This document shows positions 1-31,932 of a stretch of 31,932 nt of DNA, one piece after another (the stretch's first letter is position 1; each line of letters begins with the position of its first letter). The notes under the pieces are model-generated. The model worked only from the letters and a program-made list of their open reading frames with translations. It was not told the DNA's origin and searched no databases. A program made the translations under genes and the position numbers. Source of the DNA: a virus (Duplodnaviria > Caudoviricetes); the IMG/VR virus record IMGVR_UViG_3300031953_000074, positions 1 through 31,932 of that record. One strand, 5' to 3'.

Positions 1-576
1 GCCTTTAAATACTGGCACATTAATTCTGAAAGATGCAGGGATATTTGATTCTACGGCCTGTGCAAGCAAGATTTTACGGTTCCCGCGTTCATCTGCCTGG
101 TTCTCTATTTCCTTATCTACTTTAGCCTTGAAGTTCCGCAATTCCGAAACCAATAACATCGCCTGGTCCTTGGTTTCAAAATGAGATCTATTCATTTTAA
201 TGAAATTCGACAATTCCAAAGTAGTCCGGGATTCTCCGGTATTGATCCTGAATTTTGTAAAGCGCGGATCTAAAGCCAAAACTCCGGCATAAGAACTTCT
301 CCAGGACATTCCTTCATCTTCTACAAATTCAATAGTGCCTTTATCCCTGTTCACTATCAAATGTGAAAATTGCAAAGGAGAATCTATATTGTCATTAAAT
401 GCCAGCAACCAATTTGAAGGATTGGTAAGATGGATTCTTGGCACTTCCAAAGTACCTACCACATTTACCGGTTTTCTAAAAGGAACTTCTGGAGCTGCTT
501 CCCCGTGCCGAATAATCACTTCATTCTGGCCTTCTGTTACGTGCAGATTAATCTGCTCATTTTTTTCTGTATTCAT
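1..576 (-). CDS. Early-region hypothetical phage protein, partial (runs off window start)
   Basis: Not in the ORF track. ATG at 576 opens MNTEKNEQINLHVTEG...ELRNFKAKVDKEIE...RINVPVFKG, with no stop before base 1. Follows 586..1008 on the same strand. Confidence 0.85.
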   Translation of the reverse strand, partial: MNTEKNEQINLHVTEGQNEVIIRHGEAAPEVPFRKPVNVVGTLEVPRIHLTNPSNWLLAFNDNIDSPLQFSHLIVNRDKGTIEFVEDEGMSWRSSYAGVLALDPRFTKFRINTGESRTTLELSNFIKMNRSHFETKDQAMLLVSELRNFKAKVDKEIENQADERGNRKILLAQAVESNIPASFRINVPVFKG

Positions 577-585
577 AATAAAAAT

Positions 586-1008
586 TTATTTGGTTCCTGT
601 TTTCGACATATCCACAATTCTGAATTGCTTCTCTTCCGGACGCAATACGCGGGAATGAATCAGGTTTCCTTCACCGTTGTAATACCCCATCAAACCTTCT
701 TCCTGGTCTGCCATCAAATACACTTCCTCAGTGACTTCCTCTACTTTAGATCTAAGCTTGTTAAGGGTGATAGCAAAGTTTTGTTTAAGCGGTTTTACCT
801 GTGATTTATGCTCGGTATTGAATTCCTTTTTCGCATCTTCCAGCTTCGCCAGTTGGACGGAATCCCGTACCATATCATCTTTAAGAAGGGAAAGGTCGTC
901 CCCGCTCAATTTTTTTGGATAGGTAAAGTTTTCCACTTTTTCGGCACTGTCCCTCAGCACCTGAATTCTTTCTTTAGGAGAAACTCCCTGTAAAAATTGT
1001 TGATACAT
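586..1008 (-). CDS. Hypothetical phage protein (coiled-coil)
   Basis: ORF 586..1017; the ATG at 1008 (MYQQF) after an AT-rich leader is the likelier start. Confidence 0.85.
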   Translation of the reverse strand: MYQQFLQGVSPKERIQVLRDSAEKVENFTYPKKLSGDDLSLLKDDMVRDSVQLAKLEDAKKEFNTEHKSQVKPLKQNFAITLNKLRSKVEEVTEEVYLMADQEEGLMGYYNGEGNLIHSRVLRPEEKQFRIVDMSKTGTK

Positions 1009-1039
1009 AATTATCAATTAAATTGGTTAATACACATTT

Positions 1040-1267
1040 TTATTTAGGCACGGCCCAACCGTAAAATTCAGGGCGTTTATCTTTGCTGTTTTCCGAAGAA
1101 AATAATTCATATACATACGATCCCAGTTCCAGGGCTTTTGCAGTTGCCTACTTATAACATTTAAATCCGAAGGTTACGCCAGAATGAAGCCGGTTGTTTA
1201 CATTCACATTTTCGGCCGTGTAATACTGGTTGCCGTCTTTCAACAATAATTGGTTTGCTTTACTCAT
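1040..1267 (-). pseudogene. Small phage gene interrupted by one in-frame TAG
   Basis: MSKANQ...FKCYK*ATAKALELGSYVYELF...FYGWAVPK*. TAG at 1148-1150, and the frame stays open to TAA at 1040-1042, filling the intergenic gap. Confidence 0.65.
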
Positions 1268-1283
1268 AATTTATTAGATTGGT

Positions 1284-1598
1284 TTATTTAACATTGGTGG
1301 TTGGGATTGCCTGCAGCCGGTTGTAAGCCAATTCAAGCATTTCCAGAAATTTCATTCCCTCTGTATTTACAAGGAATTCAATAGCCAGGTCCTCCAGTTT
1401 GGAGCTCATATAATTTGGATCGATTTTGAAAAAAGCAGCAATAGATCTATCGCTGGCATCGGTAAGTTTTCGGGCAAGGTAACAGGCCCACAACTTTAAT
1501 TCGGTATCTTTTACACCGGTGATCTCAAAGGGATCAGCATCTGCAGAAAGGCATAACAAGACCGTGATCTTCTGAAATTGGGGAGAATAAATTTTCAT
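1284..1598 (-). CDS. DNA-binding protein resembling the DnaA C-terminal (domain IV) HTH
   Basis: WACYLARKLTDASDRSIAAFF resembles the DnaA domain IV pattern AMYLxRxLTxxSLxxIGxxF. Confidence 0.6.
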   Translation of the reverse strand: MKIYSPQFQKITVLLCLSADADPFEITGVKDTELKLWACYLARKLTDASDRSIAAFFKIDPNYMSSKLEDLAIEFLVNTEGMKFLEMLELAYNRLQAIPTTNVK

Positions 1599-1654
1599 AA
1601 TCGGGGGGAGTTGGGGAGTTTATATTTTATATTAAATATTTTATAATTAATTTT

Positions 1655-1870
1655 TCAATATTCATTAGTCAATTCCAACTGCCAGCAGCTTCCGCATTTT
1701 CCGCTAAATTGGGATACCAAGGGATGCACCTGGCCGCATTTGCAGCTATTGGGATTCGTAGGATCGTGCTCCGGGGGTTCTTCCCTAAATTTGCGTTTTA
1801 CATCGGCTATTGCAAATCCAATGGCAGCGCCAAAACAAAAAATTATCAGGAAACTTGAAAAATAGATCAT
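1655..1870 (-). CDS. Small membrane-anchored protein with CxC...CxxC
   Basis: N-terminal hydrophobic helix, then CKCG and CGSC. Confidence 0.7.
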   Translation of the reverse strand: MIYFSSFLIIFCFGAAIGFAIADVKRKFREEPPEHDPTNPNSCKCGQVHPLVSQFSGKCGSCWQLELTNEY

Positions 1871-1872
1871 AA

Positions 1873-2028
1873 TTAAAGTATTTTATTACATTTTGAACAT
1901 TGGTCAACAAAGCTGCTGGCTACAGGGTCACATTCTCCAGGAGGGCATTCAGGCTTTTTAAAACCTGTTATCTCCATTCGTGGGGCTTTGTACCGGCGTT
2001 TTATGCGGCAATTTTGTTTCAGTCCCAT
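1873..2028 (-). CDS. Small Cys-rich hypothetical protein
   Basis: 3' part of ORF 1873..2178. The ATG at 2028 overlaps the upstream gene end; ECPPGEC...CSKC. Confidence 0.55.
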   Translation of the reverse strand: MGLKQNCRIKRRYKAPRMEITGFKKPECPPGECDPVASSFVDQCSKCNKIL

Positions 2029-2354
2029 ACCTCGCCACGTTGTTTTGCAATGCGTTCTACCGCAGTGATGGTTATTTTTTGTACCGGGCGCTGCCCTTTT
2101 TTGGTTTCGAATATTTCGCCTGGTTTGGCGTACTTTTGCGCAAATTTCTTTACGCTGCGGGTGTCTATGGCTCCCCAAATACGGGAATCTCCTATTTCCT
2201 TATACGAAAGCGCCGGCAGCCTTTTGTACTTTTTCTGAAGCTTCACAATTTCCAAATCAGCAAGGCGTTCTTCTACCAATGAGCGCGGAGAGATCACCAG
2301 ATCATTTCGCTCCAGGTGATCCATAAAGGCCGATATTTCAATAGTGCCGGTCAT
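2019..2354 (-). CDS. Hypothetical basic protein, possibly DNA-binding or excisionase-like
   Basis: Start MTGTIE at 2354 is coupled (TAATG) to the upstream small gene. Function is inferred from position only. Confidence 0.7.
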   Translation of the reverse strand: MTGTIEISAFMDHLERNDLVISPRSLVEERLADLEIVKLQKKYKRLPALSYKEIGDSRIWGAIDTRSVKKFAQKYAKPGEIFETKKGQRPVQKITITAVERIAKQRGEVWD

Positions 2355-2518
2355 TAGTTTTTTTCCTTGATCACAATTCCAAAAAACAATACACCAAACA
2401 TCGTAGAGAATACAAAGAGCAAGATTCCCAGCCACATCATACCTTTTAGAATTAACAGATATCCAAGGATGGCATATAAAATTGGAAGGGCAGCAAAAAG
2501 GGGTTTCAGATCTTTCAT
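2354..2518 (-). CDS. 54-aa protein with two transmembrane segments
   Basis: Not in the track. MKDLKPLFAALPILYAILGYLLILKGMMWLGILLFVFSTMFGVLFFGIVIKEKN*; stop overlaps the next ATG. Confidence 0.75.
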   Translation of the reverse strand: MKDLKPLFAALPILYAILGYLLILKGMMWLGILLFVFSTMFGVLFFGIVIKEKN

Positions 2519-2521
2519 AAT

Positions 2522-2788
2522 TTATTTTTTGGTTGGGGTAAGAATGTTTAATACAGCTTCAATATCCCGAAGCAATGCAGGTGAATTATCGCGAATTGCC
2601 CAAAAACGGTGCAATTGCTGGATGTTCTTAAAATCATACTGGTAGGCAGTATTGTATTTAGCAATTATGGCAACAAAATCTTCTCTCTTATTGAATTCCA
2701 ATAATTTAAAATCATTCAAAAGTTTTACTGCCATCGCCCAGCCTTCCATATTTTCATCTGCCGGGGTAATACATATGCTTTTTTTCAT
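2522..2788 (-). CDS. First gene of the early leftward operon (Cro position)
   Basis: Divergent from the repressor-like gene; likely start MKKSIC at 2788. Confidence 0.7.
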   Translation of the reverse strand: MKKSICITPADENMEGWAMAVKLLNDFKLLEFNKREDFVAIIAKYNTAYQYDFKNIQQLHRFWAIRDNSPALLRDIEAVLNILTPTKK

Positions 2789-2840
2789 ATATTTGTTATT
2801 AACCAATCTTTTCATCATTGAAATAAAAAGTTTGACAAGT

Positions 2841-2848
2841 CAAATATA
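2841..2848 (-). promoter_or_regulatory. Bacteroidota -7 promoter box for the early operon
   Basis: TATATTTG on the - strand matches the TAnnTTTG consensus, in the divergent intergenic region. Confidence 0.65.
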
Positions 2849-2926
2849 TGATATTATATAATACAATGTAGTATTTTATGGTATTATTTTAAACATAATC
2901 CGTAAATAAAATATAACAGTCTGAAA

Positions 2927-3394
2927 ATGAATTACTTAACTCCTAAGGAAAAACTAGAAATAGTATTGGATTTGTGTGAAAAGCACGGTATTACCGCATA
3001 CAATATTGGGGGAAATACCCCATTAAATGCCTCAGGAGTACAACGTATCTTAAAAAGAGAAGTAAGACCACAATCCAAGACGATTGATATACTTTATGAT
3101 TATGTAATTGAAAAAGAAAGGGAATCCAGACACAAAGAATCACTTAAGGTATTAGAAAATATAAACCCCGTGGAAGATTTAGAAACAGGCTACAGCAATT
3201 CAATACAAGAGATGGTTGCCCGGGAGGTTTATAAACGCCTGGAGCCACTTTTATCAGAGATCATTCAGCAGCAGCAACAAAGCAACCGTATTTTAATAAA
3301 GAATAGCATCCAGCTGGAGCGAATTAAAATAGATATAGATGATCTCAAAACTAATATTGAGGAAATGAACAAGGTTCTTTCCCCTAAAAAATAA
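2927..3394 (+). CDS. CI-like repressor (N-terminal HTH, coiled-coil C-terminus)
   Basis: GITAYNIGGNTPLNASGVQRILKREVRPQSKTI is XRE-HTH-like; divergent orientation; no S24 peptidase motif seen. Confidence 0.75.
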   Translation: MNYLTPKEKLEIVLDLCEKHGITAYNIGGNTPLNASGVQRILKREVRPQSKTIDILYDYVIEKERESRHKESLKVLENINPVEDLETGYSNSIQEMVAREVYKRLEPLLSEIIQQQQQSNRILIKNSIQLERIKIDIDDLKTNIEEMNKVLSPKK

Positions 3395-3533
3395 ATTTCG
3401 TAGAACTGGGTTTTTCAGGCATAATTTTCAATTCTTCTTCAAAATAAATCAGTAATTTTTTCTTCTCCTTCACCGAATAAAGATCTCGGTTATCCTGGTA
3501 GTTTTCAAATTCATCCAATATAGTACTATACAT
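3384..3533 (-). CDS. Possible 49-aa protein convergent with the repressor
   Basis: MYSTILDEFENYQDNRDLYSVKEKKKLLIYFEEELKIMPEKPSSTKFIF* is open in AT-rich DNA. Confidence 0.4.
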   Translation of the reverse strand: MYSTILDEFENYQDNRDLYSVKEKKKLLIYFEEELKIMPEKPSSTKFIF

Positions 3534-3734
3534 AATTCTTGCTAAGTTGATTATAAATATTGTAGATGTAGGGACGCCTAAATTAAGACAATATTAACAA
3601 GTGTCAAGCATAGCACTGTTAAATTTTGTAGTTATAACAGTTACATAATTGTAGTGTTAATTTATTTCTATGGTATTATATGGTATTTTAAATAATTATA
3701 GTACATTAGCTGAACCCAACCAACTAAATTATTT

Positions 3735-4076
3735 ATGAAAAAACTACTCCTTTTAATTTTTGGCGCGTTCTTTCTCGCCTGCTCCACTGAAGCTGTCCCT
3801 GAAGATCCTGTTATGCAATGCAACTGCAATTATGTGGTAACACGTTCAATTCTTGAAAGTACCTATTACCAGGACGGAACAGGTGAAAACCGATGGTTAG
3901 AAAAGGATAATGTGCTTACTAATAATCCAGACCCTAATCCTGATTGTTCTATGGACCGGGAAATAAAAACGGATTTTATAGCACCAGGAACTGTTTTACA
4001 AGAAGATGGAAGTAGAATAGCTACAGAGACGTGGATTTACTACACGTATGAATGTGAACAAGTGCAGGTTAATTAA
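3735..4076 (+). CDS. Lipoprotein, candidate superinfection-exclusion protein
   Basis: SPII signal MKKLLLLIFGAFFLA|C and an acidic mature part, located between repressor and integrase. Confidence 0.8.
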   Translation: MKKLLLLIFGAFFLACSTEAVPEDPVMQCNCNYVVTRSILESTYYQDGTGENRWLEKDNVLTNNPDPNPDCSMDREIKTDFIAPGTVLQEDGSRIATETWIYYTYECEQVQVN

Positions 4077-4085
4077 AATATTCTT

Positions 4086-4346
4086 ATGAATTACGAAAAA
4101 GGAAAAGGCGGGTTAATTCAAGGAAGTGAATTTAAGCCGAAAAAAAATCAAAACTCACCGCTGGAAGAATTAAAAAAAGCAATACATATCCTTGAAAATA
4201 GTCAGTTTTTTAAAAACCAAAAAGAAAAACAGGAAAAAGCAACTTTAGAATTTGCAGAAGCTACTTCAGCATATCTTAAATCAAAAGAACATCAAAAGAT
4301 TATGCAGGCTTTAAGTAAATTAGGAGGTATTAGTAAAAATAATTAA
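4086..4346 (+). CDS. AT-rich hypothetical lysogeny-region protein
   Basis: 86-aa ORF, 9 bp after the lipoprotein gene. Confidence 0.7.
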   Translation: MNYEKGKGGLIQGSEFKPKKNQNSPLEELKKAIHILENSQFFKNQKEKQEKATLEFAEATSAYLKSKEHQKIMQALSKLGGISKNN

Positions 4347-4361
4347 AGTTTAAGAAAATAT

Positions 4362-4571
4362 ATGAAAAATAAAGATATAATTGAATATTTAGAGCGTTTA
4401 ATAGAGCAGGTAAAAGAAGCGGATCACACAGATTTAAGCACTTCATTAGATATAAGAACGAATTTATTTCAAAATCCGGACCATAAGTTACCACAATTAG
4501 AAGTTAAAATTTTCACTCACGAAATAACTTTATCAATAGAAAAAAGAAAAAAAATCACTAAAACCGTTTAA
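4362..4571 (+). CDS. AT-rich hypothetical lysogeny-region protein
   Basis: 69-aa ORF convergent with, and overlapping, the integrase 3' end. Confidence 0.7.
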   Translation: MKNKDIIEYLERLIEQVKEADHTDLSTSLDIRTNLFQNPDHKLPQLEVKIFTHEITLSIEKRKKITKTV

Positions 4572-5793
4572 CTTTCATTTTCACAACAACTTTCCTGATC
4601 TTCTTTTCCTCAAAAACGCCCAAAATTTTCAATTGCGCGGCGTCCCTTTCTGCCTCTTTGAATTTGGCTTTATAGGCAGTATCAATATCGCTGCGTTCGT
4701 GTCCCATCATTTCGCGCAACATATCTTCGTGAATGCCGTGGTATTTTCCCAAGGTGGCAAAGCTGTGGCGCATCACCTTAAAGGTGAAATTTTCATTTTT
4801 GGGGTGTAACTCAATTTTAAGGAGTTTTTGAATTTTCAATAAATTTCGGCGGCCGTTGTTCATAAACGTATTATAACCCAACCTGTCCTTTCGCCAGGGA
4901 AAAACATATTCCCCAGGCCCGCCGTATTTATCAATAATTCTCTTTGCCGGTTCTGGCACCAGGAGATCAAACTCAAAAGCGATATCACTCATTTTCCCAC
5001 GTTCAAAAAACACGCGGTTTCGGGCAAACTGGCTGTTTTTTAGAAAATAAATGTCAATAAGATCTACCCCGCCAAGGTAGAATTGCAGCAATGCCAAATC
5101 AAGATCCCGGCGTTGCGCATCAGGCAAATTTGTAGTTTCCAAAATTCGGATGCTCGCCAAATCCAAATACCTGTTTTTCTTCCGCCGGTCCCGGGTGGGA
5201 ATATCCCGGCTAAAATCCTTAAAAGGCTGCAAATCCTTGGCAACCCTGGCACGAATAGCCCGGTTATAAATTGCCTTCAGGGCGCCGCCATAATGTTTAA
5301 TTGTCTTATTTCCATTTCCACGGGCCTTGCAAAAGTTCTTGAAATTTTCCAAAAGATAAGGAGTAAGCTCCACAAAATTCAGTTGCGGCTCAAATCGGGC
5401 AAGCGCATCCAGGGAATTCCGGTAAGATTGCGCATTACCCTCCTTATTCTGGTCCTGCAGCAATTTTACACAGCGATCGCCCCAGGTAAAGAAGTTGGTG
5501 CCCGCTAATTTTCGTGGAGCATCCTGCAGCATTTCAAATGCCTGGTCAAAATCTTCCAATTTCTGAAAATCCATTTTCACGGCTTTTGCACGCATATTCA
5601 GTATTTCAGGATATAAACTATCAAAATCAACGTGCGTGGACCGGGGCAATTGCAGTCCGCTATCCCAGTCGATAAGGGAAGAATGTGTTAAAATTTTTCT
5701 ACGGTGTTTTCTTTTATGGGAAATGATTAACTTTATAGGAAAGCCAGCGGCGGTTTCTCCATCCGTAACATATAATTTTACAGTTGCTTTCAT
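4558..5793 (-). CDS. int: Tyrosine integrase (Bacteroidota type: arm-binding, SAM-like and catalytic domains)
   Basis: 411 aa; FERGK, KVMRHSFAT, MMGH...DTAY; next to a tRNA 3' fragment. Confidence 0.93.
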   Translation of the reverse strand: MKATVKLYVTDGETAAGFPIKLIISHKRKHRRKILTHSSLIDWDSGLQLPRSTHVDFDSLYPEILNMRAKAVKMDFQKLEDFDQAFEMLQDAPRKLAGTNFFTWGDRCVKLLQDQNKEGNAQSYRNSLDALARFEPQLNFVELTPYLLENFKNFCKARGNGNKTIKHYGGALKAIYNRAIRARVAKDLQPFKDFSRDIPTRDRRKKNRYLDLASIRILETTNLPDAQRRDLDLALLQFYLGGVDLIDIYFLKNSQFARNRVFFERGKMSDIAFEFDLLVPEPAKRIIDKYGGPGEYVFPWRKDRLGYNTFMNNGRRNLLKIQKLLKIELHPKNENFTFKVMRHSFATLGKYHGIHEDMLREMMGHERSDIDTAYKAKFKEAERDAAQLKILGVFEEKKIRKVVVKMKVKRF

Positions 5794-5907
5794 AGCTTGA
5801 ACCTTGCATTAATTCGTACTCTTTTCGTAACAAAGTACTACAAAAATACCCTAATATATACTATATTTAACATTTTTGATATGTAAGAAGCCACCTCCAA
5901 AAACGCC

Positions 5908-5931
5908 AAAACCCCACTATTAGCGGGGTTT
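5908..5931 (-). terminator. Hairpin terminator after the tRNA 3' end
   Basis: - strand AAACCCCGCT-AAT-AGTGGGGTTTT. Confidence 0.7.
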
Positions 5932-5938
5932 CAGGGTG

Positions 5939-5985
5939 TGGAGAATATCGGAGTCGAACCGATGACCTTTTGGCTGCCAGCCAAA
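5939..5985 (-). other. 3' half of tRNA-Ala(GGC) (att core, not a complete tRNA)
   Basis: - strand TTTGG-CTGGCAG-CCAAA anticodon arm, T arm ATCGG-TTCGACT-CCGAT, and 3' acceptor strand ATTCTCCA. No D arm or 5' acceptor strand. Confidence 0.88.
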
Positions 5986-6069
5986 ATTAAAAGCTTTGGG
6001 AAGGGTTGTTAATGATAGTAAGTTGCTTTCTAAAGGTGGTAAATCGTAATCTTTTCGTAAACCATAAAA

Positions 6070-6435
6070 TCAAATAGATCCCATTAAATATCCAAATCCA
6101 GCCGCTCCAAGCAGGATCAGGAATTGCCGGAACCATCCCGGACTTTTATCCTTTTCGGCTTTTAACTGAGTTTCGGTAATGCCAAGGTTTTTGAAGATGA
6201 GTTGTATTTGCTGGTCCTGATCTGAGATTGTTTGTTTTTGCAAGCCATCTGACACCTTATATTTCCCAATTATAAGCGTGTTTATCAGGTCGGTTTGCCG
6301 GAGTTCATCCAGTTCTACCAAGTCCAAAGCCACCCGTTTTGCAATATCAAACGGAAGTTTAACGGTATCTTCTTGAGATAATACGGGCCAGGCTATCAGC
6401 ATTATCAATGCCGTTAATAACAGTCTTTTTTTCAT
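6070..6435 (-). CDS. Lysis-module protein at the Rz1 position (signal peptide, coiled coil, C-terminal TM)
   Basis: Start MKKRLLL at 6435; overlaps the upstream gene by 77 nt; no lipobox Cys. Confidence 0.7.
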   Translation of the reverse strand: MKKRLLLTALIMLIAWPVLSQEDTVKLPFDIAKRVALDLVELDELRQTDLINTLIIGKYKVSDGLQKQTISDQDQQIQLIFKNLGITETQLKAEKDKSPGWFRQFLILLGAAGFGYLMGSI

Positions 6436-6700
6436 TGCTTTTATGATAAATAACGGTTTTTGAATTCTCCAGGGCATTGATATCAACTTGCAGTTTTTTG
6501 GATAAATCAACCTGTGAGTTGATTTTATCTTCTAAAATCTTATAAGATTCCATATTTGCAATTTTCTGATCTTCAAGTTCAGTATTCAGGGTCTTGATTG
6601 ATTTGTTGGCACCGGTCAATTCAGAATTCAAATTGAAGATCAAATAAGCGGCTGCCAGGAGCAGGGAAATATATAGGATGTCTTTGGATTCAAATTTCAT
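6359..6700 (-). CDS. i-spanin (Rz)-like protein
   Basis: N-terminal TM plus long coiled coil, directly after the endolysin (ATGA overlap). Confidence 0.65.
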   Translation of the reverse strand: MKFESKDILYISLLLAAAYLIFNLNSELTGANKSIKTLNTELEDQKIANMESYKILEDKINSQVDLSKKLQVDINALENSKTVIYHKSNEKKTVINGIDNADSLARIISRRYR

Positions 6701-7203
6701 TTCAACCATTGTTTAATTACATCAGCATAAACGGCTTCATTTTCAAATTTGATGCAATCCTTCTGATCTCCAAAGAATGGCTCCAGTATAATTGCAGGGG
6801 CAGGCATAAGCGATAAGAACCCCCAACCCCTTCCGCCATCTTCTCCAATCTTTACGCCACGGTTTCTAATGCAGTATTTTTCTGAAATGCGTTTGCAAAA
6901 ATCTTCCCCTAATTTTTGAGTAAAGGTATTGCCGGGATAAGAAACCGTTTCACATCCCTGAGCTGATTTGTTGGCCGCATTAAAATGAAGCTCTATAATC
7001 AAATCGTACTTCTTGGGCTTCAATTCGGCTGCAAGCAATCTCATTTGAGTTGTGTACCCACCTCCTAAAGGCCGTTTATAAACATCAAATGTGTGCAGAT
7101 AACTTGCAACTTCCGAATTGTACATATATTCCGAGGTGTGCAATTCCTGTGAAAATGCGCCCGGGGATTTCATATCGTGACCGATTATTACTGCTACTTT
7201 CAT
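6697..7203 (-). CDS. Endolysin, N-acetylmuramoyl-L-alanine amidase (Amidase_3)
   Basis: IIGH...SE...ELHFNA...IILEPFF zinc and catalytic motifs. Confidence 0.92.
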   Translation of the reverse strand: MKVAVIIGHDMKSPGAFSQELHTSEYMYNSEVASYLHTFDVYKRPLGGGYTTQMRLLAAELKPKKYDLIIELHFNAANKSAQGCETVSYPGNTFTQKLGEDFCKRISEKYCIRNRGVKIGEDGGRGWGFLSLMPAPAIILEPFFGDQKDCIKFENEAVYADVIKQWLK

Positions 7204-7562
7204 TATGCCGATGTTGTGTTATTATTTTGCGCTTCCACTAATTTCTGGTATTGAATCTCCTTCATTATCTTTGCGGGCAACGTGTCCATTTTGCTATCCA
7301 TAGAATCGTAATACTCTTTTGTTTGAATATTGCCTTGTTTTTGTAACTCTAATTGTTTTTCCGCAATGTCGTTCTGTTTGCTTGCCAGCTCCACAAATTG
7401 CTTATTAGAGGCTTTGGCTTCAAATTTCCATTCCCGGGAATTTTCCTCCTGGATCTTATATAAATGCCAAGCGAAAAACCCAACGACGATTAATAACGCC
7501 CCTACGATCCCATAGTTGAGGAAAGATGATATTGCAGATTCTAATTGTAATGGTATTAACAT
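7203..7562 (-). CDS. Putative holin
   Basis: One N-terminal TM plus coiled coil, coupled to the endolysin. Confidence 0.6.
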   Translation of the reverse strand: MLIPLQLESAISSFLNYGIVGALLIVVGFFAWHLYKIQEENSREWKFEAKASNKQFVELASKQNDIAEKQLELQKQGNIQTKEYYDSMDSKMDTLPAKIMKEIQYQKLVEAQNNNTTSA

Positions 7563-7576
7563 AATTTATGAGGGGG

Positions 7577-8020
7577 TTAATAGTGTTTGTGTGGTTTACT
7601 TGGATCTCGTACCTGTTCAAAAAATAAATCTATATACAATCTTCTTATAGGTTGTTTACTGAAAAAATATGAACTCCCAAACTTATTCTCTGCCATAATA
7701 TTATAAGAACACAGCGGGCAATGATCAACTTCCAAATGATGGCCTATTTCGTGGTATGTCCTGAATATCAATTCAAAATCATCCTTTATATTGCTGTCTA
7801 TTGTAATGGTACAAATCCCGTTTTTGTGCCAATGTTCATTTTTAGCACCAGGCAAAAACAGGATTTTATTAATGGTCGAAAGTCGTTGTTTCACTTCTAT
7901 TCCCCTGCTTTCTGCCTGAATTACAAACCCATCCAGAAGTTCCGCAGTAACCACAGGCCAGTTTGATTTTTGCGCTGATATATTCAGGCAGAAAAACAGG
8001 AATAGAAATATTAGTTTCAT
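7577..8020 (-). CDS. Secreted metzincin-type zinc metalloprotease
   Basis: Signal peptide ending SA|Q; HEIGHHLEVDH (HExxHxxxxxH) and Met-turn NIMA. Confidence 0.8.
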   Translation of the reverse strand: MKLIFLFLFFCLNISAQKSNWPVVTAELLDGFVIQAESRGIEVKQRLSTINKILFLPGAKNEHWHKNGICTITIDSNIKDDFELIFRTYHEIGHHLEVDHCPLCSYNIMAENKFGSSYFFSKQPIRRLYIDLFFEQVRDPSKPHKHY

Positions 8021-8328
8021 CTCCCTTGCTTTAATTTATCTGAAATTTTTTCCATATCCCGTTGTGCCTGATTCGTGGTCACGGTGAAATACAATACATT
8101 GGCTATTCTATTAGGACAATCTTCGCACTCTGTAACTTCCAGCCAAAAAACATATTCCTTTCCAAGTATAAAATCCCCGTTGGGTACTTGGTAGGATATA
8201 TAGATATTTCGTGATTGCAAAATAGCTTGTTCTGATATGACCGTTTTGACCGTTGCGACTGTTTTTGTAATTTCTTGTGCTGATAAATTCAGCGATAAAA
8301 ACAGGAATAAAATTAGTAGTTTTTTCAT
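8017..8328 (-). CDS. Secreted hypothetical protein with CxxC
   Basis: Signal peptide ending SA|Q; CEDC. Confidence 0.75.
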   Translation of the reverse strand: MKKLLILFLFLSLNLSAQEITKTVATVKTVISEQAILQSRNIYISYQVPNGDFILGKEYVFWLEVTECEDCPNRIANVLYFTVTTNQAQRDMEKISDKLKQGR

Positions 8329-8432
8329 TGTTCGAATATTAAAAATGATGTGATAATAATTCCTATTAATATAGCAGCTACCACTAGGAATATTTCCCAG
8401 GTCGGGTGTTCTTTGTCAAGCCAGTTTTTCAT
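8325..8432 (-). CDS. 35-aa single-TM protein
   Basis: Not in the track. MKNWLDKEHPTWEIFLVVAAILIGIIITSFLIFEQ* with ATGA overlaps on both sides. Confidence 0.7.
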   Translation of the reverse strand: MKNWLDKEHPTWEIFLVVAAILIGIIITSFLIFEQ

Positions 8433-8941
8433 CTTGTTTTGTATTTACGTTCAAATTCTTTGGTACGCTCCATCGTTTCAAATTTTGCCTGAATTTTCTT
8501 GTACTTCTCTATAAAATTCAAGGCCTTGTTTATATCGAATTCCAAGGACTTTTCGCAATGGTCAAATTCCAATGTGTTCAAATCGTGCCTCAGGTTCAAG
8601 CCCCATTCATTCAGGTTGTCAAGCTTGAAATTCAGTTCCAGTACCGTGCTCATTTTTTCCCCCGCTATTCCAAATGGGAATTGTGATTTCTTTTTCAGGA
8701 ACAGCCAGTTGAAAAATTCCCCGCCTACAATATTGCCAAGGATGTCATATCCAACCCCAATTTGTTTGGATTGCTCTCCGTTCTCTGTCAGGATTTCCCC
8801 TATATTTTTCCTTCGCTTTTTTAGGGTGGCTAAATAGTGGATAGTTGCGGCCAGGGAAACTATAGGCAAAAGAATAATGCCAATGAATTTCAGCAATAAG
8901 CCGAGCAGGAAACGTCCTATGTGGTTGGCAGCGGTTTTCAT
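8429..8941 (-). CDS. Phage membrane protein
   Basis: N-terminal TM; DILGNIV...FG..GE..S.VL...DHC pattern. Confidence 0.75.
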   Translation of the reverse strand: MKTAANHIGRFLLGLLLKFIGIILLPIVSLAATIHYLATLKKRRKNIGEILTENGEQSKQIGVGYDILGNIVGGEFFNWLFLKKKSQFPFGIAGEKMSTVLELNFKLDNLNEWGLNLRHDLNTLEFDHCEKSLEFDINKALNFIEKYKKIQAKFETMERTKEFERKYKTR

Positions 8942-9357
8942 TATACTGCTATTTCTGTTGCTGTATCTACCATTTCAAGGTTTGCCGGATTTACCGTATA
9001 AGGCGGTTTGGTTTGGTTTTCATAAATATTTGCCAATGCTATCACGTGTCGGAATTTGTCGGTAAAATTATCGGTTGGTAGAATGGTAATATTGAAATAT
9101 GAAAAAAGTACATTTACTTCATCCGCTGTGTAAATTCTTTTCTTGTACTGTGTGCCATCCTCTTGCCTTATTATTTCATAGGAATATAATGGTGAACCGG
9201 GGACTAGATTTTCATTGGTGATTTGCTGATAATCTTTGACCGAGATTTGCCATCTGTTCATATCTTCCTGCCATTCCAAATTAACACTCATTGCCAATAT
9301 TGACAAGGTGTTTTTCCTTCCTATAGGTACTAACTCTGTGGTTCTTACTATTTTCAT
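8941..9357 (-). CDS. Hypothetical tail-region protein
   Basis: 138-aa ORF coupled to its neighbour. Confidence 0.75.
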   Translation of the reverse strand: MKIVRTTELVPIGRKNTLSILAMSVNLEWQEDMNRWQISVKDYQQITNENLVPGSPLYSYEIIRQEDGTQYKKRIYTADEVNVLFSYFNITILPTDNFTDKFRHVIALANIYENQTKPPYTVNPANLEMVDTATEIAV

Positions 9358-9374
9358 ATTTCTGAAGCTTTATA

Positions 9375-10484
9375 TTAATAAATATCATTTAAAATTTGGT
9401 AAATCACGTCTTGCTTACTCTCTAACGCACTACCTATTAACCAATAATTCAACGACCAGCCCCTCGCATTGTTCACATTAATTCCGTTGTAATTATGCGC
9501 CGGTATATTCATAGTGGCGTTTGACATTCCGTCTTCCCCTCTTAGAGCCGTTTGCCCAAAATAAACCCCGTCAAAATGTGCTTTTTTAATACTTAGGTTT
9601 CTTGAAAGGTGTATATGTGATTTTATATTGATAGCTGGATCCCACGAAATATAGGATGAAAGAGTATCGTTTATAACAATCATAATTCGGTTTGATGAGT
9701 ACATTTGAATGCTTAAATTTCCCGCGGTTGTACCTTCTCTAATTACTGCGATGTTCCCTGTTTCAATAGGGTGGTCAGGCGATTTCCATATAATAGACGC
9801 ATCGTCCAATTTGTAATTAACGCTATCCGTTTTAAGGTTCCAATTAGATTGAAAAAAACAATCCCCCGACGCTTCGGCGGGAAAATTCATTCCTAAATTT
9901 TTAATAAAAATAGGGGGTTCTGTAATATCATAAGGAATAAGAGGAAAAGCCGTAGGGTTTACCCAGTTTAAAGTATAAAAATTAACATCCATTGGTAATT
10001 CCGGGTAATCGTTGTTAAAATAATAAAAAAGGTCAAATGAATTGAAAATCCCTTCTGTTTTAAAATTTATTATTCTTTGGTTATCCGTTGCGCGTTGGGC
10101 GATACTTGGAATTTGTTTCCCTTTTAAAATAGCTTCATTAAGCATAGCTTCGTACTCTGCTTCGTAATTATATCCTGAAAATGAATTTGCCCCTGTTGTT
10201 ACCGATATCTCATTAGAAAAAACATCTTCCCCTCCACTTGTCACAGGAACAATTTTAATTAAATAGTCCGTTAAAACATCTGTAAAAATTACAAAGTCGC
10301 CAGGTTTTAAGATATCTGAATAATACATCCCATCTAAATAAACAGCATACTTTATTATCCCTTCTAAAATAGGTGGTGTAAAGGTTAATCCAACAGCTAC
10401 GCCATAAACTTCAATCGCTGCCAAGTCTAATATTATAATTGACTCAGTTTTTCTCTGCCCTAATATGTTACTTCTAAAACTCAT
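9375..10484 (-). CDS. Putative receptor-binding or tail-fibre-associated protein
   Basis: Follows the fibre gene; FN3-like N-terminus (SNEISVTT), beta-rich C-terminus; AT-rich. Confidence 0.65.
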   Translation of the reverse strand: MSFRSNILGQRKTESIIILDLAAIEVYGVAVGLTFTPPILEGIIKYAVYLDGMYYSDILKPGDFVIFTDVLTDYLIKIVPVTSGGEDVFSNEISVTTGANSFSGYNYEAEYEAMLNEAILKGKQIPSIAQRATDNQRIINFKTEGIFNSFDLFYYFNNDYPELPMDVNFYTLNWVNPTAFPLIPYDITEPPIFIKNLGMNFPAEASGDCFFQSNWNLKTDSVNYKLDDASIIWKSPDHPIETGNIAVIREGTTAGNLSIQMYSSNRIMIVINDTLSSYISWDPAINIKSHIHLSRNLSIKKAHFDGVYFGQTALRGEDGMSNATMNIPAHNYNGINVNNARGWSLNYWLIGSALESKQDVIYQILNDIY

Positions 10485-12328
10485 TATACAGAAAATTCGC
10501 CGTAGCCAGTTAATTTTGATGTTACAGGCTCCTTAAAAAGGGTAACTGCTTTTTTTGCTAGTATTATTTGTCCGTCTTCGAATAGGATTTCGGCTGCTTG
10601 CCCTGCGATGGTTGCCTGTCCTGCTGCGCTGCAAACGAGGTTAGTTTTAAAATTCGCTAATCCTCCGGATGGATAGGTAAGGGTCACCGTCTGGGTAACG
10701 TAGAGGACTTTCCCGATATCGGTCGCGGCAAAATTCCGGGATGCCGAAACCGTCACCGGCACGTCGATGTCAATTTGGGAAATATAAAGCGTATCGAAAT
10801 ACGTTTTTAAAGTTGCCTTTATATTGGCCCAGGTAACTTTCTTGATGATGTTTGCTGCGGCACTATCCAAAATGGAAAGTAAATCAGAATCCACGGGTGT
10901 TGTTTTTGCGGCTGCGGCCACTACTTCGGTTTGATAGCTTGAACTAGCTAAATCCAAAGATTCCTGTTCGCTCAACTTCCTGTAATCTGCTTCCGTTCCC
11001 AAAGTCGTTCCCAAATATTCAAAGTCCGCCCATCCACTATCTACCGTGGAAAAGCTCGAAGCATCGGCAACGGTGTAAATCCCTTTATCTACTTGGCTAA
11101 CTTGGTCTGCCAATAATGCGGCATAGGTGGCATATCTTCCCGTAATTCCTGAACCGCCACCTGTCAAAGCATTGCTTTCCGCTTTAGAATACACATCCAA
11201 ATTAGTACGTGAAGTCGCAATGTTGTTTAAATCTGAAAGGTTGTTGGCTTTCTTCACCACTTCTTCATCATTGGCAGGGGTGATTCCCAAGGCGGCTATA
11301 ATCTTCGCAGATGTCAGCGCATCCAGTGCAAATACCAAATCTTCAATTTCATCATAAGTATAAATGACGTTTTCATCCTTCACCAGGTACAAGATATCTT
11401 CTTCCAGGACAAGTGCAGCAAGATCCGTGAAGGTTTCTACAGGGATTGTGTTGCCGGAAAGGCTTACCGCATAATCCTTGGCTGCCTGTTCTGCGGCATC
11501 TGCTTTGCTTTGTGCGCCGGCAGTGGTTTCTTTTGAGTTGGCAAGGTTTTCAAGGTCCTGAGCAGTGCCGTTGTAGGTGCCTTTGTCGAGTTTAAGTCCT
11601 ATGCTGGTGATGACGGCCGTAATTTGTGCCTGTAGTTTTCCGAAGGCGGTTAAAATAGAATCGGCTGCGGTGATGGCTCCAGCGTTCAAAAAGCTTATTC
11701 CTGTAAGTACAGTGGCCCGCACACGGTTTTCGGTGAAATATTTGTTTGTGGGACCTTCAGGAACTTCATCTGTAGTGCCGGGGCTGGCCTTGATTTCTGA
11801 ATAAGCAGTGCCGCCCCACCTGAATTGTTGCCCGGATGTAGGATTGCCAGTTGAAACATCCTGGTATATCTTGGCAGCGCCGGGAGTAACAGCCAAACCG
11901 CCAATATCATTAAAGGTAGTGGCGTCTATATAAGTTCCTTCCACAATTTCATCTACAAAACCAGGTAAATTAGCAGCGGGCACTTTAAGATTTGCATCTA
12001 ATCCCGCATATCCGTTGGCCGTTCCTTTTTCAGATTTCGCCTGGTAGTTAACAAGCTGTTCATCTGTGTAGAGATTTGCAGCGCCATCTATTGCCGCAAT
12101 GGCATCTGCGGTTGCTTTTGTGGTGGGATATTGGGTGTTGTTTGGCGCAGTGAGGTTGGTCACCTTATTGGTTTTCTTTTCGGCTGCGGTGTCTATAGCT
12201 TCCAGGGCGGCATCTATAGCATCGGCATTGTCATTAAGGCCCTGCGCGGCGGTGCGTGCCGGGGTTCCGGTTTTATCTTCAGCGGTGATGCCGCGGTAGA
12301 TTTTAAAAAGATTGCCTATATATCCCAT
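10484..12328 (-). CDS. Tail fibre protein
   Basis: Ala/Thr-rich mosaic with fibre-type motifs (EKGTANGYAGLD, TDEVPEGPTNKYFT, DSILTAFGKLQAQI, KANNLSDL). Confidence 0.8.
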   Translation of the reverse strand: MGYIGNLFKIYRGITAEDKTGTPARTAAQGLNDNADAIDAALEAIDTAAEKKTNKVTNLTAPNNTQYPTTKATADAIAAIDGAANLYTDEQLVNYQAKSEKGTANGYAGLDANLKVPAANLPGFVDEIVEGTYIDATTFNDIGGLAVTPGAAKIYQDVSTGNPTSGQQFRWGGTAYSEIKASPGTTDEVPEGPTNKYFTENRVRATVLTGISFLNAGAITAADSILTAFGKLQAQITAVITSIGLKLDKGTYNGTAQDLENLANSKETTAGAQSKADAAEQAAKDYAVSLSGNTIPVETFTDLAALVLEEDILYLVKDENVIYTYDEIEDLVFALDALTSAKIIAALGITPANDEEVVKKANNLSDLNNIATSRTNLDVYSKAESNALTGGGSGITGRYATYAALLADQVSQVDKGIYTVADASSFSTVDSGWADFEYLGTTLGTEADYRKLSEQESLDLASSSYQTEVVAAAAKTTPVDSDLLSILDSAAANIIKKVTWANIKATLKTYFDTLYISQIDIDVPVTVSASRNFAATDIGKVLYVTQTVTLTYPSGGLANFKTNLVCSAAGQATIAGQAAEILFEDGQIILAKKAVTLFKEPVTSKLTGYGEFSV

Positions 12329-12382
12329 TATTTTAATTTTATTTTTCGGTTGAGACGCACTGGTAGGGCGGCTGTACCATTA

Positions 12383-12547
12383 TTATATTTCGTCAAAGGT
12401 TCTCATTAATGTATCAAATGTGATCTCCATACTGTCAAAGGTGAATTTGCCTTCGGGTGGTGGGCCGGGCGTGGTGATGGCTTTGGAATCTTCATTGATA
12501 GAGGTTGGGTGCCTGTCGCCGTATAATATTTTTTTGTTTAAATACAT
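12383..12547 (-). CDS. 54-aa tail-tip protein with a repeated TFD motif
   Basis: Not in the track. MYLNKKILYGD...FTFDSMEITFDTLMRTFDEI*; TAATG coupling to the upstream gene. Confidence 0.75.
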   Translation of the reverse strand: MYLNKKILYGDRHPTSINEDSKAITTPGPPPEGKFTFDSMEITFDTLMRTFDEI

Positions 12548-15348
12548 TATATTATTGCTTTTAATTCCTTTTTAAAAGGAAGGTTTGTAATGGTGCCCAT
12601 TCCGTTCACGAACACTGCTTTGTTAAATTCTATGGCTACATAAGCATCTGCAATTGTTTGGCCCGTGTTAATTTTTATTTCAGATTCAAATTCTATGGTA
12701 ATAACATCGGGCTTATTTACCTGGAAGAAAGCAGAGAAGGTTTGCTCGTCTGGGATTGACGTTGAAAAGTTTTTCATAAAGGAAAGGTTCCCATATTTAA
12801 AAACTTTTATAGCGGAATGTCCATTGCTGGAATCATTAGTGCTATTCATTCCAAGGGTCACATCAAAAAATAAATTAACACTCACATTTACCGGCAAGTT
12901 TTCAACGATTTCCAGCTGCCAGGTTTCCTTTAATTTTAAATAATTCTGATACCGTTCCCCGCCAACAGAATCCCCACTAAATTCTTCTGAAGAAATCAAA
13001 GTGAGCACAATATTATAATCCCCAACCCTAAAGACGTGCATCGTGTCACTGGCAGTCGCTCCGGTATTATCTGTAGCGGTGAGCTGAAAGGTATATGCGT
13101 TGCCCAAAAGTCCGGATATCAACGGATTTAAGGCAGCATTAGAGGAATAACTTTCCCCGGCATCCCCAGAAATCCGTTCCCAAAGCAGGGAAGAAATAGA
13201 ACCATCTGGATCATTCACCACGGCCTGAGTAATTTGGGCAGAAGTGGCAGATGTGCCTATCATTATATCTGGCCCGGCATCTACATAGGGCGGAATATTA
13301 CCAAGGGAAGCGCCAGCATAAACGCCTTCTATCAATGTCACCTGGGTTTCATTGTCATCTGGATTCCAGTTGATATTGGTGGGCACAAAATATTTTTTTA
13401 CACCTTTGTACGCAAATTCTATAAGATCATTGAATTTTATAGGATTTTGCACAGTGGCTTCAATCATTATATGAGGTTCCTTAAACAACTTTCCTTCAAT
13501 TTCTGCTACTACCTGGGCATAGGGTTTTTGCTCGATTTTATAAACGGCATCGCTCCATTTCATCCATTCGGTCCGGTCTATGGTTGCAGGTTTATATGGT
13601 TGCACGTGAACATAAAAATTATCTGGAATAAAGAAACTTCCACCATCGTAATACTCTTCGGTTTCTATTGCCATTTCTTCCCCACCGTTCAAATTAAAAT
13701 GAACAATGGGATTATTTACCAGAATGAAAACCCTGTAAAATACGTTGTTTGGATATTGCTGGATAAGCACTGCGCCCTCCACAGATACGATTGCGTAATT
13801 CTTACCGTTTTGTTGCCTTCCGTAACGTATAGGTACTTTAACAACAGTATCCGCATTTATTTCAAATTCCCTTGTTTTCTCAAGGTAAAAACACTTACTC
13901 TCCAGGGAAATATCATCACTCAAAGCCAAATCTATTTCCCTGGTCCGGGAAGAATCCAGATTTAGATCTTCAGTATAAATAAAATTATCCCGCTGATCTA
14001 TGTTTTCAATTTCAAGATTCAAAACCCGCACGGCTTCTATCCAGGTTTCGGTAAGAATTCCACGCGGCTCAAAGAGTTCTATGTTTATATATCCGTTTTC
14101 CTGAGCCACAAATTCAAGGTTCACGTCTGTTTTTAAATCGTCCTGAAAAACAAGTCGGGTGGCGTCGCCAATTATTGTGGAGGCATTGTAAAAAAGCGGA
14201 GTGGCGTTCAATGAGATCTTATAAACCTGCATATCTATCCAAATACCTGAAACACGGTTATCGGTTTTCCGGGTTTCGGAAATAGATCCGTACCAGGGCA
14301 GGAGTTCAAAAGCCAGTTTTATTCGCACCTTTGTACCCTTCAACACATATTTCTTTTCCTTTAACTCAATTTTATTCGAAACATTTAAAACAGCCGCATC
14401 ACTTACAGGCAGTTCCAGGTAATATTCAGGATAAATAATCTTTGGTAAATAATGGGTGTAATCCCAATGCCTTGCAACAAAATCAAAATTCCCAACAGAC
14501 TTTGCCCAGGAGATATTTGTTTCCTGAAATACTTCTTCAGACAAAACAAGCATTGCAGCTTCGTGAGATACGCTGACTTCCCGCATTCCAGGCACGGTAG
14601 AAATGGTAGGAGTGGGGGACCAATAGACTGTTTTCACATTTTTTTCAATGTCAAAACTGCCAAGGAAAGTCCCCGATAAATTATAAGTGTCGAATTTCAC
14701 AGTTTTTAAATGCCGAAAATTTACACCTTCAATATACCACCTGCCCTGAGATTGGAACAACTGGCAGCGCATAGAACTCACCAATTCTTCCAGGATCTCA
14801 TAAGCTGAAGGAAGGGTGTCTATATCCCAATATTTCCTGCCATCAAAAACTATCTGGTGCCACTTTTTATTTAAATGATTTACGATTGCAGGGGCCAGGT
14901 AAATATCAAAATTAATACCTGTAAGCGTTAGTAATTGTGCCAGGGCATCGGTTACGAAATGTTCATTTTCATAGAATTCCGGGGGGAGTTTTTTTCCGCG
15001 CAATAATCCAAGTCCGTCCACGGCAGAAAATTGCACGTAGTGAACTCCATTTTCATAGGGTTCTGAATAGGTTTCAGGAAGGAAGAAACCCTGGAACACT
15101 ATTTCACCCGTGGAAAATACACGCTGTGTCAATCTGAAGCGGTTTTCGTCACTGGTGAAATACTCTGAATAAAGGCCGTCAACACCCGAAAAGTTTTCCA
15201 AGGTGAATTCGTATTCGCCACCTACAATAGGTTGCGTCTTGTCGTCACTACCGTTCCAGATTTGGCGTAGGGAACCACGCGCTGCCTGGTGCAGGATTAA
15301 TGGTTCCTGTGGGTTGGTGAGATCTTCTATGACAAGTTCGTAATCCAT
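12547..15348 (-). CDS. Large tail-tip/hub protein with a PKD/Ig-like domain
   Basis: 933 aa after the tape measure; PPYVDAGPD...W...YTFQLTATDNTGATASD. Confidence 0.85.
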   Translation of the reverse strand: MDYELVIEDLTNPQEPLILHQAARGSLRQIWNGSDDKTQPIVGGEYEFTLENFSGVDGLYSEYFTSDENRFRLTQRVFSTGEIVFQGFFLPETYSEPYENGVHYVQFSAVDGLGLLRGKKLPPEFYENEHFVTDALAQLLTLTGINFDIYLAPAIVNHLNKKWHQIVFDGRKYWDIDTLPSAYEILEELVSSMRCQLFQSQGRWYIEGVNFRHLKTVKFDTYNLSGTFLGSFDIEKNVKTVYWSPTPTISTVPGMREVSVSHEAAMLVLSEEVFQETNISWAKSVGNFDFVARHWDYTHYLPKIIYPEYYLELPVSDAAVLNVSNKIELKEKKYVLKGTKVRIKLAFELLPWYGSISETRKTDNRVSGIWIDMQVYKISLNATPLFYNASTIIGDATRLVFQDDLKTDVNLEFVAQENGYINIELFEPRGILTETWIEAVRVLNLEIENIDQRDNFIYTEDLNLDSSRTREIDLALSDDISLESKCFYLEKTREFEINADTVVKVPIRYGRQQNGKNYAIVSVEGAVLIQQYPNNVFYRVFILVNNPIVHFNLNGGEEMAIETEEYYDGGSFFIPDNFYVHVQPYKPATIDRTEWMKWSDAVYKIEQKPYAQVVAEIEGKLFKEPHIMIEATVQNPIKFNDLIEFAYKGVKKYFVPTNINWNPDDNETQVTLIEGVYAGASLGNIPPYVDAGPDIMIGTSATSAQITQAVVNDPDGSISSLLWERISGDAGESYSSNAALNPLISGLLGNAYTFQLTATDNTGATASDTMHVFRVGDYNIVLTLISSEEFSGDSVGGERYQNYLKLKETWQLEIVENLPVNVSVNLFFDVTLGMNSTNDSSNGHSAIKVFKYGNLSFMKNFSTSIPDEQTFSAFFQVNKPDVITIEFESEIKINTGQTIADAYVAIEFNKAVFVNGMGTITNLPFKKELKAII

Positions 15349-15420
15349 TGTTGTTTTTTCGGTTGAGACGCCCTAATAGGGCGTCTTTACTTTAATATGC
15401 CCTAATAGGGCATCTTTACG

Positions 15421-17490
15421 TTATCCGCGTCGTTTATTAAACGCGTCGCCGCGTTTTACAGCGGCCACCAGCGTGTTGTTTTTTAATATGAATTCTCCGG
15501 TGACGTTCATATTGCCACCGCCACCACCAACGGTGTCGGCTATCATTGCTTTTAATTTGTCGAGGGGCGCTATTACTTCGGGGTTTGAGTTGGCACCGGC
15601 ATATTCACCTACATAGGCCATTGTAGGTCCGTAGGCAATACCACCGTTTGCAAGGGCGGGAACGGCGGTGCGACCACCGGAGCTTCCGCCAACACCACCG
15701 GCAAAGATGGCTTTCACCACAGATGCAAGTGCTATTAATGCACCACCGGCTATTATAGCACCTACCCCAGACGCGAATACAGTTTTAAAGGCTTCGGAAG
15801 CAACACCTACAGCAATTAATGCCTGGCCTAATGTGTCCATAAATCCAGCTACAAGACCTATTAAACCTTTAAATAGATCACCTATAGAAGCATTTCCGGA
15901 GGCAAGGGCGCCAATGAATTCCGCAAAGAATTGCACCGTGTTTTGAATAGCACCTTCCAACGCGCTGTTAATCGTATCTCCAACGTCTACCATTGTATCT
16001 TTGAAGCCTTCAAAAGGATCTGGTAAATCTTCCAGGGTTAACCAGGCTTCATTTAAATCGTCTATTTTGTTGATGAAATATTCTACCTCGGCTGCATTTT
16101 TCGCAACGTCTATATCCATCGCCACCATCAACTGTATTTTGTCCAGCTCTTTTTGAGACCTGTTGATAGTGGCTTGTAGAGATTCATTCAGCGCTTTTTC
16201 CGCAGCGGCGGCTTCGGCTTTTATTTCGGCATCTGTAGGCAGTAGTTTTAAAGTAGGGGTGTTCGTAGTTTTAGTTTCTTCCGGTTTTGAAAGGATGTTA
16301 TTCAGTTTGTTCAAAGCCACCGAAGCATCACCCGTTGCTTTTGCGGCTTCGGTCATTTGGTCCCTAAGTTGCATCGCCACAAAACTGCTGTAGTTCCCAC
16401 CAGAAGCAACCAGATTATAAAATGTTTTCAGTTTTGAAACCGCCGGGGTGATGGTTTGCACCAATTCTGTAAAACCATATACCAAAGCAGCTACGGCAGC
16501 CACAACCCAGGTTATAGGGTTTGCAAGTATTACTGTATTTAAATATGTAAAAGCCGTAATTAATGCTGGAATTGCGGTTGTGGATAAGAACGCAAAGGCG
16601 GTTATTAATCCCGGGATTACGGTTGTCATTAATAAACCAAGGGTCACAAGTAATGGGCCTATTGCAGACAATAATGCCGCAACTATAACAATTGTTTTTT
16701 TAACTTCAGGAGAAAGCGCCTTAAATGATAGTGCCATTTCCTTTAATTTTGCAATAAAAGGAAGTAATGCTTCTGCAATTATTTTACCGAAATCCTCTAA
16801 AATATCCCCTAATATATTCGATAATTGCGTAAATGGGCCGGTACCTGCTTTTGCGGCAGCTTCGGCAGCGCCACCGTATTGATTTTGAAGTTCGTCGAGT
16901 ATTATTGTTTGCGCATCTGCCAGCCTGTTCGTAGCTACCAAAGAGTTGATGACGGCTTTTTGTTCCTTGGAAAATTGAATCCCGGACCTGCTTAAAGCTG
17001 ATAGGTTTGCAACCGGATCATTTAAGGCTTTTCCCAACTGAATGGATGCCGATTTTAAATCGCCATCCAATCGGGTAGCAAGGTCTAATGCGGCTTTTTG
17101 TGTTCTCTCAAATTGTACCCCGGCAATATTCGTGAAGGTAAGCAGTTGTGCTGTGGCACCTTGTAAAATTTCTTCATCCCCAAACAAGGTTGTATTTTGC
17201 AGATCACTGGCCATATCCTGCAACTTCTGGCTTGTAAATCCTACTGCATTCCCAGTGGATTTTAAACCTGCCTCTACCTGGGCAATTGCTTTTGCCTGTT
17301 TATTAAAAGACTGTACAGATTTTGCGCCTAAAGCAAGAAGCGGGAGCGTGAGACCGGCAGAAAGTCCAGCGCCCACTTTTGTCATTGCAGCGCCTACTTT
17401 CTTTATATCGCGGGTAGCATTGTCCATCTGTGAGCGGAACTGCTTCAGGTCTGCATTAAAACGGATGGATATTTTTGCGAAGCTGCTCAT
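15421..17490 (-). CDS. Tape measure protein
   Basis: 689 aa, Ala/Leu-rich helical; QLGKALNDP and LANGG...GEYAG...PEVIAPL motifs; position. Confidence 0.92.
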   Translation of the reverse strand: MSSFAKISIRFNADLKQFRSQMDNATRDIKKVGAAMTKVGAGLSAGLTLPLLALGAKSVQSFNKQAKAIAQVEAGLKSTGNAVGFTSQKLQDMASDLQNTTLFGDEEILQGATAQLLTFTNIAGVQFERTQKAALDLATRLDGDLKSASIQLGKALNDPVANLSALSRSGIQFSKEQKAVINSLVATNRLADAQTIILDELQNQYGGAAEAAAKAGTGPFTQLSNILGDILEDFGKIIAEALLPFIAKLKEMALSFKALSPEVKKTIVIVAALLSAIGPLLVTLGLLMTTVIPGLITAFAFLSTTAIPALITAFTYLNTVILANPITWVVAAVAALVYGFTELVQTITPAVSKLKTFYNLVASGGNYSSFVAMQLRDQMTEAAKATGDASVALNKLNNILSKPEETKTTNTPTLKLLPTDAEIKAEAAAAEKALNESLQATINRSQKELDKIQLMVAMDIDVAKNAAEVEYFINKIDDLNEAWLTLEDLPDPFEGFKDTMVDVGDTINSALEGAIQNTVQFFAEFIGALASGNASIGDLFKGLIGLVAGFMDTLGQALIAVGVASEAFKTVFASGVGAIIAGGALIALASVVKAIFAGGVGGSSGGRTAVPALANGGIAYGPTMAYVGEYAGANSNPEVIAPLDKLKAMIADTVGGGGGNMNVTGEFILKNNTLVAAVKRGDAFNKRRG

Positions 17491-17543
17491 AATTGGGGTT
17501 TATGGTTTAGCGTTTATGTTTATCTCAATACTAAATCTTCTTC

Positions 17544-17614
17544 AAAAAAAACCCGCAGCCTTTAAGTGGTGGGTTACACCGCTCGGGGATGGGATGCCTT
17601 TGGCCGGCGGGTTT
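17544..17614 (-). terminator. Terminator-like multi-stem structure upstream of the tape measure gene
   Basis: - strand CCCGCCGGCC...GGCTGCGGG followed by T8; ~40-nt loop containing a GGTG/CACC hairpin. Confidence 0.55.
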
Positions 17615-17638
17615 CAGTTAGACGTTAGACATTAGACT

Positions 17639-17950
17639 TTAGACATTCGTTTTCCCATCGGCCCTATCCCATACCGCCAGGGATTCTTTTTTATCTATGC
17701 TTTTGTGGAGACGTCCAAATTGGGCGTCTTTTCCTTTCTTTTCCCAAGGCAAAGGCATTAGCTCTGAAATAGGTTTCTTTCGGGACGCTTTGTCCAGGTG
17801 TGGCATTAGGCCCATCATTACCTGTTCGCGGTGCATCGAGAGTTTTTCCCGGTGTGTTATCTGGTGACCTTTCAGCACATTTGCAAAAGTGCGCGGGGTC
17901 ATTTGATAATACTCTTCTTCAGATAAGCGAAGTATCCCAAGGGCAATCAC
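17639..17950 (-). CDS. Tail assembly chaperone C-terminal (gpT-like) part, made as a -1 frameshift fusion with 18004..18402
   Basis: EEYYQMTPR motif; the frame is open upstream to the slippery site at 18052-18058. Confidence 0.85.
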   Translation of the reverse strand: MIALGILRLSEEEYYQMTPRTFANVLKGHQITHREKLSMHREQVMMGLMPHLDKASRKKPISELMPLPWEKKGKDAQFGRLHKSIDKKESLAVWDRADGKTNV

Positions 17951-18003
17951 TTCAAGATCATCCCAGGTTTCTTCAACTGAGACGGCCTGTAGGTCGTCTT
18001 TAC

Positions 18004-18402
18004 CTACTTCTTCTTTGTCGCCGACTTCCTCGCCTTGCTGCGAGGTTCCGCGTTTCCCGATGTTTCGGGTTTGGGGAAGCTTTCAGAAAAGGCAGCCAAC
18101 AGGATGCTTATCTTATCGGCATTGAACAAGAGTTCCTGCACCACATCGTCACGGGCCGGAATATCGTCCTCACGAACCATATCATACGAGCCAACTTCTA
18201 TTCCTGCCAGGGCAAGATCTCCAAGCATATCGCCTTGTTCAAAGGTGACTTCTTCTGATCCGCCTTCAGGAAATATAGATTGAAATTTGAGCGCCACGCC
18301 CTGAATGCCTTTACAGTCCCAGGCGTTGCCCAATAAACGAAAGGCGCCATACCCGAATTTTATCGGGTATTTATGGCCTTTTATTTCTAGTATTGTCGCC
18401 AT
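18004..18402 (-). CDS. Tail assembly chaperone (gpG-like)
   Basis: Between tail tube and tape measure; slippery heptamer near its 3' end. Confidence 0.85.
   Translation of the reverse strand: MATILEIKGHKYPIKFGYGAFRLLGNAWDCKGIQGVALKFQSIFPEGGSEEVTFEQGDMLGDLALAGIEVGSYDMVREDDIPARDDVVQELLFNADKISILLAAFSESFPKPETSGNAEPRSKARKSATKKK
18052..18058 (-). promoter_or_regulatory. Programmed -1 ribosomal frameshift site G GGA AAC
   Basis: In-phase X XXY YYZ heptamer, followed 6 nt later by hairpin CCTCGC-AGCAAG-GCGAGG; the -1 frame joins 17639..17950. Confidence 0.88.
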
Positions 18403-18403
18403 A

Positions 18404-18832
18404 TTATATTACTGGTAATTCTACTATTGCCAATCTTCCGCCATCTATGGTGAAACTACAAGTAGCATCTTCATCTACATTGGCGTTCAGGTTCAAGGAT
18501 TTCATAACGCCGTCTCCGGTTAGTTTGAAGGTTGCATCGGCTTCATCGGGAAGGAATTCAACAGGGATTTTTACATCTGTGTCGTCATTCATTATCACAA
18601 ATAAAGCTTTGAAATCCAGCGCGGTTGCTCCATCAGAATCATATACTCCTAAAGCATCTCCGGAAACTGAAAAGGACATAATCCCTTTTGATTCCTCGCG
18701 GCCATTGGTGTCTTTTGTGATGCGTTCTTTTGTGGAACGTGTGTAAGATAATTGCACTCCTGTAGCGTGGTAAACGGTTTTGTCGTCTATTCTCAACCGA
18801 AGTTGTCCACTCATTATTTTTTCTCCTGCCAT
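18404..18832 (-). CDS. Major tail tube protein
   Basis: 142 aa, beta-rich; ITKD...SFSVSGD...ATCSFTIDG; position. Confidence 0.85.
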   Translation of the reverse strand: MAGEKIMSGQLRLRIDDKTVYHATGVQLSYTRSTKERITKDTNGREESKGIMSFSVSGDALGVYDSDGATALDFKALFVIMNDDTDVKIPVEFLPDEADATFKLTGDGVMKSLNLNANVDEDATCSFTIDGGRLAIVELPVI

Positions 18833-18938
18833 TGTTTTTAAAGTTTATGGTTTATAGTTTGTTGTTTGTTGTTTGTTGACACGCACTTCCGTGCGTCTGT
18901 ACTGTTGAGCCGCACTTCCGTGCGTCTGTACGGATTTT

Positions 18939-19292
18939 CTATAATTTGAAATTATATGTTAGTTCTATGAATGCTTCTTTTGCTTCGGAATCGGTATATC
19001 CCATATTTATGAAATCGGGGTTTTCCTTCCATCGGGAAGTTTGGTCCAGGCGTTCCGAAACTGTTTCGGCAATTGTGGATGCGGAGTTTAGATTTTCAGA
19101 AAAAACACGAAACCTAACTTCATATTCCCGGATGCCGTCCTTTGTGATTTTCTTAGAACCTTTAAAAGTGAAACCAGCATAAGGAAGCACTGCATCCTGT
19201 TCTACCAATTCCCAGTAAATTCCGCCGGTTACCAGTGCCAGGATAGCGGCATCGGAAAGCGTGGTAGTAATATGTTCAGCGGTTTTAAGCAT
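18939..19292 (-). CDS. Tail terminator/completion protein
   Basis: Size, position and LPY motif. Confidence 0.7.
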   Translation of the reverse strand: MLKTAEHITTTLSDAAILALVTGGIYWELVEQDAVLPYAGFTFKGSKKITKDGIREYEVRFRVFSENLNSASTIAETVSERLDQTSRWKENPDFINMGYTDSEAKEAFIELTYNFKL

Positions 19293-19334
19293 TGTATTTT
19301 ATTTAATATGATTTGATACGCACGCCGTGCGTAT

Positions 19335-19829
19335 CTACGATAATCGTGTTATTTGTTTTTGTATGTAAGCAGCGGTTTTATCGGTTGCTTCTTGTGTGGT
19401 TTTTCCCTGGGTTCTGCTCCAGGCACGGTTTTTTGCTTCTTCCACTACCTTGTTTTTTCCTATCCTGCTGCCACGTGCATTACTGCCTGTTTTAGTTCCT
19501 TTCTTCACCACCATAAACTTGTACCAGCTGTCGTACTTTCCTTTTTTGCCGGGGCGAATCGCTATGGAAGGATTCCCGCCTGCTTTTCCTGAAGGAACCG
19601 TTTCAGTTTTTACCGATTTTGAAAGCGTGCCTCTTGGGTACAGCGTTCCAAACCTCTTTTTATCTATTGATCCCACAGGCAATTCGGCTGCATAGGCTTT
19701 TACCAACGGAACTGCCAACCTGCGAAAAATCTTCAGTACTTCGGTACGCTTTACCCGGTCCGGTAATTGTTTCAGCTTTTTGTTCAGCTCGTCAAAACCT
19801 TCTACCTGGGTGACGTCCAACTTACTCAC
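19335..19829 (-). CDS. HK97 gp10-like neck protein
   Basis: VEGFDELNKKLKQL...GTLSKSV; basic. Confidence 0.8.
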   Translation of the reverse strand: MSKLDVTQVEGFDELNKKLKQLPDRVKRTEVLKIFRRLAVPLVKAYAAELPVGSIDKKRFGTLYPRGTLSKSVKTETVPSGKAGGNPSIAIRPGKKGKYDSWYKFMVVKKGTKTGSNARGSRIGKNKVVEEAKNRAWSRTQGKTTQEATDKTAAYIQKQITRLS

Positions 19830-20160
19830 GGGAACTGCATTTTAATTCAAGGAACCTGTTTCGGCCAGGGCCGGTAATGTTTATGCTGTTAACCTGGTAT
19901 TTTCCGTCCAGATCCTGTATGTAATATTTTGTGCCGTTAATAAGAATATCCCTGTCAAACCTCATTATGAATTTACAAACCGATAGGCTCATTAATTTTC
20001 CATCTTCTTCTTCCTGGCCTGAAACATCTATGCGTTGTACTCTCTTTTTTCCAAGGGAAACCGGTACACTTGCACGCTCTGAAGTAGGGGTGTTTTGTTT
20101 TTCCATTTTGAAAAACTCAACCTCCCTGTTAAATAAGCCTGCATAGGGTACTTTTTCCAT
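19822..20160 (-). CDS. Head closure protein (SPP1 gp16-like)
   Basis: AGLFNREV...RNRFLELKC; position. Confidence 0.8.
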   Translation of the reverse strand: MEKVPYAGLFNREVEFFKMEKQNTPTSERASVPVSLGKKRVQRIDVSGQEEEDGKLMSLSVCKFIMRFDRDILINGTKYYIQDLDGKYQVNSINITGPGRNRFLELKCSSRE

Positions 20161-20201
20161 TTTTATAATATGTAAGGGGACGCACGCGGTGCGTCCCTAC
20201 A

Positions 20202-20732
20202 TTAGTATTTTTTATAGGGCCGCAGTTTTGATTGGGCTGCGGTGTTCAATTTTACCGGACGATTCTCGCGGAACAATTCCCTTTCAGAAAACATAAGCAA
20301 GGCAGCATCTACCATATCTTTAGGGATATCGGCATTTGCATATCCTGCTTTCCCTGTGATGGTGATGGGTCCTTTAAAGTCTGCGGGCACATCGTTTATC
20401 AATGTGAGTTCGTTTTCAAATACATCATAATCATCATCTACTGCCAGGGCAACTTGCTGATTCTCGTTATTTTTATAGGTGATGCCGGTGATCTCATTGA
20501 AGTGTATAGGAAGGCCGTAAACGGTTTCCCAATATCTCAAAGTAACTACGGCGGAATCGCGTTGCAATACCGGGTAGCCTATGTAGTTTTCAATTTCGTA
20601 GGCCACGGCATCTACAAACAATTGCAACAAAATATCATCACTTGTATAATCGATTCCGCTGTTAAGCTTGGCGATTTCTAAAGTGACTATCTCTGAGGCT
20701 GTAACCGTGGGTCCGAAATCTACTTTGTACAT
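20202..20732 (-). CDS. Head-tail connector (HK97 gp6-like)
   Basis: VTLEIAK...DDILL...IENY...AGY...IP...ENR motifs. Confidence 0.87.
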   Translation of the reverse strand: MYKVDFGPTVTASEIVTLEIAKLNSGIDYTSDDILLQLFVDAVAYEIENYIGYPVLQRDSAVVTLRYWETVYGLPIHFNEITGITYKNNENQQVALAVDDDYDVFENELTLINDVPADFKGPITITGKAGYANADIPKDMVDAALLMFSERELFRENRPVKLNTAAQSKLRPYKKY

Positions 20733-20803
20733 TTTTTAGATATGAGATGTTAGATATGAGATATGAGGCGTTATATACTGATACGCACGCCGTGCGGATC
20801 TAC

Positions 20804-20977
20804 CTATATTTCTTTTGCGTCTTTTGCAGCGATCAGTTCTTGTGCCTGTTTTGCTTCCAGTACTGCCACGTGTCCCCTATTGTAAGGGAGGTGATATTTT
20901 CCGGAGGCATTATCACAAGTGATCTCTACCTTAATTTTTTTATCCTCGTTTTTAGAGGCAATTTTCTTCTTTGACAT
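20804..20977 (-). CDS. 57-aa protein after the capsid gene
   Basis: Not in the track. MSKKKIASKNEDKKIKVEI...AQELIAAKDAKEI*. Confidence 0.75.
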   Translation of the reverse strand: MSKKKIASKNEDKKIKVEITCDNASGKYHLPYNRGHVAVLEAKQAQELIAAKDAKEI

Positions 20978-20994
20978 CTTCAAGTTTTTAAAAG

Positions 20995-21024
20995 AAACCC
21001 TTCCCGGTGGGGCAGGAAGGGTTT
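20995..21024 (-). terminator. Hairpin terminator after the major capsid gene
   Basis: AAACCCTTCC-N10-GGAAGGGTTT, followed by CTTTT on the - strand. Confidence 0.75.
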
Positions 21025-21036
21025 AATTATATGTTA

Positions 21037-22335
21037 CTATGCTGTAAGGAATTTGTTTACAGCGAATGCTTCAGGTTGTGCGATTGCAATTCCTGCGTGA
21101 GCATTTGCAACCAGTCTCACTGAATCTTCCAAATCTTCTGAATAAGGGTTTGAAAGAACACTCATTGAGCCCCATTCTCCTATAAACATTTTGCTCCAGT
21201 CTCCAAAAGCAAGTACCTTGTTTGTTGCCAATTCAGGAACCATTGTAGAAACAGCGGCATTGTAACCTTGAAGGTTATCTTTTTGTTCCATCACAAACCT
21301 TCCGGAACCAGCATCTAAAAGCGTGGTTTGAAGGATGTATCTCAATTCTGGTGATAAAAGGAATCCAAGGGATTCTTCGGTAACATCTGAACTTTCCAAA
21401 AGGGAAACCAATTCAAGAACCAAATCCCTGGAAGCTTGTGTTCCGGCAATTACTGTTGACTGCTGAACATTTGGGGTGTTAAGCAGACCCAAAGGCTGGT
21501 TGTTTAAACCAGTTCCATTAATCGCAGCAGTGTTCAATGCGCGATCATATCCACCCAATAAAAGTTTTCTCACTTCAGCTTCTACATTGATGCTGGATTG
21601 CATAAGCAACCTGTTAGAGATAGAAACCGATCCACCTACCCTGTTAGGAGAAAGAATTGCAGGTTCTATTAATTGTTTTTGCCTGGTGATTGCTTCTGTT
21701 TCACCCAACCACTGGAAATTGTAGTTGTTCATTATAGGCAATGGCACAGAACCTCCGGAAAGATTACTCAATCTTCTAGCTCCTAATTTTTCAAGGAAAG
21801 ATTTTGCAGAAAACGGCATTTGCACTCTTGGCGCTTGATTTTGCACCAATTCACCTCCATAAGTCCCAGAATCTTCTGTCACTGTTTGAGCAGTTGCCCG
21901 CAACATTCCCATAGGAATATGAAGGATTGCTTTGGCATTTACATCAACTCCGGCAGTACGGCTTTCCTGGATTGCCAGATCATTCATTTCTTTTTCAGCA
22001 CCGTCCAAGGCTTCACCATTGGTAGCCATACGCAAGGCGCGGGTTACAGATGCTACCTCTTTAATTTTTCTGGCTTCTCTTTCTTCACCACCTTTAGATG
22101 GTTCAACAATCTTTTTTCCGGAAAGATCGGCGGCGCGTTTTTCAGCGGCATCCACTGCTTCTGCAGTTACTATTTCAGCATCCAACGCTTGGATATCTGT
22201 GGTTTGACCGTCAAATGCGGTTCGCTGCTCTGCGGTGAATCCCTTTGATTCGGAACTTCTAACCGTGGCAAGCAATTCAGTTTGAGCCTTGATCTTTGCG
22301 GCTCTCTCCTGCAATAATTCTGCTAATTTTTTCAT
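21037..22335 (-). CDS. Major capsid protein, HK97 family
   Basis: Coiled-coil delta domain; WLGE, ISNRLL, GTG..NQPLG, FGDWS. Confidence 0.95.
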   Translation of the reverse strand: MKKLAELLQERAAKIKAQTELLATVRSSESKGFTAEQRTAFDGQTTDIQALDAEIVTAEAVDAAEKRAADLSGKKIVEPSKGGEEREARKIKEVASVTRALRMATNGEALDGAEKEMNDLAIQESRTAGVDVNAKAILHIPMGMLRATAQTVTEDSGTYGGELVQNQAPRVQMPFSAKSFLEKLGARRLSNLSGGSVPLPIMNNYNFQWLGETEAITRQKQLIEPAILSPNRVGGSVSISNRLLMQSSINVEAEVRKLLLGGYDRALNTAAINGTGLNNQPLGLLNTPNVQQSTVIAGTQASRDLVLELVSLLESSDVTEESLGFLLSPELRYILQTTLLDAGSGRFVMEQKDNLQGYNAAVSTMVPELATNKVLAFGDWSKMFIGEWGSMSVLSNPYSEDLEDSVRLVANAHAGIAIAQPEAFAVNKFLTA

Positions 22336-22970
22336 TTTGAATAGCGGTTTTTGTTAACAATTAATTGAGCCTCAAAAATATCAAGTGACACTCTTTCCTT
22401 TGGATTTGAATCCTTTTCTTTATCTTTTGAATCGCCCGGGTCGGGGGTTTCTACAGCTGTACGCAATGCGTGCAACTCTTCGTTATTTCGTTTTAATGCG
22501 TCTGGATTGCTGCCTATGCTTACCACGCTCCATTCCTGAAGGTATTGGCGGGTGAAATACACCACATCTGGATCTTCGCCCTGGTCTTTTAATCCCATAC
22601 GGGCCTTAGAGACTTTTGCGTTGATGGAGGCCATTCTGAGCGTGCCATTCTTTACTTTTCGGAAAACCTTTTCGGCAAGCGGGTTGGTATCGGCATCTTC
22701 AAAGGTGACTTCACCAATAAGTTGTTCACCTTCCTGAAATACGCGGCTGGTACCAATGATGTTATCAGGGTTGCTTCCGTGCACATTGTGATTGTAGGAC
22801 ACAATAGGATTCCGGTTGTATTCGTCCAGCATCCAGCCATCCATTCTAAAAACGGTGTTGTAAGAATCAACAGCTTCTGTCGAGATCACGAACTGGGCAG
22901 TGCGTTTTTCTTCCGAAATTCCATCGGCCCGTACCTGGGCAGTCCTAATTTGTATGTTATCAGTTTTCAT
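22332..22970 (-). CDS. Prohead protease, HK97 family
   Basis: YNH, MASI, EWSVVSIGSNPDA. Confidence 0.92.
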   Translation of the reverse strand: MKTDNIQIRTAQVRADGISEEKRTAQFVISTEAVDSYNTVFRMDGWMLDEYNRNPIVSYNHNVHGSNPDNIIGTSRVFQEGEQLIGEVTFEDADTNPLAEKVFRKVKNGTLRMASINAKVSKARMGLKDQGEDPDVVYFTRQYLQEWSVVSIGSNPDALKRNNEELHALRTAVETPDPGDSKDKEKDSNPKERVSLDIFEAQLIVNKNRYSK

Positions 22971-24201
22971 CTTTGACCTGTTTTTTATCTTTGGGTTCAG
23001 CAGAAATCATTTTTTTGATTTGGCTTTCATTCAATAGATTGCTCATTTGAAGGAATTCATCTCCGCCATCTTCAGGGTTCATATCTTCCAACTCGCGGAT
23101 CTCATTTGGGGTGATGGCACGTACAAAAACAAGGTCTTTGTAAAATTGCCCACGGGCGGCAGGATCTGCCTGTAATAGTTTTTTGAAATTCTGAAAGATG
23201 TACACGCCAGATTTCCTTTCGGAAGCAGTGAAGGATTTACGCTCCAATTCCTGTTTGAATTTTTCGGCAAAAGGCATCACGGCACTTTGCACGTATTCAA
23301 TGGAAAGCTGTACAATAAAATTATAACCGCCTTCGCCTTTGATGTGCAATTTGTAGGACGGAATCTGGAACCAACGCGCAATATCTTCGATAGAGGCGGC
23401 ATAGGTTTCAATAAATTTTGATTCGGAAGGGGAAAGGACCAGGCTTTTGTATTTAAATCCTTCATCAAGAACGGCTGCACGGTGTTTATTCCCGGAGGAA
23501 AGCGCGGCGGTCCAGGCATCGGAAATCCGTTTTTTGGCATCTGGTTTTACGGCAAGCTCAGTTTCAATAACGCCCTGGGAGATTCCACGGTCTGCCAAAG
23601 AATCACTTCCAAATTTTTGAGCTGCCAGGGAAACTCCCATATTATCGGCTGCGTGGTGAATGACAGATTTCCCTGTAATCCCATCAAAGGAGAAACCGGG
23701 AACGTGAATGATTTCGGCCGCTGAATATGGTACCTGATTTTTATATTTGTAGAATAATTTTCCGTTGCTTTCCAAAACGCTCACATCGTCGTGTGCCAGG
23801 AACTGGTAGGAGATGATGTTTCCGGAATTATCACGAATGATAAGCGCATACGCATTTCCTTTCATAAGTACAGAAACTGCCATTATGAATTTGAAGGTAA
23901 ACGCGGTCATTTGTGAATTTGGCTCGCGGTACAATAGGTAATCGGCAGGGTGATCTGTAAAATGTGCCCTGGTCTTTCCGGTAGTTTTCATCACCGAATG
24001 GGGCAGCAAGGCAAAGCTATTTGCAATAGTGTTGACGGCGCAATAAAATGCGGAAACGGTCAAGGCAGAATGGGTGTTGACTTTCTTCCCAGCTTCGGTA
24101 AGTTTGAAACCAAAAAAAGGCCAGGAATTACCGTCGGTAAGCCCTGACCTCAATTGAGGGGTAACTAAATTTTGAACTGCAGCTGTGAATAAGTTACTCA
24201 T
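22960..24201 (-). CDS. Portal protein, HK97 family
   Basis: EPN..MTAFTF, GNAYA, EIIH, IARWFQIP, TPNEIRELED. Confidence 0.95.
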   Translation of the reverse strand: MSNLFTAAVQNLVTPQLRSGLTDGNSWPFFGFKLTEAGKKVNTHSALTVSAFYCAVNTIANSFALLPHSVMKTTGKTRAHFTDHPADYLLYREPNSQMTAFTFKFIMAVSVLMKGNAYALIIRDNSGNIISYQFLAHDDVSVLESNGKLFYKYKNQVPYSAAEIIHVPGFSFDGITGKSVIHHAADNMGVSLAAQKFGSDSLADRGISQGVIETELAVKPDAKKRISDAWTAALSSGNKHRAAVLDEGFKYKSLVLSPSESKFIETYAASIEDIARWFQIPSYKLHIKGEGGYNFIVQLSIEYVQSAVMPFAEKFKQELERKSFTASERKSGVYIFQNFKKLLQADPAARGQFYKDLVFVRAITPNEIRELEDMNPEDGGDEFLQMSNLLNESQIKKMISAEPKDKKQVKDEN

Positions 24202-24227
24202 TTAACCAACCAATGATTATTATGAGT

Positions 24228-24274
24228 TGTAAACTTATAGCAGATTAGGAAGGATTGTGCGAACTAATAGTTCG
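24228..24274 (-). promoter_or_regulatory. Putative promoter/operator upstream of portal
   Basis: Palindrome CGAACTA-A-TAGTTCG (24260-24274) upstream of a near-consensus TAAGTTTA box on the - strand. Confidence 0.5.
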
Positions 24275-24295
24275 TTTGTTTGGAAAGTTTAGGGT

Positions 24296-24649
24296 TTAGG
24301 GTTTGTTGTAGATTTCGATTGCTTTTTGGATCGAGATATTATAGGTTTCTTCCTGGGTTAGATAACCATCAAAAGATTTTTCTTTAACCAGGTTACAACC
24401 ATCTGATCCTTCTATTATCCAAGAGAATCTTCCTTCGCCCATTAATTTCATATGATATACAAGAATATAGATTTTATTTTCTGCAAAAAATTCCAAGTAC
24501 ACACCGTACTGCATTGCTGGAGGTAGGTTGTAGAAATCTGCAATGCCCAGTATCCAGGTTCCAAGCCTGAAACTGTTCAATGGATATTTTTTTCTGAAAT
24601 AAATTTCGAAGTCGGTTTTTGCTTTTCCGGTCATAATTAAAAAGTTCAA
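24296..24649 (-). CDS. Hypothetical protein
   Basis: 117-aa ORF; the start may be at the internal MTGK. Confidence 0.7.
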   Translation of the reverse strand: MNFLIMTGKAKTDFEIYFRKKYPLNSFRLGTWILGIADFYNLPPAMQYGVYLEFFAENKIYILVYHMKLMGEGRFSWIIEGSDGCNLVKEKSFDGYLTQEETYNISIQKAIEIYNKP

Positions 24650-24743
24650 GGTTCAAGGTTTGGGGTTTTATATGCGCAATGCTTTGTTGCGTTTACCCCG
24701 TAATTAAGCGGGGATAAAGGGTATGGTTGTGTTTATATAACTA

Positions 24744-24856
24744 GTTCAAAGCAATAACCTCAACTAAACACACTTGGAAACGGCGTGTGTTTGTTCGGGG
24801 CGTGTTGCGAAACTCATTTCATTCCGTTTGCGATGCAACACTAAATTGCTTTGAAC
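24744..24856. mobile_element. ORF-less 113-bp cassette-like unit with 12-bp complementary ends
   Basis: GTTCAAAGCAAT (24744-24755) and ATTGCTTTGAAC (24845-24856); two internal stem-loops. Confidence 0.6.
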
Positions 24857-24891
24857 CCATTGAGATTATTCAATTTAAAAAGCCATTGCAG

Positions 24892-25248
24892 CTACGCTGA
24901 CTTTAGTAAATGTTTGTTTTCGTGAACATTGCCTATTATTTCAAATTGATTTAAATACTTGCAATCTTCATAGTATTTATCACCTTCATTAAAAAAGCAG
25001 AAACCACCTCTATTAAAGCCAACTTGGTAAGTATCAGGATTCCATTGTTTACCTTTTACAATATCACCTTCGTAAATATCTTTTCCATTTTTGTCTTGAA
25101 GCCCTGTAAATTGCTCAATAATAGCATCGTGCAATTCTTCTTGAAATTCTCTACTAAATAGATACCCATCTAATCTGTAAACCAATTCGTTGGGGTTTAT
25201 ATAGTATTTTAAAACATCATCCCACGCTCTAAATTTTAGTGTTCTCAT
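24892..25248 (-). CDS. YopX-family phage protein
   Basis: KFRAWD...EQFTGLQDKNGKDIYEGDIV...EIIGNVHEN. Confidence 0.92.
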   Translation of the reverse strand: MRTLKFRAWDDVLKYYINPNELVYRLDGYLFSREFQEELHDAIIEQFTGLQDKNGKDIYEGDIVKGKQWNPDTYQVGFNRGGFCFFNEGDKYYEDCKYLNQFEIIGNVHENKHLLKSA

Positions 25249-25308
25249 AATTATTTAATATTTGGTTACTGTTATTCTCAATACTTTTTTTTTCGGTTAC
25301 TTGCACTG

Positions 25309-25437
25309 AACTCAGATTATGCCTTTATTGCCTACGGCAGGGCTTATTTAAATTGTTTGTTACCTTAGGGTTCCCGAAAAGTCGGTTTGCAACCTCATTT
25401 CTACACCCACGGCAACAAAGCATAATCTCAATGGGTT
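25309..25437. repeat. attC-like site B (129 bp from AAC to GTT)
   Basis: AAC-tc-AGATTATGC-ctttattgcc...ggcaacaaa-GCATAATCT-caatgg-GTT. Confidence 0.65.
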
Positions 25438-25445
25438 GGCAACAA

Positions 25446-25634
25446 TTAAAAAGCAGACTTATTCTCTTTAGGATTATTGTTAGAGCATTCCTTATTATCA
25501 CAATACCTTTTGCCAAACAGCATTAGGAATCCACTTTTAGTCATTGTGCTTCCACACTTTTTACATAAATACCCTATCCCTTGTCTTATAACTCTACATA
25601 ATGGTGGTTTCGGGAGTTTCTTAAATTTGTGCAT
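25446..25634 (-). CDS. Small Cys-rich cassette protein
   Basis: CKKC...CDNKEC; its stop abuts TTGTTGCCAAC of site B. Confidence 0.7.
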   Translation of the reverse strand: MHKFKKLPKPPLCRVIRQGIGYLCKKCGSTMTKSGFLMLFGKRYCDNKECSNNNPKENKSAF

Positions 25635-25642
25635 AATTTGAA

Positions 25643-25921
25643 TTATTTACGAGGTTTGTTAGTTTTATAGCAAACTTGTTCCAGTTTCTCTATTGCTTTC
25701 ATAATAATATATTCTAATGATAGTAATGCCTCAATATCAAAAGCATATTGAGGGTTGCATATTTCTGTAGCTACACTTAGCTGATAAGCTAATGCTTGTA
25801 TTGGTTCGATAACCCCATCTTCAATTAAGTTTTCTGTTTCCTGAATAAAGTCAATTGTTATCTGGTGATAACGATGCATATTGTAGAAAGAATCGCTACT
25901 AAGTTCTTTTAATGATTTCAT
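25643..25921 (-). CDS. Hypothetical cassette protein
   Basis: 92-aa AT-rich ORF starting 40 bp after site C. Confidence 0.7.
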   Translation of the reverse strand: MKSLKELSSDSFYNMHRYHQITIDFIQETENLIEDGVIEPIQALAYQLSVATEICNPQYAFDIEALLSLEYIIMKAIEKLEQVCYKTNKPRK

Positions 25922-25967
25922 AATTTCTATTTTATTTAAAATTAATACTCTGAATTAAACGGCTGCC

Positions 25968-26036
25968 AACACCGCATATAAAATAACGGCTGAAATTCTC
26001 AATGCGTGGAGCCGTCATTTTTTATACGCATCCGTT
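25968..26036. repeat. attC-like site C (69 bp)
   Basis: AAC-acc-GCATATAAAATAACGGCT...AGCCGTCATTTTTTATACGC-atcc-GTT. Confidence 0.8.
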
Positions 26037-26049
26037 AGTAGCAAGACTG

Positions 26050-26250
26050 TTACCATTCTCTTAATTCAATACCTCTTACTTCTTTTCCACAACTTGGGCA
26101 GTGGTTTACCCTTAATTTAGTATATCCATTACAAGATTTTAACGTAGGCATACAATAAACTTTATCTCCATTATCATCTTGGTAACTGAACCATTCAAAG
26201 TGATGCCTCATTTTTCCAAAGAAATCACAACATTTAATATTCTGTTTCAT
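26050..26250 (-). CDS. Small zinc-ribbon cassette protein
   Basis: CC...HCPSCG; the only ORF between sites C and D. Confidence 0.75.
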   Translation of the reverse strand: MKQNIKCCDFFGKMRHHFEWFSYQDDNGDKVYCMPTLKSCNGYTKLRVNHCPSCGKEVRGIELREW

Positions 26251-26300
26251 TCTTATTGTCTTTTATAATTAATATTTTGTTTCATTCCCGTCCTGCTACT

Positions 26301-26366
26301 AACAACGCATATAAAAAACGGCTGAAATGTCAGTTTGCGTAGCCGCTTTTTATATTTCATTCCGTT
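26301..26366. repeat. attC-like site D (66 bp), paralogue of site C
   Basis: AAC-aac-GCATATAAAAAACGGCT...AGCCGCTTTTTATAT-ttcattcc-GTT. Confidence 0.8.
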
Positions 26367-26375
26367 AGGCATCAA

Positions 26376-26621
26376 TTAAAAGAACTGTAATTGCTCACCA
26401 ATTGCAGGTTTAAAACTCTTAACCTGGCTAAAAGGAATTCCATAACCTCCATAATCTCCATTGTTAATTTTTACAATGCATTTTGGTTCACGAATTCCAC
26501 AGGGATCTACATCAACTCTTAATATCTGCGATTCTACTTCTTTCATTTCCATTCTTTCCCCAATCCAAATTTCAATATCAAAAGTTATTAATTGTCCTGG
26601 ATTATAATTACACATCTTCAA
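26376..26621 (-). CDS. Small beta-rich hypothetical protein
   Basis: 81-aa ORF whose stop is followed by TTGATGCCTAAC of site D. Confidence 0.7.
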   Translation of the reverse strand: MKMCNYNPGQLITFDIEIWIGERMEMKEVESQILRVDVDPCGIREPKCIVKINNGDYGGYGIPFSQVKSFKPAIGEQLQFF

Positions 26622-26814
26622 TAATGTGATCTAATAATATCCCAAACAAGAAACCAATAAAAATTCCCATATATAAAAATAAGAATCTTGTTGACTCACT
26701 CCATAATGTGGGGTCGTATTCCACTACAACCAATGAAGTGCCCACATAAAAAACAAGGCACCAAATAAACATTGCAGATGTAATTGTGACTAAGGAATAA
26801 ATTAATTTTTTCAT
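26608..26814 (-). CDS. Small two-TM membrane protein
   Basis: Two hydrophobic segments separated by YDPTLWSESTR. Confidence 0.75.
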   Translation of the reverse strand: MKKLIYSLVTITSAMFIWCLVFYVGTSLVVVEYDPTLWSESTRFLFLYMGIFIGFLFGILLDHIIEDV

Positions 26815-26858
26815 AATGATTAAGACTAAATTTTAAATCGTTTAAATCTTAAATTATT

Positions 26859-26969
26859 TTAATAGACCGGGCCGGAAATCCAACCGAATAGAAATATCGC
26901 CAATACAAGGCCGCAAACAATGATTTGATAAATGTTGAAATAGGAGCTAATTGCTTTAATAGTTTTCAT
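26859..26969 (-). CDS. 36-aa single-TM peptide, first gene of the leftward accessory transcript
   Basis: Not in the track. MKTIKAISSYFNIYQIIVCGLVLAIFLFGWISGPVY*, 21 bp downstream of the -7 box. Confidence 0.6.
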   Translation of the reverse strand: MKTIKAISSYFNIYQIIVCGLVLAIFLFGWISGPVY

Positions 26970-26990
26970 AATACTTGGTTTTTGTTTTCT

Positions 26991-27059
26991 CAAATATACA
27001 AAGTTTTCTTTGTTAAACAAATAAAACTTTGTTTAAATATTAGTTTTATTTTATATTTG
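26991..27059. promoter_or_regulatory. Divergent promoters with a palindromic operator
   Basis: TATATTTG on - (26991-26998) and on + (27052-27059); AAAGTTTTCTTTGTT-A-AACAAATAAAACTTT (27000-27030, 14/15 symmetric). Confidence 0.75.
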
Positions 27060-27091
27060 TTTATATTCCTTTGTTTTTGTAGTTTAGCCTT

Positions 27092-27280
27092 ATGGAACGA
27101 AATGACACCCGCCTGGATATATTAATGGCCGAAAAAGGCATTAGGACCGATAAAGAACTGGCAGCGGCTTTAGGGTTTAGTCAGCAGCAATTATCTTTCA
27201 GGTTAAAGAAGATCTCTATAGCTACTTTAGAAACCTTTGCGGGGTTTTTTGAGACGAGTGTTAAGGACTTACTAAAGTGA
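27092..27280 (+). CDS. Small XRE/Cro-type HTH regulator
   Basis: LMAEKGI..KELAAALGFSQQQLS...TLETFAGFF...DLL; the only credible + strand gene in the late region. Confidence 0.88.
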   Translation: MERNDTRLDILMAEKGIRTDKELAAALGFSQQQLSFRLKKISIATLETFAGFFETSVKDLLK

Positions 27281-27288
27281 GACGCCCT

Positions 27289-27633
27289 TTAGGGCGTCTT
27301 TACAAGATAGTCGTATAACTGAGCGGCGCTTGACATTTTGACTTCTTTGCCGTGCTGGGTTACTTTAAGCCTCCAGTTTTCTTTTCCAAAATCGAGTTCC
27401 CAAAGGAAATATTCTATCCAGCTATGCCCTTTTTTATCTTCCAAATCATTCATCTCTACTTGTAAAATATGTATTAAAGCATTTTGTAAGTAGTGATTTT
27501 TAGGTAATAAATTTCCTTCAAAAACATCTGGAAAGGCTTTTCCCAAATGATCTGCAACCTCAATATCCAATTCCATTTGTTTTTGGATCGCATCAATTGC
27601 TTCTATAAATAGTTCTTTGGTCATAATTATCAA
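27289..27633 (-). CDS. Hypothetical phage protein
   Basis: WIEYFLWELDFGK...QLYDYL motif. Confidence 0.8.
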   Translation of the reverse strand: MIIMTKELFIEAIDAIQKQMELDIEVADHLGKAFPDVFEGNLLPKNHYLQNALIHILQVEMNDLEDKKGHSWIEYFLWELDFGKENWRLKVTQHGKEVKMSSAAQLYDYLVKTP

Positions 27634-27824
27634 TTACCAATTCTTTTTAACATTCCCTTTAGGATCAGTACCGATATCGCGATTTCAATAAGCATCAGTA
27701 ACATCACCAGGGCTTTTCGGGTCCAGTTTTGGTCTATCCAACTCCAGTCAAGGAGCCAGCTGGTGAGTAGTGGAAGCAAAAATGCCAGGAGCAGGATGCC
27801 GGATATTTGTATGGTTTCTTTCAT
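27630..27824 (-). CDS. Small two-TM membrane protein
   Basis: Two hydrophobic helices; coupled to neighbours. Confidence 0.75.
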   Translation of the reverse strand: MKETIQISGILLLAFLLPLLTSWLLDWSWIDQNWTRKALVMLLMLIEIAISVLILKGMLKRIGN

Positions 27825-27826
27825 TT

Positions 27827-28057
27827 TTATTTTTTGTTTTTGTGGTAGTGTGCTACCTGGTTGCGGAAACTGTCGTAACTCTCGTACCGGTATTCTCCAA
27901 ATAATTCGAAATGTTTGTCGTTTACATTGTTAAAACATTCAATTTGGGTGCGTTGCCGGGGCAGCATTTCAAAATAATGCTGGAAGAATCCCTGGCGGGT
28001 TCCAAGGGTTTTCAATAGTTTTATTTCCTGGTGTAATTCCTGAAGTTGGGAGTTCAT
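27827..28057 (-). CDS. Hypothetical phage protein
   Basis: 76 aa; FGEYRYESYDSFR. Confidence 0.8.
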   Translation of the reverse strand: MNSQLQELHQEIKLLKTLGTRQGFFQHYFEMLPRQRTQIECFNNVNDKHFELFGEYRYESYDSFRNQVAHYHKNKK

Positions 28058-28111
28058 AATTGGGTTGGGTTAGAGAGACGCCCAAATTGGGCGTCTGTGC
28101 TATTTTATATT

Positions 28112-28555
28112 TTATATTGTTGAAGGCTGATTCATCCAGTTTTCAAATTGAGTCATAAATACGGTTTTGGTCATTTGGGCCATCGCATCTGCTACGTTTT
28201 TAAAGCCTTTTTCATTGGCAAATCCCATCATTGAGGCGTGTCTGTCTCTTTCGGTTTGGAGGCGGCGCTTTTCTTTTTTTTCCCTTTCGGAATCTGAAGC
28301 TGCATATGATCCAGATGAGACGCCCAAGTTGGGCGTCTGTACCGGGCCTTCGGGCAGGCCGAATAATTGCGGGGTTTGTTCAGATTTTGCGAGTTTGTAG
28401 GCAGCAAGCTGCAGTTTTCCGTTGTTGATGATGGAGTTTGAAAGTTGTACGATGGCATATACACGTTTATCTTCAAATTTTGTTTTTTTAATCACTCCGT
28501 CCAGGGTTTCAAAAAGGAGTTTGTTCAATTTGTTTAAATCGTTTGAATCGTTCAT
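28112..28555 (-). CDS. Hypothetical phage protein containing an in-frame REP-like element
   Basis: Coupled to the HNH-like gene; VQTPNLGVS is encoded by the palindrome at 28317-28342. Confidence 0.8.
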   Translation of the reverse strand: MNDSNDLNKLNKLLFETLDGVIKKTKFEDKRVYAIVQLSNSIINNGKLQLAAYKLAKSEQTPQLFGLPEGPVQTPNLGVSSGSYAASDSEREKKEKRRLQTERDRHASMMGFANEKGFKNVADAMAQMTKTVFMTQFENWMNQPSTI

Positions 28556-29262
28556 AATAATTTTTGTATTTTATTGGTTAATTTAATTGCTGTTTTTAAT
28601 TCTTTAGGAAGGCAATGAAATGCTTCCGCGTTTATTTGTGCATTTTCTGCCCTGGTGATGAGCTCCAGATCTTCAAGAGAATCGGGAATGACTTTATCGT
28701 TTAAAATTTTCACCACCATCCCGGGCGCTATTCTTCCTTTTTCTTTGATCCAAAACCATCTGGCATAGGGCGTGAATCCTTTTTTAATTTTAATGAAGGC
28801 GCGTTGCCCGCCGTTGCTATGCCATACCTTTATGCTACCTATTGGAGTGGTCCTGCCTTTCCATCGTTTTACGGCACATTCGGCAAAATAACCGTTATCT
28901 ACATTTCGCTGGTGAATGTTTTTTATTTGGGTTGGCGTGCGTTTTAAGAACAGGTAACGGCGTTTTTTATTGATATGTTTTTTGCTCCAACCTTTGTTTT
29001 TGTGCCATTTTCCGGTGAATATTATTGCCAGTTCTGTATCTCCAATGGTTTTGTAATTTGCTTTCAGAAATTGGGTTTGCTCTTTTGTCCAGTATTCCGG
29101 AAGCATTCGTTTTAATCCGAAGTCATAACAGCGGCGGCGGGTGATGGTGAGTTTTAAATTTAGCGCATCTGCCAACTGCTGATTTGTAAGGGAGAAGAAA
29201 TTTTGTTTCAGAAAATAATCTTCTTCCGGGGTCCAGTGGTGTTTGTTGTCTCCCTGTGGCAT
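28552..29262 (-). CDS. Protein with WT.E..FL HTH-like repeats and a degenerate HNH-like C-terminus
   Basis: WTPEEDYFLK and WTKEQTQFLK repeats; G.I.PGMVV...EDLELITRAEN. Confidence 0.7.
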   Translation of the reverse strand: MPQGDNKHHWTPEEDYFLKQNFFSLTNQQLADALNLKLTITRRRCYDFGLKRMLPEYWTKEQTQFLKANYKTIGDTELAIIFTGKWHKNKGWSKKHINKKRRYLFLKRTPTQIKNIHQRNVDNGYFAECAVKRWKGRTTPIGSIKVWHSNGGQRAFIKIKKGFTPYARWFWIKEKGRIAPGMVVKILNDKVIPDSLEDLELITRAENAQINAEAFHCLPKELKTAIKLTNKIQKLL

Positions 29263-29576
29263 TATCGGTTGTTTTTCAGGTGAATTATATCGGTATAAAT
29301 CGGGATTTTTACCCAGGATGCCAGGATTCTTTCTATACGTGCGCCCTTACTGGCAGATGCGCAGGGCAGCAAAAGCACGCCATCTACTCCCATAAGGGCT
29401 TTGATACAAATTTTCATTGCGATGTGCCATTTTTCATCGGGGTTTTTTACCAGTTTCAAGGGGTTGATCCCGAAGAACCCGGCATCCAATAATTGTTTTT
29501 CGGCTTTAAAGAATTTTTGAAAGCGTTCTTCGTGTGGTATGCCGGTTACTTTTCCGGCGATGTATATTTTTTTCAT
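29262..29576 (-). CDS. DUF4406-family protein (nucleoside 2-deoxyribosyltransferase-like fold)
   Basis: KIYIAGKVTG...INP...SKGARIE. Confidence 0.85.
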   Translation of the reverse strand: MKKIYIAGKVTGIPHEERFQKFFKAEKQLLDAGFFGINPLKLVKNPDEKWHIAMKICIKALMGVDGVLLLPCASASKGARIERILASWVKIPIYTDIIHLKNNR

Positions 29577-29616
29577 TGGTGGTTGGTTTGAGACGCCCTA
29601 ATAGGGCTTCTGTGCA

Positions 29617-31389
29617 TTAAATATAAATTTCCTCGTTATCATTGTTGTATTTTGATTCGTTGGTATCTTCCTGGGTCATTGTACCCGCTAATCCCATTAT
29701 GGTTCCTATGATTGGATCTATCCTTTTGGTAGCTATTTTTTTTGAATACCGGATATCTTCATTAGGGTTCATTTCTGCCACGCAGCCGGATAGGGACCAC
29801 TTTAAAATGGGGTGCCCACCGGTGCGAAGCTTTCCTAAAAAAGCAAGGCGTTCAAACTCTTTTGTAGGAGCAGAATAATACAGGATTGTTTGCGCAAAAG
29901 GGAACATTTTAAACCCATCTGTAGTCAGGTTTTGAACCAGTTGGGTGGCATTGTGCCTGTCATAATTAATCCATTTTATATCAAGTACTTCATAAAAAGC
30001 TTTGACATATTTTTCTAAAGTATCATAATCTATCTGGTCTCCAGGAGTGGCAATAAGGGCGGTGACTTTTTTAAAGAAGGGGTCATTTTCCAGATCGGTG
30101 CCGGTGAAGTCGATGTAATTAGAAAGCAGCATATCTTTCCAAAATTTGTATGGTACTTTATCTTCCTTGCTGCGTTTTATGATATTATCCAGCGGGCAAA
30201 ATATCAATGGCAACACATCGCGAAATCCGTTTTCGTCTGGTTCGCTCACTGCCACCGCCGCGGTTAAATCTATATTAGTGGAAAGGTCCAAACCTATCAC
30301 AGCGCCGCCACGAAGGAAGTTTTTAAGCTGTATTTTTCCGTTGTTTTTGTTCCAAACAGCTTCCGGAATTCTAATTTCAGGAGCATCTACCCACATATTG
30401 AGGTGCTTTGTCTTGAAATTGGAAGCTTTACTGGGTTGGTTAACAGCCTTTAAATATTCGTCGCGAATCCTATCTATAGAAAGTCCCTGTCCCAATAACG
30501 GATTTGCCTTTATCCAGGTAGATTCATCCTCCCAATCATCATCTTCATCCAGATCGTGGATCATAATCATAAGGGAATCATCTTCTTTTATTTCATCCAG
30601 GATCTCTTTGCAGACATCTTCGTAATTTTTACACACTCCATGGATAAAAACCCCTGCGGTCGTGATATGCCAGGTAATGGGTTGGCTCCGGTTTACTGAA
30701 GAAGATTCCAGGTTTTCTTTTACGCTATCATCCTTATGCGCGTGGTATTCATCGATTATAGCAATATGCGAATTAATTCCATCCTGTGTTTTTGAATCAC
30801 CTCCAAGCGGCATAAGTACTGATCCTGTTTTATCACACCAAATTTCCTTTTGCTTGCAGCGGAATTTCAATACATTGCGCATCAAAGGATTTGCATGGTG
30901 ACTGTCGATAAAACTCTTGGCTTGTTTCCAACAAATCTTTGCCTGCTCTTCTTTTGTGGCCCCTACATAAACTTCGGCCTCAGATTCATTGTCAAAACTC
31001 ATTGCCAGGCAAGCCACCCCAGCCATTTCAGCGGACTTTCCGTTTTTCTTCGCACGTTTATCGTACACGGTTTTGATTCGTCGAAGGTTATTAGATTTCT
31101 TTTTCCACCCAAAGACATTGTACATTGTGAATTGCTGAAAAGGAGCCAGCATAAAAGGTTGCCCAGCCATAGATCCTTTGGTGTGGTTTAACAATGTAGG
31201 GAAGAAGTTTATGGATTGAGATCCTGTTTCGTGGTCCAGATAGAATCCTTTTTCATCGGCTTCATCGATCCATTTAAAGAAACGCTCACAAGCCTGCTGA
31301 ATTCGGCGGCCCGTGATTATTTTCCCTTCCAGTACATCGTTGGCGTATCGGAAAGGGATTGAGTTTTGCATTTCTTTAGTGATTTTCAT
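29617..31389 (-). CDS. terL: Terminase large subunit
   Basis: Walker A KKNGKS, Walker B IIDEYH, ITTAG, GLDLS, RIDP. Confidence 0.96.
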   Translation of the reverse strand: MKITKEMQNSIPFRYANDVLEGKIITGRRIQQACERFFKWIDEADEKGFYLDHETGSQSINFFPTLLNHTKGSMAGQPFMLAPFQQFTMYNVFGWKKKSNNLRRIKTVYDKRAKKNGKSAEMAGVACLAMSFDNESEAEVYVGATKEEQAKICWKQAKSFIDSHHANPLMRNVLKFRCKQKEIWCDKTGSVLMPLGGDSKTQDGINSHIAIIDEYHAHKDDSVKENLESSSVNRSQPITWHITTAGVFIHGVCKNYEDVCKEILDEIKEDDSLMIMIHDLDEDDDWEDESTWIKANPLLGQGLSIDRIRDEYLKAVNQPSKASNFKTKHLNMWVDAPEIRIPEAVWNKNNGKIQLKNFLRGGAVIGLDLSTNIDLTAAVAVSEPDENGFRDVLPLIFCPLDNIIKRSKEDKVPYKFWKDMLLSNYIDFTGTDLENDPFFKKVTALIATPGDQIDYDTLEKYVKAFYEVLDIKWINYDRHNATQLVQNLTTDGFKMFPFAQTILYYSAPTKEFERLAFLGKLRTGGHPILKWSLSGCVAEMNPNEDIRYSKKIATKRIDPIIGTIMGLAGTMTQEDTNESKYNNDNEEIYI

Positions 31390-31390
31390 T

Positions 31391-31867
31391 TTATGAAGAT
31401 TGCTTTAAAGCTTGTTGAAGTTGTTCGAAAGCGTCGAGTTGGTTGTCGGGTTGTTTTTCTTCTTTCAGTTTTTTGCGATCCAGGAAGGAGAATCCAAAGT
31501 GTTTTGACAGTTCGTCAATTTCCTTCAACATTTTTTCACGAATGGTAATGTGCGCACTTACGTTAGTGGTTCCGTTTTTAAAGGTTTGGATAAGTCCGCC
31601 TTCATAACCAAATTTTTGAATTTTATTTTCTGCCTGGATATAATAATCTACAGACCGGGCAAGGCGGTGCAGATGAATAAGATCTGGACGCATTAATTTT
31701 TTAGTTGCTACCAACTGATCCCCAAAATAAGAATACCAGTAGTTTTGATCTTTAGTCAGATTAAAACGGGAGCTAGACACTGGCAACTTCGAAAGAGGCG
31801 TGTAGAGATCTGTAGCATTTGTTTTGCCTTCCCCTTTCATTACAATCATTTTACCTTTGTTTTCCAT
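31391..31867 (-). CDS. terS: Terminase small subunit (P27 family)
   Basis: Directly upstream of terL; LSKHFGFS..DR motif. Confidence 0.85.
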   Translation of the reverse strand: MENKGKMIVMKGEGKTNATDLYTPLSKLPVSSSRFNLTKDQNYWYSYFGDQLVATKKLMRPDLIHLHRLARSVDYYIQAENKIQKFGYEGGLIQTFKNGTTNVSAHITIREKMLKEIDELSKHFGFSFLDRKKLKEEKQPDNQLDAFEQLQQALKQSS

Positions 31868-31932
31868 ATCAATAATTTTTAATATTTACTTACCCCCCCT
31901 GCCTAAAAATCATCACCGAGTAAAATTCAACT

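Follow-up and report, generated by a model that had tools for sequence, protein, structure and literature searches.

The window, by which we mean the whole 31,932-nucleotide stretch of DNA that was analyzed and that is also the whole virus record, is from a temperate tailed phage: annotation gave genes for an integrase, tail, capsid, portal, and terminases in its 31.9 kb. The sequencing runs containing window DNA are labelled as brine metagenome. Because the portal is 63% identical to that of a prophage in Mesonia aquimarina (L004 = L095), the host is likely, as judged from this relative, to be a flavobacterium. Between terL and the portal gene is a stretch of small genes, and here lies an array of short units with AAC...GTT hairpins. 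The features are listed by window coordinates.

22960-24201, portal gene
24689-24746, plus strand, host-type (attI-like) docking site, with the putative crossover at G|TT, 24744/24745
24744-24901, plus strand, constant leader of 158 bases, containing a hairpin element (24744-24856)
24745-25435, plus strand, cassette 1: constant leader, YopX insert, and constant tail with site B
24845-24869, plus strand, 25 bases perfectly complementary to the predicted circle junction, where tail end meets leader start; read directly
24892-25248, minus strand (antisense), YopX-family gene of 118 aa (Pfam PF09643, E = 9e-17)
25291-25437, plus strand, constant tail, containing site B
25309-25437, attC-like site B, 129 bp, AAC...GTT cores
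25436-26034, plus strand, cassette 2: two antisense ORFs and site C; chain pairing 8/9
25446-25634, antisense, 62-aa ORF with CxxC pairs
25643-25921, antisense, 92-aa ORF
25968-26036, attC-like site C, 69 bp, AAC...GTT cores
26035-26364, plus strand, cassette 3: 330 bases with site D; chain pairing 10/10
26050-26250, antisense, 66-aa ORF, in a 23-member protein cluster whose last residues vary
26301-26366, attC-like site D, 66 bp, AAC...GTT cores
26365-26621, plus strand, terminal unit, lacking both its own site and a partner AAC; 81-aa ORF on the minus strand (26376-26621)
26991-27021, minus strand, exact match to a Bacteroidota-type promoter, pointing into the array
27028-27059, plus strand, divergent exact promoter match, before an HTH gene (27092-27280)
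29617-31867, terminase genes

A preliminary description of this DNA had reported the three AAC...GTT hairpins and claimed that C and D are paralogues and that the bases after each GTT pair with the AAC flank at the other end of the intervening unit. We reproduced all of this: every core and site length was as claimed, the flanks pair at 26034/26303 (10/10), 25435/25970 (8/9), and 24744/24856 (12/12), and C and D share 57 identities over 62 aligned columns, plus 11 gap positions. That the same bases do not pair with the flank of their own site was a slight overstatement, since 2, 4, and 2 of 7 do so in B, C, and D. Canonical attC sites have RYYYAAC and GTTRRRY cores and even 5-base spacers. The fit to these cores is partial, as had been said, with 2 to 4 of the 4 variable letters of a core matching, and, unlike those of canonical attC, the spacers are uneven (left/right, 2/6, 2/5, and 4/7; that is, 2 to 4 bases on the left and 5 to 7 on the right).

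Isolated 9/10 GTT..AAC pairs are frequent by chance; a generic pair detector, which was too noisy, found 31 in the window, and a strict arm detector missed most of the sites. When paired arms were also required, chains of at least 2 units began at only 4 of 736 GTT starts on the plus strand, all terminating at site D, and at 0 of 421 on the minus strand; this detector was designed for one polarity and accepted one chance start, at 24575. The three sites fold better as DNA on the minus strand (z = -1.6, -1.55, and -2.64 for B, C, and D) than on the plus strand (z = -0.8, -0.72, and -1.67), values that are modest by energy alone. The element at 24744-24856 has a strong fold (z = -5.2).

The hairpins might instead be terminators or RNA-processing stems, with the genes exchanged by homologous or microhomology recombination in shared intergenic repeats. 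A terminator scan (GC stem plus T run), however, gave 2 sites in the window versus 1.7 expected, none of them at C or D and none on the minus strand. An Rfam search gave nothing matching in the window, and the 17 matches of a 16-base pattern in viral contigs were all due to chance. Flavo-1 RNA (RF01705) is likewise a repeated hairpin in the intergenic DNA of Flavobacteriaceae, but it is a different sequence family: neither the window nor 29 array loci gave a match to it, and true Flavo-1 sequences are unlike these sites.

The polarity of the array was read from its left end. A docking-site matrix trained on 9 array heads, all outside the window, scored the window head at 31.4 bits, rank 1, with the next best of 1155 GTTs at -2.2; there is no left arm upstream of 24744. 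As a phage-type docking site the window head was rejected, because it fit the phage-type head matrix poorly (rank 93 of 736). Searches for the docking-site pattern gave 0 matches in viral contigs and 0 in the 401 genomes of the family searched. Because a host-type docking site heads the array, cassette polarity is that of the plus strand, and the cassette genes are antisense. Classical cassettes have the opposite polarity, a point on which the preliminary description had to be corrected: here each site goes with the unit to its left on the plus strand and precedes the start codon of the gene. All 4 cassette ORFs in the window are antisense; sense genes each followed by a site after the stop codon, as in classical integrons, were not found.

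The start of cassette 1 pairs with the B flank at 9 of 11 positions, and the constant leader supplies the final three codons and the stop of the YopX gene. The 24744/24856 pair, which had been taken for a separate unit, is instead the start of this leader; since a family of such cassettes was seen (below), the 12/12 pair belongs to the constant leader, YopX being one of many inserts. Cassette 2 was also found, in one contig of run X6, behind a similar constant leader and tail (together, the wrapper) carrying another insert. Its proteins have no Pfam or PHROG match, and a protein search gave no relative of the 92-aa protein. For cassette 3, D-like site bodies follow other genes in contigs L064 and L072. 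Homologues of its 66-aa gene (35 to 73% over the matched parts) lay outside cassettes: of 12 cases checked, one of them a homologue of the 62-aa gene, none was in a cassette.

Related phages showed that the content of the array changes. L001, whose portal is 92% identical to that of the window and whose flanks are 83 to 89% identical in DNA, fills this interval with different genes, which are likewise delimited by sites of this type. The body of site C is all that it has in common with the window array, and the similarity stops at 26037; its three inner units pair at 6, 7, and 7 of 7 positions and its first unit at 4 of 7. In 3 of the 4 runs compared, contigs likewise part from the window sequence directly after 26037; runs X8 to X13, whose shares were small, were left out. 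In phage contig L072, B is followed by another cassette (83 aa), then by a D-like site and the terminal gene of the window array; over 244 bases behind that D-like site, the sequence is 77% identical to the window's terminal unit. Aligning related phages had been proposed as a check, and in L001, L072, and the run contigs units were indeed gained or lost at the G|TT cores. Units also move whole between array positions, as in integrons: one 537-base wrapper cassette was found at three positions, with differing left and right neighbours, and the arrays of L001 and L072 differ. Neither circles nor exact-excision joints were among the run joints listed, which came from contigs only. In blastn searches against cultured phages, the only matches were to pieces of YopX, plus one short match to Flavobacterium phage 11b.

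We also noted that in another phage (L071, 3832-3889, and L072) the tail-gene region holds counterparts of the docking site, the wrapper, and the terminal gene. Because these parts occur together elsewhere, the whole array platform seems to travel between phages.

As had been stated, the window contains no IntI-like gene. The integrase of the prophage (4558-5793) was rejected as the array enzyme; it is of another type (Phage_int_SAM_5) and 20 kb distant. The preliminary description had suggested noting recombinases next to similar sites, and recombinase-headed arrays of the same build do occur in both phages and host chromosomes. In L004, a 266-aa tyrosine recombinase is at the portal end of the same terL-portal interval. 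In host contig L094, the docking-site family overlaps the 3' end of a related, codirectional 392-aa tyrosine recombinase, so that in this head family, as in integrons, an attI-like site adjoins the recombinase at the head of the array; in the window the recombinase is absent. The 266-aa enzyme has a Phage_int_SAM_4 domain and is collinear with XerA but skips residues 217-266 of VchIntIA, the IntI insertion. That insertion in the catalytic domain is essential in IntI, according to the available part of PMC8138268; here the window encodes no such enzyme, and the 266-aa recombinase lacks the insertion. Both candidate recombinases match the IntI model TIGR02249 in two separate stretches, and the array-heading recombinases scored 129 bits (266 aa, L004) and 206 bits, below the cut-off of 265.

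Among viral loci with homologues of the 266-aa enzyme, 8 of 17 head chains of 2 to 4 units, upstream and divergent, in which 21 ORFs are antisense and 1 is sense. The 80 genome loci with homologues include 6 with downstream codirectional chains of 2 to 8 units (ORFs sense by 19 to 4), 3 with upstream chains, and 63 with none, many of these contigs ending just downstream. Two cultured phages, Leef_1 and Freya_10, carry the recombinase with chains of 3 and 2 units.

Several irregularities were seen at these loci. On the reverse strand of L004, the first unit after the docking site (10180-10640) consists of a hairpin of some 100 bases with no ORF and, behind it, a gene without a second AAC arm, which may be another long-leader cassette or may reflect decay; at 11010-11019 there is a collapsed 10-base site, and both adjoining units obey the chain rule. 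Ten Freya records vary in length upstream of the recombinase, from 77 to 4174 bases (L200, Polaribacter phage Freya_10, 1-4147), which may reflect assembly ends or array variation. L037 has matches to a tRNA and a permuted tmRNA (11805-12102) near a recombinase-headed array.

The resemblance to integrons is close. Integrons and CALINs have, as here, a docking site, a 5' core that pairs with the cassette's own 3' core, and a crossover at G|TT. They also share folded sites of 60 to 130 bases, a tyrosine recombinase with Phage_int_SAM_4, and, probably, newest cassettes next to the docking site. The differences are that the recombinase here lacks the IntI insertion, the spacers are uneven, the phage genes are antisense with the site before the start codon, the host recombinase is codirectional with its array, the array is likely read from the far end, and there is a constant leader of 158 bases. 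The IntegronFinder 2.0 survey, in the part of the paper available (PMC9024848), reports few complete integrons in Bacteroidetes.

The array could also be a CALIN with canonical attC sites moved by an ordinary IntI, its genes being sense on the minus strand. The crossover point, the chain rule, the site lengths, and the one-strand folding bias all agree with integrons. In addition, one site of the CALIN called in Polaribacter phage P12002L by Qi et al. 2023 (PMC9892861, as far as its available part goes) has the present build: attC1 has spacers of 3 bases on the left and 6 on the right, the chain rule holds, and the genes are antisense. Those authors read it as a classical site of opposite polarity, and in that part of the paper it is the only one of six sites without a verified IntI1 junction. 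In the window the polarity is reversed, B moving with the left unit on the plus strand and the docking site being at the left end; and the array-heading recombinases fall below the IntI cut-off, the 266-aa one without the insertion. We consider this reading very unlikely. The same part of PMC9892861 describes no Bacteroidota recombinase, docking site, or wrapper for P12002L. In that phage (L203) the sequence tested as attC2 occurs twice (29170-29235 and 37196-37261), each time followed by a cassette start, and attC2 may not be an attC but a docking site.

The stretch is a genuine integron-like array without being a classical integron. Our main reading, to which we assign a probability of about 0.85, is that three cassettes lie behind a host-type docking site and that a Bacteroidota tyrosine recombinase acting in trans likely moves them at G|TT. 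As far as sequence comparison can establish them, the unit boundaries, the changing unit content, the polarity, and the existence of recombinase-headed arrays elsewhere are firm. The core of the preliminary description, a cassette array with G|TT crossovers served in trans, thus holds through the turnover in related phages, with changes to the 24744/24856 unit, the polarity, and the candidate enzyme. The enzyme, which had been proposed to be a host or unrecognised tyrosine recombinase, is best sought in a related recombinase without the IntI insertion. Because the docking site of the phage is of the host type, we infer that the phage likely relies on a host enzyme of the 392-aa type. This recombinase would insert and excise cassettes at G|TT and is predicted, by analogy with integrons, to act on folded single-stranded sites. 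From integron biology, the cassettes would pass through circular intermediates and insert at the docking site at the array head. We did not find a description of this Bacteroidota system as such in the open-access literature. It now has named parts: the docking site, the sites, two recombinases, and the cultured phages Leef_1 and Freya_10.

Five run joints swap YopX at points inside cassette 1, away from GTT. Because YopX is exchanged at inner points, a second process is needed besides the G|TT crossover. These joints at first seemed to go against the model but are explained by the wrapper family found in a metagenome scan, and sequence comparison places cassette 1 in this family, in which a constant leader and tail surround 19 inserts. 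L061, which is the record of the window itself, was removed, as were the chance matches L063 and L074, leaving 32 contigs plus the window, with 23 distinct full copies of the wrapper (about 300 flanking bases) around 19 different inserts, four repeat inserts being left out. The inserts fall into 19 groups and are 208 to 988 bases long; the leader is 158 bases in each unit and the tail 141 to 144. Mean column conservation is 0.98 in 26 leaders, falling to 0.61 at 24904-24915 and 0.45 further on, and is 0.57 in the upstream flank; it is 0.96 in 25 tails and 0.59 in the right flank. At 24744-24758, 24854-24875, and 25416-25437 the conservation was partly set by the search motifs. Where there was room for both, leader and tail occurred together (23 of 24 leaders, 21 of 21 tails).

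The outer boundaries of the wrapper are exactly G|TT in the whole flank set of 24 left and 27 right flanks. All 27 right neighbours are distinct and begin with GTT, none of the 27 right flanks shows insertion in reversed orientation, and site B travels with the left unit on the plus strand in all copies. Most copies are in host chromosomal arrays, and the neighbours are mostly host-type genes; 11 of the 27 right neighbours could be recognised as ordinary cassettes in full, of which 10 are sense and 1 is antisense, and most of their ORFs lie 10 to 40 bases from the cassette ends. Of 27 leaders, 12 are directly behind a docking site. Phage and host arrays thus use one site system and one cassette family. 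In 18 of 23 units an antisense ORF begins within the tail, 34 to 52 bases in, and in 8 of 23 the leader provides the stop codon of the ORF.

The wrapper copies all came from five metagenome assemblies, which may represent one habitat; among the 401 genomes of the family searched, the leader was found in none and the tail in only 1, as a weak 36-base match. By these searches the wrapper family looks local. In L057 (3890-5755) a transposase-like element splits a wrapper cassette and is followed by a second partial leader, and in L056 (1012-1030) the sequence after the wrapper opens with the first 11 bases of the leader and continues into ordinary chromosomal genes.

These data also bear on exchange by repeat recombination between hairpins that are mere RNA stems. 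The swapping of YopX between constant flanks favours that explanation, and the wrappers are fine mosaics: the 23 are all distinct (mean identity 0.955), and all four allele combinations occur within 15 bases for 13 of the 25 site pairs in the tail and 3 of the 8 in the leader. These mosaics are unlikely to come from assembly chimeras because the site pairs are so close (≤15 bases); the pairing of flanks with inserts could suffer from assembly across 150-base repeats, whereas single junctions are not affected. Leader and tail could also pair across the gene on the transcribed strand. Recombination in repeats does not, however, account for the exact outer boundaries, for end pairing that is specific to each unit, or for the recombinase and docking site at array heads, and together with the terminator scan these make the explanation very unlikely as an account of the array. 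As the route by which inserts enter the wrapper, recombination among cassettes in their shared AT-rich ends is the main alternative.

Another possibility, which concerns the wrapper only, is that the inserts are nested cassettes moved at C|TT by a second site-specific system. The left inner boundary is sharp, with TT directly after the leader end in 23 of 23 units, and the small hairpin beside it may resemble the substrates of HUH nucleases. But when the two inner ends of each insert were compared with shuffled ends, they showed no excess of pairing (19 inserts; P ~ 0.9 at 15, 25, and 40 bases), and no copy of the wrapper is empty, the shortest insert being 208 bases. We regard a second such system as unlikely and, among the routes of insert entry, the least likely. 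Source copies of the inserts outside the wrapper were not found among the loci compared, and none close was found in viral contigs.

The leader holds a complement of sequence that its own cassette would form on excision. The junction sequence complementary to 24845-24869 is contiguous only across the predicted cassette circle, and 24871-24889 is complementary to the inner part of B. The junction region of the computed circle folds at -67.9 kcal/mol (z = -8.8) versus z = -1.0 and -2.8 for the native linear neighbours, and its right arm pairs with the 24845-24869 copy with a probability of 0.98. In the computed circle the leader copy outcompetes the usual attC-like fold of B, though such cassettes clearly integrate. 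Copying from tail to leader in each cassette was not supported, as the leader does not follow the variable tail base at 25346. Within 24744-24856, 11 of 80 paired columns are variable versus 10 of 33 unpaired columns (P = 0.06), with no compensatory pair.

For insert entry we favour reuse of an existing wrapper, which would donate both ends to a new gene. More specifically, and tentatively, since we give it somewhat less than an even chance, the wrapper may be a cassette-making vehicle in a recent burst, with a dedicated capture route that reuses both ends at fixed points. Only after excision, in the circle, would the ends then adjoin each other and fold as a single long rod. The wrapper would give a new ORF a leader, often a stop codon, and a self-splint that holds the cassette ends together, and it would carry phage-type genes into host chromosomal arrays. 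Sedentary chromosomal integrons, such as those with Vibrio repeats, likewise have many unrelated genes with one near-identical site, and this homogeneity of attC points to cassettes forming inside a single host lineage (PMC8618304). Unlike in Vibrio-type integrons, both ends are constant here, with 300 bases in total, and the leader is complementary to the circle junction. How cassettes form is among the outstanding questions listed in a 2021 review (PMC8618304). The wrapper family is relevant to this and may show how new cassettes arise: 19 unrelated inserts lie within nearly identical ends, so that on one side the joining points are known to the base, and they are testable. A capture route through the wrapper, if true, would be the first directly testable model for the making of new gene cassettes.

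The array had been placed inside a packaging operon. It does lie between terL and the portal gene, but its genes likely have their own promoter, at 26991-27021, and therefore the array probably does not belong solely to the packaging transcript. The -7 consensus that we used agrees with that given in the available part of PMC9723704. Because the number of exact promoter matches is not above chance (2 in the window versus a chance mean of 2.6), we can only infer that the array is transcribed from its far end. Both matches are also present in L001. The gene at 27092-27280 matches HTH_26 (Pfam); the divergent promoter pair and this 62-aa Cro-like HTH gene (26991-27280) are kept in L001 and may regulate the array genes.

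Two further features lie outside the array. A palindrome of 21 to 24 bases occurs in three copies among the small genes after terL (28075-28098, 28317-28340, and 29590-29613), and L001 has similar copies. Between the left arm and integrase, 2927-4346 holds low-GC genes on the plus strand with one weak tail-fibre match, a possible accessory island.
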